A stretch of 64,000 nt of DNA from Acidimicrobiales bacterium. GTDB lineage: Bacteria; Actinomycetota; Acidimicrobiia; Acidimicrobiales; Bog-793. Positions 1 through 64,000 of the stretch are shown in pieces (position 1 is the first letter of the stretch; every line of letters starts with the position of its first letter). Made by a program: the position numbers and the translations under genes. The stretch covers positions 5,893 to 69,892 of the forward strand of contig JBKQMT010000038.1 in the NCBI GenBank assembly GCA_052146595.1, read 5' to 3'. The notes under the pieces are model-generated. The model was not told the DNA's origin, ran no database searches, and saw nothing but the letters and a program-made list of their open reading frames with translations.

Positions 1-572
1 TCCGCCTCGGCCAACTCGTCAGCTTCGTCGGGCGCCGGATGTCGAAGCGTTCGGGAAACTTCGTCAAGCTCGACTCGATCATCGACGAGTTGGGGCCTGA
101 CGCGACCAGGCTCCTTTCCCTTCTCAACTCCATCGACCAGGCCACGACGCTCGATCTCGACCTCATGAAACGCCAGTCGATGGAGAACCCGGTCTTCTAT
201 GTGCAATACGCCCACGCCCGGATCGCCTCGATCGAGCGCAGGCGGGCGGAGCGAGGCATCGAGCGCGTCCCCATCTCCGAGGCCGACCTGGCTTTGCTGG
301 TCCACGACCGGGAGCTCGAGCTCATGAGATGCCTGGTCGATCTGCCGCACGTGGTCGCCGAGGCGGCCAAGGACCGAGCACCGCACAAGGTGACGAACTG
401 GGCCCGCCTGCTCGCAGGTGAGTTCCACGGCTTCTATCACGACTGCCGCGTCCTGTCCGAAGAGATCCCGCCCGAGCTCACCCAGGCCCGGCTCTGGCTG
501 GTCGAAGGAGTCAGGATCGGCCTCGCGATCGCGCTCGGGCTGCTCGGGGTCCGGGCGCCCGACGAGATGTGA
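1..572 (+). CDS. argS: Arginyl-tRNA synthetase, C-terminal part (5' end lies outside the window)
   Basis: The frame is open from the window edge to the TGA at 570-572. The translation ...RRMSKRSGNFVKLDSIIDELG...NPVFYVQYAHARIASI... matches the ArgRS MSK-loop region and the C-terminal anticodon-binding domain. The argS-lysA-hom-thrC neighbourhood is conserved. Confidence 0.85.
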   Translation, partial: RLGQLVSFVGRRMSKRSGNFVKLDSIIDELGPDATRLLSLLNSIDQATTLDLDLMKRQSMENPVFYVQYAHARIASIERRRAERGIERVPISEADLALLVHDRELELMRCLVDLPHVVAEAAKDRAPHKVTNWARLLAGEFHGFYHDCRVLSEEIPPELTQARLWLVEGVRIGLAIALGLLGVRAPDEM

Positions 573-1930
573 CCGGCGGCCGAGCCCCCTCGGGGGCCTC
601 CGCGCCCGAGGCGACCGCGCCCGGAGCGACCGGGTCCGAGGGCCCGATCGACTGGCGCCTTCTTCCCGACACGAGCGCGATCACTGCCGACGGTCACCTG
701 AGCGTCGGCGGGGTCGACCTCCTGGAGCTAGCGGAGCAGGTCGGTACTCCGGTGTTCGTCTACGACGAGGACCATATGCGCGCTCGGTGCCGCGAGGCGG
801 TTGCAGGCTTCGGGTCCGGCGTCGCTTATGCCACGAAGGCCTTCTTGTGCAAGGCGATGGTGGCCCTCGCCCTCGAAGAGGGCATGGCGCTCGACGTGTC
901 GACCGGTGGAGAGCTGGCCGTGGCGCTCGCCGGAGGGGCGAGCGGCGAGCGCCTGGTCTGCCACGGCAACAACAAGTCTTCTGAGGAGCTGGCGGCGGCG
1001 CTGCGCGCTGGCGTCGCCCGGATCGTGGTCGACTCGTTCGACGAGATCGGCCGTCTGCGCGCCCTCGCCGCCACGGGCGCGGCCTCCGGCCCTGCGGGCC
1101 ATCGCCGGCGCTTGTTGGTCCGCATGACACCGGGCATCGAGGCGCACACCCACGAGTACGTGAGAACGGGGCAGGAGGACACGAAGTTCGGTTTCTCCCT
1201 CGCTTCTGGTGCGGCGGCCGAGGCCGTCGAGGCGCTCAGGCGCTTGGAGGAATTCGAGCTCGTCGGTGTGCACGCCCATATCGGCAGCCAGATCTTCGAG
1301 GTCTCCGCCTTTGCCGAGGAGGTCGCCGCCCTCTCCCCGTTCGTGGTCGAGAACCGTCTCTCGGAGTGCTGCATCGGCGGCGGTCTCGGCGTCGCCTACG
1401 TCGAGGGCGAGGCGGCGCCTTCTATCAGCGAGTGGGCCAGAGCCGTGCACTCGGCAGCCGGTCTGGCCGGCCTGCCCTCTTCGGTCCGCCTCACCGCCGA
1501 GCCGGGGCGCGCCATAGTCGCCAGCGCGGCCGTGACGCTTTACCGGGTCGGCACGATCAAACGACTCCCTGGCTTGCGTTCTTATGTCGCGGTCGACGGT
1601 GGCATGTCCGACAACCCCCGGCCCGTGCTCTACGGCAGCGGCTACGAGGCCTTCCTGCCCCGCGCGCCCCTGGCGCCGCGGCCCCAGGCCGCCCGGCTGG
1701 TGGGCAAGCACTGCGAGTCAGGTGACGTCATCGTCGACGATGCCCGCCTTCCCTCGGATCTCGCCGTCGGCGATGTGGTCGCCACGCCCGTCACCGGCGC
1801 CTACGGATACTCCATGGCTTCCAACTACAACCGGGTGCTGCGTCCAGCGGTTGTGTTCGTCTCCCAGGGCCGGTGGCGCCTCGTGGTCCGGCGCGAGACG
1901 ATCGCCGACCTGCTCGCCCTTGAAGCCTGA
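569..1930 (+). CDS. lysA: Diaminopimelate decarboxylase
   Basis: 453 aa with PLP-decarboxylase motifs AYATKAF, HAHIGSQI, GGGLGVAY and CESGD. The GTG start overlaps the argS stop (GTGA). Confidence 0.9.
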   Translation: MTGGRAPSGASAPEATAPGATGSEGPIDWRLLPDTSAITADGHLSVGGVDLLELAEQVGTPVFVYDEDHMRARCREAVAGFGSGVAYATKAFLCKAMVALALEEGMALDVSTGGELAVALAGGASGERLVCHGNNKSSEELAAALRAGVARIVVDSFDEIGRLRALAATGAASGPAGHRRRLLVRMTPGIEAHTHEYVRTGQEDTKFGFSLASGAAAEAVEALRRLEEFELVGVHAHIGSQIFEVSAFAEEVAALSPFVVENRLSECCIGGGLGVAYVEGEAAPSISEWARAVHSAAGLAGLPSSVRLTAEPGRAIVASAAVTLYRVGTIKRLPGLRSYVAVDGGMSDNPRPVLYGSGYEAFLPRAPLAPRPQAARLVGKHCESGDVIVDDARLPSDLAVGDVVATPVTGAYGYSMASNYNRVLRPAVVFVSQGRWRLVVRRETIADLLALEA

Positions 1931-1941
1931 CTCCTCCCGTC

Positions 1942-3294
1942 TTGTACCTTGTGGCGGTGGGTGAGACTCAATTGAGCGCCAGAAGCGCCACCGCCGTCGT
2001 GCACGTCGGCCTCCTCGGTTACGGCAACGTCGGGGTCGCTTTCACCAGGCTGATCGATTCCCAAGCCGAGGCCATCGCGCTCCGCACCGGCTTGGAACTG
2101 CGCGTGACGCGCATCGCCGTCAGGGACACGGCCAGGGAACGGCCGGGCTCCGCTCGTTCCGATGCCGGCGAGCGGTTGTGCGGCGATGCCGCTGCACTCG
2201 TGAGCGACCCCTCGGTCGATATCGTCGTCGAGCTCGTCGGCGGCATCGAACCGGCGCGCAGCTTGGTGCTGGCGGCTCTCGCGGCCGGAAAGCCCGTCGT
2301 CACCGCCAACAAGGAGCTCCTCTCGACCTCGGGCGCCGAGCTTCTCGCCGCGGCGGAGAAGGGGGGAGTCGACCTGTTCTACGAGGCCTCGGTGGCGGGG
2401 GCCATCCCGCTCGTCCGACTCCTCAACGACTCGCTGGCGGGGGAGCGGATCGTCCGTGTGATGGGAATCGTGAACGGCACGACGAACTTCGTGCTCACCT
2501 CCATGAGCGAGGAGGGGAGCGAGTACGCGAGCGCCCTCGCCGAAGCGCAGGCGCTCGGTTATGCGGAGAGCGACCCGACCGCCGACGTCGAGGGCTTCGA
2601 CGCCCGCGCCAAGGCCGCCATCCTGGCCGGCATAGCCTTCGACGCCGACGTCGTCGCAAGTGACGTCTACGCCGAGGGGATCACGGCCATCGGCGCCTCC
2701 GACATAGCCTTTGCCCACAAGCTGGGCTACGAGGTCAAGCTGCTCGCGGTTGCCGAGCGTGTGGGAGACGGGCCCGTGCCGGCGGTCGCTGTGCGCGTCC
2801 ATCCCGCCATGGTTCCCCGCGAGCACCCTCTTGCGAGCGTTCGCGGGGCGTTCAACGCGGTTTTCGTCGAAGGCGACACCGCCGGCGAGCTCATGGTCTA
2901 CGGCCGCGGGGCGGGCGGGATGGCGACGGCAAGTGCCGTGCTCGGAGATGTGGTCGCGGCCGCCCACCACTTGCGCGAAGAGACAAGAGGCCGTGCCGTG
3001 CGCCGTCAGCGTGTCGAGATCAGCTCGATCTCGGAGCTCTTCACTCAGTACTACCTCGCCTTGGATGTCAAGGATCAGCCCGGCGTGCTGGCATCGGTGG
3101 CGCGCGTGTTCGGCGAGCATCACGTCTCGATCCGGTCCATGGAACAGATCGGGCTCGGTGATGGGGCGAGGCTGGTGTTCATCACCCACACCGCCCGCGA
3201 GGCCGACCTGCAGGCGACTCTCGCCTCGCTGGCGGGTCTGGACGTCGTCGCCCGCGTCGGCGCCTTGTTGCGGGTCATCGGGCCGGAACGTTGA
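1942..3294 (+). CDS. hom: Homoserine dehydrogenase with C-terminal ACT domain
   Basis: Motifs GLLGYGNVG (NAD-binding), NGTTNFVL and [14 protein letters not shown]. The start is uncertain; an internal GTG at 1999 (VHVGLLGYG...) is equally plausible. Confidence 0.9.
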
Positions 3295-4346
3295 GCGGGG
3301 GCACGGTGAGCGCCTGGCGCGGGGTGCTCGAGGAGTACCGCGACTTCCTCCCTGTCTCGGAGAAGACTCCTGTCGTGACGCTGCTGGAGGGCGGGACGCC
3401 CTTGCTCACCGCCCCCCGGCTTTCGGAGCGTGTCGGTTGCAACGTCCTGCTCAAGCTCGAAGGAGCGAACCCGACCGGCTCGTTCAAGGACCGCGGGATG
3501 ACAGTGGCGATCTCCAAGGCTGCCGAGGATGGCGTCAAGGCGGTCGTCTGCGCCTCGACCGGCAACACGTCCGCTTCCGCCGCCGCCTACGCCGCCCGGG
3601 CCGGCATGAGTTGCGCGGTTCTCATCCCCGAGGGTCACATCGCCCTCGGCAAGCTGGCCCAGGCCCTCGTGCACGGGGCGCGTGTCGTGCAGGTGCGGGG
3701 CAACTTCGACGTCGCCCTCGAGATCGTTCGCGAGCTGCCGCGCCGCGCTCCGGTCGTCGTGGTGAACTCCGTCAACCCGTTTCGCATCGAGGGGCAGAAG
3801 ACGGGTGCCTTCGAGATAGTCGACAGGCTCGGGGACGCGCCCGAGGTCCACTGCATCCCGGTGGGCAACGCCGGGAACATCACGGCCTACTGGCGCGGCT
3901 ACTGCGAGTACCGAAATGCCGGCCGCTCCACGAGGCTCCCCAGGATGCTCGGTTTCCAGGCCGCCGGTGCCGCCCCGATCGTCGCCGGACACCCGATCGC
4001 CGAGCCCGAGACGATCGCCACGGCGATCCGCATCGGCAACCCGGCCTCCTGGTACGGGGCGACGGCGGCAGCGTCCGAGTCCGGCGGTGGCATCTATGCC
4101 GTGACCGACGAGGAGATCCTCGAGGCCTACAGGTTTCTCGCTGCCGAGGAGTCGGTGTTCTGTGAGGCGGCCTCGGCGGCCTCGGTCGCCGGCCTGCTGA
4201 AGGCGAACGTGGCGAAAGGCTCGATCGTGGTCTGCGTGCTGACCGGCCACGGTCTCAAGGACCCGGATCTCGCCATCAGCCAGGCGTCGGTGCCGGACGT
4301 GGTCGACGCCGACCTCGCCTCGGTACTCGGCGCGCTCTCGCTCTGA
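3291..4346 (+). CDS. thrC: Threonine synthase
   Basis: 351 aa with the PLP-lysine motif GSFKDRGM and [11 protein letters not shown]. The TTG start overlaps the hom stop (TTGA). Confidence 0.9.
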
Positions 4347-4713
4347 CGCCCGGGAGCGGACTCTCCTTTTCCACCACAAAGAGTGGTCGTTGGGGTGGTC
4401 TGGAGGGAGAATTCTCACTCTTAGTGCTTAGGCCTCGCCATGGGACGCCGAAGGACTCTGCAGGTGACGCCTCACATGGGAGAGACCCGAACAGAGCAGG
4501 TCGAGCCGCTCCTCGCCGCCGACGGACCGGACTATTGGCGGGCGACGCGGACGCCTCAGAGCCGATGGGGCCGGTGGTGGGAGATGCTCCCCGGCCTCGA
4601 CGGCAAGACCCTCCCCGCCCGTCCTCGCAGGTTCGGGCGCCTGGCCCGGCGCCAACGGCGAGATCAGGGTGGGCGTGCGAGAACGCTCGGCAGCCGGATA
4701 GAACGCCCGGTGT

Positions 4714-4742
4714 TTGCCGGGGGTCGAATGTCCCGCTAGTAT
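4714..4742 (+). promoter_or_regulatory. Candidate sigma-70-type promoter for the rho leader (TTGCCG-17 nt-TAGTAT)
   Basis: Hexamers TTGCCG (4714-4719) and TAGTAT (4737-4742) are separated by 17 nt, about 380 nt upstream of the best rho start. This is a pattern match only. Confidence 0.2.
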
Positions 4743-4825
4743 GCGGTTGCCTTCGTTCGTCATTGCGGACGCGAGCTTGCCCCCTGGGGCGGGCTACCCG
4801 AATGGGGCGGCGGGAATCGCAGAGG

Positions 4826-4865
4826 TCCTTTCCCTGTTGTTACCTACACCGGCACTTCCCTCCGT
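4826..4865 (+). promoter_or_regulatory. C-rich, G-poor tract in the rho 5' leader (candidate rut-like site for Rho autoregulation)
   Basis: In tcctttccctgttgttacctacaccggcacttccctcc I count 17 C versus 4 G over 38 nt, in an otherwise G-rich genome. It lies about 255-295 nt upstream of the rho start. Confidence 0.3.
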
Positions 4866-5119
4866 GCAGACGCTCTAGCCGCCGTGGGCACCCACTGATT
4901 GAGCTGTGCGATCCGACGAAGTCAGGGAGTCGTTCTTCTTGAGGCTCCCGGCGGCGGATCGCAGGCTCGGGTCGAGTACATGATCCGACCGGTCCGGGTG
5001 ACGGCCCGGGAGGGCACGCTGTGAGCGCATCTGGGGGAGCACTGGTACCGCCGAATCCCGCAAGGCCGGGGACCCCCAAACAACGCCTTTTACAACAGAA
5101 AGATCCAGAGAGGAAGCTG

Positions 5120-7066
5120 ATGAGCGAAGAACAGCTCGAGCGTTCGATTCTTGAGCGCAAAGCGAGCGACGAGCTTCGAGCGATCGCGACCGCCATGTCC
5201 CTCGAGCCCGTAGCGCGTTCGCGCAAGGCGGATCTCGTGAACCAGATCCTGCGCGCCGCCGGCGTCGAGGTCGAGGACGCCGCCGGGGCGCACTCGAATG
5301 CCCCGGGCTCGGGCTCGGCGCATTCGCCGGCTGCCAACGGCGCCGCGGCCGATAGCTCGGAGGGCGAACCCGCCGGCGCCCCTGCCACGAAGCAGGCGCG
5401 CGGTCGCACGTCGCGAGCCCGGTCCACGGCCAAGACGGCCTCTGTTGACCAGTCGGGCTCCAACGGCAGCGCGGGTGGGCAGGCTCACGGGCGTGACGAC
5501 GACTCGCTGCCGGCAGGTTCGACACTCGTCAACGGGAGCGGCCCGGTCTCCTCGAGCGACGCCGAGAACCCGGTCGCCGCGGCCGCGGCAGCCATTCTGG
5601 CGAGCTCGGACGCCGAGCGGAACGGTGAGGAGCCGGTGTCGACGACCGGTGCTGGCAATGAGAGCGGGCCGGCCGGGCACGCCGGTGCCGTCGCCATGAC
5701 TGGTGCCGAGTCGCCCGATCGCACGGGTGGGGACGTCTCGACGAGCCCACGCCCTCAACGCCAGCCTCAGCAGCACTCGCAGCCGCGGGGCGGCCAGGCC
5801 GCTCAAGGCGGCCAGATCGGCCAAGTCGAGCCCGGCAACCGCCGCGGGCGCCGTCGCCGGGGACGAGACCGGGAACGCGGCAGCCAAGAGCCTCAAGGTG
5901 GCGGCCAGGAAGTCGCCTGGCAGGGCGAGCTGGTGCCCGTTCGTGGCCTGCTCGACTTGAGAGACGAGGGATACGGCTTCCTTCGCACCAGTGGCTACCT
6001 GCCGAGCTCCAAGGACGTGTACATCTCGGTCTCACAGGCCAGGCGGTTCTCTCTGCGACGCGGGGATGCCATCGAGGGTGCGTGTCGCCCGGCGGGTCCG
6101 AGTGAGAAGTACCCCGCCCTGCTGCGTATCGACTCGGTTTGCGGGATGACGCCCGAGGAGGCCCGGGAACGGCCGCGTTTCGAGGACCTGACGCCGCTGT
6201 TCCCCGACCAGCGGATGCGGCTCGAGCTGAAGGAGGACCCGCTCAACACGACGGCGAGGATCGTGGACCTGATCTCGCCCATCGGCAAGGGCCAGCGGAG
6301 CATGATCGTGTCGCCGCCGAAGGCCGGCAAGACCACGATCCTCAAGCAGATAGCCCATTCGATCGAGCAGAACGACCCGAGCGTTCACCTCATGGTCCTG
6401 CTCGTCGACGAGCGCCCCGAAGAGGCGACCGACTGGCGCCGCTCGGTCAAAGGCGAGGTGATCGCCTCGACCTTCGACCGCCCGGCCGATGAGCACACGA
6501 CCGTCGCCGAGCTCGCCATCGAGCGGGCCAAGCGGCTCGTCGAGCTCGGCAGGGACGTCGTGATAATCCTGGACGGGATCACGCGCCTCGCCCGGGCGTA
6601 CAACCTGGCCCAGCCGGCGACAGGCCGCATCATGTCCGGTGGTGTGGACTCCGGAGCCCTTTACCCGCCCAAGAAGTTCTTCGGTGCGGCCCGCAACATC
6701 GAAGAGGGCGGTTCGCTCACGATCCTCGCCACTGCCCTCGTGGAGACCGGCTCGAAGATGGACGAAGTCATCTTCGAGGAGTTCAAGGGGACGGGCAACA
6801 TGGAGCTCCGCCTCGACCGCAAGCTCGCCGAGCGCCGGATCTACCCAGCCATCGACGTCAATGCCAGCTCGACCCGCCACGAGGAGCTGCTCTTCGACCG
6901 TTCTCAACTCCAGCAGGTCTGGAAGCTCCGCCGCGTGCTGAACGCCCTCGGTGGCGACGGTGGTCCCGGAGCCGGCCTCGAGCTGCTCATGGACAAGATC
7001 CGCACCACTCGCTCCAACGACGAGTTCCTCGCCGAGATCGCCAAGGCGCCGGTCCCGGGAGGCTGA
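5120..7066 (+). CDS. rho: Transcription termination factor Rho with a long low-complexity N-terminal insertion
   Basis: Contains the Rho N-terminal helix ([13 protein letters not shown]), the CSD region (GYGFLR), Walker A (PPKAGKTT) and a RecA-type core. I prefer the ATG at 5120 because it follows GAGAGGAAG. The ORF track begins at GTG 5021. Confidence 0.9.
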
Positions 7067-7123
7067 TCCACATCGGGCGGCAGCGGATGAGCGCCGCCCG
7101 GGAAGCCCTACAATGGAGACATC

Positions 7124-7336
7124 ATGAAGACAGATATCCACCCTGCCTACGAGACCGCGTCAGTGCGCTGTTCGTGCGGGAACACCTTCACCACGAGATC
7201 GACCAAGCCCGACCTTCATGTCGAGCTGTGCAACGAATGCCACCCCTTCTACACGGGCAAGCAGAAGCTGGTGGATACCGGTGGGCGCGTGGAGCGCTTC
7301 GAGCGCCGCTACGGCCAGCGCAAGACCAAGCGCTGA
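7124..7336 (+). CDS. rpmE: 50S ribosomal protein L31 (Zn-ribbon type, CxxC...CxxC)
   Basis: [27 protein letters not shown]...[13 protein letters not shown] is a near-canonical L31 sequence. Confidence 0.95.
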
Positions 7337-7410
7337 CCCGCCCCGACCGGCCAGTAGGCGAACCCGGCACCTCTCCGGGGCGACGTCCGCCGGCGCAGTA
7401 GCCTGAGTTC

Positions 7411-8472
7411 GTGCTCGATCGCCTTGAGGCGCTTGAGGCCGAGTACTCCCAGGTCCTCAGCCGCCTTTCTGACCCGACTCTCTCGCAGGACCCAAGCGAG
7501 CTGCGCAAACTGTCGCGCCGTCACAAGGAGCTCGAGACCGTGGTGCGCAAGATGCACGAGCTCAAGGCCGCCCAGGAGGACGTCGCCACAGCTCGTGAGC
7601 TGGCCGCAGATGCCGTCGGCGCCGAGCGCGAGCTCGGCCGCGAGGAGCAGAACGCCGCAGAGGCACGGGTCGTGGCCCTCGAGAGCGAGCTGCGTGACCT
7701 GCTGATGCCGCGGGACCCCAACGACGGGCGCAATGTCATCGTCGAGATACGCGGCGCGGAGGGAGGCGAGGAGGCGAACCTGTTCGCCAAGGACCTGTTC
7801 GACATGTACCTGCGTTACGCCGACCACCGTGGTTGGCGCGTCGAGGTGCTGGACCTTCGCGAGTCCGAGCTCGGTGGCGTCGACGGGGTCACGTTTCTCG
7901 TGAAGGGCGAGGACGCCTGGCAGCGCCTGCACCAGGAGGCCGGTACCCACCGGGTGCAGCGGATCCCGGTCACCGAGTCCCAGGGCCGGGTCCACACCTC
8001 CTCTGCGACGGTGAACGTGCTGCCCGAGGCCGAGGAGGTCGAGGTCGAGATCGAGCCTGGCGACCTCCGTATCGACGTCTACCGCTCGACCGGGCCCGGG
8101 GGGCAGTCGGTCAACACGACGGACTCGGCCGTGCGCATAACCCACCTGCCGACCGGGCTCGTGGTGGCGATGCAGGACGAGAAGAGCCAGATCCAGAACC
8201 GCGCGGCCGCGCTCAAAGTGCTGAGGGCGCGCCTTTACGACCTCGAACGGCAGAAGAACGCAGCCGCTCTTGCCAAAGAGCGCCGCGCCCAGGTCGGTGG
8301 CGGCGGCCGCTCGGAGAAGGTCCGTACCTACAACTTCAAGGACAACAGGGTCACTGATCACAGGATCGGGCTCACCTTGAAGAAGCTCGATCGCATCCTG
8401 ATGGGCGACCTCGAGGAGCTCGTCGACGCGCTCTTGGCAGACGAGCGGAGCCGCCAGCTAGTCGAGGGATGA
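7411..8472 (+). CDS. prfA: Peptide chain release factor 1
   Basis: Contains the GGQ motif ([24 protein letters not shown]) and PEAEEV in the region where RF1 carries its PxT tripeptide. The protein is 353 aa. Confidence 0.95.
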
Positions 8473-9353
8473 GGCGACGGACCGAAGTGGTCACCACGAC
8501 CTGGCGCCAACTGTGGCGTCGAACCTCCGCCGCGATCGCCGATCCCGTCCAGACGCGGTGGCTGCTCGAAGAGGCCAGCGGCCTCGGCGGCGCGGCCTTG
8601 CTGGGCTATCTCGATCGCGAGGCGGACCCTGAATCCGCGGCCCGGCTGGAGTCGTTGGTCCAGCGCCGGCTCGCCGGCGAGCCGCTCCAGCATGTGCTCG
8701 GCCACTGGGGCTTTCGCACCCTCGAGGTCGCAGTCGACTCGCGGGTGCTGGTCCCGCGCCCCGAGACCGAGCTCGTCGTAGAAGTCGCCCTCTGCGCGCT
8801 CGACCGCCTTCGCGCTTTGCGGCCCGGCGAAGGCCTGCTCGCGGTCGACCTCGGCACCGGCTCGGGCGTGATCGCCCTCTCGCTCGTGGCCGAGTGGCCC
8901 GAGGTGCGCGTCGTCGCGACCGATCGCGATCCGGCCGCCCTGGACGTGGCCGCAGGCAACCTGGGGACGATCCCGGCCGAGGCGGCGACGCGGGTGGAGC
9001 TTCGTCAGGGCGACTGGTACCAGGCCCTGGATGACGATCTCGCCGGCCGCCTCGATCTGATCGTCGCCAACCCGCCCTACCTCGCCGAGCGCGAATGGTC
9101 CGAACTCGACCCGGTGGTGAGAGATTTCGACCCGTTCGGCGCGCTCGTCGCCGGACCGAGCGGTCTCGAGGCCATCGCGGCGATCGTGGCCGGGGCGCCT
9201 GCGTGGCTCGGCCGGCACGGCTCGGTGGTGGTCGAGATCGCGCCGCAGCAGGCAACAGCCGCCCTCGAACTGGCGAACGAGGCCGGTCTTCGGGAGGCGA
9301 GCGTCGCAGACGACCTGGCCGGGCGAGCGCGCGTTCTCGTGGCCGGGCGGTGA
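8469..9353 (+). CDS. prmC: Release-factor glutamine N5-methyltransferase (HemK/PrmC)
   Basis: SAM-binding DLGTGSG and catalytic NPPY (IVANPPYL). It overlaps the prfA stop, and its position after prfA is conserved. Confidence 0.85.
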
Positions 9354-9958
9354 ACGCTTCCGTGCCCGACGAGGTCGTCGAGGCGCTGGCGGCCGGGAAG
9401 GTCGTCGCCGTCCCCACCGACACCGTCTACGGGCTTGCCGTGGACGCGCGACAGCCTGGTGCCGTGGCGCGGCTGTTCGCGCTCAAAGGCCGGCCCGGGC
9501 ATGTGGCGGTGCCGGTGCTGATCGCGGATCCGGGCGGGCTCGCCGAGCTGGCGGAGGCGAGCCCGGCGACCGACCGGCTCACCTCTCGCTACTGGCCCGG
9601 GCCGCTCACCTTGGTGCTGCCCCGGCGCCCCGGCGTCGCCTTCGACCTCGGCGGTGACCCGGCGACGATCGGGCTGCGCTGCCCGGCGGACGACATCGTG
9701 AGAGGGCTGCTCGCGAGGGCCGGCCCGCTCGCCGTCACGAGCGCGAACCGCCACGGGGAGGCCCCCTTGCACACCGCGGACGAGGTTCGCGAGCACTTCG
9801 GGGCTGCTCTGGCGGCCGTGCTCGACGGTGGCCGTTGTGCGGGCAGGCCCTCGACGGTGGTGTCGCTCATCGGCGGCGAGCTGCGGTGCCTGCGTGAAGG
9901 GGCGCTTGCCTTCTCGCAGCTCGTGGCGATTGCCGCGGGCACCGAACCTCTTGCGTAA
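9350..9958 (+). CDS. tsaC: L-threonylcarbamoyladenylate synthase (TsaC/Sua5/YrdC family)
   Basis: VVAVPTDTVYGLAVDA, the GPLTLVL region and SANRHGE. GTG 9350 overlaps the prmC stop (GTGA). The track ORF extends upstream to 9095, but that part overlaps prmC. Confidence 0.8.
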   Translation: MNASVPDEVVEALAAGKVVAVPTDTVYGLAVDARQPGAVARLFALKGRPGHVAVPVLIADPGGLAELAEASPATDRLTSRYWPGPLTLVLPRRPGVAFDLGGDPATIGLRCPADDIVRGLLARAGPLAVTSANRHGEAPLHTADEVREHFGAALAAVLDGGRCAGRPSTVVSLIGGELRCLREGALAFSQLVAIAAGTEPLA

Positions 9959-10067
9959 CCCGCTCACCGAGACGGCCAGGTCCATGAAGGGAGACCGACT
10001 CAAGCGGCCGAACCCGCCCGAAACAGGCTCCGGGGCCTGTCGGACCCGGCCAGTACACTCGCGCCCT

Positions 10068-10565
10068 ATGCGCGTCGCTGTCGGATCCGACCATGCCGGC
10101 TTCGAGCTGAAGCAGCTTCTCGCCGGCCGTCTCGTGTCGCTCGGGCACGAGGTGGTGGACCTCGGCACCCACTCCGAGGATCCGGTGGACTACCCGGACT
10201 TCGGCGCCGCCGTCGGTCGCAGCGTCGTGTCGGGTGACACCGATTTCGGGGTCTGTGTTTGCGGCACCGGGATCGGCATCGCCATCGCCGCGAACAAGAT
10301 CCGTGGCGTGCGCGCCGCTGTGGTCCACGACGTGACCTCGGCGAGACTGGCCCGTGAGCACAACAACGCCAACGTGATCTGCTTCGGCGAGCGCCTGGTG
10401 GGCCCCGAGGTTGCGACCGACTCGCTCGAGATGTTCCTGAAAAGCGAGTTCGCAGGAGGTCGGCATCTCCAGAGGATCGAGAAGATCGCCGCTCTCGAGG
10501 CGGAGTTGCCGGAGGACCCGGCGGGAGCCCGACCGGGAGAGGTGTTGGAAGGAGCCGGTAAATGA
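10068..10565 (+). CDS. rpiB: Ribose-5-phosphate isomerase B
   Basis: [15 protein letters not shown]..., [13 protein letters not shown] and [15 protein letters not shown] 10068 was chosen inside the longer track ORF (9828-10565). Confidence 0.85.
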
Positions 10566-11881
10566 CCATGCCCACCGTCGAGCCATCTGGCGCGAGCGCC
10601 TTCCTGCCGGGAGCGCTCGCCTCGGACCCTGAGCTTCACGCGTTGCTCGAGCGCGAGATCGAGCGGCAGCGGACCAACCTTCAGTTGATCGCATCGGAGA
10701 ACTTCACGTCTCCCGCGGTGCTCGCCGCGACGGCCTCGGTACTGACCAACAAGTACTCCGAGGGCTACCCGGGACGGCGCTATTACGGCGGGAACGTCGT
10801 CGCCGACCAGGTGGAGGACATGGCCCGGGCGCGGGCGACCGAGCTCTTCGGCGCCGAGCACGCCAACGTCCAGCCGCACGCCGGCGCGAACGCGAACCTG
10901 GCGGCTTACCTCGCGCTCGTAGAGCCGGGGGACACGATCCTCGCCATGCGCCTCGACCAGGGTGGGCACCTCACCCACGGCTCGCCCGTCAGCATCACAG
11001 GGAAGCTCTACCGCTTCGTCGCCTACGGGGTCACGCCCGCGGCCGCTGACGGCTCGGGCGAACGGATCGACCTGGACATGGTCCGCGACCTCGCCAAACG
11101 CGAGCGGCCGCGGCTCATCGTCGCAGGGGCGACCGCCTACTCGCGGGCGATCGACCCGCAGCCGTTCCGGGAGATCGCCGACGAGGTCGGCGCCCGCTTC
11201 ATGTTCGACGCCGCCCACCCGGCCGGGCTCATCGCCGGCAAGGTCCACCCCAACCCGGTCGGCGTGGCGGACGTTGTGACCTTCACCACCCACAAGACGC
11301 TGCGCGGCCCGCGGGGCGGGGCCATCTTGTGTGGCGCCGACCTGGCGAAATCGGTCGACTCTGCCGTCTTCCCGGGGCTGCAGGGGGGACCGCTCGAGCA
11401 CGTGATCGCGGCCAAGGCCGTGGCTTTCGGCGAGGCCCTCAAGCCCGAGTTCCGCGAGTACGCCTCCAAGGTGGTGCGCAACGCGGCGGCGCTGGCCGAG
11501 GCTCTGACCGCGCAAGGGTTCCGGCTCGTTGCCGGGGGGACCGACAACCATCTCGTGCTCGTTGACCTGCGGACCTTCGAGGAGGAGCTCACCGGCAAGG
11601 TCGCCCAGGACGTGTTGGACCGGACCGGGATCACCTGCAACCGCAATGCCATCCCGAACGACCCCCGGCCTCCTTTCGTGGCGAGCGGCCTGCGGCTCGG
11701 CTCGGCGGCGGAGACCACCGCCGGCCTCGGCGAGGTCGAGATGGTCGAGGTTGCCTCGCTCATCGCCCGGGCCCTGCGCGGGCGCGAGGACGAGGACGAG
11801 CTGGCTTCGGTCCGCGGCGAGGTGAACGAGCTTTGCCGCCGGTTCGACCCCTACCCGGGCGGCGTCGCGTCGGCGGGATGA
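10562..11881 (+). CDS. glyA: Serine hydroxymethyltransferase
   Basis: [22 protein letters not shown] and the PLP-lysine motif [12 protein letters not shown]. It overlaps the rpiB stop. Confidence 0.95.
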
Positions 11882-11993
11882 GGTCCACACCCCTCCTCGT
11901 CGTGTCGCGGCAGTGGCAGGGGCACCGAGATGCGGATGGACCAGGGTATTGTCTTGCCGGGTCGGTGGTGGCGATGCCAGGATTGGCGACCGA

Positions 11994-12197
11994 GTGAGCA
12001 AGAAGCCCCCACCGAGCTTCAGCACGTTGATCGGCATGGGCATCACGACAGCCCTGTGCATCGCCGTCGGAGTGGGCGGCGGGTACTGGCTGGACAGGAC
12101 GTTCCACACCGGTGTGCTGCTCACGTTTGTTGGTTTGGGCCTCGGGGTGATCGTCGCGGTTGCGGTGACCTACTCCGACATCAAGTCGTTTCTCTGA
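11994..12197 (+). CDS. Small AtpZ/AtpI-family membrane protein (putative F0F1 assembly/ion-transport subunit)
   Basis: VSKKPPPSFSTLIGMGITTALCIAVGVGGGYWLDRTF...GLGLGVIVAV gives two TM helices with the typical G-rich/WLD signature, directly upstream of the atp genes. The GTG 11994 start is a guess; the track ORF starts at 11913. Confidence 0.6.
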   Translation: MSKKPPPSFSTLIGMGITTALCIAVGVGGGYWLDRTFHTGVLLTFVGLGLGVIVAVAVTYSDIKSFL

Positions 12198-12261
12198 GAG
12201 CCAGCAGCGTGGCCGGCCCCAGGCGGTCACACTGCTGTCCCAGAGACGATCGAGAAGAGGC

Positions 12262-12678
12262 ATGGAGCGACTCGCAGCAGTACTGGGACAGCTTGACCTG
12301 CCGGAGATCTCGCGGATGCTCCGGCGCACGGTGTTCGCCGCCGTCGGCGTCGGCGTCGTCGCGCTCGTGGTCCTGTCGCTCGTCGGTTACCCGCTGGGTG
12401 GCCTGGGCGCCTGCATAGGCCTCGGCCTCGGGATCGTGAACATCCGCCTCGTGATGTCGACAGCCTCCCGTCTCAACGCCTCCGGCTCCACCAAGATCAA
12501 GCGCCCCATGGCGATGAACACCCTGGCCCGGCTCGCCCTCACGACGGTGATCGCGATCGCCCTCGTGGTGGTCAACCTCCCGCTCGGCATGGGCGTGCTC
12601 GGCGGCGTCGCCGTGTTCTACCTCCTGTTCGTCGTGAGCCTGGTGGTCACCTTGCTCCGCCAGGGGGCGGTCACGTGA
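12262..12678 (+). CDS. atpI: ATP synthase protein I (AtpI-like, 4 TM)
   Basis: 138-aa hydrophobic protein immediately before, and overlapping, atpB. The call rests on position and topology only. Confidence 0.6.
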   Translation: MERLAAVLGQLDLPEISRMLRRTVFAAVGVGVVALVVLSLVGYPLGGLGACIGLGLGIVNIRLVMSTASRLNASGSTKIKRPMAMNTLARLALTTVIAIALVVVNLPLGMGVLGGVAVFYLLFVVSLVVTLLRQGAVT

Positions 12679-13406
12679 CCTTTCTCGGATTGCTGGCCTC
12701 GGCGCGTCCCATCACCATCGGCAACGTCCCCACGATCAAGCTGCTCGGGCTCACGGTCAACAAGTACGACCTCCTCTCCTCTCTCGTCGCGGCCGTGATC
12801 GTGATCGGGATGGGGCTTGGCGTCAGGGCGCGCCTGACGGCCGACGTTCCCGGCAGGATGCAGCTCGTCTTCGAGGCTCTCGTCAATGCCGTCTCGAGCC
12901 AGGTCGAGTCGACCATCGGCCCGAGGGGGCGGCGCATCGTTCCGCTCGCGATGACGTTGTTCCTCTACATCCTGATCTGCAACTGGCTCGAGATGATCCC
13001 GTCGGGTCACAATCCGCAGTACCTGCCGGCTCCGACCGGGGACGTGAACCTGACCTACGCCATGGCGCTCACCGTGATCCTGCTCGTGCACGCGACCTGG
13101 ATCCGGACGAAGGGGTTGGGTAACTACATCGGCCATTACTTCCGGCCCTACAAGGTGCTCTTCCCGATCAACGTGATCGAGGAGATCGCCAAGCCTCTGA
13201 CCCTCGCCCTCCGACTCTTCGGCAACATCTTCTCCGGCGGGATCATGGTGCTGCTGATCTGGGCGCTGCTTCCCTGGTACATCGTCCCGATCGGGGACTT
13301 GGTCTGGAAGGCGTTCGACGGCCTGTTCGTCGCGCCCGTGCAGGCGTTCATCTTCTCGCTGCTCACGATCCTCTACTTCGAGACCGCCATGGCAGGAAAC
13401 CATTGA
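12675..13406 (+). CDS. atpB: F0 ATP synthase subunit a
   Basis: Contains the conserved arginine motif LALRLFGNIFSG and is a multi-TM protein of 243 aa. Confidence 0.9.
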   Translation: MTFLGLLASARPITIGNVPTIKLLGLTVNKYDLLSSLVAAVIVIGMGLGVRARLTADVPGRMQLVFEALVNAVSSQVESTIGPRGRRIVPLAMTLFLYILICNWLEMIPSGHNPQYLPAPTGDVNLTYAMALTVILLVHATWIRTKGLGNYIGHYFRPYKVLFPINVIEEIAKPLTLALRLFGNIFSGGIMVLLIWALLPWYIVPIGDLVWKAFDGLFVAPVQAFIFSLLTILYFETAMAGNH

Positions 13407-13495
13407 CAAGATCGACAAGCTCGAAGAGCGAGGCGCCAAGGTCCCGTGGAGCCTCGAGACATCTCCAACGCGCAGAAAGGGAGTAGGTAAACCCA

Positions 13496-13756
13496 ATGGC
13501 AAATGACCTCAACCAGGCGATCGAGCTTGCCGGCGCCATGGTCGGCGGCGGACTGGCCCTTGGCGGCGGCGCCATCGGCGCTGCCATCGGCGACGGCTTG
13601 GCCGGAAGCCAGACGATCGCCGGAGTCGCCCGCCAGCCCGAGGCGCAGGGCCGGTTGTTCACGATCATGTTCATCATCGTCGGTCTCGTCGAGGCCATGT
13701 ACTTCATCAACCTCGTGTTCATGGTCCTGTTCGTCTTCGTCCTCGCCAAGAAGTAG
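13496..13756 (+). CDS. atpE: F0 ATP synthase subunit c
   Basis: 86-aa hairpin proteolipid with [10 protein letters not shown], the polar loop ARQPE, and a carboxylate in GLVEAMYF. Confidence 0.9.
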
Positions 13757-13774
13757 CGACGGAGGGCTTGCTGG

Positions 13775-14332
13775 ATGCTGTTTGCGAGTGGCGGGACGGG
13801 CAGTTCCTCCAACGGCGGGAACTTCCTCATCCCGAATGGCACCTTCGTCGTCGAGCTCGTCATCTTCCTCGTCGTGCTCGGCGTCGTCGTGAAGTGGATC
13901 CTGCCGCCGCTGCAGGAAGTGGCCGAGAAGCGGCGGCTGCGGATTCGCGCGGCGTTGCAGCAGGCCGAAGAGGCGCGCGCCGAGAGCCAGCGTGTGCTCG
14001 CCGAGCGCGACAGGTTGCTCAACGAGGCGCGAGCCCAAGCACGCGACGTCATCGACCGGGCGAACCAGGGCGCTGACCTGGCCCTCGGACAGGGTCGTGC
14101 TCGGGGCCAGGAGGAGTACGAACGGTTGGTCGAAGCGACCCGGCAGGAGATCTCAGGCGAGTGCCAGCGAGCCCGCCAGGAGCTCTTGGGCAACCTGGAC
14201 TCCCTTGTGGTGGCCGCCGCCGAGCGCGTGCTCGGCACCAGCGTCGACGCCGCCCGCCACCGTCGCTTGATCGACGAGGCGGTCGCCAATGTCACCGGGG
14301 CCGGAGCCGCCACGGGCGGGGGAGTGGTCTAG
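13775..14332 (+). CDS. atpF: F0 ATP synthase subunit b
   Basis: An N-terminal TM helix (FVVELVIFLVVLGVVV) is followed by a long charged helix rich in A/E/R. The operon position fits. Confidence 0.75.
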   Translation: MLFASGGTGSSSNGGNFLIPNGTFVVELVIFLVVLGVVVKWILPPLQEVAEKRRLRIRAALQQAEEARAESQRVLAERDRLLNEARAQARDVIDRANQGADLALGQGRARGQEEYERLVEATRQEISGECQRARQELLGNLDSLVVAAAERVLGTSVDAARHRRLIDEAVANVTGAGAATGGGVV

Positions 14333-14334
14333 CC

Positions 14335-14808
14335 ATGCTGTACTACCTGGCCGAGGTCCTAGGTTTCCTGCTCTTGCTCGCTTTCACCTACCGCTACGTG
14401 TGGCCCTGGCTGAAGAAGCTGATGAACCATCAGGCCGAGGCCATCCGGTTCTCCCTCACGTCTGCCGATTCTGCATCGGAGACCGGCCGGCGCATGCTCG
14501 ACGAGGCGCGTGCGGCCCTCGAGGCGGCGCGCTCGGAAGCGGTCGCCATAATCGAGCGGGCACATGAGACCTCCGCCCAACTCCTTCTCGAGGGGGAGCG
14601 GCGCGGGCGGGAGGAGCACGACAGGCTCGTGGCGAGCGCCGTGGCGGAGGCAGATTTCGAGCGCAAGCGCGCCCGCGACGAGGTCACGAGGGACATCGGC
14701 GCCGTCGTCATGGCAGCGACGGAGCTCGTCGTGTCCGCCGAGGTCGACGCCTCGCTCCAGCGGGCGTTCATCTCCGAGACGATCGATGCTGCCGAGGCGA
14801 TGGCATGA
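14335..14808 (+). CDS. Second b-type stalk subunit (b')
   Basis: MLYYLAEVLGFLLLLAFTYRYVWPWLKKLM... is followed by a charged helix. The ATG at 14335 lies inside track ORF 14161-14808, and the gene sits between b and delta. Confidence 0.65.
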   Translation: MLYYLAEVLGFLLLLAFTYRYVWPWLKKLMNHQAEAIRFSLTSADSASETGRRMLDEARAALEAARSEAVAIIERAHETSAQLLLEGERRGREEHDRLVASAVAEADFERKRARDEVTRDIGAVVMAATELVVSAEVDASLQRAFISETIDAAEAMA

Positions 14809-15743
14809 GGGAGCTGCTGCGCGGCTATGCGACCGCGACCTTGGAATCGGCTGCGGAGGCGGGGCGCGCCCGCCGGGTCGCGGACGACCTGAGCGCCTTC
14901 TCGCTAGCCCTCGTGGAGTCAGAGCCACTACGCAACGTCCTCACGGACGCGGCCATCCCGCCTCGCGCTCGGCGCGGCGTCGTGCACGACCTGCTGGAGG
15001 CAAAGGCCGCGGCCGAGGCCCAGGGGCTGGTGTCCTGGGCTGTGGCCGTCGAACCGGCCGACGACCTCCCGTCTTCGGTGTTCGAGCTGGTGGAGCTCGC
15101 CAACGAGACCGCCGACGCCGTAGAGGCGGGCCGGGCTCGGTTGATAGGAGCCGAAGAGCTCCTCGGCGGTCGCACGGCGGTGCGCGAGCGGATTCGCGGG
15201 TATGCCGACAGGCTGTTCCAAGAGACCGACCGGCGGGAGAGCATCGACGTGCTCGAGAACGAGGTGGTCAGTTTCGCGCGGGTGGTCGACTCGAGCCCTG
15301 CGCTGCGCCACGCGCTTGGCGACCCGAACCGTCCCGTGGCGCAACGGGTTGGTCTGGTCGCCGATCTTCTACGGGGCAAGGTGCAGCCTGCGACAGCCCG
15401 GCTCGTCGCCTACGTCCTCGAGGCTGGCCACGTCCGGGACCTTGTCGGAACCCTCGAGTGGGTCGCAGGGCTCGCTGCCGAAGAGCGCGGGCGGCGCGTC
15501 GCCGAGGTGCGCTCGGCCGTCGAGCTCGACGGGGCCGAGTACCGGCGCCTGGCCGAGGCGCTCGGACGCAGCGTGGGTCGCACCGTAGAGCTACGCGTGC
15601 AGGTCGAACCGTCCTTGATCGGCGGGATGGCCGTCGCGATCGGCGATACGGTCATCGACGGCTCCGTGCGCCATCGCCTCGACCAGCTCCGCGAGGCCCT
15701 GGCCCCCTCGGCGGCTTTTCAAGCTCTCGAGACTCGACCGTGA
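14805..15743 (+). CDS. atpH: F1 ATP synthase subunit delta (OSCP) with an internally duplicated N-terminal domain
   Basis: The C-terminal OSCP signature (SLIGGMAVAIGDTVIDGSVRHRLDQL) is present. The protein is 312 aa, against roughly 180 for a typical delta. Residues 5-80 and 130-205 align with each other (see findings). Confidence 0.8.
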   Translation: MRELLRGYATATLESAAEAGRARRVADDLSAFSLALVESEPLRNVLTDAAIPPRARRGVVHDLLEAKAAAEAQGLVSWAVAVEPADDLPSSVFELVELANETADAVEAGRARLIGAEELLGGRTAVRERIRGYADRLFQETDRRESIDVLENEVVSFARVVDSSPALRHALGDPNRPVAQRVGLVADLLRGKVQPATARLVAYVLEAGHVRDLVGTLEWVAGLAAEERGRRVAEVRSAVELDGAEYRRLAEALGRSVGRTVELRVQVEPSLIGGMAVAIGDTVIDGSVRHRLDQLREALAPSAAFQALETRP

Positions 15744-15806
15744 CCGTTCCCGGGCCCCTCGAACCGACCGTTCCACCCAGACGAAAAGGACAAAGGACTC
15801 CCACCG

Positions 15807-17420
15807 ATGCCTGAGCTCACGATCAACGCCGACGACATCGCCGCGGCACTGGCGCGCAACGTCAGCGAATTCACGGCGGGGACAGAGGTCGAGCAGGTTG
15901 GCCGCATCGCCGAGATCGGAGACGGCATCGCACGCGTCACCGGCTTGCCCGGCGCCACCGTCAACGAGCTGCTCGAGTTCGAGAACGGCACCGTCGGCCT
16001 CGCCCTCAACCTGGACGAGGAGTCGATCGGCGCCGTCGTCCTCGGCACCATGGAGGGCCTCGACGAGGGCCAGGTCGTGCGCTCGACCGGCAGGATCTTG
16101 TCGGTGCCGGTGGGCGACGCCTTGTTGGGTCGCGTCGTTAACCCCCTCGGTGAGCCGATCGACGGGAAAGGCCCGCTCGGTGACACCCTCGACCGCCGCC
16201 TCGAGATCCAGGCGCCCGGCATCGTCTCTCGCCAACCCGTCTCACAGCCCCTGCAGACCGGCATCAAGGTCATCGACGCCATGACCCCGATCGGCCGGGG
16301 CCAGCGCGAGCTCATCATCGGCGACCGCAAGACCGGGAAGACCACGATCGCCACCGACACGATCATCAACCAGCGCGGTGCCGGCGTGAAGTGCATCTAC
16401 GTCGCCATCGGCCAGAAGGGCTCGACCGTCTCCCAGACCGTCGCCACCCTCGCCGAGCACGGCGCCATGGACTACACCGTCGTCGTCGCCGCCCCCGCCT
16501 CCGAGCCTGCACCGTTCAAGTACCTGGCCCCGTACGCGGGATGCGCCATGGGCCAGCACTGGATGGAGAAGGGCGAGCACGCCCTGGTCGTCTACGACGA
16601 CCTTTCGAAACAAGCCGAGGCCTACCGTCAGATCTCCCTTCTCCTCCGCCGTCCTCCGGGCCGGGAGGCCTACCCTGGCGACGTCTTCTACCTGCACAGC
16701 CGTCTGTTGGAGCGGGCTGCAAAGCTCTCCGACAAGATGGGCGGTGGCTCGCTCACAGCCCTTCCGATAATCGAGACCAAGGCGGGTGACATCTCCGCCT
16801 ACATCCCGACCAATGTCATCTCGATCACCGACGGCCAGATCTTCCTCGAGAGCGAGCTTTTCTATTCGGGTGTGCGCCCGGCCTTCAACGTCGGGAACTC
16901 GGTCTCACGGGTGGGGGGCGCGGCACAGATCAAGGCCATGAAGTCGGTCGTCGGCACCCTCAAGATCGACCTGGCGCAGTTTCGGGAGCTCGAGGCGTTC
17001 GCGACTTTCGGCTCTGAGCTCGACAAGGCCTCACAGGCCCAGCTCGACCGCGGCTACCGCCTCACCGAGCTGCTCAAGCAGGGCCTGAACGTCCCCATGC
17101 CTGTGCAGGAGCAGGTCATCGTCATCTACGCGGGTGTGCGCGGGTACGTCGACGACGTGCCCGTCAGCGACGTGCAGCGCTTCGAGTCCGAGCTGCGGGC
17201 ATTCATGCGGACGCGCCACTCCGACATGCTCGAGCAGATCGCCGCCACCGGCGCCCTGCCGAAAGAGTCCGACCTCGAGGCCGCGATGGCGGAGTTCAAG
17301 CAGGGCTTCGCCTCTTCTGCCGGGTCGTCACCCGGTGGCGCGGACGAGGACGCCGCAGTGGCGGAGGCCACAGAAGCCGCCGCCGGGGCCCTGGTCGCGG
17401 ACGAGACCGAGGCAGGGTAG
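15807..17420 (+). CDS. atpA: F1 ATP synthase subunit alpha (with acidic/Ala-rich C-terminal tail)
   Basis: P-loop [20 protein letters not shown] and [25 protein letters not shown]. The protein is 537 aa. Confidence 0.95.
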
Positions 17421-17424
17421 GCAC

Positions 17425-19898
<2,474 letters not shown>

Positions 19899-19906
19899 GC
19901 CGAGCG

Positions 19907-20518
19907 ATGGCGAACCTGACGCACGCCGAGCTCATCACGCCTGAACGGGTGCTGTTCTCGGGCGACGCCGAAGCAGTGGTGATGCGTGCTGACAGAGGCG
20001 ACATCACCTTTCTCGCGGACCACATGGACTACATCGGTTCGGTCGACATCTGCGTGGTGCGCATCCAGGGTGTCCACCAGCGCCCTTCGCCGGCCGAGGG
20101 CGCGGCACGCGAGGGCGGCGCAGCCAGGGTCGCCCCGCCAGACAGCGGCGACAGGGCCGGCGAGGCCACCCCGGGCGAGTCGGCTCCGATCGGCGACGTG
20201 CACGCGGCGGTGCACGGCGGCTTCGTGATGGTCGCCGACAACAAGGTGACGATCGTCTCCGGGGTCGCCGAGCTTGCCGAAGAGATCGACGTCGAGCGGG
20301 CGCGCCGTGCCCTCGAGACTGCCGAGGCTGCGGCAAGCAACCTTCCCGAGCCCGGAGCCGGGGGAGCCGGGGGAGGGGCCGATGCGGGCGGCACCGAGGC
20401 CCCGACAGCCGAAGGCCAGCCTGCCGGAGACGCCGCCGCCGCGGCTGCCGCCGCCGCCCGGGCCCGGGCGCGGCTGGAGGCGGTTGCCGAGCTCAAGGCG
20501 ACCTTGAGCCGCCTGTGA
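19907..20518 (+). CDS. atpC: F1 ATP synthase subunit epsilon, unusually long (203 aa) with two low-complexity inserts
   Basis: The N-terminal beta-sandwich (ELITPERVLFSGDAEAVV...GDITFLADH) and AVHGGFVMV...VTIVSGVAELAEEIDVERARRALE match epsilon. Inserts lie at about aa 56-96 and about aa 144-184. Confidence 0.8.
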   Translation: MANLTHAELITPERVLFSGDAEAVVMRADRGDITFLADHMDYIGSVDICVVRIQGVHQRPSPAEGAAREGGAARVAPPDSGDRAGEATPGESAPIGDVHAAVHGGFVMVADNKVTIVSGVAELAEEIDVERARRALETAEAAASNLPEPGAGGAGGGADAGGTEAPTAEGQPAGDAAAAAAAAARARARLEAVAELKATLSRL

Positions 20519-20563
20519 GGCGGATGCGCCCGGGCGCGGCCGGCGTGCCGTAAGTTCTGGCGC

Positions 20564-21397
20564 ATGCGCTTCGCCTTCAAGACAGCTCCGCAGAACACGA
20601 CCTGGGACGACATGCTGGCCGTCTGGCGCGCCGCCGACGACATCGAGTTGTTCGAGTCCGGCTGGCTGTTCGACCACTTCTACCCGATCTTCTCCGACCC
20701 GACCGGGCCGTGCCTCGAGGGCTGGGTGACCCTTACCGCCTTGGCCCAGGCGACGAGGCGCCTTCGCCTCGGCACGCTCGTAACCGGGATCCACTACCGG
20801 CACCCGGCCGTGCTGGCCAAGATGGCGGCGACACTCGACGTCATCTCGGGCGGACGCCTCGAGCTCGGCATCGGGGCGGGCTGGAACGAGGAGGAGTCGG
20901 GCGCCTACGGAATCGCTGTCGGGACGCTTAAGGAGCGCAGTGACCGCTTCGAGGAGGCCTGCGAGGTCATAGTCGGCCTTCTCTCGAACGAGGCGACATC
21001 GTTCCAGGGCGCCTACTACGAGCTCACCGACGCCCGCTGCAACCCGAAACCGGTCCAGCGGCCACATCCGCCGGTCTGCATCGGTGGCAGCGGTGAGAAG
21101 CGGACACTGCGCACCGCGGCGCGCTTCGCCCAGCACTGGAATTTCGTCGGCGGCCCGGTCGAGGAGTTCGCTCACAAGCGGGAGGTGCTCTTCCAGCACT
21201 GTTCCGAGGTCGGGCGCGACCCGGCAGAGATACTGCTGTCGAGTCATGTGCGCTTCCAGGACGGTCCCGCTGCCACGGCGGCGACTGCCGCTGCGCTCGC
21301 GGAGGTCGGTGCCGGGCTCGCCATCGTGGTTCTCCCCCCGCCGCACGCCCCCAAAGTGCTCGAGCCACTGGCGGAGGCCCTGGCGGAGATCGCCTGA
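20564..21397 (+). CDS. Luciferase-like monooxygenase (LLM) family oxidoreductase, probably F420-dependent class
   Basis: MRFAFKTAPQNTTWDDMLAVWRAADDIELFESGWLFDHFYPI, then ...GRLELGIGAGWNEEE. This is typical of the small LLM/F420 oxidoreductase subgroup. The cofactor assignment is from memory of the family. Confidence 0.7.
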   Translation: MRFAFKTAPQNTTWDDMLAVWRAADDIELFESGWLFDHFYPIFSDPTGPCLEGWVTLTALAQATRRLRLGTLVTGIHYRHPAVLAKMAATLDVISGGRLELGIGAGWNEEESGAYGIAVGTLKERSDRFEEACEVIVGLLSNEATSFQGAYYELTDARCNPKPVQRPHPPVCIGGSGEKRTLRTAARFAQHWNFVGGPVEEFAHKREVLFQHCSEVGRDPAEILLSSHVRFQDGPAATAATAAALAEVGAGLAIVVLPPPHAPKVLEPLAEALAEIA

Positions 21398-21400
21398 TTC

Positions 21401-22405
21401 GTGACCGCACGACGCCGGCTGACGGTGGCGCTGGTAGTGACCGGTTCGGTCGCCGACGAGATCGACGGCCTGCGCAGGGCCCTCGGGGCCAAGGCGCTGC
21501 AGCGCATCGTCCCGCATTGCACGCTCGTCCCCCCGCTGAACATCCGCCAGGAGACCCTCGAGGCGGTGCTCGAACACGTCCGGACCGCAGCTGAGAAGAG
21601 CTCGCCCATAGCCGTGGACCTCGGACCGCCGGCCACCTTCTGGCCGCGCACTCCTGTGCTCTACCTCGAGGTCGGAGGTGACCTCGAGGCCATGTCAGAG
21701 CTCCGAGGACATCTTGCGACCGGTCCCCTCTCCCCGCCGCCGGCGCGCCGCGAGCGCGGCTTCGTGCCCCATCTCACCTTGGACCAGCGGATCGAGCCCA
21801 GCCGGCTCACCCACGCCCTCGAGGCGCTGGCCGATTACCGGGCGAGGTACTGCTTCGAGCGCGTCACCGTTCTCGAGCAGGACGCCGACCACCGCTGGAG
21901 GCCGATGGCCGACACCGCACTGGCCAGGTCAAGGCTGGTTGGGCGAGGCAGCCTCGATCTGGAGCTTTCCGTGGTCGAGCATCCCGACCCTGTCATCGCC
22001 GCCTGGGCGGACGAGCAGTGGGACGGCTACAGGCGAGAGCGCTACGGCCCGGGAGTCGGTCCCTTCGCGCCCTACGCGATCGTCGCCAGGGTCGGCGGGC
22101 GCCCGGTCGGCTTCGCCGACGGCGAGGTACGGGGCCCGGTCTTGAGGCTCGGCCGGTTGACCGTGAGCCCGGAGTGGCGCAGCCAGGGCGTAGGGTCCCA
22201 TCTGCTGCGGGCCGTGGAGAGGCTGGGCCTCGAGCGGGGTTGCGCCCGCGTCCGCCTGGAGGCGCTCGCCGGCGAGCGGGCACAGCGCTTCTACTCCGAG
22301 CGCGGCTACGCAGCCGTCGCGCTCCTCCCCCGCTGGACCGAGGAGCGCGACTTCGTCCTCATGGAGCGCGAGCTCACTCTGCCGGCAGCCCCGCCCCGCC
22401 CGTGA
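21401..22405 (+). CDS. Fusion protein: N-terminal 2H phosphoesterase (LigT/2'-5' RNA ligase-like) plus C-terminal GNAT acetyltransferase
   Basis: Two HxTx motifs (PHCTLVPP and PHLTLDQR) in the first roughly 175 aa. The C-terminus has the GNAT A-motif RSQGVGSHLLRAVERLGLERGC...FYSERGY. Confidence 0.65.
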   Translation: MTARRRLTVALVVTGSVADEIDGLRRALGAKALQRIVPHCTLVPPLNIRQETLEAVLEHVRTAAEKSSPIAVDLGPPATFWPRTPVLYLEVGGDLEAMSELRGHLATGPLSPPPARRERGFVPHLTLDQRIEPSRLTHALEALADYRARYCFERVTVLEQDADHRWRPMADTALARSRLVGRGSLDLELSVVEHPDPVIAAWADEQWDGYRRERYGPGVGPFAPYAIVARVGGRPVGFADGEVRGPVLRLGRLTVSPEWRSQGVGSHLLRAVERLGLERGCARVRLEALAGERAQRFYSERGYAAVALLPRWTEERDFVLMERELTLPAAPPRP

Positions 22406-23372
22406 GCTCGTGCGCCACCGCTTCGACGAGCCGGTCGGCCGCCTCGTCCGGGTCAGTCCGCCTGCTTCTCAGCGCCGCCAGCAGCTCGCTGTTCGCCGAG
22501 CCGGCGACGGTCGCGTCAAGAGCGGCCTCGAAACGTCCTCTCGCGATCCTCACGGCCTCCTCCCTCGCACGCTCCGCGCGCCTCGAGGTCAGCTCCCCGC
22601 CGCGCTCGAGGTGCTCGCGGTGGGAGGCGATCGCCTCCCACAGCTCGGCAATTCCCTCGCCTGTCGAAGCCACGGTCTCCACGATCGGCGGCGTCCACTC
22701 GAGGCTCCCCGAGAGCTGGAGCATGAGCCTCAGGTCGCGGGCCGTCTCCTTCACGCCGGGCCGGTCGGCCTTGTTGATGACCAGCACGTCGGCGATCTCC
22801 AGCAGCCCCGCCTTGTTCGCCTGCACAGAGTCTCCCCAGCCGGGGTTCACGACGACCACGACCGTGTCGCAGGTGGCGGCGACCTCGATCTCGACCTGGC
22901 CGACGCCCACGGTCTCGACGATCACGAGCGGCCAGCCGGTCGCGTCGAGCAGGCGTACCGCTTCGGGCACGGCGGCGGCCAGGCCACCGAGGTGGCCGCG
23001 GGTCGCCATGGAGCGGATAAAGACCTCGTCGTCGAGGGCGTGCTCCTGCATCCTCACCCTGTCCCCGAGGATCGCGCCGCCCGTCACAGGTGAGGAGGGG
23101 TCGACGGCGAGCACCGCGACCGGGATGGCGAGGCGCCCGCGGATGTCCGCCAGCACGGCGCTCGCGAGCGTGGACTTCCCAGAGCCCGGCGCCCCGGTGA
23201 AGCCCACGGCGTAGGCGCTGCCGGCTCGCCTGAAGGTCAGGGCGGACAGTTTGCGGCCTTCGGCCCCGCCCCGTTCGACGACCGAGAGCAGGCGAGCCAG
23301 GGCGCCGCGGTCACCCGAACTGGCGGCTCGGAACAGCTCTGTAGTGCTCGAGCCCCGCGCCCCGGGCCTCAC
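22374..23372 (-). CDS. meaB: MeaB/ArgK-type G3E GTPase (methylmalonyl-CoA mutase-associated chaperone family)
   Basis: P-loop GFTGAPGSGKSTL, the ETVGVGQ switch and the INKAD guanine-specificity motif. The GTG start overlaps the murA stop (GTGA). Confidence 0.8.
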   Translation of the reverse strand: MRPGARGSSTTELFRAASSGDRGALARLLSVVERGGAEGRKLSALTFRRAGSAYAVGFTGAPGSGKSTLASAVLADIRGRLAIPVAVLAVDPSSPVTGGAILGDRVRMQEHALDDEVFIRSMATRGHLGGLAAAVPEAVRLLDATGWPLVIVETVGVGQVEIEVAATCDTVVVVVNPGWGDSVQANKAGLLEIADVLVINKADRPGVKETARDLRLMLQLSGSLEWTPPIVETVASTGEGIAELWEAIASHREHLERGGELTSRRAERAREEAVRIARGRFEAALDATVAGSANSELLAALRSRRTDPDEAADRLVEAVAHELTGGAGLPAE

Positions 23373-24637
23373 GGCGACGAATCGCGCTCGATGTTCGCAC
23401 CGAGCGAGCGAAGGCGCCCGTCGAGGTCCTCGTATCCGCGGTCGATGTGCTCCGCGCCGCTCACGTCGGTGACGCCCTCGGCGGCGAGGCCGGCCAGCAC
23501 GAGCGCCGCCCCGGCGCGTATGTCCGGTGCCTGCACCCTCGCTCCCGACAGGCTGGGCACACCGCGCACGATGGCGTGATGGCCTTCGGTCTTGATCTTC
23601 GCGCCCATCCGCCTCAGCTCGTCGATGTAGCGGAAGCGACCGGCGAAGAGGTTCTCGCTCACGATCGCCACCCCGTCCGCGACCGACAGCAGCGTGACGA
23701 GCAACGGCTTGTAGTCCGTCGCCACACCAGGATAGGGAAGGGTGGCGACGTCAACCGACCTCAGACGTCCCTCGGCCGCGGCGAGGATGCCTTCGTCGGT
23801 CGGGGTGCAGGTCATGCCCATCTGGCGGAGCTTCTCGAGAAGCATGTCCATGTGCTCGGGACGCGCCCGTCTCACCAAGACTTCCCCGCCGACAAGGCCC
23901 ACGGCTGCGACGAAGGTGGCCGCCTCGACCCGGTCGGGGATCGCCCGGTGCTCCGCGGGCCGCAGATCCTCCACTCCCTCGACTTCGATGCGGGAAGTCC
24001 CGGCACCTTGTATGTGCGCCCCCATCTCGGTCAAGGTCGCGGCGAGGTCGCAGATCTCCGGCTCCCGGGCGGCGTTCTCGATCACGGTCGTGCCCTTGGC
24101 GAGCACGGCGCCCATCAAGATGTTGTCGGTCGCGGTATGGCTCGGGAATTGGAGCACGATGCGAGTGCCGACGAGGCGGTCGCAGTACCCCTCGACGTAG
24201 CCGTGCTCGGTCACAAAGGTGGCGCCCAGGTTCTCGAACGCGCTCAGGTGGAAGTCGATCGGGCGGTACCCGAAGTCGTCGCCGCCGGGCATTGACACCC
24301 TGGCGGTGCCATAACGCGCGAGCAGGGGACCGAGCACGACGATCGATGCCCGCATCTTCTCCACGAGCTCGTAAGGGGCGATGGGCGTCACGTCCTCGGG
24401 GACGGTGATCTCGAGATGCCCATCGGGGCCTCGGCCCTCATGGAGGACCTCGGCCCCCATCGCCCGGAGCACGTCCGACATGATGGCGACGTCACGGATG
24501 ACCGGGACGTTGTCGAGGCGGTGCAGGCCCGGGGCGAGAAGGCAGGCCGCCATGAGCTTCAGCACGGAGTTCTTCGCCCCGTTCACGTCGACGGTCCCCT
24601 GCAGCGGGCCGGACGGGCGCAAGACGAAGCGATCCAC
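23369..24637 (-). CDS. murA: UDP-N-acetylglucosamine 1-carboxyvinyltransferase, Asp-type active site
   Basis: GAKNSVLKLMAA and the active-site loop MPGGDDFGYRPIDFH (Asp where E. coli has Cys115). The protein is 422 aa. Confidence 0.92.
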   Translation of the reverse strand: MDRFVLRPSGPLQGTVDVNGAKNSVLKLMAACLLAPGLHRLDNVPVIRDVAIMSDVLRAMGAEVLHEGRGPDGHLEITVPEDVTPIAPYELVEKMRASIVVLGPLLARYGTARVSMPGGDDFGYRPIDFHLSAFENLGATFVTEHGYVEGYCDRLVGTRIVLQFPSHTATDNILMGAVLAKGTTVIENAAREPEICDLAATLTEMGAHIQGAGTSRIEVEGVEDLRPAEHRAIPDRVEAATFVAAVGLVGGEVLVRRARPEHMDMLLEKLRQMGMTCTPTDEGILAAAEGRLRSVDVATLPYPGVATDYKPLLVTLLSVADGVAIVSENLFAGRFRYIDELRRMGAKIKTEGHHAIVRGVPSLSGARVQAPDIRAGAALVLAGLAAEGVTDVSGAEHIDRGYEDLDGRLRSLGANIERDSSP

Positions 24638-24892
24638 GGCGAGACAGTACTGCCGGGACGGGGTCGGAGACAGCGACTCGGAGCCCGGCCGCCACTCCCT
24701 CCAGCGTGAGCGGCTGGAGCTCTCTCCCGGTCGCTCGCGCAGCAGGCGACCGCCCGCTATCGTCGGCGCCGTGAACGACCAGCGTCACCCACTCGTGCGG
24801 TCCGCGCCGGGCATGGCGGCACTCGTCGCGTCGCACCGTCAGCTCTCGGAGCTGCGCAGGTCGTCGGTTATCGAGCTCGGCTGAACCTGGCC

Positions 24893-26668
24893 GTGTCCCC
24901 CGGCTCACGTCCACTCCTGGACGATCCGCGATGGTACGAGAAGGCGGTCTTCTACGAGCTGCTCCCTCGCGGCTTTTTCGACTCCAACGCGGACGGGATC
25001 GGTGACTTGAAGGGCTTGCGGGAAAAGCTCGAGTACCTGCAGTGGCTCGGCGTCGACTGCATCTGGCTGCTGCCCTTCTACCCCTCGCCGCTGCACGACG
25101 GCGGGTACGACATCAGCGACTTCATGACCGTCGCGCCCGAGCTCGGAAACGTCGACGACCTCGCCGCAGTGGTCGAAGAGGCCCATCGCCGGGGGATCCG
25201 GATCATCTCCGACCTGGTGATGAACCACACGAGCGACGAGCATCCCTGGTTCGTCGAGTCCCGGTCGTCGCGCGACAACGAAAAGGCCGACTGGTACGTG
25301 TGGGCCGACGACAACCACCGCTTTGCCAACGTCCGGGTGATCTTCTGCGACGTCGAGCAGTCCAACTGGACCTTTGACCCACGGCGCCAGCAGTACTACT
25401 GGCATCGTTTCTACCATCATCAGCCGGACCTGAACTACGAGAACCCAGATGTCGCGGACGCGATGCTAGGAGTCGTCCGGTTCTGGCTCGATCTCGGCCT
25501 CGACGGCTTCCGGCTCGACGCCGTGCCCTATCTCTACAAGGCAGAGGGGACGACCTGCGAGAACCTGCCCGCTACCCACAAGCTGCTACGCCGCATTCGC
25601 TCCGAGATCGACAGCTCCTACCCCAACCGTGTCCTGCTGGCGGAGGTCAACCAGTGGCCGGACGTCGTCACTGAGTACTTCGGCGACGGGGACGAGTGCC
25701 ACATGTGCTTCAACTTCCCGCTCATGCCGCGCATGTTCATGGCGGTCCGCCGGGAGCAGCGCTTCCCGATCACTGAGATCCTCGCTCAGACGCCCCCGAT
25801 CCCGGACGGCTGCCAGTGGGGGATCTTCCTGCGCAATCACGATGAGCTCACCCTCGAGATGGTGACCGACGAGGAGCGCGACTACATGTACGCCGAGTAC
25901 GCTCGCGACCCCAGGATGCGCAAGAACCTCGGGATCCGGCGCCGCCTTGCTCCCCTTGTCGACAACGACCGCCGCGTCGCCGAGCTGCTCCACGGCTTGC
26001 TGCTGTCCTTGCCGGGCAGCCCGGTGCTCTACTACGGCGACGAGCTTCTCATGGGCGACAACATCTACCTCGGGGACCGGGACGGGGTCCGAACGCCGAT
26101 GCAGTGGTCGCCGGACCGCAACGCCGGTTTCTCCAGGGCCGACTTCGCACAGCTCTACCTGCCCCCGCTCATGGACCCGGTGCACGGCTACCAAGCCGTC
26201 AACGTCGAAGCGGAGCAGCGCGACCCCTCCTCGTTCCTCCACTGGCTGCGGCACATGCTGGCGGTGCGGCACCAGTACCCTCAGTTCGCCAAGGGTTCGT
26301 TCGAGGTCCTTCCCGCTGACAATCCCTCCGTGCTCGCCTATGTGCGGCGGCCCCGTGCCGGCGCGGCCCAGCCCGGCGAGGCCTCCGTGGCCGGAGGCAC
26401 TCAGCCCTCGATCGAGCCAACCGAGGCGGACGACCTGACGAGGTCGTCCGACCCGATTCATCCGGACTGGCCGACCGTCTCTGTGCTCTGCGTGTCGAAC
26501 CTGAGCCGTTTCGCCCAGCCGGCCGAGCTCAGCCTCGGTCGCTGGGAAGGCTGCACGCCGATCGAGCTCTTGGGACGGGTGCCCTTCCCGAAGATCACGT
26601 CCAAGCCCTACTCGGTCACCCTGGCGCCCTACGGCATCTACTTGTTCGAGCTCGTGGAGCGCTGTTGA
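24893..26668 (+). CDS. treS: Trehalose synthase / maltose alpha-D-glucosyltransferase (GH13)
   Basis: WYEKAVFYELLPRGFFDSNADGIGDLKGL...GVDCIWLLPFYPSPLHDGGYDISDF, GFRLDAVPYL, and FLRNHDELTLE. Confidence 0.9.
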   Translation: MSPGSRPLLDDPRWYEKAVFYELLPRGFFDSNADGIGDLKGLREKLEYLQWLGVDCIWLLPFYPSPLHDGGYDISDFMTVAPELGNVDDLAAVVEEAHRRGIRIISDLVMNHTSDEHPWFVESRSSRDNEKADWYVWADDNHRFANVRVIFCDVEQSNWTFDPRRQQYYWHRFYHHQPDLNYENPDVADAMLGVVRFWLDLGLDGFRLDAVPYLYKAEGTTCENLPATHKLLRRIRSEIDSSYPNRVLLAEVNQWPDVVTEYFGDGDECHMCFNFPLMPRMFMAVRREQRFPITEILAQTPPIPDGCQWGIFLRNHDELTLEMVTDEERDYMYAEYARDPRMRKNLGIRRRLAPLVDNDRRVAELLHGLLLSLPGSPVLYYGDELLMGDNIYLGDRDGVRTPMQWSPDRNAGFSRADFAQLYLPPLMDPVHGYQAVNVEAEQRDPSSFLHWLRHMLAVRHQYPQFAKGSFEVLPADNPSVLAYVRRPRAGAAQPGEASVAGGTQPSIEPTEADDLTRSSDPIHPDWPTVSVLCVSNLSRFAQPAELSLGRWEGCTPIELLGRVPFPKITSKPYSVTLAPYGIYLFELVERC

Positions 26669-27873
26669 TGCCGCCCGCTCCGTCTGCACTCGAAGGGCTC
26701 GTCGTCCCCTATCTCCAGCGCCAGCCCTGGTTCCTCGTGTACATGGCTCGCTACGACAGCGGCCTACGGCCCGCCTTTCGGCTGGCTGACCTCGAGATCG
26801 TGCTCGACGGCCGCCCGGGGCTGGCAAGTGTGGTCGTCACCGCCGGAGACCGCCCCTTCCATGTCCTTGTCGGGTGGCGCGACGCGGCGCAGGCACCGGC
26901 GGCCCTGGGAGAACACCAGGGCGCGGTGCTCGGAATGTGCGACGACGGCTCGGGAGAGGTGCTGTGCTACGACGCCCTTGCCGACGAGGAGCTCGCCACC
27001 GCACTGCTCTCCGTCGCCAGTGCCGGGTCCCAGAGGGCGACCCGGGCGCGCGTCGTGCAGTCGCTCGTGAGCCACGCCTCGCTCGTGTACGACGAGCGCC
27101 TGTTCATGAAGTCGTACCGGGTGCTCGAACAAGCACCCCGGCCCGAGATAGAGCTCCTGGGCAGGCTGGACGAGGTCGGTTTCGAGCAGATACTGAGGCC
27201 GGTCGCGAACTGGAAGCGGAACGGGTGGGACCTGGCACTTGTCCGCGAGTACATCCCGGGCGCCGTCGAGGGCCGCTGGCTGGCGCTGACCTCCCTGCGC
27301 GACCTGTTCGGCCGCAACACCGACGAGGAGAGGCTGGGACGTGACGAGGCTGGCGGGGCCGGCGGCGACCTCTCCTCGGAGATGCGCCGCCTCGGAGAGA
27401 TCACGGGCGGCCTCCATCTGGCCCTCGCCGAGGCCTTCGGTGTTCGCCCACTGGCTGCCGGCGAGGCCTCGCCCGGCGTCGGCATCAGGGTTCACGGGGA
27501 TTACCATCTCCGCCGGGTCTTCCGGACCGACGCCGGCTGGATCGTCGGCGGTTTCGGCGACGACCCGCTGATCGGCAGGTCCGACGACAACCTGGCGCGG
27601 CGTGAGCCGCGTTTTGCCTCGCCGCTCGAGGACCTGGCGGATCTTTCCTACTCGCTCGGCCAGGTGGCGACCGAAGCCGTGGCGGAGCAGCCGCCCGTTA
27701 CCTGGGCTCAGGCCGAGCGGCTCGCCAAGGCCTGGGAACGTCGCAACCGGGGCTCCTTGTTGAGCGGCTACCTCGGCATCGACGGGATCTCGAGGCTCGT
27801 GACCCTGGAGCGCTCGGAGGTGGCAGAGGAGCTCAAGTCCCTCGTCGCCGCGCGCATCGCCGCGGCCTGCTAG
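26665..27873 (+). CDS. Maltokinase (Pep2/Mak)-like protein with degenerate catalytic motifs, possibly a pseudokinase
   Basis: It aligns by eye to mycobacterial Mak (LQRQPWF, HVLVGW, LFMKSYRV, EYIPGAVEG, VHGDYHL). However, HGDLHLGQ reads HGDYHLRR and IDFEGEP reads GGFGDDP. The start overlaps the treS stop. Confidence 0.65.
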   Translation: MMPPAPSALEGLVVPYLQRQPWFLVYMARYDSGLRPAFRLADLEIVLDGRPGLASVVVTAGDRPFHVLVGWRDAAQAPAALGEHQGAVLGMCDDGSGEVLCYDALADEELATALLSVASAGSQRATRARVVQSLVSHASLVYDERLFMKSYRVLEQAPRPEIELLGRLDEVGFEQILRPVANWKRNGWDLALVREYIPGAVEGRWLALTSLRDLFGRNTDEERLGRDEAGGAGGDLSSEMRRLGEITGGLHLALAEAFGVRPLAAGEASPGVGIRVHGDYHLRRVFRTDAGWIVGGFGDDPLIGRSDDNLARREPRFASPLEDLADLSYSLGQVATEAVAEQPPVTWAQAERLAKAWERRNRGSLLSGYLGIDGISRLVTLERSEVAEELKSLVAARIAAAC

Positions 27874-27909
27874 CAACCGGGTTGCCCGAGGTGGCCTGCC
27901 TCGCCAGCG

Positions 27910-28986
27910 TCAGGAGGCGGCGGTCACACGCCCGTCTGCGGGGTCGGGCTCGACGCGACCAAGGGCCTCGCGCAGGTCTTCGGCGGCCTTCTCGGGCCCG
28001 ACGACGTTGATCATGACCCCGGTGCCGAGCTCAAAACCTGCACGGGTGGTCAAGCAGGGCAGGATGTGGACGTGCCAGTGGTACGCACTGGTAGCACGGT
28101 AGGGAGCTGAGTGGAACACGACGTTGTAGGCCACGTCTCCGAGGCTCTCGTTGATCGCCCGGAGAGCGCTGCGTACGGCGCGCCCGACGCCCACGATGCT
28201 TTCGGTGGACGCCCGGTGGAGATGAGCGCCGTGGTCGCGGGGGACGATGAGAACCTCGTAGGGCGTCCCGCTCCAGTAAGGGCAGAACGTCACAGCGTGA
28301 TCGGTCGCCCGGATTATCCGGTAGTCGACCCTCTCCTCGGAGGCGGCAGCCGCACAGACGAGGCAGCCGCCTGCGAAACGGTCGAAACCGGCCAGCTCCT
28401 CCGCAAGCTCCCTCGGCACGAACGGGATCCCGAGCAGCTGGCCGTGCGGGTGCGCTATGGAGGCACCCGCCTGGCGTCCGTGGTTGATGATCACCTGGCT
28501 GTAGCGCAGGCCGGGCGTGGTCTCGTGCTCGCGCACGCGGTCGCGAATGGCGAGCATGACGAGCTCCAGCTGCTCGTCCGCGAGAGAGGCCAGGGTCTTG
28601 TCGTGGTCAGGGGAGAGGACGAGCACTTCGTGGATCCCGCTCGCCGGGGCCTCTGTGAACACCGGCCCACGGTTCTCGACGACGAATGGCCTGTCACCCT
28701 CGAAGGCCGGGTAGCGGTTCGGGAGCACGCGAACGAGCCAGTCTCCGGAGCTTCCATAGACCTCGAGCGCGGGCGGGGCGAAAGCCTCCATTTCCGGGCA
28801 GAACGGACACGGAATGCCCTCGAGCGAGTCGAGCGTGAGCTGGCGCGGGACGAAGAGCGACTGTCGCTGAGCGCGATCGGTGGCCACCGTCACCCACCGG
28901 CCCGAAAGCGGGTCGAGGCGAAGCTGGTTCACGCTCGGGCGCGAACCTTCGACGGGCGCAGACGGGGCCTTGTCATTTGTCTTCAC
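27910..28986 (-). CDS. galT: Galactose-1-phosphate uridylyltransferase-family (GalT/HIT) nucleotidyltransferase
   Basis: RLDPLSGRWVTVATDR, the Zn-site CPFCPE, the active site HPHGQL, and a second half-domain with HWHVHILP. Confidence 0.8.
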   Translation of the reverse strand: MKTNDKAPSAPVEGSRPSVNQLRLDPLSGRWVTVATDRAQRQSLFVPRQLTLDSLEGIPCPFCPEMEAFAPPALEVYGSSGDWLVRVLPNRYPAFEGDRPFVVENRGPVFTEAPASGIHEVLVLSPDHDKTLASLADEQLELVMLAIRDRVREHETTPGLRYSQVIINHGRQAGASIAHPHGQLLGIPFVPRELAEELAGFDRFAGGCLVCAAAASEERVDYRIIRATDHAVTFCPYWSGTPYEVLIVPRDHGAHLHRASTESIVGVGRAVRSALRAINESLGDVAYNVVFHSAPYRATSAYHWHVHILPCLTTRAGFELGTGVMINVVGPEKAAEDLREALGRVEPDPADGRVTAAS

Positions 28987-29024
28987 AATATCGCCATAAA
29001 CGCCCGGGCGAGCGGACGGCCGAG

Positions 29025-29510
29025 ATGACTGGCCCAGGTTACGACCTGCTGGTGGTGCTGCACGCGCTGAGCGCGGTGCTCGGCTTCGGCGCGGTGGGCG
29101 TCACGGGTACCTATGCCGCTCGTGCCAGGTCGGTTCGGGAGCCACGCAAAGAGCCTCTCCTTTCGCGATATTTCCACCCGAGCACGAACTGGGCCGAGCG
29201 ATCCTTGCTCTTGACCCCTGTCCTTGGTGCGATCGCGTTGTGGACTGGGGACCGTTCTGCCGTATCGCAGGCCTGGCCATGGATCGGCCTGGGCTGTTGG
29301 GTCCTCGCCGCCGCAATCGCGACCGCCTTCTGCTGGCCCGCCGAGCGGAGGATCCAGACCTGGCTCGCCGACGGCGGCGACCCCGGTGAGAGCGCGTCGG
29401 GCCAGCTTGCCGAGTTCCGCGACGCGTGCCGGGCACTGCAGTGGGGTGCCTCGGCGATAACCGTGTGCTTCTTGGCCGCCGTCGTGGTCATGATCGGCCA
29501 GCCGCGATGA
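29025..29510 (+). CDS. Hypothetical integral membrane protein (about 4 TM)
   Basis: MTGPGYDLLVVLHALSAVLGFGAVGV... with hydrophobic segments throughout. ATG 29025 was chosen so the gene does not overlap the galT start. No family was recognised. Confidence 0.5.
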   Translation: MTGPGYDLLVVLHALSAVLGFGAVGVTGTYAARARSVREPRKEPLLSRYFHPSTNWAERSLLLTPVLGAIALWTGDRSAVSQAWPWIGLGCWVLAAAIATAFCWPAERRIQTWLADGGDPGESASGQLAEFRDACRALQWGASAITVCFLAAVVVMIGQPR

Positions 29511-29564
29511 TCTCCCGCGGGCGCTGATCTCAGGGAAAGCTCTGTCTCCTCCGGGTGGCTTTCG

Positions 29565-30821
29565 TTGGTTTGCGGGAGCGCCGGTAGATTGGCCCTCGTG
29601 GAGCTCGAGGCAATCCGGCGCGCTCGCGAGCTCGCGCCCGGCAAGCGCGCGGCGCGCCTGCGGGTCGTCCTGGTGGTCGTGGCCGGCTCGCTGGCGGCCT
29701 GTTCCGTGGCCGCCGGAGGGACTCGCACCGGGTCGGCGGGGCGACGCGCGGCCGCCGCCCACGCCGGCCAGCTTGGGCACAGCATCGCGTCGAGCGGAGC
29801 ACTCGGGAGAAGCCCGGACCCGGTGAGGTCGCCCACGTCTTTCGGCGTCGGCTTGGGCATCGTGACATGGGACGAGACGCAGGGCTACACGGAGAACTTC
29901 TACGAAGGCACGACGCAGCGGGGACGGGCCATGCAAGTCGAGATCCTTTACCCGACGCTCGTGGTGAAGCCGCCGGCCGTCGTTCCCCTGGCGCAGCCCG
30001 CCTATCGTTTCGGCCCTTACCCGGTGATCGTGTTCGCGCACGGATTCGACGTCGACCCCAATACCTACCGCGCGCTGCTCGCCTCCTGGGCCGAGGCAGG
30101 TTACGTGGTCGTCGCCCCCTTTTTTCCCGATACCAGCCTGCCTGCGATCGAGGCCCAGCACGGAGTCGACACCGAGTCGGACATGTTCAACCAGCCGGCT
30201 GACGTCGCTTTCGTCGTGTCGCAGGTGGACAAGGCCGCGAAAGGCTCACCGCTGACCCGCGTCCGCTATCTGGCTGGAATGATGAATCCGGCCCGGCTCA
30301 TCCTCGCCGGCCAGTCCGATGGCGGCGACACGATCGCTGCGCTCATGTACGACCACGCCTACGCCCCAACGCGCGCCTCCATGCCTGCCCAGCCGGCCGC
30401 CGTGGCGCTTCTCTCGGGAGCAGAGTGGACCCGTGCGCAAGACGTCTACTCGGCTCCGAGCGGGGGTGGCCCACCCGTGCTCGTCGTGCAGAGCTTGACG
30501 GACTCGTGCAACTACCCTGCCGGCAGCTCCCAGCTCTACAACCTGCTCACAGGATCCAAGTGGTTCCTCGCTCTCGAGGATGCGACGCATCTCGGTCCCT
30601 ACGTAGGAGTGAGCCCAGCTGCCCCCGTCGTCGAGAAGGTGACGGTCGGTTTCTTCGATCTCGCAACCGGACGGCGGAACGTGACGCCTCAGATTCTCGA
30701 GCAGGAAGGCAACCAGCCCGGGATCAGCACCATCACGAGAGCGGCGAGCGTGCCGCTCTACCCTGCGCCGACGCCGGTGGCGGACGCCTGCTTGCCGCCA
30801 CCGGGGACCCCGACGGATTGA
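29565..30821 (+). CDS. Secreted/lipoprotein alpha/beta hydrolase (lipase / dienelactone-hydrolase-like)
   Basis: A signal peptide with lipobox-like LAACS, YPVIVFAHGFDVDPNTYRALLASWAEAGYVVVAPFFPD, and the nucleophile elbow GQSDG. The start is uncertain (GTG 29598 is possible). Confidence 0.6.
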   Translation: MVCGSAGRLALVELEAIRRARELAPGKRAARLRVVLVVVAGSLAACSVAAGGTRTGSAGRRAAAAHAGQLGHSIASSGALGRSPDPVRSPTSFGVGLGIVTWDETQGYTENFYEGTTQRGRAMQVEILYPTLVVKPPAVVPLAQPAYRFGPYPVIVFAHGFDVDPNTYRALLASWAEAGYVVVAPFFPDTSLPAIEAQHGVDTESDMFNQPADVAFVVSQVDKAAKGSPLTRVRYLAGMMNPARLILAGQSDGGDTIAALMYDHAYAPTRASMPAQPAAVALLSGAEWTRAQDVYSAPSGGGPPVLVVQSLTDSCNYPAGSSQLYNLLTGSKWFLALEDATHLGPYVGVSPAAPVVEKVTVGFFDLATGRRNVTPQILEQEGNQPGISTITRAASVPLYPAPTPVADACLPPPGTPTD

Positions 30822-31957
30822 CCGGCACCAGGGGCGAGCGGATCGCCTATCTCGACAACGCCGCAACAACGCCCATGTGCACGGAGGCCGTTGCCGCCAT
30901 GCTCCCGTTTCTCGCCGACCACTACGGCAACCCTTCCGGTGGCCACTGCGTCGCGCGCTTTGCCCAGCGGGCTCTCGACGACGCCCGCGAGGAGCTGGCG
31001 CGTCTGCTCGGTGCGAGTCCCGGCGAGATCGTGTTCACGAGCGGCGGCACCGAGGCGGACAACCTCGCCGTTGCCGGCCTCGCAACAGGGGCTGGGACCG
31101 TTGTCTGCAGCGCCGTCGAGCATCCTGCCGTGTTGGAGACCTGTCGGGCAGTCGGGGGCCGAACGGTCGGTGTCGACCGTCGGGGTGTGATCGACCTCGA
31201 CGCCCTCTCCGGCGCACTGGACGATAAGGTGCGCCTGGTCTCGGTGATGCTCGTCAACAACGAGACCGGGGTGCGCCAACCGCTCGGGGCCGTCGCCGCT
31301 CTCGTGCGCGAGCGCGCCCCACGGGCCCTCCTCCACAGCGACGCCGTGCAGGCCTTCGCCTGGCTCGATGTCGCCGAGCTGTCGGCCGGGGTGGACCTGT
31401 TGAGCGTGAGCGCGCACAAGTTCGGGGGCCCGAAAGGCGTGGGCGCTCTCGTCGTAGGCGGCAGGGCTTCCTCGCTCAGGCCGATCCTGCACGGCGGGCC
31501 CCAGGAGCGCGAACGGCGTGCGGGAACGCAGAACGTGGCCGGCATAGTCGCCGCCGTCGCGGCGGCGCGGGCCACCGCCCGCGACCGCGAGACAGCTCGC
31601 AGGCGAGTCCGAGACCTGGCGACGCGCCTCGTCGGAGGGATCCTGGGGTCGGTTTCGGGCGTTCACGAGGCCGTGCCCCGAGACGACCGCATCGACGCCA
31701 TCTGCAACCTGGGGATCGAAGGTGTCGAGTCGGAGGAGCTGCTCGTTGTCCTTGACGAGCTCGGGGTCTGCGCGTCGGCAGGATCGGCATGTGCGAGCGG
31801 AGCCATCGAGCCGAGCCACGTGCTGCTGGCGATGGGCCGGAGCCGCGAGGAGGCGAAGCGCCATGTGCGGCTCTCCCTCGGTCACGCGACAACGGCCGAG
31901 GAGATAGACGCGGTCCTTGCCGCCTTCCCGAAGGCTGTCGAGCGGCTGCGCGCCTGA
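30818..31957 (+). CDS. iscS: Cysteine desulfurase (NifS/IscS class V aminotransferase)
   Basis: YLDNAATTP, the PLP-lysine SVSAHKFGGPKG and the catalytic-Cys loop SAGSACAS. TTG 30818 overlaps the upstream stop (TTGA). The track ORF begins further upstream. Confidence 0.85.
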   Translation: MTGTRGERIAYLDNAATTPMCTEAVAAMLPFLADHYGNPSGGHCVARFAQRALDDAREELARLLGASPGEIVFTSGGTEADNLAVAGLATGAGTVVCSAVEHPAVLETCRAVGGRTVGVDRRGVIDLDALSGALDDKVRLVSVMLVNNETGVRQPLGAVAALVRERAPRALLHSDAVQAFAWLDVAELSAGVDLLSVSAHKFGGPKGVGALVVGGRASSLRPILHGGPQERERRAGTQNVAGIVAAVAAARATARDRETARRRVRDLATRLVGGILGSVSGVHEAVPRDDRIDAICNLGIEGVESEELLVVLDELGVCASAGSACASGAIEPSHVLLAMGRSREEAKRHVRLSLGHATTAEEIDAVLAAFPKAVERLRA

Positions 31958-32007
31958 GCCTGCGCCGCGCCGGATCGCGATCCTCGCCGCTCTGCGAGAA
32001 TCGGTCC

Positions 32008-33054
32008 GTGCGGGTACTGGTCGGGCTATCGGGTGGCGTTGACTCGTCGGTCGCCGCCGCTCTCTTGCTCGAGGCGGGCCACGAGGTTGTCGGCGCCACC
32101 ATGAAGCTGTGGGGCGGCGCGGGTGACTCCGGATGCTGCTCGGTCGGTGACGTCGAGGACGCCCGGCGCGTGGCGGCGCGGTTGGGGATCGACCACCACG
32201 TCTTCAACTTCGCAGAGGAATTCGAGCAGACGGTCGTGGAGCCCTACGCGAGGGCGCACGCGCTCGGCCGGACGCCGAACCCATGCATCGAGTGCAACCG
32301 GCATCTCAAGTTCCGCCGGTTTCTCGACCGGGCCGGGCGGCTCGGCTTCGACGCCGTGGCGACGGGGCATCACGCCCGGATCGTGGACGACCCGGCCACG
32401 GGCGCCCCGAGGCTGTGGCGTGGCCTCGACGCCGCCAAGGACCAGTCCTATGTGTTGTCGATGCTGACCCTTCGCGAGCTCGCCCGGGTGCTCCTGCCGG
32501 TGGGCGAGCTCACGAAGCATGACGTGCGTGCCCGCGCCGCCGCCCTGGAGCTGCCAACGGCGACCAAGCCCGACAGCCAGGAGGTGTGCTTCGTGGCGGC
32601 GGGAGGGGGACAAGGGCCGCGCCAGCGTTTCCTGGCGGAACGGATCGAGCTGCATCCGGGGCGTCTCGTCGACCATGCCACAGGAGCCGTCGTCGGTTCA
32701 GTTCCCGCTGTCGAGCTCGTGACTGTCGGGCAGCGGCGTGGCCTGGGGTACTCGGCGCCTGGGCGCCGTTACGCGCTCGAGGTCGACGCGGCTTCGGCGA
32801 CGGTGGTGGTCGGCTCGGAGGACGACCTGCTCACGGACCATGTCGAGCTCACCGGCCGAACCTGGGTCGCAGACCCCCTTCCGGCCGGCGCCCTCGCACT
32901 CGCCCAGGCGAGCGCCCACGGCCGAGCGAGGCCTGTGAAGCTCACCGAGACCGGGGTGAGGTACCTCGAGGGACCGGATCGCCGGGTGGCACCGGGCCAG
33001 ACGGTCGCCCTCTACGTCGGCGATCAGGTCGTCGGTTCGGGGACGGCAGCCTGA
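32008..33054 (+). CDS. mnmA: tRNA-specific 2-thiouridylase
   Basis: PP-loop VLVGLSGGVDSSVAA, NPCIECNRHLKF and KDQSYVL. GTG 32008 is in frame within track ORF 31789-33054. The iscS-mnmA pairing is conserved. Confidence 0.9.
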   Translation: MRVLVGLSGGVDSSVAAALLLEAGHEVVGATMKLWGGAGDSGCCSVGDVEDARRVAARLGIDHHVFNFAEEFEQTVVEPYARAHALGRTPNPCIECNRHLKFRRFLDRAGRLGFDAVATGHHARIVDDPATGAPRLWRGLDAAKDQSYVLSMLTLRELARVLLPVGELTKHDVRARAAALELPTATKPDSQEVCFVAAGGGQGPRQRFLAERIELHPGRLVDHATGAVVGSVPAVELVTVGQRRGLGYSAPGRRYALEVDAASATVVVGSEDDLLTDHVELTGRTWVADPLPAGALALAQASAHGRARPVKLTETGVRYLEGPDRRVAPGQTVALYVGDQVVGSGTAA

Positions 33055-33065
33055 AACGCGCCGCT

Positions 33066-33183
33066 GGTCACTGATCTCCTGCGGGCAACGGGTCTCCTGC
33101 GGGCCACTGATCTCCTGCGGGCAACGGGTCTCCGGCGGGCAACGGGTCTCCTGCGGGCAACGGGTCTCCTGCGGGCAACGGGC
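33066..33183. repeat. 18-bp tandem repeat array, about 6.5 copies, with two alternating unit variants
   Basis: Units read directly from the sequence: ggtcactgatctcctgcg, ggcaacgggtctcctgcg, ggccactgatctcctgcg, ggcaacgggtctccggcg, ggcaacgggtctcctgcg, ggcaacgggtctcctgcg, then partial ggcaacgggc. The array starts 12 nt after the mnmA stop. Confidence 0.9.
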
Positions 33184-33343
33184 ACGAGGACGAGCGCGCC
33201 AGAAAGGCGGCGAGTCGTGATCGCCTCGGCGCCGTGCCTTCGGCCCAGGGCGATTGCAGCACAACCGACATAGTGCGGCCAGCGCCCATCTGCGATGCTG
33301 CGACGGCGTGCCGACTGGCACGGACGAGAAGGGGGCGGTTGAC

Positions 33344-33646
33344 ATGGCTTCTGAGTTGATCCTCGAGTTCGAGGGCGTCACCGAGAAGGAGTACAACGCG
33401 GTCAACAAGGAGCTCGGCATCGATTCTGAAAGCGGAGAAGGTGACTGGCCCGACGGGCTCGTGTCCCACGCCGCAGGACTTGACGATGACGGGAACTTCG
33501 TCGTCGTTGAGGTCTGGGACACACCGGAGCACCAGGCCAAGTTCATGCGCGACCGGCTCGGGGAGGCTCTCAAGAAGGGAGGCATAACCGGGCAACCTTC
33601 GCTCACTTGGGTCGATCTCGTGTCTCACCAGCATTTCGGGAGCTGA
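33344..33646 (+). CDS. Small acidic hypothetical protein (about 100 aa)
   Basis: MASELILEFEGVTEKEYNAVNKELGID...FVVVEVWDTPEHQAKFMRDRLGEAL, preceded by a GAAGGGGG Shine-Dalgarno-like sequence. It resembles small alpha/beta-barrel proteins, but the family was not firmly recognised. Confidence 0.5.
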   Translation: MASELILEFEGVTEKEYNAVNKELGIDSESGEGDWPDGLVSHAAGLDDDGNFVVVEVWDTPEHQAKFMRDRLGEALKKGGITGQPSLTWVDLVSHQHFGS

Positions 33647-33684
33647 GTCGACCGAGCGTTCTTTCGAGACCTCGAGACTGGTGA

Positions 33685-35850
<2,166 letters not shown>

Positions 35851-35913
35851 GCGCAAGCTCAGGTGCCCTCCACCGGTGTCGGGCCCTCAACCATTACCCT
35901 TTGTCCGATACCC

Positions 35914-37941
35914 ATGTCGAGCATCGCGGAACAGGTCGGCCGGGTCATCGGCGGCCGCGACCGACTACTTGCCGTTGTCGGTAGCGGTGCTTCGGCCCAA
36001 GTCTTCGCCGCCGACGACACCCGACTCGCCAGGCGCGTCGCCGTCAAGCTCCTTCACCCTGCCCTTGCAGGAGACGCGATGTTCCTCCGCAAGTTCCAGG
36101 CCGAAGCGCGACTGGCCGCTTCGCTCAACCACCGAAACGTCCTGCACGTCTACGACTGGGGCGACGAGGACGGCACTCCCTATCTCGTGCTCGAGTACCT
36201 GGGTGGGGGAAGCTTGCGATCCCTGCTCGACACGGGCTTCCTGCTCAGCCCCCAACAGGCGGCCGCCATCGGCGCCGAAGCCGCCCACGGACTCGCCTAC
36301 GCCCACCGTCGCGGCCTTGTCCACCGTGACATCAAGCCTGCCAACCTGCTTTTCGACGACGACGGACGCCTGCTCGTGGCGGACTTCGGCCTGGCGCGCG
36401 CCCTTGCCGAAGCGGCGACGACCGAACCTTTGGGCACGGTCATGGGAACCGCCCGCTACGCCTCCCCCGAACAGGTCGAAGGCCGGCCGGTAGACGACCG
36501 TACGGACGTGTACTCGCTCGCCCTCACCTTGTACGAGTCGGTGACGGGGCGGGTTCCCTTCGCCGGGGAGACGACCGTCGCCACCTTGATGGCTCGCGTC
36601 GGAGCCGTGCTCCCGCCGGCCCGAGAGCTCGGGCCGCTCGCCCCGGTGCTGGCGCAGGCTGCCATCTCGGAGCCTTTGGCCCGGCTGGACGCGGCAGCTC
36701 TCGCGTCGGAGCTCGAGCTGCTGCTCCAAGAGCTCGAAGCCCCGCGACCGCTCCCGCTCACCAGGACGGATATCGCCCTCTCCAGCTCGCCCCGGGGGCT
36801 CGACCCTGACCCGACCGAGCGCTTCGGGCTTGCCCGCCCGCCCATCTCGCCAGCGGCCCCGCCCCTGCTCGTGCCCCCCACCTCCGCGCCACCGCCGCTC
36901 CGGGCGCCCGGGCAACCCCAGCCCGCGCCAGAGCCGCCACCTTCCGCCGCCCAGCCGGAGGCCCGGGCCGCGATGGCGACAAGTGCCCTGGCCGGTGTGC
37001 GCCGGATCACCTCCTCCAGCGCCGTTCCGGCGCTCGAGGAGGCACGCAAGGGGCGCAAGCACCGGTGGCTGCCGTGGCTTCTCGTCGTGTTGGTGCTCGA
37101 GCTGGTGGCGGGCGCCGGGCTGATCGCGTCTGGCCGGATCACCCCTCGCGACACGGTTCCACCCGTCGTCGGGCTGCGGGTCACCGCCGCCAACGCGGCC
37201 ATTCGGCGAACCGGGCTGTTCCCGGAGGTCACCGGCGAGCAGTACAGCGAGAGCGTTGTGGCGGGAGGGGTCATCTCGCAGCGCCCTCGGCACGCTGCGC
37301 GCGAGAAGGCAGGCTCCATCGTGAAGATGGTGATCTCGGAAGGGCCGCATCCGACTCTGCTCCCGCACCTTGCAGGCTTGAGCGAGGCGACGGCTGGCGC
37401 AGCGCTCCTGCATGCTCACCTGGTGGGTCATTTCTTCATCCACTACAGCGAGACGGTCCCGGCCGGAGAGGTTGTGGACTGGAGCTCGCTCGCCGGCACG
37501 AGGGTCTTCTACGGAGACGCGGTCGACGTGGTGATCTCGAAGGGCCCGAGGCCCGAGACGATCCCGTCCGATCTCAGCGGTGGCGTGCTCAACTGGACGC
37601 AGGCGGAGGCCGCCTTGGCCGACCTGTACCTGAAGCCGGTCGAGGATCAGCGGTACTCGACCTCGATTCCCACCGGTTACGTCGTCACCACCAAACCTTC
37701 GCCGGGCAGTACGATCCCCGGTCACTCGACGGTGCTCGTGTTCGTCTCCTTGGGGCCGCCATATGTGAACGTGCCCCAGCTTTACGGTGATTCGGTGGCA
37801 GTGGCGGAGCAGGAGCTGAGCTCGCTGGGCCTCAAGTGGGTTCCCTTCGGCCCACCGGGAGCGAGTTTCGTGCTGACCGAGCTTCCCCAAGCCGGTCAGT
37901 CCGTGCAGGTCGGCTCGACGGTCGACATCTACCTGTACTGA
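35914..37941 (+). CDS. Ser/Thr protein kinase with transmembrane helix and extracellular PASTA-like repeats (PknB-like)
   Basis: VAVKLL, HRDIKPANLL, DFGLA and a Pro-rich linker. The TM segment is WLPWLLVVLVLELVAGAGLI, followed by repeated roughly 65-aa modules (VPPVVGLRV..., LPHLAGLSEATA..., VPQLYGDSVAVAEQEL...). The ATG 35914 start is a guess. Confidence 0.85.
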   Translation: MSSIAEQVGRVIGGRDRLLAVVGSGASAQVFAADDTRLARRVAVKLLHPALAGDAMFLRKFQAEARLAASLNHRNVLHVYDWGDEDGTPYLVLEYLGGGSLRSLLDTGFLLSPQQAAAIGAEAAHGLAYAHRRGLVHRDIKPANLLFDDDGRLLVADFGLARALAEAATTEPLGTVMGTARYASPEQVEGRPVDDRTDVYSLALTLYESVTGRVPFAGETTVATLMARVGAVLPPARELGPLAPVLAQAAISEPLARLDAAALASELELLLQELEAPRPLPLTRTDIALSSSPRGLDPDPTERFGLARPPISPAAPPLLVPPTSAPPPLRAPGQPQPAPEPPPSAAQPEARAAMATSALAGVRRITSSSAVPALEEARKGRKHRWLPWLLVVLVLELVAGAGLIASGRITPRDTVPPVVGLRVTAANAAIRRTGLFPEVTGEQYSESVVAGGVISQRPRHAAREKAGSIVKMVISEGPHPTLLPHLAGLSEATAGAALLHAHLVGHFFIHYSETVPAGEVVDWSSLAGTRVFYGDAVDVVISKGPRPETIPSDLSGGVLNWTQAEAALADLYLKPVEDQRYSTSIPTGYVVTTKPSPGSTIPGHSTVLVFVSLGPPYVNVPQLYGDSVAVAEQELSSLGLKWVPFGPPGASFVLTELPQAGQSVQVGSTVDIYLY

Positions 37942-38016
37942 GTCGGCCGCGCCCGGCCAGCGGCTCGCGTCGCCGGCAGCGGCCCGTGGGCCATCTCGCT
38001 TGACCTGGGACGGCGC

Positions 38017-38137
38017 GTGCTGCCAACGTGGCGGTGCGTGCCGCCAGTATGGCGGGGCACGCTGCCAACGTGGCGGTACATGCTCGCCGGTGCGATGCGT
38101 GCCGGCGATGTAGGTCACCACTGGCAACGTCACCCAC
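38017..38137. repeat. 21-bp phased direct repeats (3 clear copies plus 2-3 degenerate) upstream of the SDR gene
   Basis: gtgctgccaacgtggcggtgc (38017), gtgccgccagtatggcggggc (38038) and acgctgccaacgtggcggtac (38059). Degenerate copies follow, containing gccggcgatgtagg and ggcaacgtcac. The core is GCCAACGTGGCGG. Confidence 0.6.
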
Positions 38138-38182
38138 CCCGGTCGACGGGTTGGAGCAGACCAACGGAGGAAAGGCACGGTC

Positions 38183-39097
38183 ATGGGTGCACTCGAGGGC
38201 AGGGTTGCGATCATCACCGGTGCGGGACGTGGGATCGGCCGAGAGCACGCGCTCTTGTTCGCGAGCGAAGGCGCCAAGGTCGTTGTCAACGATCTCGGGT
38301 GCGCGGTGAACGGCTCGGGCGACGACCGGACATCGGCTCAGAAGGTCGTGGACGAGATCAGCGAGTTGGGCGGCGAGGCGATCGCGAACACCGACGACGT
38401 CGCCGACTGGAAGGGCGGCCATAACGTGGTCACGGCCGCTCTCGAGGCTTTCGGGGACCTTCACATACTCGTGAACAACGCCGGGATAATCGGAGACAGG
38501 GTCCTCGTGAACATGACCGAGGAGGAGTGGGACCTCGTCCTGCACGCCAACGTGAACGGCCATTTCGTCCCCACGCGCTGGGCCGCCAGCTACTGGCGCG
38601 AGCAGTCCAAGGCGGGCGCCAAGCTCAGCGCGGCGGTCGTCAACACCTCTTCGACCTCCGGGCTGCTCGGCAATCCCGGCCAATCGAACTACGGGACCGC
38701 CAAAGCGGCGATCGCGGCCTTGACCGTGATCGCTGCTCAGGAGCTCTCCCACTACGGCGTCAGGGTCAACGCGATCGTGCCCGCCGCCCGCTCTCGCATC
38801 ACCGAGTCGACTCCCGGGCTCTGCGACATCGTGCAGCCGCCCGCGGACCCGGACGTGTTCGACTCGTGGGACCCCGCCAACGTGTCGCCGCTGGTCGCCT
38901 ATCTCGCCAGCGAGTCCTGCCCGCTCACCGGCAAGGTCTTTTTCATCCAGGGCGGTATCGTGCAGCACTTCCAGCCCTGGACCCTCGGGGCCCAGATAGA
39001 CAAAGGTGGTCGCTGGACCATCGACGAGCTCGCCGCCGAGGTGCCCAAGATCGCCGGCAGCGTCGTGGCGCCGACAGGGGTGTCACAGACCAGGTAA
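38183..39097 (+). CDS. Short-chain dehydrogenase/reductase (SDR) family oxidoreductase
   Basis: TGAGRGIGRE cofactor motif, NNAG, and the catalytic YGTAK (Y-x3-K). The protein is 304 aa. Confidence 0.8.
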   Translation: MGALEGRVAIITGAGRGIGREHALLFASEGAKVVVNDLGCAVNGSGDDRTSAQKVVDEISELGGEAIANTDDVADWKGGHNVVTAALEAFGDLHILVNNAGIIGDRVLVNMTEEEWDLVLHANVNGHFVPTRWAASYWREQSKAGAKLSAAVVNTSSTSGLLGNPGQSNYGTAKAAIAALTVIAAQELSHYGVRVNAIVPAARSRITESTPGLCDIVQPPADPDVFDSWDPANVSPLVAYLASESCPLTGKVFFIQGGIVQHFQPWTLGAQIDKGGRWTIDELAAEVPKIAGSVVAPTGVSQTR

Positions 39098-39158
39098 GTG
39101 ACACCCGAGCGGCCGAGCCCGAGCGGCCGAGGCCGGTGGCCCTACTCGGCCGGCGGCC

Positions 39159-39566
39159 CTACTCGGTGATCGCCCGGATCTGTGCCGCCAGCTCCCGGTG
39201 AGCTGGGTCAAAAGGGCTGTTCTGCATGGCGAGAAGCTGGGTTATGTCGCCGTCGATCTTGATCCGTCCCGACATGAACGCCTGCATGGCCGCCTGCGCG
39301 TCGCCATCTACGAGGATCGCCTTTGCCGTCTCGTAGTCCACCGTGACCGTCAAGTCGGGAGACTCGAGGTGGCCGGCGCCCATGACGAGCTCTCCGGAGC
39401 TCGTGTCGACGTGGGCGTCGATGGTTCCCTCGCCGATCGGAGATTCGGTGAGGATGAGGTTCATGCGCACGCTTTGCGCCGTGACGGCCTGCTGCGTCAC
39501 GACCTCGTCCTGCAGTCGCTTGACCTCCGCGGTCCACTCATCGCTCAGAAACGGGAACTTCTCCAC
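39159..39566 (-). CDS. SCP2 sterol-carrier-like domain protein
   Basis: 135 aa. The C-terminal AMQAFMSGRIKIDGDITQLLAMQ is typical of SCP2/alkyl-sulfatase-C domains. Confidence 0.65.
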   Translation of the reverse strand: MEKFPFLSDEWTAEVKRLQDEVVTQQAVTAQSVRMNLILTESPIGEGTIDAHVDTSSGELVMGAGHLESPDLTVTVDYETAKAILVDGDAQAAMQAFMSGRIKIDGDITQLLAMQNSPFDPAHRELAAQIRAITE

Positions 39567-39655
39567 CTCAGCTCCTCTGCTCGGGCCGGTTGGCTCGTGA
39601 AGCGGACACTATCCTGCTCGACAACCCCCGAGGACGGCCGGGTTACGATGCTCGC

Positions 39656-40417
39656 GTGCCAACCCCGATCGTTGCCGGTGCCGAGCCGTTCTCAGCCAAG
39701 GGCGGTCCCATAGGCGTCGTCGTTCTCCACGGTTTCACCGGTAGCCCACAGTCGATGCGCCCGCTCGCGACGGCTTTCGCGGCAGCCAACCTCTCTGTCG
39801 AGCTCCCGCTGCTGCCCGGGCACGGCACAAGCGTGGAGGACATGGTCGAGACGCGCTGGTCCGACTGGTCCTCGGCCGCCGAGGCGACTTACAGCGACGT
39901 CGCCGGTCGCTGCGAGACGGTGTTCGTGGCGGGTCTGTCGATGGGCGGCTCGCTCGCGATCTGGCTCGCCGAACGGCACCCCGAGATCGCCGGCATCATC
40001 GTCATCAACCCGCTCGTCGACCCGCCGGCCTCGAGTTTCCTCGACATGCTGTCCGGCATGATCGAGGAAGGCGCCGTCTCGGTCCCCGCCATCGGCTCGG
40101 ACATCGCAAAGCGGGGGGCGCCCGAGACTTCTTACAACGCCTCGCCGATCGAACCCATGCTCTCGATGTTCGAGGGCGTCCAGGAGATCGCAGCCGGGCT
40201 GGGCGGTCTCTCCTGCCCGGTGCTGCTGTTCTCGAGCCGGACCGACCACGTCGTACCGCCGGAGTCGGGCGACGTCCTTGCCGCCTCCGCCGCAGGTCCG
40301 GTCGAGCGGATCTGGCTCGAGCGCAGCTTCCACGTGGCCACGCTCGACCACGACGCCCCGCAGATCGAAGCGAGCGCCGTTGCGTTCGTGAGCAAGGTGG
40401 CGGCAGCCGGTGAGTGA
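39656..40417 (+). CDS. Alpha/beta hydrolase (carboxylesterase / monoacylglycerol-lipase-like)
   Basis: VVVLHGFTGSPQSMRPLA, the nucleophile elbow GLSMGG, and a C-terminal His region (SFHVATLDHD). The start is uncertain; the track ORF begins at 39590. Confidence 0.7.
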   Translation: MPTPIVAGAEPFSAKGGPIGVVVLHGFTGSPQSMRPLATAFAAANLSVELPLLPGHGTSVEDMVETRWSDWSSAAEATYSDVAGRCETVFVAGLSMGGSLAIWLAERHPEIAGIIVINPLVDPPASSFLDMLSGMIEEGAVSVPAIGSDIAKRGAPETSYNASPIEPMLSMFEGVQEIAAGLGGLSCPVLLFSSRTDHVVPPESGDVLAASAAGPVERIWLERSFHVATLDHDAPQIEASAVAFVSKVAAAGE

Positions 40418-40721
40418 GAAGGAGCGGTTCATCTCGCCCGATGAGGTGCGCCACGTGGCGCGCCTTGCCAGGCTCGCCCTCGACGACGACGAGGTGGGGC
40501 GCATGGCGCTGCAGCTTTCGGCGATCCTCGAACACGTTGACGCCGTGCGCCGGCTCGACACAGCTGACGTGCCGCCGACGGCCCACCCGTTCCCGGTCGA
40601 GAACGTGCTGCGACCCGACACCGAGACCCCGAGCTTGGACCGGGAGACGGTGCTCTCGCAGGCCCCGGTAGCTGAGAACGACCGCTTCCGGGTCCCCCGC
40701 ATCATGGGCGAGGCACCGTGA
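40410..40721 (+). CDS. gatC: Asp/Glu-tRNA(Asn/Gln) amidotransferase subunit C
   Basis: ISPDEVRHVARLARLALDDDEV...ILEHVDAV, 103 aa, at the head of the gatCAB cluster. Confidence 0.85.
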   Translation: MSEKERFISPDEVRHVARLARLALDDDEVGRMALQLSAILEHVDAVRRLDTADVPPTAHPFPVENVLRPDTETPSLDRETVLSQAPVAENDRFRVPRIMGEAP

Positions 40722-42184
40722 CGGCGAGCCCAGCCCCTGAGTTCGCTTCCCTGGCCGAGATCGCAGCCACCGTCCGCTCGGGCGCGATCAGTGCCCGGGC
40801 GATCCTTTCACAGTCGCTCGGGCGCATTCGCGAGCTCGAAGGCGACCTGCACTGCTTCAACGAGGTGACGGCCGAGGTGGCCGAGGCCGAGGCCGACGCC
40901 GTCGATCGGATGGTGCGCTCTGGGCAGGACCCGGGACCGCTCGCGGGCGTGCCGGTAGCCCTGAAGGACAATCTCTGCACCGAAGGCATCCCGACGACCT
41001 GCTCGTCGCGGATCCTCGCGGGATGGCTGCCTCCCTATGACGCCACCGTCGTGAGCCGGCTGCGAGACGCCGGCGCGGTGCTGGTGGGCAAGACCAACCT
41101 CGACGAGTTCGCCATGGGTTCTTCGACGGAGAACTCCGCCTTCGGACCGACGCGCAACCCTTGGGACACAGGCCGGGTCCCGGGCGGCTCGTCGGGCGGG
41201 AGCGCGGCTGCTGTGGCGGCAGGGATCGTGCCCCTCGCCTTCGGCAGCGACACGGGCGGGTCGATCCGCCAGCCGGCGGCGCTGTGCGGGATCGTAGGCG
41301 TGAAGCCGACCTACGGAGTCGTGTCGCGCTACGGGCTGATCGCGTTCGCGAGCTCGCTCGACCAGATCGGACCGTTCGCGACGACTGTGGCGGACGCGGC
41401 GCTTGGGCTCGAGGTGGTCGCCGGTCACGACCCGATGGACTCGACGTCGCTCGAGCGACCGGCACCGAGCTTGCTCGCCTCGCTCGCCGAAGGCGTCTCG
41501 GGGCTACGGGTCGGGATCGTCGAGGATTTCCTGTCGGACGGTTCCGAGTGTGGCGCAGCCGTCGTCGTCGCCGGCGAGGCCTTGGCGACCGCCGGGGCAA
41601 AGGTGGACCAGGTCACCATCCCGGAACTGTTGCTCGGACTGCCTGCCTACTACGTCATAGCGCCCGCCGAGGCGTCCTCGAACCTGTCGCGTTACGACGG
41701 CGTCCGTTACGGCCTTCGCGTCGACGGGCCCAACACCGAGACGATGAACGCCAGGACCCGCGGTGAAGGTTTCGGGCCTGAGGTGAAGCGCCGCATCATG
41801 ATGGGGACCTATGCCTTGTCGGCGGGCTACTACGACGCCTACTACGGCCAGGCGCAAAAGGCCCGCACCGTGGTGATAAGGGCGTTCGAGGCCGCCTACC
41901 GGAACTTCGACGTCCTGTTGACGCCGACGACGCCGTCTGTGGCCTTCCCGTTCGGGTCCAAGACGGAGGACCCCATCGAGATGTACATGTGCGACCTGTG
42001 CAGCATTCCCTCCAGCCTCGCGGGTCATCCGGCCGTCAGCGTGCCCTTCGCGCTGAGCCCGGAAGGACTGCCGATCGGTGTCCAGGTCCTCGCCCCGGCC
42101 CTGGGAGAGGCGGTCATGATGCGCGTCGCCGCCAGCCTGGAGGCCGCCGCCCCCCGCGAGGCGCGAGGGCCGGTGACGCCATGA
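40718..42184 (+). CDS. gatA: Asp/Glu-tRNA(Asn/Gln) amidotransferase subunit A
   Basis: Amidase signature GGSSGGSAAAVAAG...GSDTGGSIRQPAA and KDNLCTEGIPTTCSS. Confidence 0.92.
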   Translation: MTASPAPEFASLAEIAATVRSGAISARAILSQSLGRIRELEGDLHCFNEVTAEVAEAEADAVDRMVRSGQDPGPLAGVPVALKDNLCTEGIPTTCSSRILAGWLPPYDATVVSRLRDAGAVLVGKTNLDEFAMGSSTENSAFGPTRNPWDTGRVPGGSSGGSAAAVAAGIVPLAFGSDTGGSIRQPAALCGIVGVKPTYGVVSRYGLIAFASSLDQIGPFATTVADAALGLEVVAGHDPMDSTSLERPAPSLLASLAEGVSGLRVGIVEDFLSDGSECGAAVVVAGEALATAGAKVDQVTIPELLLGLPAYYVIAPAEASSNLSRYDGVRYGLRVDGPNTETMNARTRGEGFGPEVKRRIMMGTYALSAGYYDAYYGQAQKARTVVIRAFEAAYRNFDVLLTPTTPSVAFPFGSKTEDPIEMYMCDLCSIPSSLAGHPAVSVPFALSPEGLPIGVQVLAPALGEAVMMRVAASLEAAAPREARGPVTP

Positions 42185-43641
42185 CCGGTGACCCCGTGAC
42201 CGATTACGAGACCGTGGTCGGCCTCGAGGTCCATTGTGAGCTCGCCACCGCCACCAAGCTGTTCTGCGGGTGCCGCAACGCCTTCGGGGACGACCCGAAC
42301 ACGAACATCTGCCCGGTCTGCCTCGGCCTGCCAGGCTCGCTGCCCGTGATCAACCGCCGAGCCGTCGAGCTCGCCCTGAGGATCGGTGCCGCCCTCAACT
42401 GCAGTCCGCGGCGTTCGATCTTCCACCGCAAGAACTACTTCTACCCCGACATGCCGAAGGACTACCAGATCAGTCAGTACGACGAACCCATCAACGTCGA
42501 CGGATGGCTGGAGCTGCCCGACGGGTCGCGCGTCGGCATCGAACGGGCCCACATGGAGGAGGACACGGGCAAGACGACCCATGTCGGTGGCGGAGGCCGC
42601 ATCCATGAGGCCGGCTACTCGCTCGTGGACTACAACCGCGCGGGCGTGCCGCTCGTCGAGATCGTCTCCCGCCCGGACATCCGCTCGGCGGCACAAGCGC
42701 GCGCCTATGTCGACGAGCTGCGCTCGATCCTCGTGGCCACCGGTGCCTCGGACGGCCGCATGGAAGAGGGCTCCCTGCGGGTCGACGCCAACATCTCGGT
42801 GCGCCCTCTCGGCGCAACCGAGTACGGGACTCGCTGCGAGGTGAAGAACCTGAACTCGCTGCGGTCGCTCGAGCGGGCCATCGACTACGAGGTCCAACGC
42901 CAGATCGCGCTCCTCGAGTCCGGCGAGCGGGTCGCCCAAGAGACCCGTCACTTCGACGAGGGGGACAGCACCACCCATGCGATGCGCTCCAAGGAGGAGG
43001 CGAACGACTACCGCTATTTCCCCGAGCCGGACCTCACCCCACTCGTGCCGGACGCGGCCCTGCTCGCCGCAGCGGCCGAGGGGATCGGCCCCATGCCGGC
43101 CGAGCGCCGCCGCCGGCTCTCAAGGCTCCTCAGCGGAGACTCAGAGCTCGCCACGCGCCGCGACGGGTCGACTGACCAGGTCGTGACAGTGGTGGACCTC
43201 GGGCTCGACGAGCTCGTCGAGGGCGCCGTCGCCGCCGGGGCCGATCCGCGGCTCGCGCTCGCCAGGGCCGCCAACGAGGCCGCAGCGAACCCCGAGGAGG
43301 CAGGACGGCTCGACCCACTGGCCTTCGCGGCGCTGATCAAGATGGAGTCCTCCGGTCAGCTCTCGGCGACCCAGTCCAAAGAGGTGCTTTCCGAGCTGAT
43401 GAGCCAAGGCGGTGACCCGGTCCTGATCGCCGGCAGGCTCGGGTACGAGCAGATGGACCCTGCGGCCCTCGCTTCGATGCTCGACGAGGTGATCGCCGCC
43501 AACCCGGAAGAGTGGCAGCGCTACTGCGATGGCGACGAGAAGGTGGCGCAGTTCCTCCTCGGCCAGGTCATGCGCGCCACCAAGGGACGGGCGAACGGCA
43601 AGCTGGTCGCGGCGGCCTTCGCTTCCCGGCGCGGCTCCTGA
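42181..43641 (+). CDS. gatB: Asp/Glu-tRNA(Asn/Gln) amidotransferase subunit B
   Basis: [23 protein letters not shown] and [18 protein letters not shown] 42181 overlaps the gatA stop (ATGA). Confidence 0.92.
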
Positions 43642-43759
43642 GAGGCGGGCGGAGCTCCGGCGGGCGGATCACGACACCGGTGGCGTCGTTGGCAGGCACG
43701 TCGGGCCGATCCAGCGACCGAGCCGGTCGCCTGGCGGGCCGACCGCTAACTTGAGGCCA

Positions 43760-45451
43760 ATGACCGAAAAGATCCGCTCGCTCAAGATCCACAGCCAGGA
43801 TGTGACCGAGGGCTTCCGCCGCGCGCCGTCGAGGGCAATGCTCCGTGCGGTCGGGATGACCGAAGGCGATTTCGACAAGCCTCAAGTCGGCGTAGCCTCC
43901 ACCTGGAACGAGGTGACGCCCTGCAACCTGCCCCTTGCCCGCCTCGCGCAGCGGGCGAAGGCGGGAGTGCGCGCGGCCGGTGGCTTTCCCTTCGAGTTCG
44001 TCTCCATCGCGGTCTCCGACGGCATTGCGATGGGTCACGAGGGGATGCATGCATCGCTCGTGAGCCGCGAGATCATCGCCGACTCGGTGGAGGCGATGAT
44101 GCACGCCGAGCGTTTCGACGCCTTCGTCGGCCTCGCCGGCTGCGACAAGTCGCTGCCCGGGATGCTCATGGCCGCCGGCCGCCTCGACCTCCCGATGGTC
44201 TTCGTCTACGGCGGCACGATCCTGCCGGGGCGGCTGGGCGATCGCGCGCTGGACGTCGTTTCGGTGTTCGAGGCGGTTGGTGCCCGCGCGGCGGGGACGA
44301 TCGACGACGCGGAACTGGTGGCGATCGAACGCAACGCCTGCCCGACGGAGGGCTCGTGTGCAGGCATGTTCACCGCTAACACCATGGCGTCTGTGGCCGA
44401 GGCGCTGGGCATGGCGCTGCCGGCGGGCGCTTCGGCGCCGGCGGTCGACCGCCGGCGGGACGATCTCGCCTACGCGAGCGGCCAGGCCGTGATGGGGCTG
44501 CTGGAGCAGGGCATCCGTCCCCGCCAGATCATGACCAAGGAGGCCTTCGAGAACGCCATCGCCACGGTGATGGCACTCGGCGGCTCGACCAACGCCGTGC
44601 TCCACCTGCTTGCCATCGCGAACGAGGCCCGGGTCGAGCTGCACCTGGACGACTTCGCCCGCGTCGGCCGGCGCGTGCCGCACCTGGCGGACATGAAGCC
44701 GCACGGGAAGTACCACATGACCGACTTGGACCGGATCGGAGGAGTCCCGGTCGTGCTGCGTGCCCTTCTGGACGAGGGCCTGCTCAACGGTGACTGCCTC
44801 ACCGTCACCGGCAAGACGATGGCCGAGAACCTTGCCGATCTCGACCCACCGGCTCCCGACGGTTCGGTCGTCCATCCCTTCGCCGATCCGATCCATGCTG
44901 ACGGGGGGATCGCCATCCTGCGCGGATCGCTCGCGCCCGAAGGTGCCGTCGTGAAGGTCGCGGGAATCGACGGGAACCTCTCCTTCGCCGGTCGGGCCCG
45001 GGTCTTCGACGGGGAGGGAGCGGCCATGGAGGCGATCCTCGCCGGGGCGGTCACGCCAGGCACGGTCGTGGTCATCCGCTACGAAGGGCCGAGGGGAGGT
45101 CCTGGGATGCGCGAGATGCTCGCCGTCACGGGCGCCATGACCGGCGCCGGGCGAGGTGGCGACTGTGCCCTCGTCACCGACGGGCGCTTCTCCGGGGGCA
45201 CGCAAGGGTTCTGCGTCGGCCACGTGGCGCCCGAGGCCGCCGTCGGCGGCCCGATCGGCCTGGTCGAGGACGGCGACGAGGTCGTGCTCGACGCCCATGC
45301 GGGCCGCCTGGACGTCCTCTTAGAACCGGCTGAGCTCGAGCGCCGGCGGGAACGGTGGAAGCCGCCCGTCCCGCGTTATCCGAGCGGGGTGCTCGGCAAG
45401 TACGCCCGGCTCGTCGTCGGGGCGGATCGGGGCGCGGTCACCGAGGCGTAG
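43760..45451 (+). CDS. ilvD: Dihydroxy-acid dehydratase
   Basis: [40 protein letters not shown] and TDGRFSGGT. The ATG at 43760 lies inside track ORF 43529-45451. Confidence 0.92.
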
Positions 45452-45506
45452 GCGGCGTGCCAGGGCGGCGACCTCGTTCGGGCGACGCCCGGCTCGCGGT
45501 CGAAGG

Positions 45507-45535
45507 TTGCGGTCGGGACCCTGCTCTGCAACACT
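45507..45535 (+). promoter_or_regulatory. Candidate promoter for the ilvB leader (TTGCGG-17 nt-TGc-AACACT)
   Basis: The -35-like TTGCGG (45507-12) and the extended -10-like TGCAACACT (45527-35) would place the transcription start at or within a few nt of the leader-peptide ATG (45544). That would give a leaderless or near-leaderless mRNA. Pattern match only. Confidence 0.3.
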
Positions 45536-45543
45536 TGTAGTTG

Positions 45544-45579
45544 ATGACCGCAACCGGGCGCCTCGTACTTATCACCTAA
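45544..45579 (+). promoter_or_regulatory. ilvB leader peptide ORF (MTATGRLVLIT*), rich in branched-chain codons
   Basis: atg acc gca acc ggg cgc ctc gta ctt atc acc taa has consecutive Leu-Val-Leu-Ile codons. A hairpin (45580-45607) and an intrinsic terminator follow, about 200 nt upstream of ilvB. Confidence 0.55.
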
Positions 45580-45610
45580 GCGCACGACGCCACTCGCGTT
45601 GTTGCGCCTG

Positions 45611-45642
45611 CGACCTCCCCAAAGGGGAGGTCGTTTCGTTTT
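45611..45642 (+). terminator. Intrinsic terminator / attenuator in the ilvB leader
   Basis: Perfect 10-bp stem cgacctcccc/ggggaggtcg with an aaa loop, followed by tttcgtttt. It sits 100 nt upstream of the ilvB ATG. Confidence 0.7.
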
Positions 45643-45742
45643 CCGGCACCGGAGCACCGGAGCAGGCGGTTATCGGGCAAGACGACCAGTGACAGAACCT
45701 GAGACCACCCACCGACCCTACGACGAGTGAGAGGAAGCACCG

Positions 45743-47512
45743 ATGGAGCTCACCGGAGCGCAAGCGCTTGTGAAGAGCCTCGAGATGCAGGAGGTCGAAG
45801 TGATATTCGGCCTGCCCGGTGGGGCGATCCTTCCCGTATACGACCCCATCATCGATTCGCCGATACGCCACATCCTCGTTCGTCACGAGCAGGGTGCGGG
45901 ACACATGGCCGAGGGGTACGCGCAGGCAACGGGCCGACCTGGCGTGGCGATGGTCACGAGCGGCCCGGGTGCCACCAACGTCGTGACGGCGCTCGCAGAC
46001 GCCTATATGGACTCGATCCCCTTCGTCTGCGTGACCGGCCAGGTGGCCACGAGCGCCATCGGGACCGACGCCTTCCAGGAGAGCGACACGACCGGCATCA
46101 CCCTCGGCGTCACGAAGCACAACTGGCTCGTCACCGATGCCGCCGACATCCCCCAGGTCGTCCGCGAAGCCTTCTACATCGCAACGACGGGCCGTCCCGG
46201 GCCCGTCCTCATCGACTTTCCGAAGGACGTCGCGACCTCCACGATGGAGTGGTACTGGCCCGAGGGCGTCGACCTGCCCGGTTACCACCCGGCGTCGCAG
46301 CCTGACGCGGCGGCGATCCGGGCCGCCGCCGAGCTCGTGGTGGCGGCCGAGCGGCCGGTGATCTACGCCGGGGGCGGCATCTTGAAGTCGGGTGCCTCCA
46401 AAGCCCTGCGCGAGCTCGTGGACCTGACGGGCATCCCGGTCGTGACCACGCTGATGGCGCGGGGCTCCTTTCCTGACAGTCATCCGTTGTGCTTGGGCAT
46501 GCCCGGCATGCACGGCAACTACACCGCCGTCACCGCCATGCAGAAGGCGGATCTCTTGCTCGCCCTCGGCAGCCGCTTCGACGACCGCGTGACGGGCAAG
46601 GTCTCGACCTTCGCCCCGGGGGCGAAGGTGGTCCATGTCGACATCGACAAGGCCGAGATCGGCAAGGTCAGACGGCCCGAAGTGGGGATCCTCGCCGACT
46701 GCCGCCTCGCCATCGAGGCGCTCGTGGCCTCGATCGCCGCTCGCGGTCCGCTCGATCAGGGCCGTCTCGCGCCCTGGGTCGCGAGGCTTCAGGACTGGCA
46801 GGCGGAGTACCCCTGCACCTACGACCGTTCCGAGCCCGTGCACGCCGAACTCGTCACTGGCGGAGGAGGCCGGCGTCCCACTCTCAAGCCCCAGTTCGTG
46901 ATCGAACAGCTGCGGGCCTCCACCCCGCCGGACACGATCCTCGTCTCCGGTGTCGGCCAGCATCAGATGTGGGCCTCTCAGCACTGGGCTTTCGAGTACC
47001 CGAACACGTGGGTCAACTCTGGCGGCCTCGGGACCATGGGCTTCGCCGTGCCGGCGGCCATCGGGGCCAAGGTCGGGCGCCCGGACCGCATGGTGTGGGC
47101 GGTCGACGGGGACGGCTGCTTCCAGATGACGGCGCAGGAGCTTGCGACGGCGAGCGCCGAGCGCATCCCGGTGAAGATCGCCATCTTGAACAACGCCTAT
47201 CTGGGCATGGTGCGACAGTGGCAGCACATGTTCTACGAGGAGCGCTACTCGGAGGTCTATCTGTCGCCGGACCTTCCCGACTACGTCGGCTGGGCCGAGG
47301 CGATGGGCTGTGTCGGGTTGCGCGTGGAGGGCCCGGACGAGGTCACACCCGCGATCGAGAAGGCCAACGACATAGACGACAGGCCCGTGGTGATCGACTT
47401 CAGGACCGACTCGATGGAACAGGTCTTCCCGATGGTGCCCGCCGGTGCCTCCAACGACGACATCGTCGTGCACCCGTCTCAGCGGCTCCGGGACTCGGAG
47501 GTGTCGCAATGA
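45743..47512 (+). CDS. ilvB: Acetolactate synthase large (catalytic) subunit
   Basis: ThDP enzyme with GLPGGAILPVYD, HEQGAGHMAEGYA and GGLGTMGFAVPAAIGAK. It is preceded by the RBS GAGAGGAAG. Confidence 0.92.
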   Translation: MELTGAQALVKSLEMQEVEVIFGLPGGAILPVYDPIIDSPIRHILVRHEQGAGHMAEGYAQATGRPGVAMVTSGPGATNVVTALADAYMDSIPFVCVTGQVATSAIGTDAFQESDTTGITLGVTKHNWLVTDAADIPQVVREAFYIATTGRPGPVLIDFPKDVATSTMEWYWPEGVDLPGYHPASQPDAAAIRAAAELVVAAERPVIYAGGGILKSGASKALRELVDLTGIPVVTTLMARGSFPDSHPLCLGMPGMHGNYTAVTAMQKADLLLALGSRFDDRVTGKVSTFAPGAKVVHVDIDKAEIGKVRRPEVGILADCRLAIEALVASIAARGPLDQGRLAPWVARLQDWQAEYPCTYDRSEPVHAELVTGGGGRRPTLKPQFVIEQLRASTPPDTILVSGVGQHQMWASQHWAFEYPNTWVNSGGLGTMGFAVPAAIGAKVGRPDRMVWAVDGDGCFQMTAQELATASAERIPVKIAILNNAYLGMVRQWQHMFYEERYSEVYLSPDLPDYVGWAEAMGCVGLRVEGPDEVTPAIEKANDIDDRPVVIDFRTDSMEQVFPMVPAGASNDDIVVHPSQRLRDSEVSQ

Positions 47513-48060
47513 CCCAGGACCCCCGGCCCCACGGCCCCCGCCATCGCCTGCTCTCGGTCCTGGTGGAGAACAAGGCCGGGGTGCTCGCACGCGTCGCGGG
47601 GCTGTTCTCGCGTCGTGGCTACAACATCTTCTCCCTCGCTGTCGCACCCACCGACGACGAGCGTTTCTCCCGGATCTCGATCGTCGTCGACGTCGAGTCA
47701 TCGCCGCTCGAGCAGGTCGTGGCACAGCTGGACAAGCTCATCAACGTCGTCGAGATCGGCGAGCTGCACCCCGACGAGGCTCGCGAGGCCGAGCTGCTCT
47801 TGGTGAGCGTCTCGGCCGACGCCGGACAGCGTTCCCAGGTCATCCAGCTCGTCGGCGTCTTCGCCGGTCGCATCGTCGACGTCGGCAACGAGGCGATCAC
47901 GGTCATGGTCGCCGGCGCGCCCGAGGTGCTCGACGACTTCGAGAGCCTGATGAGGCCTTATGGGATCGCGGGGTTGCAACGCTCCGGCCGGATCGCGCTA
48001 CCTAAGCTGGACAACAGGTCGTCGGTGCCGGGAGCGGTGGGAGTCGTCGACATCGCCTAG
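47509..48060 (+). CDS. ilvN: Acetolactate synthase small (regulatory) subunit
   Basis: ACT domain [34 protein letters not shown] 47509 overlaps the ilvB stop (ATGA). Confidence 0.9.
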
Positions 48061-48184
48061 GCCGCCAGCGGGGCCCGTGGTGCCGGTCGCCCGCGCCCGG
48101 TGGTCTGCAGGCCCCGTAAAGGTCCGAGCACCGCTTCTCGCGGTGCAAGGCAACATTCCAACCAGCTATAACGACAGGAGCGTC

Positions 48185-49210
48185 ATGGCCAAGCTTTACT
48201 ACGAGAACGATGCGAACCCTTCCCTGGTCCGGTCGCGCAAGGTGGCGATCATCGGCTACGGCTCGCAGGGCCATGCGCACGCGCTGAACCTGCACGACTC
48301 CGGGGTCGACGTTCGGGTCGGGCTCAGGCCCGAGTCCTCCTCGCGCGCCAAGGCGGAGGCGGCGGGTCTTCGCGTCACAGGCGTCGCCGAGGCCGTCGCC
48401 GAGGCCGACCTCGTCATGATCCTGTTGCCCGACACCGAGCAGGCGGCGGTTTACGAGGCGGACATCGCACCTCATCTCAGCGAGGGCGACGCCGTGTTCT
48501 TCGCCCACGGATTCAACATCCGGTTCGGCCTGATCACGCCGCCAGCGGGCGTCGACGTCGCCATGGTCGCTCCCAAGGGGCCGGGTCACCTCGTGCGCCG
48601 CACCTACACCGAAGGCGGCGGCGTGCCCTCGCTGATCGCCGTGTCGGCGGATGCCTCGGGCAAGGCGATGGAACTGGCACTTTCCTACGCGGACGCCCTC
48701 GGCGCGACCCGGGCCGGCGTGCTCGAGACGACCTTCGCCGAGGAGACAGAGACCGACCTCTTCGGCGAGCAGGTCGTGCTCTGCGGGGGGTTGACCGCGC
48801 TCGTGATGGCCGGCTTCGAGACCCTTGTCGAGGCCGGTTACCAGCCTGAGTCGGCTTACTTCGAATGCCTGCACGAGCTGAAGCTGATAGTCGACCTCAT
48901 GTACGAGCAGGGCATCGCGGGCATGCGCTTCTCGGTGTCGGACACCGCCGAGTACGGGGATCTCACTCGTGGGCCGCGGATCATCGACGAGCGGACCCGT
49001 GTCGAGATGCGGCGCATCCTCGGCGAGATAAGGGACGGGAGCTTCGCGAGCGAATGGGTGGCGGAGGACCGCGCGGGCAGGCCGCGGTTCAACGAGCTGC
49101 GCGCCGCCGGCAGGGCCCATCCCGTCGAGTCCGTGGGTGCTGAGTTGCGGGCGATGATGCCTTTCGTGACTGCAGGGCGCCAGCGCCTCGAAGACGTCTC
49201 GGGGGGCTAG
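48185..49210 (+). CDS. ilvC: Ketol-acid reductoisomerase
   Basis: [32 protein letters not shown], and [11 protein letters not shown]. Confidence 0.95.
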
Positions 49211-49374
49211 CCGTCTCCGGCAGCGATCCGCCCCGGTCGCCGGGCTCCTCGCCGGGTGCATCTCCCGGCACCCTTTTTCCTGCCGCCTACCCGATCCTCG
49301 AGTTCGACTCGGACCGCCAAGCGCTCATAGACCCGTCCGCGCATCTCTGCGCGCCGTCACGCGAAGAGTCCGAC

Positions 49375-50067
49375 GTGCCCGCGCGGGCTGTCATGTGCTT
49401 CTTCGGCGATGTCGTGGCCCGGATTGCGCTCGAGCGCGGGGCTCGCCAGGTCGCTCAGCTGCACTCCGAGCACGGCATGCATCCGATCTTCGAGCTGGAG
49501 CATCGAGGTGAGCGGGTCGGTTTCTTCCAACCCGGTGTCGGCGCGCCCCTGGCGGCACTGTTCTTGGAGGAGGCGATCGACTACGGCTGCCGCGCCCTTG
49601 TCGCCTGCGGAGGCGCGGGAGCGCTCGACGCCGACCTCGTCCTCGGCCACCTAGTCGTGGTCTCGGCGGCGGTCCGCGACGAAGGGACCTCATATCACTA
49701 TCTCGCCCCGTCGCGGCACATCGAGGCGGCTCCGGCCGTGGTGGCGGCGATGGAGGCTTTGCTCGGTCGCTCGGGTGTCCCCTTCAGGACCGGGACCACA
49801 TGGACGACCGACGCCGTCTACCGGGAGACGAGGGGGAAGGTGTCGCTCCGTCGAGCCGAGGGCTGTGTGACCGTCGAGATGGAAGCGGCCGCTCTGCTTG
49901 CGGTGGCCCGGTTCCGGAACGTGTTGTTGGGCCAGCTCCTCTACGCGGGTGACACTCTCGCCGGCCCGGCATGGGAGCACCGGGACTGGGTGCATGCCCA
50001 CGACGCCCGCGAAGCCTTGTTCTGGCTCGCCATGGACGCAGTCGTGGAGATGCCGCTCGCGTCCTGA
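49375..50067 (+). CDS. Nucleoside phosphorylase family protein (PNP/UDP_1 superfamily); the 5' end is problematic
   Basis: VMCFFGDVV..., GVGAPLAALFLEEAI, and VRDEGTSYHY. GTG 49375 is the first in-frame start, but coding-like sequence (AAYPILEFDSDRQALIDPS...) continues upstream with no start codon (see findings). Confidence 0.65.
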   Translation: MPARAVMCFFGDVVARIALERGARQVAQLHSEHGMHPIFELEHRGERVGFFQPGVGAPLAALFLEEAIDYGCRALVACGGAGALDADLVLGHLVVVSAAVRDEGTSYHYLAPSRHIEAAPAVVAAMEALLGRSGVPFRTGTTWTTDAVYRETRGKVSLRRAEGCVTVEMEAAALLAVARFRNVLLGQLLYAGDTLAGPAWEHRDWVHAHDAREALFWLAMDAVVEMPLAS

Positions 50068-50178
50068 GCCAGCTAGGCGGCCCGCCCGGGGGGCGGCCGC
50101 GACGACAACCGGAGGTGGGCTGTCTAGTGTCGCCGTCGTGCCCAAGTCGTCACTTCCTCCCGGTCCGGCCGCAGCAAG

Positions 50179-51621
50179 TTGACGACCGCCCGAAGGGCCA
50201 TGCTCGCGACGGCTCTGGCCGTCGGGACCGCCCTTGCCGGCTCCGGCATGCTGGCCCCAGCCAAGAGCTACACGGTGGGCGATCCCCAACCGGAGCTGGC
50301 CCCGTTCAGCCTCGGGGCCGCCGGGGGCGGCGCCGGTTCTGGAGCCGTTCTTCCAGACGGCACCCTCGTGCTCGCTTCACTGTCCGCAACCGGCACGAGA
50401 GCGGTCGTCTGCACGTTGCATCCGGGCGGGCGCAGGTGCGCCTCGAGCGCCACCTTGGAGGCGTATACGAGGCGCGGGGTGCAAGACGAATTCACCGGTG
50501 TGCCCGAGGTGCTCGCCACAGGCGGTACCGATGTGTCGGTGGTGGTGGAGGACTGCTGCTCCATTCCGGTCTTCTCCGGCGTTGGCGGGGCCGTCGTGTT
50601 CGACAGCAGCGATGACGGCAGGACCTTCTCCAGTGAGATCCCGGCCGGCGTCATCGAAGGCGTCGGCGCGGCCACGTTCGCGGATGACCAGCTCGTCGTC
50701 GCCTCGTCCGAGACCACGAGCTTGAACGTCCAAGCCTTGCCGCCGCCGCCCTACGTTGCGCTGACGACGCCGGCGAACCCGAACAGCAGATACGACGGCG
50801 ACACGTCGCTGACCACCTACAAGGGCGGGGTCCTCGTGGCCAGTGACGACGCGCGAGGCGACACTCTCGTCGAGTACGCGCCGAGGGGCAGCAAGTTCAA
50901 CCTGTCGAGATCCTACGGCTCGCCCGTGGGCATCTTCGACGGTGAGGACCTGGCCGGTGTCTCGGGCAACGCCCTGCTCACGTACTCGAGCACGTCGACA
51001 CCAGGGGCCTTCCTGCGTTTGTTCAACGGCAAGTCGTTCGGCCCTCCCCACCAGGTGCCGGAGCCGGCGGGCGCCGTCGCGGCCCACTGGAGCGTCCAGG
51101 AGGCCAGCGGCCTCGTGCACGTGTTCTTCCTGGACCGGAGCGGCGCTTCGGACATCTGTTCCGAGACGACCTACAACGGGGTGCGGTGGTCACGGCTCCT
51201 CGTTTACAGCAGCGCCACCACCGCCGGCGCTCTCGTGCCGGTCCTCGGCCCGTCGGGGGCCGGCTTGGTCTACGAGTCCGACGTCGACGCCCCGCCGCTG
51301 CTGGCACAGCCGGTCCTCGACTACCAGTCGGTCGTCGTCAGGCTGGCCCGGTTGCGTGCGCCCGCCGGGAAACGCACCACCTTGACAGGCGAGGTAGTGC
51401 CGCGGCTCGGCGGTCAGGTCGTGAGGCTCGAGAGGCGGATCTCGATCGGGCACTGGTCGAACATCTCCGCCCTCCACGAGTCGGCGGCTGGCAGGTTCTC
51501 CTTCACCGTGCCAGGCAGGACCCACAGCTACCGGGCGGTCGTCGCCTACGAGCCCGGGTACTACCTGTACGGCTACTCGAACGTCGTCACGTTGACGGCC
51601 GTGCCGAAGCGGAAACCCTAG
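50179..51621 (+). CDS. Secreted hypothetical protein, possibly a beta-propeller with an Asp-box (BNR) motif and a C-terminal Ig-like domain
   Basis: Signal peptide MTTARRAMLATALAVGTALAGSGMLAPA. There is one good Asp-box (SSDDGRTFS) and one degenerate copy (TTYNGVRWS), and the sequence is beta-rich and Ser/Thr/Gly-rich. No firm family assignment. Confidence 0.5.
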   Translation: MTTARRAMLATALAVGTALAGSGMLAPAKSYTVGDPQPELAPFSLGAAGGGAGSGAVLPDGTLVLASLSATGTRAVVCTLHPGGRRCASSATLEAYTRRGVQDEFTGVPEVLATGGTDVSVVVEDCCSIPVFSGVGGAVVFDSSDDGRTFSSEIPAGVIEGVGAATFADDQLVVASSETTSLNVQALPPPPYVALTTPANPNSRYDGDTSLTTYKGGVLVASDDARGDTLVEYAPRGSKFNLSRSYGSPVGIFDGEDLAGVSGNALLTYSSTSTPGAFLRLFNGKSFGPPHQVPEPAGAVAAHWSVQEASGLVHVFFLDRSGASDICSETTYNGVRWSRLLVYSSATTAGALVPVLGPSGAGLVYESDVDAPPLLAQPVLDYQSVVVRLARLRAPAGKRTTLTGEVVPRLGGQVVRLERRISIGHWSNISALHESAAGRFSFTVPGRTHSYRAVVAYEPGYYLYGYSNVVTLTAVPKRKP

Positions 51622-51640
51622 GCCGCTTGCCCTGCCCTCG

Positions 51641-51690
51641 CTGATACGATAGTCTACCGATTTAGTAGATTTTACAAATACGGTGTAGGG
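51641..51690 (+). promoter_or_regulatory. AT-rich island upstream of pstS (candidate phosphate-responsive promoter/operator)
   Basis: ctgatacgatagtctaccgatttagtagattttacaaatacggtgtaggg is strikingly AT-rich for this genome. It contains short direct repeats (GATTT twice, TAGT twice) and inverted repeats (CTAC/GTAG, TACA/TGTA). It lies 34-83 nt upstream of the pstS ATG. Confidence 0.3.
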
Positions 51691-51723
51691 CGCCCCCCGA
51701 CCTGCCCCCGACCAGGAGGAAAC

Positions 51724-52881
51724 ATGTCCCGCCGCCACACTGCCGTTCCCGCCCTAGCCGTGAGCCTCGGGCTGCTCGCCGCCGCCTATGGCCCAGGCTC
51801 GTCCATGGCCGTCGCCGCGGCCCCGCGCCTGGCGAAGCTGACCGCCACCTCGGCCCCGGGAGGCCTGCTCGGTCCTTCGTACGACACCAAGACGTCCACG
51901 TCGGTCTCGCTGTCGGGAGCCGGGGCCAACTCGATCAACCCGTTCTTCGAGAAGGTCTTCTACGAGTACCACTTGAAGAACTCGAAGACGACGATCACCT
52001 ACTCCCCGGCCGGGAGCAGCGTCGGCATCAGCGACATCCAGCAGGGCACGGTCGACTTCGGCGACAGCGAGATCCCGATGTCGGCAAAGGACCTGGCCAA
52101 GACGACGAGCACCGTCTTGCAGGTGCCAGTGGACCTCGGTGGGGTGGCGATCAGCTACAACCTCCCCGGCGTGACGGGCCTGAAGCTCAACGGCCCTACG
52201 CTCGCGGGCATCTTCAACGACACCATCACCAATTGGGACGACCCGCGGATCGCCAAGGTTTCCGGCCTCTCCGACCTGCCGAACCTCGCCATCGTCCCCG
52301 TCCACCGGGCCGACTCGTCGGGCCCGGGCTGGGACCTCGACGAGTACCTCATCAAGACCTCGCCGGCGTGGGCCGCCAGGGTCGGCACGGTAGCCTCCAA
52401 GACCTGGCCGATCCCTACGGTCGGAGTGGGCGAGCAGCTCAACAGCGGCGTCGCCACCTACATAAGCCAGACGCGCGGGGCCATCGGGTACGTCGAGTAC
52501 GGCTACGCCCTCGAGGCGAATTTCACCAATGCCGCCCTTGAGAACAAGGCCGGAGACTTCGTCGCCCCGTCGCTTAGCTCAATTGCGCAGGCGGGAGCGC
52601 AGGCGAGCGGCCTGAGCTCGTCCAAGTACTCGATCATCGACGAGCCGGGCGCGGGCACGTACCCCCTGGCCAATTTCAGCTGGACGCTCCTGTACCAGAA
52701 GGACCCCAACGAGGCGAAGGGCATCGCCCTCGGCAAGCTCTTCGACTGGGTCGTGACCACCGGGCAGCGGTACGCGAGCTCGCTCGGCTACGCCCCGCTG
52801 CCGCCAGGCGTGGCGGCACTCGCCACGAGGACGCTCGAGGAGCTGCAGACACCTAAAGGTGGGCCTTTGTTCTCGAAATGA
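51724..52881 (+). CDS. pstS: Phosphate ABC transporter substrate-binding protein
   Basis: Signal sequence followed by GAGANSINPFFEKVFYEY, YSPAGSSVGI and HRADSSG. RBS AGGAGGA. It heads pstSCAB. Confidence 0.85.
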   Translation: MSRRHTAVPALAVSLGLLAAAYGPGSSMAVAAAPRLAKLTATSAPGGLLGPSYDTKTSTSVSLSGAGANSINPFFEKVFYEYHLKNSKTTITYSPAGSSVGISDIQQGTVDFGDSEIPMSAKDLAKTTSTVLQVPVDLGGVAISYNLPGVTGLKLNGPTLAGIFNDTITNWDDPRIAKVSGLSDLPNLAIVPVHRADSSGPGWDLDEYLIKTSPAWAARVGTVASKTWPIPTVGVGEQLNSGVATYISQTRGAIGYVEYGYALEANFTNAALENKAGDFVAPSLSSIAQAGAQASGLSSSKYSIIDEPGAGTYPLANFSWTLLYQKDPNEAKGIALGKLFDWVVTTGQRYASSLGYAPLPPGVAALATRTLEELQTPKGGPLFSK

Positions 52882-53876
52882 CGGCTCTCACGAGTGCGGC
52901 CAGCGCCGCTCCGGTCAAAGAGGCTCTCCGGCGCCGGTTCGCCCGGCGCGGCGGGCGGGGGTACGCCGCCGCCCGTTGGACAGCCGCGGGCATCTTCCTG
53001 GCCGTGCTGCTGGGCCTGGTGGCGAGCATCGCCATCGACTCGAGCCAGGCGCTGGCGCGCTCGGGGATCGGTTTTTTGTGGTCCGGCACCTGGAACCCGA
53101 CCGCCAACGAGTACGGGGCCGGCGTCCTCGTGGTCGGGACGATCGTCACCACGTTCGTCGCCATGGTCATCGTCGTCCCGGTCGGCCTCGGCATGGCGGC
53201 CTTCCTCTCCGAGCTGGCTCCCCGCTGGCTGGCCGGCTCGCTGTCGACGGCGATCGAGCTGCTCGCCGCCGTGCCGAGCATCGTCGTCGGACTGTGGGCC
53301 CTGTTGGTGCTGTCGCCGCTGTTCGCGAACTACCTCGAGCCGTTCCTGAAGGCCGTCCCCGGGCTGGAGTGGTTCTTCCATGGCCCCGCCTACGGCCCGA
53401 GCATCTTGCTGGCTTCGGTCGTGCTGGCCGTCATGACCCTGCCCACCGTCGTGGCGCTGAGCCGCACGGCGCTCTCGGGGGTCGCCCTCGCCGACCGCGA
53501 GGCGGCGATGGCTCTCGGCGCCACCCACTGGCAGGTCGTGCGCGAGGTCGTCTTCCCCGGAGCGCGTTCGGGGATCGCCGCCGCCCTCACGCTGGCGGTC
53601 GGTCGGGCTCTCGGTGAGAGCATCGCGGTGGCCATGGTCATAGGCAACAGCCCGGCCGTGCCCCACTCGCTCCTCTCGACAGGTGCCACCTTGGGCTCGG
53701 CGATCGTCAACCAGTTCGCCGAGGCCGCGCCGGGCATCGGCACGAGCTCGATCATCGCCCTGGCCGCCGTGCTGCTGGTGCTGACGCTGGCCGTCAACGC
53801 CGGTGGGCAGGCACTGCTCCGAGGCCTCCGCCCGGGCCGTCCGGGGCGTGCGGCCGGCACCGGGGTGAGGCCATGA
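52878..53876 (+). CDS. pstC: Phosphate ABC transporter permease PstC
   Basis: A multi-TM permease whose EAA-like loop (REAAMALGATHWQVVREVVFP) is typical of PstC. It overlaps the pstS stop. Confidence 0.85.
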   Translation: MTALTSAASAAPVKEALRRRFARRGGRGYAAARWTAAGIFLAVLLGLVASIAIDSSQALARSGIGFLWSGTWNPTANEYGAGVLVVGTIVTTFVAMVIVVPVGLGMAAFLSELAPRWLAGSLSTAIELLAAVPSIVVGLWALLVLSPLFANYLEPFLKAVPGLEWFFHGPAYGPSILLASVVLAVMTLPTVVALSRTALSGVALADREAAMALGATHWQVVREVVFPGARSGIAAALTLAVGRALGESIAVAMVIGNSPAVPHSLLSTGATLGSAIVNQFAEAAPGIGTSSIIALAAVLLVLTLAVNAGGQALLRGLRPGRPGRAAGTGVRP

Positions 53877-54808
53877 GCAGCGTCCTCGGTACTGCCCGGG
53901 CGGCGGACTCCGGAGCGGACGCGGGCGACGACCCCGAGGCGAGGTGGAGCTGGGACGCCCGAGAGCTCCGGCGTCCTGTGATCCAGGCCGCCGCCCGCCG
54001 CACCCTCGGTCGCCGGCGCCTGGCGGGCAGGCTTGTCCAGGCCCTGTGCGTGCTGAGCGCGGCGATCGGGCTCGCTCCCCTCGTCGCCTTGGTCTACTAC
54101 ACGGCCGACCGAGGCCTTGGCGGGCTGTCGATCGGCTTCCTCACCCACGCTCCCGTGCCCGTGGGGATACCCGGTGGCGGGATCTCGACAGCCATCGTCG
54201 GGAGCGGGGAGATCGTCGGGCTCGCCCTCGTGATGGCGATCCCTGTCGGGCTCATGGCGGCCTTGTTCCTCCACGAGCGGCGGGGGCACCTGGCGAGCGC
54301 GATCCGCTTCGGCGCCGACCTGCTCACCGGGGTGCCCTCCATCGTCATCGGCATCTTCGCCTACGCCCTGCTCGTGCGCCCTCTCCATCACTTTTCTGAC
54401 CTGGCCGGCGCCTTCGCCCTTGCGGTCTTGATGTTGCCGATCATGATCCGGGCGAATGAGGAGGCCATGCGCACCGTCGCAGTCGACCTGTGGGAGGCCG
54501 GTGTGGCGCTCGGTGCCCGGCGCTCTCGCGTGGCCCGGTCCGTGGTGCTGCGCGGGGCGCTGCCCGGGCTCGTGACCGGCAACCTGCTGGCGGTGTCGCG
54601 CGGCGTGGGAGAGACCGCGCCACTGCTGTTCACCGTCGCCGCGCCGAGCTTTGCCATGACCCTGCTCATCTACACCGAAGGGACCCAGCCCTTCCCCGCC
54701 GCCCAGCAGACGGCGTGGGCGACTGCGCTCCTGTTGCTCATGTTCGTGCTGGTTCTGAGCGGCGTGGCTCGCCTCGTGGCCTGGCACCTCACGCGCAGGG
54801 CCCGGTGA
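53873..54808 (+). CDS. pstA: Phosphate ABC transporter permease PstA
   Basis: A multi-TM permease with the loop [32 protein letters not shown]. It overlaps the pstC stop. Confidence 0.85.
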
Positions 54809-54845
54809 GCCCGGCGTGGTCGGGCCCGAAGTGGGGAGGCCTCTT

Positions 54846-55772
54846 GTGACCGACGACGGCCGGTCTCTCGGGCCCGCCGGCGCGGCCGGGGCGACCGGTG
54901 CGACCGGTGCGGCGCCGGCGGCTCGCTCCGCGAGCGTGCCCACCCCGGCGTCGGTGGCCCTCGAGGCGACCGCACGGGCAGCGGTGCGCCTCGAGCCCGG
55001 AGCCGAACCCGCCGTCACTCTCGAGAACGTGCGGGTGTCCTTCGGCGAGCATGTCGCGGTCCGCAACGTGACCCTCGCCCTGCCCGCCCGTCAGGTGACC
55101 GCCCTCGTCGGTCCCTCGGGCTGCGGGAAGACCACCGTGCTCCGGGCCATCAACCGCCTCCACGACCACACGGGCGGGCGGGTCGAGGGGTCCATCCGTC
55201 TCGGCGACATCGACGTCTACGCGCCCGACACCGACCCCGAGCTCGTCCGTGCCCGGATCGGGATGGTCTTCCAGAGACCGAACCCGTTCCCCACCATGAG
55301 CATCCTCGACAACGTCACCTCCGGGCTCCGCTTCAACGGGATCCGCAACAGGGCCCAGCTGCGCGAGGCCGCCGAGTCGGCGCTGCGCCACGCCGCCCTG
55401 TGGGACATAGTCAAGGACCGGTTGCACCAGACGGCCCTGCGGTTGTCCGGGGGCCAGCAGCAGCGGCTCTGCATCGCCCGGGCGCTGGCGATCGAGCCGG
55501 ACGTGCTCTTGATGGACGAGCCGTGCTCGGCCCTGGACCCGATCGCCACCGCCAAGATCGAGGACCTCATCACCCACCTCGCCGCCGAGGTCACCATCGT
55601 CCTTGTCACCCACAACATGTTCCAGGCCGCACGCGTGTCGGACAACGCCGCCGTGTTCCTGCTCGGCGAGGACCGTGTCGGCGAGCTCGTCGAGGTGGGG
55701 CCCACGGTCGAGATCTTCGACTCGCCCCGAGACGAGCGCACAAAGCAGTACGTCACCGGCCACGTCGGCTGA
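54846..55772 (+). CDS. pstB: Phosphate ABC transporter ATP-binding protein (with Ala/Gly-rich N-terminal extension)
   Basis: Walker [10 protein letters not shown], the signature [14 protein letters not shown], and Walker B LLMDEP. GTG 54846 follows GGGGAGG by 6 nt. The true start could be further downstream. Confidence 0.9.
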
Positions 55773-55844
55773 GCGCGCCGAGGGCGGCCCGGACCGTACC
55801 GGGGCGCCTCCGGCACCTCTCCGCGGGCGTGGGAGGATTGGCTC

Positions 55845-59116
<3,272 letters not shown>

Positions 59117-59119
59117 GCC

Positions 59120-60685
59120 GTGGCCAGAATCCTCGTCACCGAAAAGCTCTCCGCCCCTGGCCTAGAGCTCATGGCGCGAGCAGGTCATGTGGTCGACGTG
59201 CAGCTGTCGCTCACGCCCGCAGAGCTCCTCCAGGCCGTGCCCGGGGCGGCTGCCCTCGTCATCCGCTCTGCCACCAGCGTGACGGCCGAGGTGCTCGAGG
59301 CAGGACGAGACCTGGTCGCGGTCGGGCGCGCAGGCATAGGGCTCGACAACGTGGACGTCGAGGCGGCGACACGACGTGGCGTGATGGTGGTCAACGCCCC
59401 GCAGTCGAACATCTTGTCGGCGGCCGAGCACGCGCTCGCCCTGATGCTGGCGCAGGCCCGCAACATCCCCCAGGCCCATGCCGCCCTCGTGGAGGGACGG
59501 TGGGAGCGCTCGAAGTGGGAGGGCGTCGAGCTGCACGGCAAGACGCTCGGCATCATCGGCCTGGGTCGCATCGGCTCGCTCGTGGCCCAGCGCGCGGCCG
59601 CCTTCGGGATGCGCCTGCTCGCCTACGACCCGTACGTGACCGCGGACCGGGCGCGCCAGATCGGGGCCGAGCTCTTGGACCTCGGGGAGGTCTTCGCCAA
59701 CTCCGACTTCGTGAGCATCCACCTTCCGAAGACGCCCGAGACGCGTGGGCTCATCGGCAAGGATCTGCTCGCGAAGGCCAAGCCGGGCATACGCATCGTC
59801 AATGCCGCCCGCGGCGGCATCCTCGACGAGGAGGCCCTCGCCGACGCCATCGCCTCGGGACAGGTCGCCGGTGCCGCGCTGGACGTCTTTGCCGCCGAGC
59901 CGTGCACGTCCTCGCCCTTGTTCGAGCTCGAGCGGGTCGTCGTCACTCCCCACCTCGGCGCCAGCACGGCCGAGGCACAGGACAAGGCGGGCGAGCAGAT
60001 CGCCGAGCAGATAGTGCTCGCGTTGGCGGGTGAGCTCGTCCCCTACGCCGTCAACGTCGCAGCCGGAGGCTCTTGCGACGCCGTGCGGGCCTTCCGCCGG
60101 GTGGCCGAGCGCTTGGGCACCCTGCTGGCGTCGTTGTGCGACGGGGTGCCGGGCAATCTCGAGATCGAGTACCAGGGAGAGCTCGCGGCCGAGGACACCC
60201 GGGTGCTGACGCTTTGCGCGCTGAAGGGCGTGTTCGCGGCCGCGACCGAAGAGCCGGTCTCGTATGTGAACGTCCCCCGCTTCGCCAAGGACCACGGCTT
60301 GGAGGTACGAGAGTCCTCGACGACCGTGGCCGGCGATTACGTGAGCAAGGTGACGCTGCGCGGCGGCGGCCACGCCGCCTCGGGCACCTTAGGGTCGGCG
60401 GGCGCCGAGCGGATCGTCATGGTCGACGATCACGCCGTCGAGCTGCCGTTCGCGGCGAACTTGCTGATCGTGCGCAATGACGATCGCCCGGGGATGATCG
60501 GGATCGTCGGCACCGCTCTCGGCGATGCCGGGGTCAGCATCACGAACATGGCGGTCGGCCAGACATCGGGAGGCGGCACGGCCTTGATGCTGCTCTCGAC
60601 GGATCGGCCGGTGCCGAGCGAGCTGCTCGACCGGGTCCGGACAGCGGCCGGCATTCTCGACCTCCACAGCGTCGCCGGCGCCTAG
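59120..60685 (+). CDS. serA: D-3-phosphoglycerate dehydrogenase (long form with ASB and ACT domains)
   Basis: GIIGLGRIGSLVA (NAD-binding), NAARGGI and PHLGAST. The C-terminal ACT segment is LLIVRNDDRPGMIGIVGTALG. The protein is 521 aa. Confidence 0.9.
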   Translation: MARILVTEKLSAPGLELMARAGHVVDVQLSLTPAELLQAVPGAAALVIRSATSVTAEVLEAGRDLVAVGRAGIGLDNVDVEAATRRGVMVVNAPQSNILSAAEHALALMLAQARNIPQAHAALVEGRWERSKWEGVELHGKTLGIIGLGRIGSLVAQRAAAFGMRLLAYDPYVTADRARQIGAELLDLGEVFANSDFVSIHLPKTPETRGLIGKDLLAKAKPGIRIVNAARGGILDEEALADAIASGQVAGAALDVFAAEPCTSSPLFELERVVVTPHLGASTAEAQDKAGEQIAEQIVLALAGELVPYAVNVAAGGSCDAVRAFRRVAERLGTLLASLCDGVPGNLEIEYQGELAAEDTRVLTLCALKGVFAAATEEPVSYVNVPRFAKDHGLEVRESSTTVAGDYVSKVTLRGGGHAASGTLGSAGAERIVMVDDHAVELPFAANLLIVRNDDRPGMIGIVGTALGDAGVSITNMAVGQTSGGGTALMLLSTDRPVPSELLDRVRTAAGILDLHSVAGA

Positions 60686-60701
60686 CGGCCGGTGCCCGGC
60701 G

Positions 60702-61205
60702 GTGCCCGAGGTCAACGCTGAGCATTTCCGCCGGGTGATGGCCTATGTGCCGACGAGCGTCGCGGTCGTCGCCGGGATCGTCGACGGCGCCCCGAAGGGC
60801 CTGTCCGTGGGCACGTTCGTCCCCGTCTCGCTCGACCCCCCGCTCGTCGGCTTTTTCGTCGCGAACACCTCGAGGAGCTGGCCGCCGATCAGAAGCACGG
60901 GATCGTTCTGCGTCAGCGTGCTCGGCCACGACCAAGCCGGGCTCTCCTCGCGCTTTGCGGCGAGCGAGGCCGACAAGTTCGACGGCGTCGAGTGGCGCCC
61001 GGCACCGTCGGGGAACCCGGTGCTGGTGGGAGTGGTGGCCTTTGTCGACTGCGACATCGAGCGCGTCGTCGAGACGGGGGACCACATGCTCGTGCTCGGT
61101 CGCGTGCTCGACATGGGCGTCGTGTCCGGCCAGACCCCCCTGGTCCACCATCGCAGCAGCTACGGCCGCGTCGCCGGGAGCACCGAGTGGGACGCTGGCG
61201 GCTAG
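60702..61205 (+). CDS. Flavin reductase family protein (NAD(P)H-FMN oxidoreductase, RutF/HpaC-like)
   Basis: FRRVMAYVPTSVAVVAG, SVGTFVPVSLDPPLVGF, and FDGVEW. The protein is 167 aa. Confidence 0.7.
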   Translation: MPEVNAEHFRRVMAYVPTSVAVVAGIVDGAPKGLSVGTFVPVSLDPPLVGFFVANTSRSWPPIRSTGSFCVSVLGHDQAGLSSRFAASEADKFDGVEWRPAPSGNPVLVGVVAFVDCDIERVVETGDHMLVLGRVLDMGVVSGQTPLVHHRSSYGRVAGSTEWDAGG

Positions 61206-61222
61206 TCGGCCCGAGGGAAAGC

Positions 61223-61251
61223 TTGACGGACCCGGGTCCGTCCACCACAAT
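61223..61251 (+). promoter_or_regulatory. Candidate promoter for the leuA leader (TTGACG-17 nt-CACAAT)
   Basis: TTGACG (61223-28) and CACAAT (61246-51) are separated by 17 nt. The predicted start is a few nt upstream of the leader-peptide ATG at 61262. Confidence 0.4.
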
Positions 61252-61261
61252 CACTGGTGAC

Positions 61262-61303
61262 ATGACGAACGAGCGGCTCAGCCAGGTCCTCCTTCTTACC
61301 TGA
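61262..61303 (+). promoter_or_regulatory. leuA leader peptide ORF (MTNERLSQVLLLT*) with three consecutive Leu codons
   Basis: atg acg aac gag cgg ctc agc cag gtc ctc ctt ctt acc tga. A hairpin (61305-61328) and an intrinsic terminator follow immediately. Confidence 0.55.
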
Positions 61304-61332
61304 CGGCGAGCGCCCCTCCGCGCTCGCCAACG

Positions 61333-61362
61333 CCTCCTGCGCCTTCGGCCAGGAGGTTTTTT
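61333..61362 (+). terminator. Intrinsic terminator / attenuator in the leuA leader
   Basis: The stem cctcctg(c)gcc / ggc caggagg closes a ttc loop and is followed by tttttt. It ends 79 nt upstream of the leuA ATG. Confidence 0.7.
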
Positions 61363-61440
61363 GTTGGCCGGGCGCTGGGAGGCTGACGGCACGAGAAGGT
61401 GGGAGGAGGGCCCGGGTGCGCCCCGACTATGGAGCGAGCG

Positions 61441-63003
61441 ATGAGCGAGAAGGTGGTCATCTTCGACACGACACTGAGGGACGGCGAGCAGTCGCCGGGG
61501 ATCTCCCTCGACCCGGGCGAGAAGCTCGAGATCGCCGAGCAGCTCGCGCGCCTCGGCGTCGACTACATCGAGGCTGGTTTCCCCGTCTCGAGCCAGGGCG
61601 ATTTTGAGGCCGTTCAGACCATTGCCCGCACCGTCCAAGGCCCGGTGATCGCCGCCCTTTCAAGGACCCAGCTGGCCGACGTGGACCGCTGCTACGAGGC
61701 GCTGCGTGACGCTGAGCGCAGCCGCATCCACATCTTCATCTCGACGAGCCCGAGCCACATGGAGCACATGTTGAAGATGAGCGAGGATCAGGTGCTCGAG
61801 GCGGTGCGCATGGGGATCGCGAGGGCGCGGGAGCACACCGCGGATATCGAGTTCTCGCCCCAGGACGCGACCCGCACGCCGCTCGACTTCATGCTCGAGG
61901 TGCTGGCCACGGCGGTACAGTCCGGCGCCACAACCTTGAACATCCCCGACACGGTCGGCTACGGCATCCCTTGGGACTACGGCGACCTCCTGACCCATGT
62001 CCGCGACGAGATAGCCGGCGACTACGTCGTCTCGACCCACTGCCACAACGACCTCGGCCTCGCCGTGGCGAACAGCCTTTCGGGAGTGCGCGCCGGTGCC
62101 CGCCAGGTCGAGGTCTGCGTGAACGGCCTCGGCGAGCGTGCCGGCAACGCCGCCCTCGAGGAGGTGGTCATGGCGCTCAAGATCCGCGGGGACCAGTTTC
62201 CTGGTTTGGAGACGAACGTGAGGACCAAGGAGCTGTCCCGCACGAGTCGGATGGTGTCACGCCTCACGGGTTACCAGGTGCAGTGGAACAAGGCGGTCGT
62301 GGGCAAGAACGCCTTCGCCCACGAGTCGGGCATTCACCAGCACGGCGTGCTCAAGGAGCGCTCGACCTACGAGATCATCGACGCCGCCTCGGTGGGCCAG
62401 GAGGGCGGCCAGATCATCCTCGGCAAGCACACCGGGCGTCACGCCTTCGCCGACACGCTGCAGAAGCTCGGCATCGTGGTCCAAGGCGACGCCCTCGACG
62501 CGGCCTTCGCCCGATTCAAGGAGCTGGCGGATCGCAAGGTACAGCTCACCGACGCCGACCTCGAGGCGATCGTCGCCGAGGAGCTCGGGACGGCGGTCGA
62601 GGAGGGCTTCGTGCTCGACGTGCTCGACGTCCAGGGGGGCACGGTCGGGTTGCCCCGGGCGAGGGTCGTCGTGAGCCGCGACGGCCACAAGTCCGAGGCG
62701 ACTGCCGAAGGCGACGGGATGATCGACGCCACCTGCAAGGCGATCAAGCAGGCGACCGGCATCGAGGCCAAGCTCACGGACTTCAACGTGTCGTCTGTCA
62801 CCGGTGGCATCGACGCCCTCGGCGACGTCGTGATCCAGCTCGATTCCGACGGCGTGCGGGCCTCGGGTCGCGGGCTTTCGACCGATGTGGTCGAGGCCGC
62901 CGCTCGTGCCTATGTCGCGGCCACCAACCGCGTGATCCGCGCCAGGGCCAGGACGGCCGCTGCCGGTCCGGATGCCGTCCGCCGGAGCGAGGCGATCCCG
63001 TAG
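61441..63003 (+). CDS. leuA: 2-isopropylmalate synthase
   Basis: VVIFDTTLRDGEQSPG, HCHNDLGLAVANS, and AHESGIHQHG. ATG 61441 was preferred; ATG 61429 and the track start 61399 are alternatives. Confidence 0.92.
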   Translation: MSEKVVIFDTTLRDGEQSPGISLDPGEKLEIAEQLARLGVDYIEAGFPVSSQGDFEAVQTIARTVQGPVIAALSRTQLADVDRCYEALRDAERSRIHIFISTSPSHMEHMLKMSEDQVLEAVRMGIARAREHTADIEFSPQDATRTPLDFMLEVLATAVQSGATTLNIPDTVGYGIPWDYGDLLTHVRDEIAGDYVVSTHCHNDLGLAVANSLSGVRAGARQVEVCVNGLGERAGNAALEEVVMALKIRGDQFPGLETNVRTKELSRTSRMVSRLTGYQVQWNKAVVGKNAFAHESGIHQHGVLKERSTYEIIDAASVGQEGGQIILGKHTGRHAFADTLQKLGIVVQGDALDAAFARFKELADRKVQLTDADLEAIVAEELGTAVEEGFVLDVLDVQGGTVGLPRARVVVSRDGHKSEATAEGDGMIDATCKAIKQATGIEAKLTDFNVSSVTGGIDALGDVVIQLDSDGVRASGRGLSTDVVEAAARAYVAATNRVIRARARTAAAGPDAVRRSEAIP

Positions 63004-63067
63004 GGGACCGTTGCCAAAGACTGAGCAGAACTGAGTCCTGCCCGGCGGGCGACCACGAACGGTCCCC
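63003..63067. terminator. Long hairpin between convergent leuA and leuD (possible bidirectional terminator)
   Basis: A perfect 10-bp inverted repeat, ggggaccgtt (63003-12) and aacggtcccc (63058-67), separated by 45 nt. There is no flanking U-tract. Confidence 0.3.
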
Positions 63068-63082
63068 GGTCGCCTCGAGCCG

Positions 63083-63679
63083 TCAGGCGGTCACCCTCGG
63101 CAGGAAGGAGGGCCGCCCCGCCTCGTAGCTGTCGATCTCTTGCGCGTGCTGGGCCGTGACACCGATGTCGTCCAGGCCTCTCAACAGCCTGTCGCGGGCG
63201 TCGTCGTCCAAGCGGAACGGTGCCGAGATCCCGACCGCGGGCGCCTCGACGAGGCGCCTGTCCACGTCGACGACGATCTCGAGAGACGGGTCCGCCCTGA
63301 CCGCTTCCAGGATCGCCCGGCCGTCCGCCTCGGAAACCTCGGCGGGCACGAGCCCGGAACGGGTGGAGTTGTTGCGGAAGATGTCCCCGAAACGGGGGCT
63401 GACGACGGCATGGAACCCGAAGTCGACCAGAGCCCACACGGCGTGCTCCCGGGACGAGCCGGTGCCGAAGTTCGGGCCGGCGACGAGGATCGTCGCCCCG
63501 GCATGGTCGGGATCGTTGAGCACGAAGCCCGGGTCGTCGCGCCACTCGGCGAACAGCCCGGCACCGAAGCCGGTCCGCTCGATGCGCTTCAGCCACTCGC
63601 TCGGGATGATCTGGTCGGTGTCGACATCGGAACGCTCCAGCGGCACCGCCCGCCCTGTCACCACGCGCACGGGTTCCAC
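63083..63679 (-). CDS. leuD: 3-isopropylmalate dehydratase small subunit
   Basis: GRAVPLERSDVDTDQIIPSEWLK and GPNFGTGSSREHAVWAL. GTG 63679 lies 3 nt after the leuC stop. The track ORF extends upstream into leuC. Confidence 0.9.
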   Translation of the reverse strand: MEPVRVVTGRAVPLERSDVDTDQIIPSEWLKRIERTGFGAGLFAEWRDDPGFVLNDPDHAGATILVAGPNFGTGSSREHAVWALVDFGFHAVVSPRFGDIFRNNSTRSGLVPAEVSEADGRAILEAVRADPSLEIVVDVDRRLVEAPAVGISAPFRLDDDARDRLLRGLDDIGVTAQHAQEIDSYEAGRPSFLPRVTA

Positions 63680-63681
63680 GT

Positions 63682-64000
63682 TCAGGACCCGAGGTCGGCC
63701 GGGGTGGCGAACCGGCCGACAACCGAGGTTGCCGCGGCCACCGCCGGGGAGACGAGATGGGTGCGGCCGCCACGTCCTTGGCGACCCTCGAAATTCCGGT
63801 TCGAGGTCGAGGCGCAACGCTCCCCGGCCGAGAGCTGGTCCGGGTTCATGCCGAGGCACATCGAGCAGCCGCTCTCGCGCCACTCGAAACCGGCGTCGAT
63901 GAAGACGCGGTCCAGTCCCTCGGCTTCCGCCTGGCGCTTTACCATCCGGGAGCCAGGCACGACGAGCGCACGCAGGCCGGGACGGACCCTGCGCCCCTGC
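63682..64000 (-). CDS. leuC: 3-isopropylmalate dehydratase large subunit, C-terminal part (5' end outside the window)
   Basis: [11 protein letters not shown] and the aconitase signature [14 protein letters not shown]. The frame stays open to the window edge. Confidence 0.9.

Follow-up and report, generated by a model that had tools for sequence, protein, structure and literature searches.

Maltokinases and related kinases of altered function

Maltokinase (Mak/Pep2; EC 2.7.1.175) is known from several solved structures (PDB 4o7o, 4u94, and 5jy7) and has a fold that includes a unique N-terminal cap. In MvMak, Gln310 and Asp322 bind Mg1 and Mg2, and Trp14 of the cap stacks on Arg152; in MtMak, exchange of the Asp of the DFE motif (D339N) gives an inactive enzyme, and mutation of the P-loop Asn145 abolishes activity (PMC4306142). 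MtMak contacts maltose through W222, D322, H324, P344, S367, Y370, K426, Y429, E430, Y433, and R438 (PMC4171701). The mycobacterial enzyme forms a weak complex with trehalose synthase (TreS), with a Kd of 3.5 uM, in which TreS modestly modulates Pep2, and Pep2 is not known to affect TreS. The structure of the TreS:Pep2 complex excludes substrate channelling, rates rise little or not at all, and the interface involves R312, P503, and R534 of Msm TreS together with D228 and D218 of Pep2 (PMC6509496). Maltose-1-phosphate is described as toxic without GlgE in a further study (PMC4663749).

The glucosamine kinase SjGlcNK (PDB 6hwj-6hwl) is a Mak paralogue of changed function. The glucosamine kinase branch retains K133, D300, Q305, and D317 (PMC6520443), and its members carry the signature Q-x2-RE-x2-YA-x3-LP-x-W.

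Pseudokinases are defined by sequence as lacking the β3 Lys, the catalytic-loop Asp, or the DFG Asp (PMC13519141). Among protein kinases, VRK3 (inactive) and CASK (active without Mg2+) keep the catalytic-loop Asp and have Gly in place of the DFG Asp, which gives a G-F-G motif. CASK thus combines HRD with GFG yet is an active Mg-independent kinase, and titin (EFG) is a further precedent for an atypical kinase (PMC2639636). A literature search joining maltokinase and pseudokinase found no papers among those covered.

A mak-derived gene coupled to treS

The window, which is the whole stretch of 64,000 nucleotides of Acidimicrobiales DNA analysed here, contains a mak-derived gene (26665-27873, forward strand) that encodes 402 aa if translation begins at TTG 26665 and 401 aa if it begins at ATG 26668, with its stop codon at 27871-27873; residues are numbered from TTG 26665, and all features described within the gene lie on the same strand. 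As with mak/pep2, it is located directly after treS with a stop/start overlap: the treS stop TGA (26666-26668) is overlapped by both candidate starts, as the original prediction had claimed. A Shine-Dalgarno-like GGAG (26656-26659, forward strand) can be read within the 3′ end of treS, 8 nt upstream of ATG 26668. The treS gene (24893-26668, forward strand) encodes an intact maltose alpha-D-glucosyltransferase of 591 aa that scores 882.6 bits on TIGR02456 (cut-off 678), matches solved TreS structures with E about 1e-250, and has the catalytic motifs GFRLDAVPY, LLAEVNQW, and LRNHDELT. Scans for promoters, terminators, and Rfam families around the treS operon returned nothing informative.

The gene is best read as the positional orthologue of mak/pep2, and its product keeps the Mak fold, including the unique cap. 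The AF2 model has a pLDDT of 87.9, which falls below 50 in the loop after GGFGDDP (aa 300-312), and its top Foldseek matches are the Mak structures 4u94, 5jy7, and 4o7o with TM values of 0.64-0.69 (0.69 to 4u94). The N-terminal cap subdomain (aa 16-107, 26710-26985) comprises Q20, W22, and the HVLVGW strand and reaches 25.2 bits on Pfam PF18085 Mak_N_cap (cut-off 22); Q20, W22, and R152 are common to canonical Maks. The five motifs on which collinearity with Mak had been proposed were all located, namely LQRQPWF (aa 17-23), HVLVGW (66-71), LFMKSYRV (146-153), EYIPGAVEG (195-203), and HGD (277-279), and the protein is shorter than mycobacterial Mak to about the extent predicted (some 50 aa), having 402 aa versus 441-455 aa, with the shortfall mostly C-terminal. 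The β3 Lys, the HGD Asp, His251, the DVA Asp, the TreS-interface GGD Asp, and the cap Trp/Arg pair are also shared with Mak/Pep2. However, sequence identity is only about 22-24%, the score of 54.8 bits on the NCBIfam maltokinase model TIGR02457 falls far short of the cut-off of 375, and Pfam APH finds no match in this protein, whereas the canonical Acidimicrobiales Maks do match it.

SjGlcNK was the second-best Foldseek match with a TM of about 0.5. Membership among the glucosamine kinases was ruled out by a score of 30.5 bits on the actinobacterial glucosamine kinase model NF041273 (cut-off 550), by the missing signature, and by the replacement of Q and D. The idea that an "HLGR" class corresponds to glucosamine kinases was likewise rejected because these enzymes keep the Q and the DFD.

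Active-site residues

Alignment by HMMER to the solved maltokinases 4o7o, 5jy7_I, and 4u94 gave the residue equivalences. The catalytic loop HGDYHLRR (aa 277-284, 27493-27516) pairs with HGDLHLGQ in all three alignments; it keeps the catalytic Asp (D279) and H281, while Gly becomes R283 and the Mg1 ligand Gln becomes R284. GGFGDDP (aa 295-301, 27547-27567) pairs without gaps with IDFEGEP, again in three of three, so that the Mg-binding Asp is G296, the first Glu is G298, Gly is D299, and the second Glu is D300. In MvMak numbering, Gln310 corresponds to Arg284 and Asp322 to Gly296. In this protein as in Mak, the DFE position follows the catalytic Asp at a distance of 17 residues, with shared GW flanks, and the Asp residues closest to the lost one are D299 (+3) and D300 (+4). 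As the spacing is identical and the HGD-to-DFE segment has no indels in three independent alignments, an alignment shift cannot restore the Mg ligands, and no Asp or Gln was found at the ligand positions. The predicted loss of both metal ligands therefore holds. Since the DFG-equivalent Asp is Gly296, the protein is a pseudokinase by the sequence definition, with the β3 Lys and HGD Asp kept, in line with its original description as a candidate pseudokinase.

The P-loop equivalent SLVSHASL (aa 133-140, 27061-27084) replaces AEQSNTSV, which turns EQSN into LVSH: Glu becomes L134, Gln becomes Val, and Asn becomes H137, while the gamma-phosphate residue S136 is kept. The β3 strand LFMKSYRV (27100-27123) retains the phosphate-binding Lys, K149, which together with D279 aligns with K149 and D305 of MvMak; K149, E161, and D279 are all retained. 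The exchanges amount to coordinated charge swaps in the cleft, with the loss of three acids, a Gln, and an Asn and the gain of three Arg and a new Asp.

The C-terminal helix (aa 383-401, 27811-27867) is short and has no KAxYExxYExxxRPxW maltose-binding motif; R397 alone aligns, with the Lys of the motif. In the maltose pocket, D279, H281, P301, and S330 are kept and K426 is replaced by R397, and the remaining contacts (W222, Y370, Y429, E430, Y433, and R438) are lost because the helix motif is absent; seven of the 11 contacts are thus changed, six of them lost outright.

The resemblance to VRK3 and CASK extends to the kept catalytic-loop Asp and the G-F-G motif and, for CASK, to the replaced metal-binding Asn/Gln position. 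They are, however, protein kinases unrelated to this protein beyond the ELK fold, so the likeness is convergent and gives no verdict between a dead and an Mg-independent kinase.

Conservation of the RR family and its sister class

Homologues of the protein, here called the RR family, form a conserved family of soil and peat Acidimicrobiales; the set comprised >100 sequences of 42-95% identity in 71 species-level Acidimicrobiales MAGs. HGD[YF]HLRR[VI] is present in 120/120 best homologues, and among 107 full-length homologues G296, F297, D299, D300, and P301 occur in every one and G298 in 106. GF[GSA]DDP was found in 70 of the 72 loci of species-representative genomes. The substitutions that distinguish the protein from Mak are thus conserved in orthologues, and fixation of the motifs means that they are due to neither chance nor sequencing error. 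The clade is monophyletic in 100/100 NJ bootstraps, and the mak-derived gene is under purifying selection (dN/dS 0.15-0.25).

The catalytic loop is the most conserved nine-residue window of the family, with an entropy of 0.05 bits versus a mean of 1.40, and GFGDDP, the β3 Lys, the αC acid, and the hinge are also among the most conserved parts. The β3 Lys (K149, common to canonical Maks), the αC acid, the HGD Asp, H281, the hinge, and the ribose-proximal Glu202 are invariant. The C-terminal helix region has the highest entropy (2.59 bits). That no part of the protein is better conserved than the cleft is compatible with a site that binds a ligand or still catalyses a reaction.

Other Acidimicrobiales carry a second group of treS-linked Mak-like proteins, the GR class, in the same glg-less slot after treS; the metagenome scan for it used a seven-sequence alignment. 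Like the RR family, GR proteins have neither the C-terminal helix nor the EQSN P-loop, carry Arg at the Gln position, and come from loci without glgE/glgB, and they form its sister group in the NJ tree. They differ in that GR proteins lack the β3 Lys and mostly have Asp at the DFE position (D[CWF]xPGG), whereas RR proteins keep the Lys and have Gly there. The absence of even the β3 Lys from the GR class suggests that catalysis was already dispensable in the common ancestor of the two groups.

Genomic neighbourhood

The slot is bounded upstream by murA (23369-24637, reverse strand) and downstream by a convergent GalT/HIT-type nucleotidyltransferase gene (27910-28986, reverse strand; Pfam GalP_UDP_transf, HIT, and DUF4921), whose synteny extends to RR, GR, and canonical loci. 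It equals the slot of canonical mak in related Acidimicrobiales, where the order is MurA-MeaB-ECH-glgP-glgE-treS-mak-glgB-...-galT. Canonical loci L006 and L007 have glgP and glgE between murA and treS, whereas this interval contains neither gene in the window, and glgE/glgB are absent among its ten largest ORFs.

Loci were viewed in 71 species-representative MAGs together with four further loci (L001-L004). The RR gene is directly 3′ of treS in every locus with upstream DNA (three truncated loci have none), and in most of them the treS stop and the next start overlap or are separated by at most 4 nt. The flanks are rearranged among loci, with murA inverted and glpX and pfk gained or lost. None of these loci has glgE, glgB, or glgP within 10 kb, and over the same distance glgE and glgB are missing from 77 RR loci. 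Where the flank measures 2.5 kb or more, all 25 canonical loci have glg genes in the vicinity, as against 0 of 110 degenerate ones (Fisher p about 2e-26).

The comparison was extended to 184 whole RR-bearing contigs, 27 of which are at least 200 kb long and together make up 26 Mb. None of the 184 carries GlgE or canonical Mak among the best 120 matches of each, which cover identities to the query of at least 64% for GlgE and at least 56% for Mak; within the same matches, 16 contigs carry GlgE together with canonical Mak. Two apparent coincidences of an RR contig with GlgE or Mak were discarded, one of 4915 bp being a different contig and the other of 2192 bp being too short for both genes.

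Possible roles of the protein

Several features make a good case against a conventional maltokinase, namely the replaced metal ligands, the fixation of these changes across the family, the missing maltose helix, the TIGR02457 score, and the loss of glgE/glgB from the locus, and the protein has very probably ceased to be a maltokinase. It may instead be a non-catalytic partner of TreS. The proposal that it is a mak orthologue that is no longer a maltokinase and is kept as a non-phosphorylating, TreS-docking subunit is given about an even chance. Under this proposal, an ancestral glgP / glgE-treS-mak-glgB cluster would have been cut down to treS and the mak-derived gene, and the maltokinase role would have ended when the GlgE genes left the locus. 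As maltose-1-phosphate is reported to be toxic without GlgE, loss of glgE would select for silencing of the kinase; the perfect anti-correlation with glgE/glgB fits such toxicity shaping the evolution of the pathway. The protein would then have been retained for a second job, most likely as a partner of TreS, with its synthesis presumably kept in step with that of TreS via the stop/start overlap and with docking on the TreS tetramer, as for Pep2 in mycobacteria. The equivalents of R312, P503, and R534 of Msm TreS are kept, and the equivalent of Pep2 Asp228, D235, is invariant; that of D218 falls in a variable, low-confidence loop. An insert of TreS (aa 487-529) was considered as a lineage-specific docking site for Pep2 and rejected, as it is a variable low-complexity loop that a canonical locus has too.

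The arginine-rich cleft would be either locked by internal salt bridges or occupied by a nucleotide or sugar-phosphate ligand. It is tentatively suggested that R159, R283, R284, D299, and D300, together with K149, E161, and D279, form a working site, which would be that of an Mg2+-independent phosphotransferase with a new acceptor or of a sensor of nucleotides or sugar phosphates setting the direction or activity of TreS. The original reading of a catalytically dead scaffold is partly supported: the protein is not a conventional maltokinase, but the conserved, remodelled cleft speaks against an inert scaffold and fits the different mechanism or substrate that this reading offered as an alternative.

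A remodelled, active enzyme, in which R159, R283, and R284 replace the handling of phosphate by Mg2+ and which performs phosphate transfer or related chemistry with a substrate that is not maltose, is a somewhat doubtful explanation; D299 and D300 would possibly be relocated metal ligands. The invariance of the β3 Lys, αC Glu, HGD Asp, H281, hinge, and Glu202, the coordinated charge swaps, and the fact that the altered loops are the most constrained regions all argue for it, with CASK and titin as precedents for atypical catalysis (PMC2639636) and the glucosamine kinases as Mak paralogues with a switched substrate (PMC6520443). Nevertheless, neither characterised branch of the superfamily can do without the DFE/DFD Asp (PMC4306142, PMC6520443), the acceptor-pocket helix is gone and its region free of constraint, no new conserved motif having arisen at the C-terminus, the GR sister class lacks even the β3 Lys, and the neighbourhood offers no candidate substrate.

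It is unlikely that the protein has a function unrelated to TreS binding, such as that of a stand-alone sugar or nucleotide sensor, and owes its position beside treS to operon inheritance. In the known TreS:Pep2 pair, binding is weak and of unclear function, and only one of the two salt-bridge Asp residues of Pep2 can be mapped with confidence; however, no RR locus with upstream DNA has the gene anywhere but after treS, and the tight spacing persists in about 70 species and independently in the GR class despite the rearranged flanks.

Still less probable is a role as a maltokinase serving a GlgE encoded elsewhere, with Mg2+ held on D299 or D300. Linkage and coupling to treS are the same as in canonical loci, the maltose pocket keeps its D, H, P, and S, a basic residue occupies the K426 position, and a glgE may lie elsewhere in the genome, but most maltose contacts are changed, the essential P-loop Asn is His, and the TIGR02457 score is far under the equivalog cut-off. 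The perfect anti-correlation with neighbouring glg genes and the 184 RR contigs without GlgE or canonical Mak among the best matches of each, against 16 other contigs that link both, also oppose it. A decaying pseudogene or assembly artefact, favoured by nothing more than the loss of canonical motifs, can be dismissed on account of the intact frame, the GC3 of 0.87, the dN/dS, the new motifs that are invariant in >100 sequences, and the confidently predicted fold.

If the protein is a non-phosphorylating subunit of TreS, the RR family would provide one of the few bacterial cases of a pseudokinase that arose from a small-molecule kinase, in which about 70 species have lost the kinase chemistry and kept the link to treS, the sister clade having done the same by another route. 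Because the protein is still welded to treS after the apparent loss of the kinase chemistry and the downstream pathway, a kinase-independent role of Mak becomes directly testable. If the cleft is a working site, a pathway kinase would have become a regulatory or neo-enzymatic subunit of trehalose synthase in Acidimicrobiales.

In public annotation, RR proteins go by the labels "maltokinase", "predicted trehalose synthase", and "hypothetical", the first of which would mislead by suggesting that many soil and peat Acidimicrobiales have a GlgE pathway.

The treS-Coupled Gene and Its Product

An intact treS, which encodes maltose alpha-D-glucosyltransferase, lies at 24893-26668 on the forward strand (TIGR02456 score of 882.6 bits, cut-off 678), and its product is approximately 75% identical to solved TreS enzymes in a comparison with the PDB. 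Directly after it comes the maltokinase (Mak, also known as Pep2)-like ORF of 402 codons at 26665-27873, with TTG 26665 or ATG 26668 as possible starts, the latter preceded by GGAG at 26656-26659. The predicted overlap with the treS stop codon TGA (26666-26668) is seen with either start. The ORF has a GC3 of 0.87 in a window of 69% GC, a codon bias like that of a real gene.

The window protein (numbered here from TTG 26665) has a single Pfam match, the maltokinase N-terminal cap PF18085 (25.2 bits), and scores 54.8 bits against the NCBIfam maltokinase model TIGR02457, the cut-off of which is 375. Three mycobacterial maltokinases were the only phmmer matches in the PDB, with E-values of 1e-18 to 4e-11. 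In all three alignments, HGDYHLRR (residues 277-284) pairs with HGDLHLGQ and GGFGDDP (residues 295-301) with IDFEGEP, and the stretch between both motifs is free of gaps. A confident AlphaFold2 model built from 49 family members (pLDDT 87.9, pTM 0.85) was closest to the Mak structures 4u94, 5jy7, and 4o7o (TM 0.64-0.69), with the glucosamine kinase 6hwl ranking next. The residue equivalences of the original prediction are therefore right, and a shift in register, which might have restored the metal ligands, is excluded by the gap-free pairing.

Catalytic and Substrate-Binding Residues

In Mycobacterium vanbaalenii Mak, Mg1 is held by Gln310 and Asp322 and Mg2 also by Asp322, Lys149 binds the phosphates, Asp305 is the base, and the P-loop Ser136 touches the gamma-phosphate; in M. 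tuberculosis Mak, activity is abolished by D339N and also by mutation of Asn145 (PMC4306142). The window protein retains the Lys (K149), the alphaC acid (E161), the ribose-side Glu (E202), His251, the HGD Asp (D279), H281, P301, D323 (the DVA Asp), and S330. When 116 members of the family were set against 44 canonical Maks, fixed switches emerged in the P-loop (Glu to L134, Asn to H137), the catalytic loop (Gly to R283, Gln to R284), and the DFE region (Asp to G296, Glu to G298, Gly to D299, Glu to D300), together with Arg to V153, Asn to R159, Gly to D326, and Lys to R397. The maltose contacts of M. tuberculosis Mak are W222, D322, H324, P344, S367, Y370, K426, Y429, E430, Y433, and R438 (PMC4171701); five Mak contacts are supplied by the canonical C-terminal motif FELDKAxYExxYExxxRPxW, which is absent from the window protein. 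The loss of this motif explains most of the shortfall in length, which comes to 40-50 residues, close to the 50 first estimated.

Distribution and Conservation of the RR Family

The window protein is a member of a family and not an accident. The family, here called the RR type, consists of treS-following, Mak-derived proteins with HGDYHLRR and GFGDDP. The best 120 homologues are 48-95% identical to the window protein and all come from metagenomes; every organism-named one among them is an Acidimicrobiales MAG. All 120 carry HGD[YF]HLRR, while G296, F297, D299, D300, and P301 are invariant in 107 full-length homologues and G298 is found in 106 of these; the substitutions are fixed in the family. 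The catalytic loop is the most conserved nine-residue stretch (entropy of 0.05 bits; family mean 1.40), and the C-terminus is the least conserved region (2.59 bits). Against five orthologues, the Mak-like gene gives dN/dS values of 0.15-0.25; the corresponding TreS pairs give 0.08-0.16.

Scanning a single genome for each GTDB species, with a search pattern that included HGDYHLRRV, turned up the RR gene in 71 MAGs classed as Acidimicrobiales, as Acidimicrobiaceae, or as actinobacterial without further classification, the majority from peat (SPRUCE; Stordalen bog, fen, and palsa) and Danish soils. GF[GSA]DDP and the MK.YR Lys, neither of which was part of the pattern, occur in 70 and 65 of 72 scan loci, respectively. 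The nearest relative, Acidimicrobiales bacterium SPRUCE_142, shares 94% identity in the Mak-like protein and 98% in TreS. A further, exhaustive search of 1.84 billion representatives matched 1,100 proteins, and the RR-type sequences form one clade with an NJ bootstrap of 100/100. These proteins are named "maltokinase N-terminal cap-like domain-containing protein" or "hypothetical" by NCBI and "maltokinase" or "predicted trehalose synthase" by JGI; the literature search made found no paper linking maltokinase with pseudokinase.

The GR Sister Class

A second degenerate class, the GR type, is marked by HGDxHLGR and D[CWF]xPGG; Ser/Thr stands in for the beta3 Lys, and neither the EQSN P-loop nor the C-terminal KAxYE helix is present (metagenome and MAG loci L083, L084, and L085-L127; proteins P0148, P0155-P0157, P0176, P0200, P0518, and P0522). 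The NJ tree places it as the sister group of the RR clade; it is more heterogeneous and is hosted by other Acidimicrobiales. The GR gene also follows treS in the same slot lacking glgE and glgB and overlaps the treS stop. This overlap is preserved in both degenerate clades, being present in 41/43 GR and 40/74 RR loci, with gaps of 1-4 nt in most of the remaining RR loci.

Locus Organization and Glucan Genes

The gene order in the window is murA (reverse strand), treS, the Mak-like gene, and a convergent GalT/HIT-family nucleotidyltransferase gene (27910-28986, reverse strand; CPFC zinc and HPHGQ active-site motifs; Pfam GalP_UDP_transf, HIT, and DUF4921), within a neighbourhood of housekeeping genes (ATP synthase, Rho, LigA, PknB, GatB, and ilv/leu genes). 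This order is kept in every fetched RR locus, sometimes with glpX inserted or murA inverted, and none of them has glgE, glgB, or glgP within 10 kb. Acidimicrobiales also possess canonical maltokinases (e.g., HEX7165742.1), whose loci read MurA-(NifU)-MeaB-ECH-glgP(-)-glgE-treS-mak-glgB-(GH57)-...-galT(-). The slot is the same as that of the RR locus, but the glucan genes are still there; the window gene is thus the positional orthologue of mak.

A separate scan of metagenomes contributed 80 further loci. Among all loci that were fetched with a flank of 2.5 kb or more, glgE, glgB, or glgP was nearby in 25/25 canonical, 0/77 RR, and 0/33 GR loci (Fisher p of approximately 2e-26 for canonical versus degenerate, with some RR loci being duplicates of one contig). 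Contig sizes matched across the RR, GlgE, and canonical Mak lists served as a proxy for glgE elsewhere in these genomes. The best 120 GlgE and best 120 canonical Mak relatives had 16 contig sizes in common, as expected of neighbours, while the 184 RR-bearing contigs (27 of which reach 200 kb or more and sum to 26 Mb) gave only two short size matches with these lists, both coincidental: one was fetched and checked, and the other, at 2.2 kb, is too small for both genes. As the lists end at 64% (GlgE) and 56% (Mak) identity, this is only mild evidence that glgE is missing elsewhere in these genomes.

The GalT/HIT-type gene keeps its synteny with the treS-mak slot whether the locus is canonical, RR, or GR. 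In many relatives, glpX (class II fructose-1,6-bisphosphatase) lies between murA and treS (e.g., loci L001, L003, and L004); the window has only a 255-bp spacer there (24638-24892), as do its closest relatives (L008, L010, and L013), and pfk often follows the Mak-like gene in GR loci, so the slot repeatedly gains and loses sugar-phosphate genes. An ORF at 21401-22405 (forward strand) is kept upstream in several relatives; the L001 orthologue bears the annotation of a 2',5'-RNA-ligase/LigT-like phosphoesterase domain fused with a GNAT acetyltransferase domain.

Function of the RR Protein

The window protein is very probably not a maltokinase, since neither metal ligand nor the essential P-loop Asn remains, most of the acceptor pocket has gone, the pocket helix varies freely, and the product-using enzyme is missing from every locus. 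It departs from maltokinases in six testable defining features and agrees with the sequence definition of a pseudokinase. In how it works, it would come closest to a pseudokinase subunit and be furthest from a maltokinase.

In the main rival reading, the remodelled cleft may still work, with arginines taking over from the metal ions as binders of ATP or a sugar-phosphate. The Mg/phosphate region has undergone a coordinated charge swap, losing three acids, a Gln, and an Asn and gaining three Arg and a shifted Asp pair; the swap is frozen across the RR family, and the Lys, alphaC acid, HGD Asp, and hinge are invariant. The same pattern equally fits arginines paired with D299, D300, and E322, which would lock an empty cleft. 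Sequence alone does not decide between the two, because CASK (HRD and GFG) is active without Mg2+, but VRK3 (GFG) is dead (PMC2639636). The GR sister clade has lost the Lys too, which suggests that the common ancestor could already do without catalysis and moderately favours a non-catalytic role for the RR protein. Glucosamine kinase was rejected as its identity; the actinobacterial glucosamine kinases, the sole other characterised branch, keep K133, D300, Q305, and D317 (PMC6520443).

The most economical history would start with a glgE-treS-mak-glgB cluster that loses its glucan genes. According to PMC4663749, maltose-1-phosphate builds up to toxic levels when GlgE is inactive; kinase activity would thus become a liability and be silenced. 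The Mak-derived protein would survive owing to another job, which may concern TreS because the treS pairing is persistent and translationally coupled. In the mycobacterial complex, the TreS tetramer offers its C-terminal beta-sandwich as the docking surface for Pep2, and the TreS residues R312, P503, and R534 were probed by mutagenesis at this interface (PMC6509496); conserved equivalents of these and of Pep2 Asp228 are present here. The RR protein may accordingly be pictured as working with TreS, although in the known mycobacterial data TreS affects Pep2 and not the reverse, and the complex is weak (PMC6509496). The original observation is thus confirmed and its interpretation partly supported: that the gene encodes no maltokinase is very probable, and a TreS-linked pseudokinase is plausible.

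Related Variants

Residues 487-529 of the window TreS (26351-26479) form a low-complexity insert of approximately 43 residues in the C-terminal beta-sandwich, the Pep2-docking domain of mycobacteria (PMC6509496). Its length and sequence vary among relatives and a shorter version is found in one canonical-Mak locus, so the insert was ruled out as an RR-specific feature.

One extra locus, L079, left out of the glucan-gene count, encodes a proteobacterial TreS-Mak fusion adjoining glgB (3937-7539; Steroidobacteraceae MAG JANWKR010000011.1). Its kinase domain has the HGDYHLRRV loop yet keeps DFEG, and its P-loop (TQGGNTTA) and C-terminal helix are degenerate; the Arg-Arg loop is thus not confined to the Acidimicrobiales family and here has a glucan gene as its neighbour.
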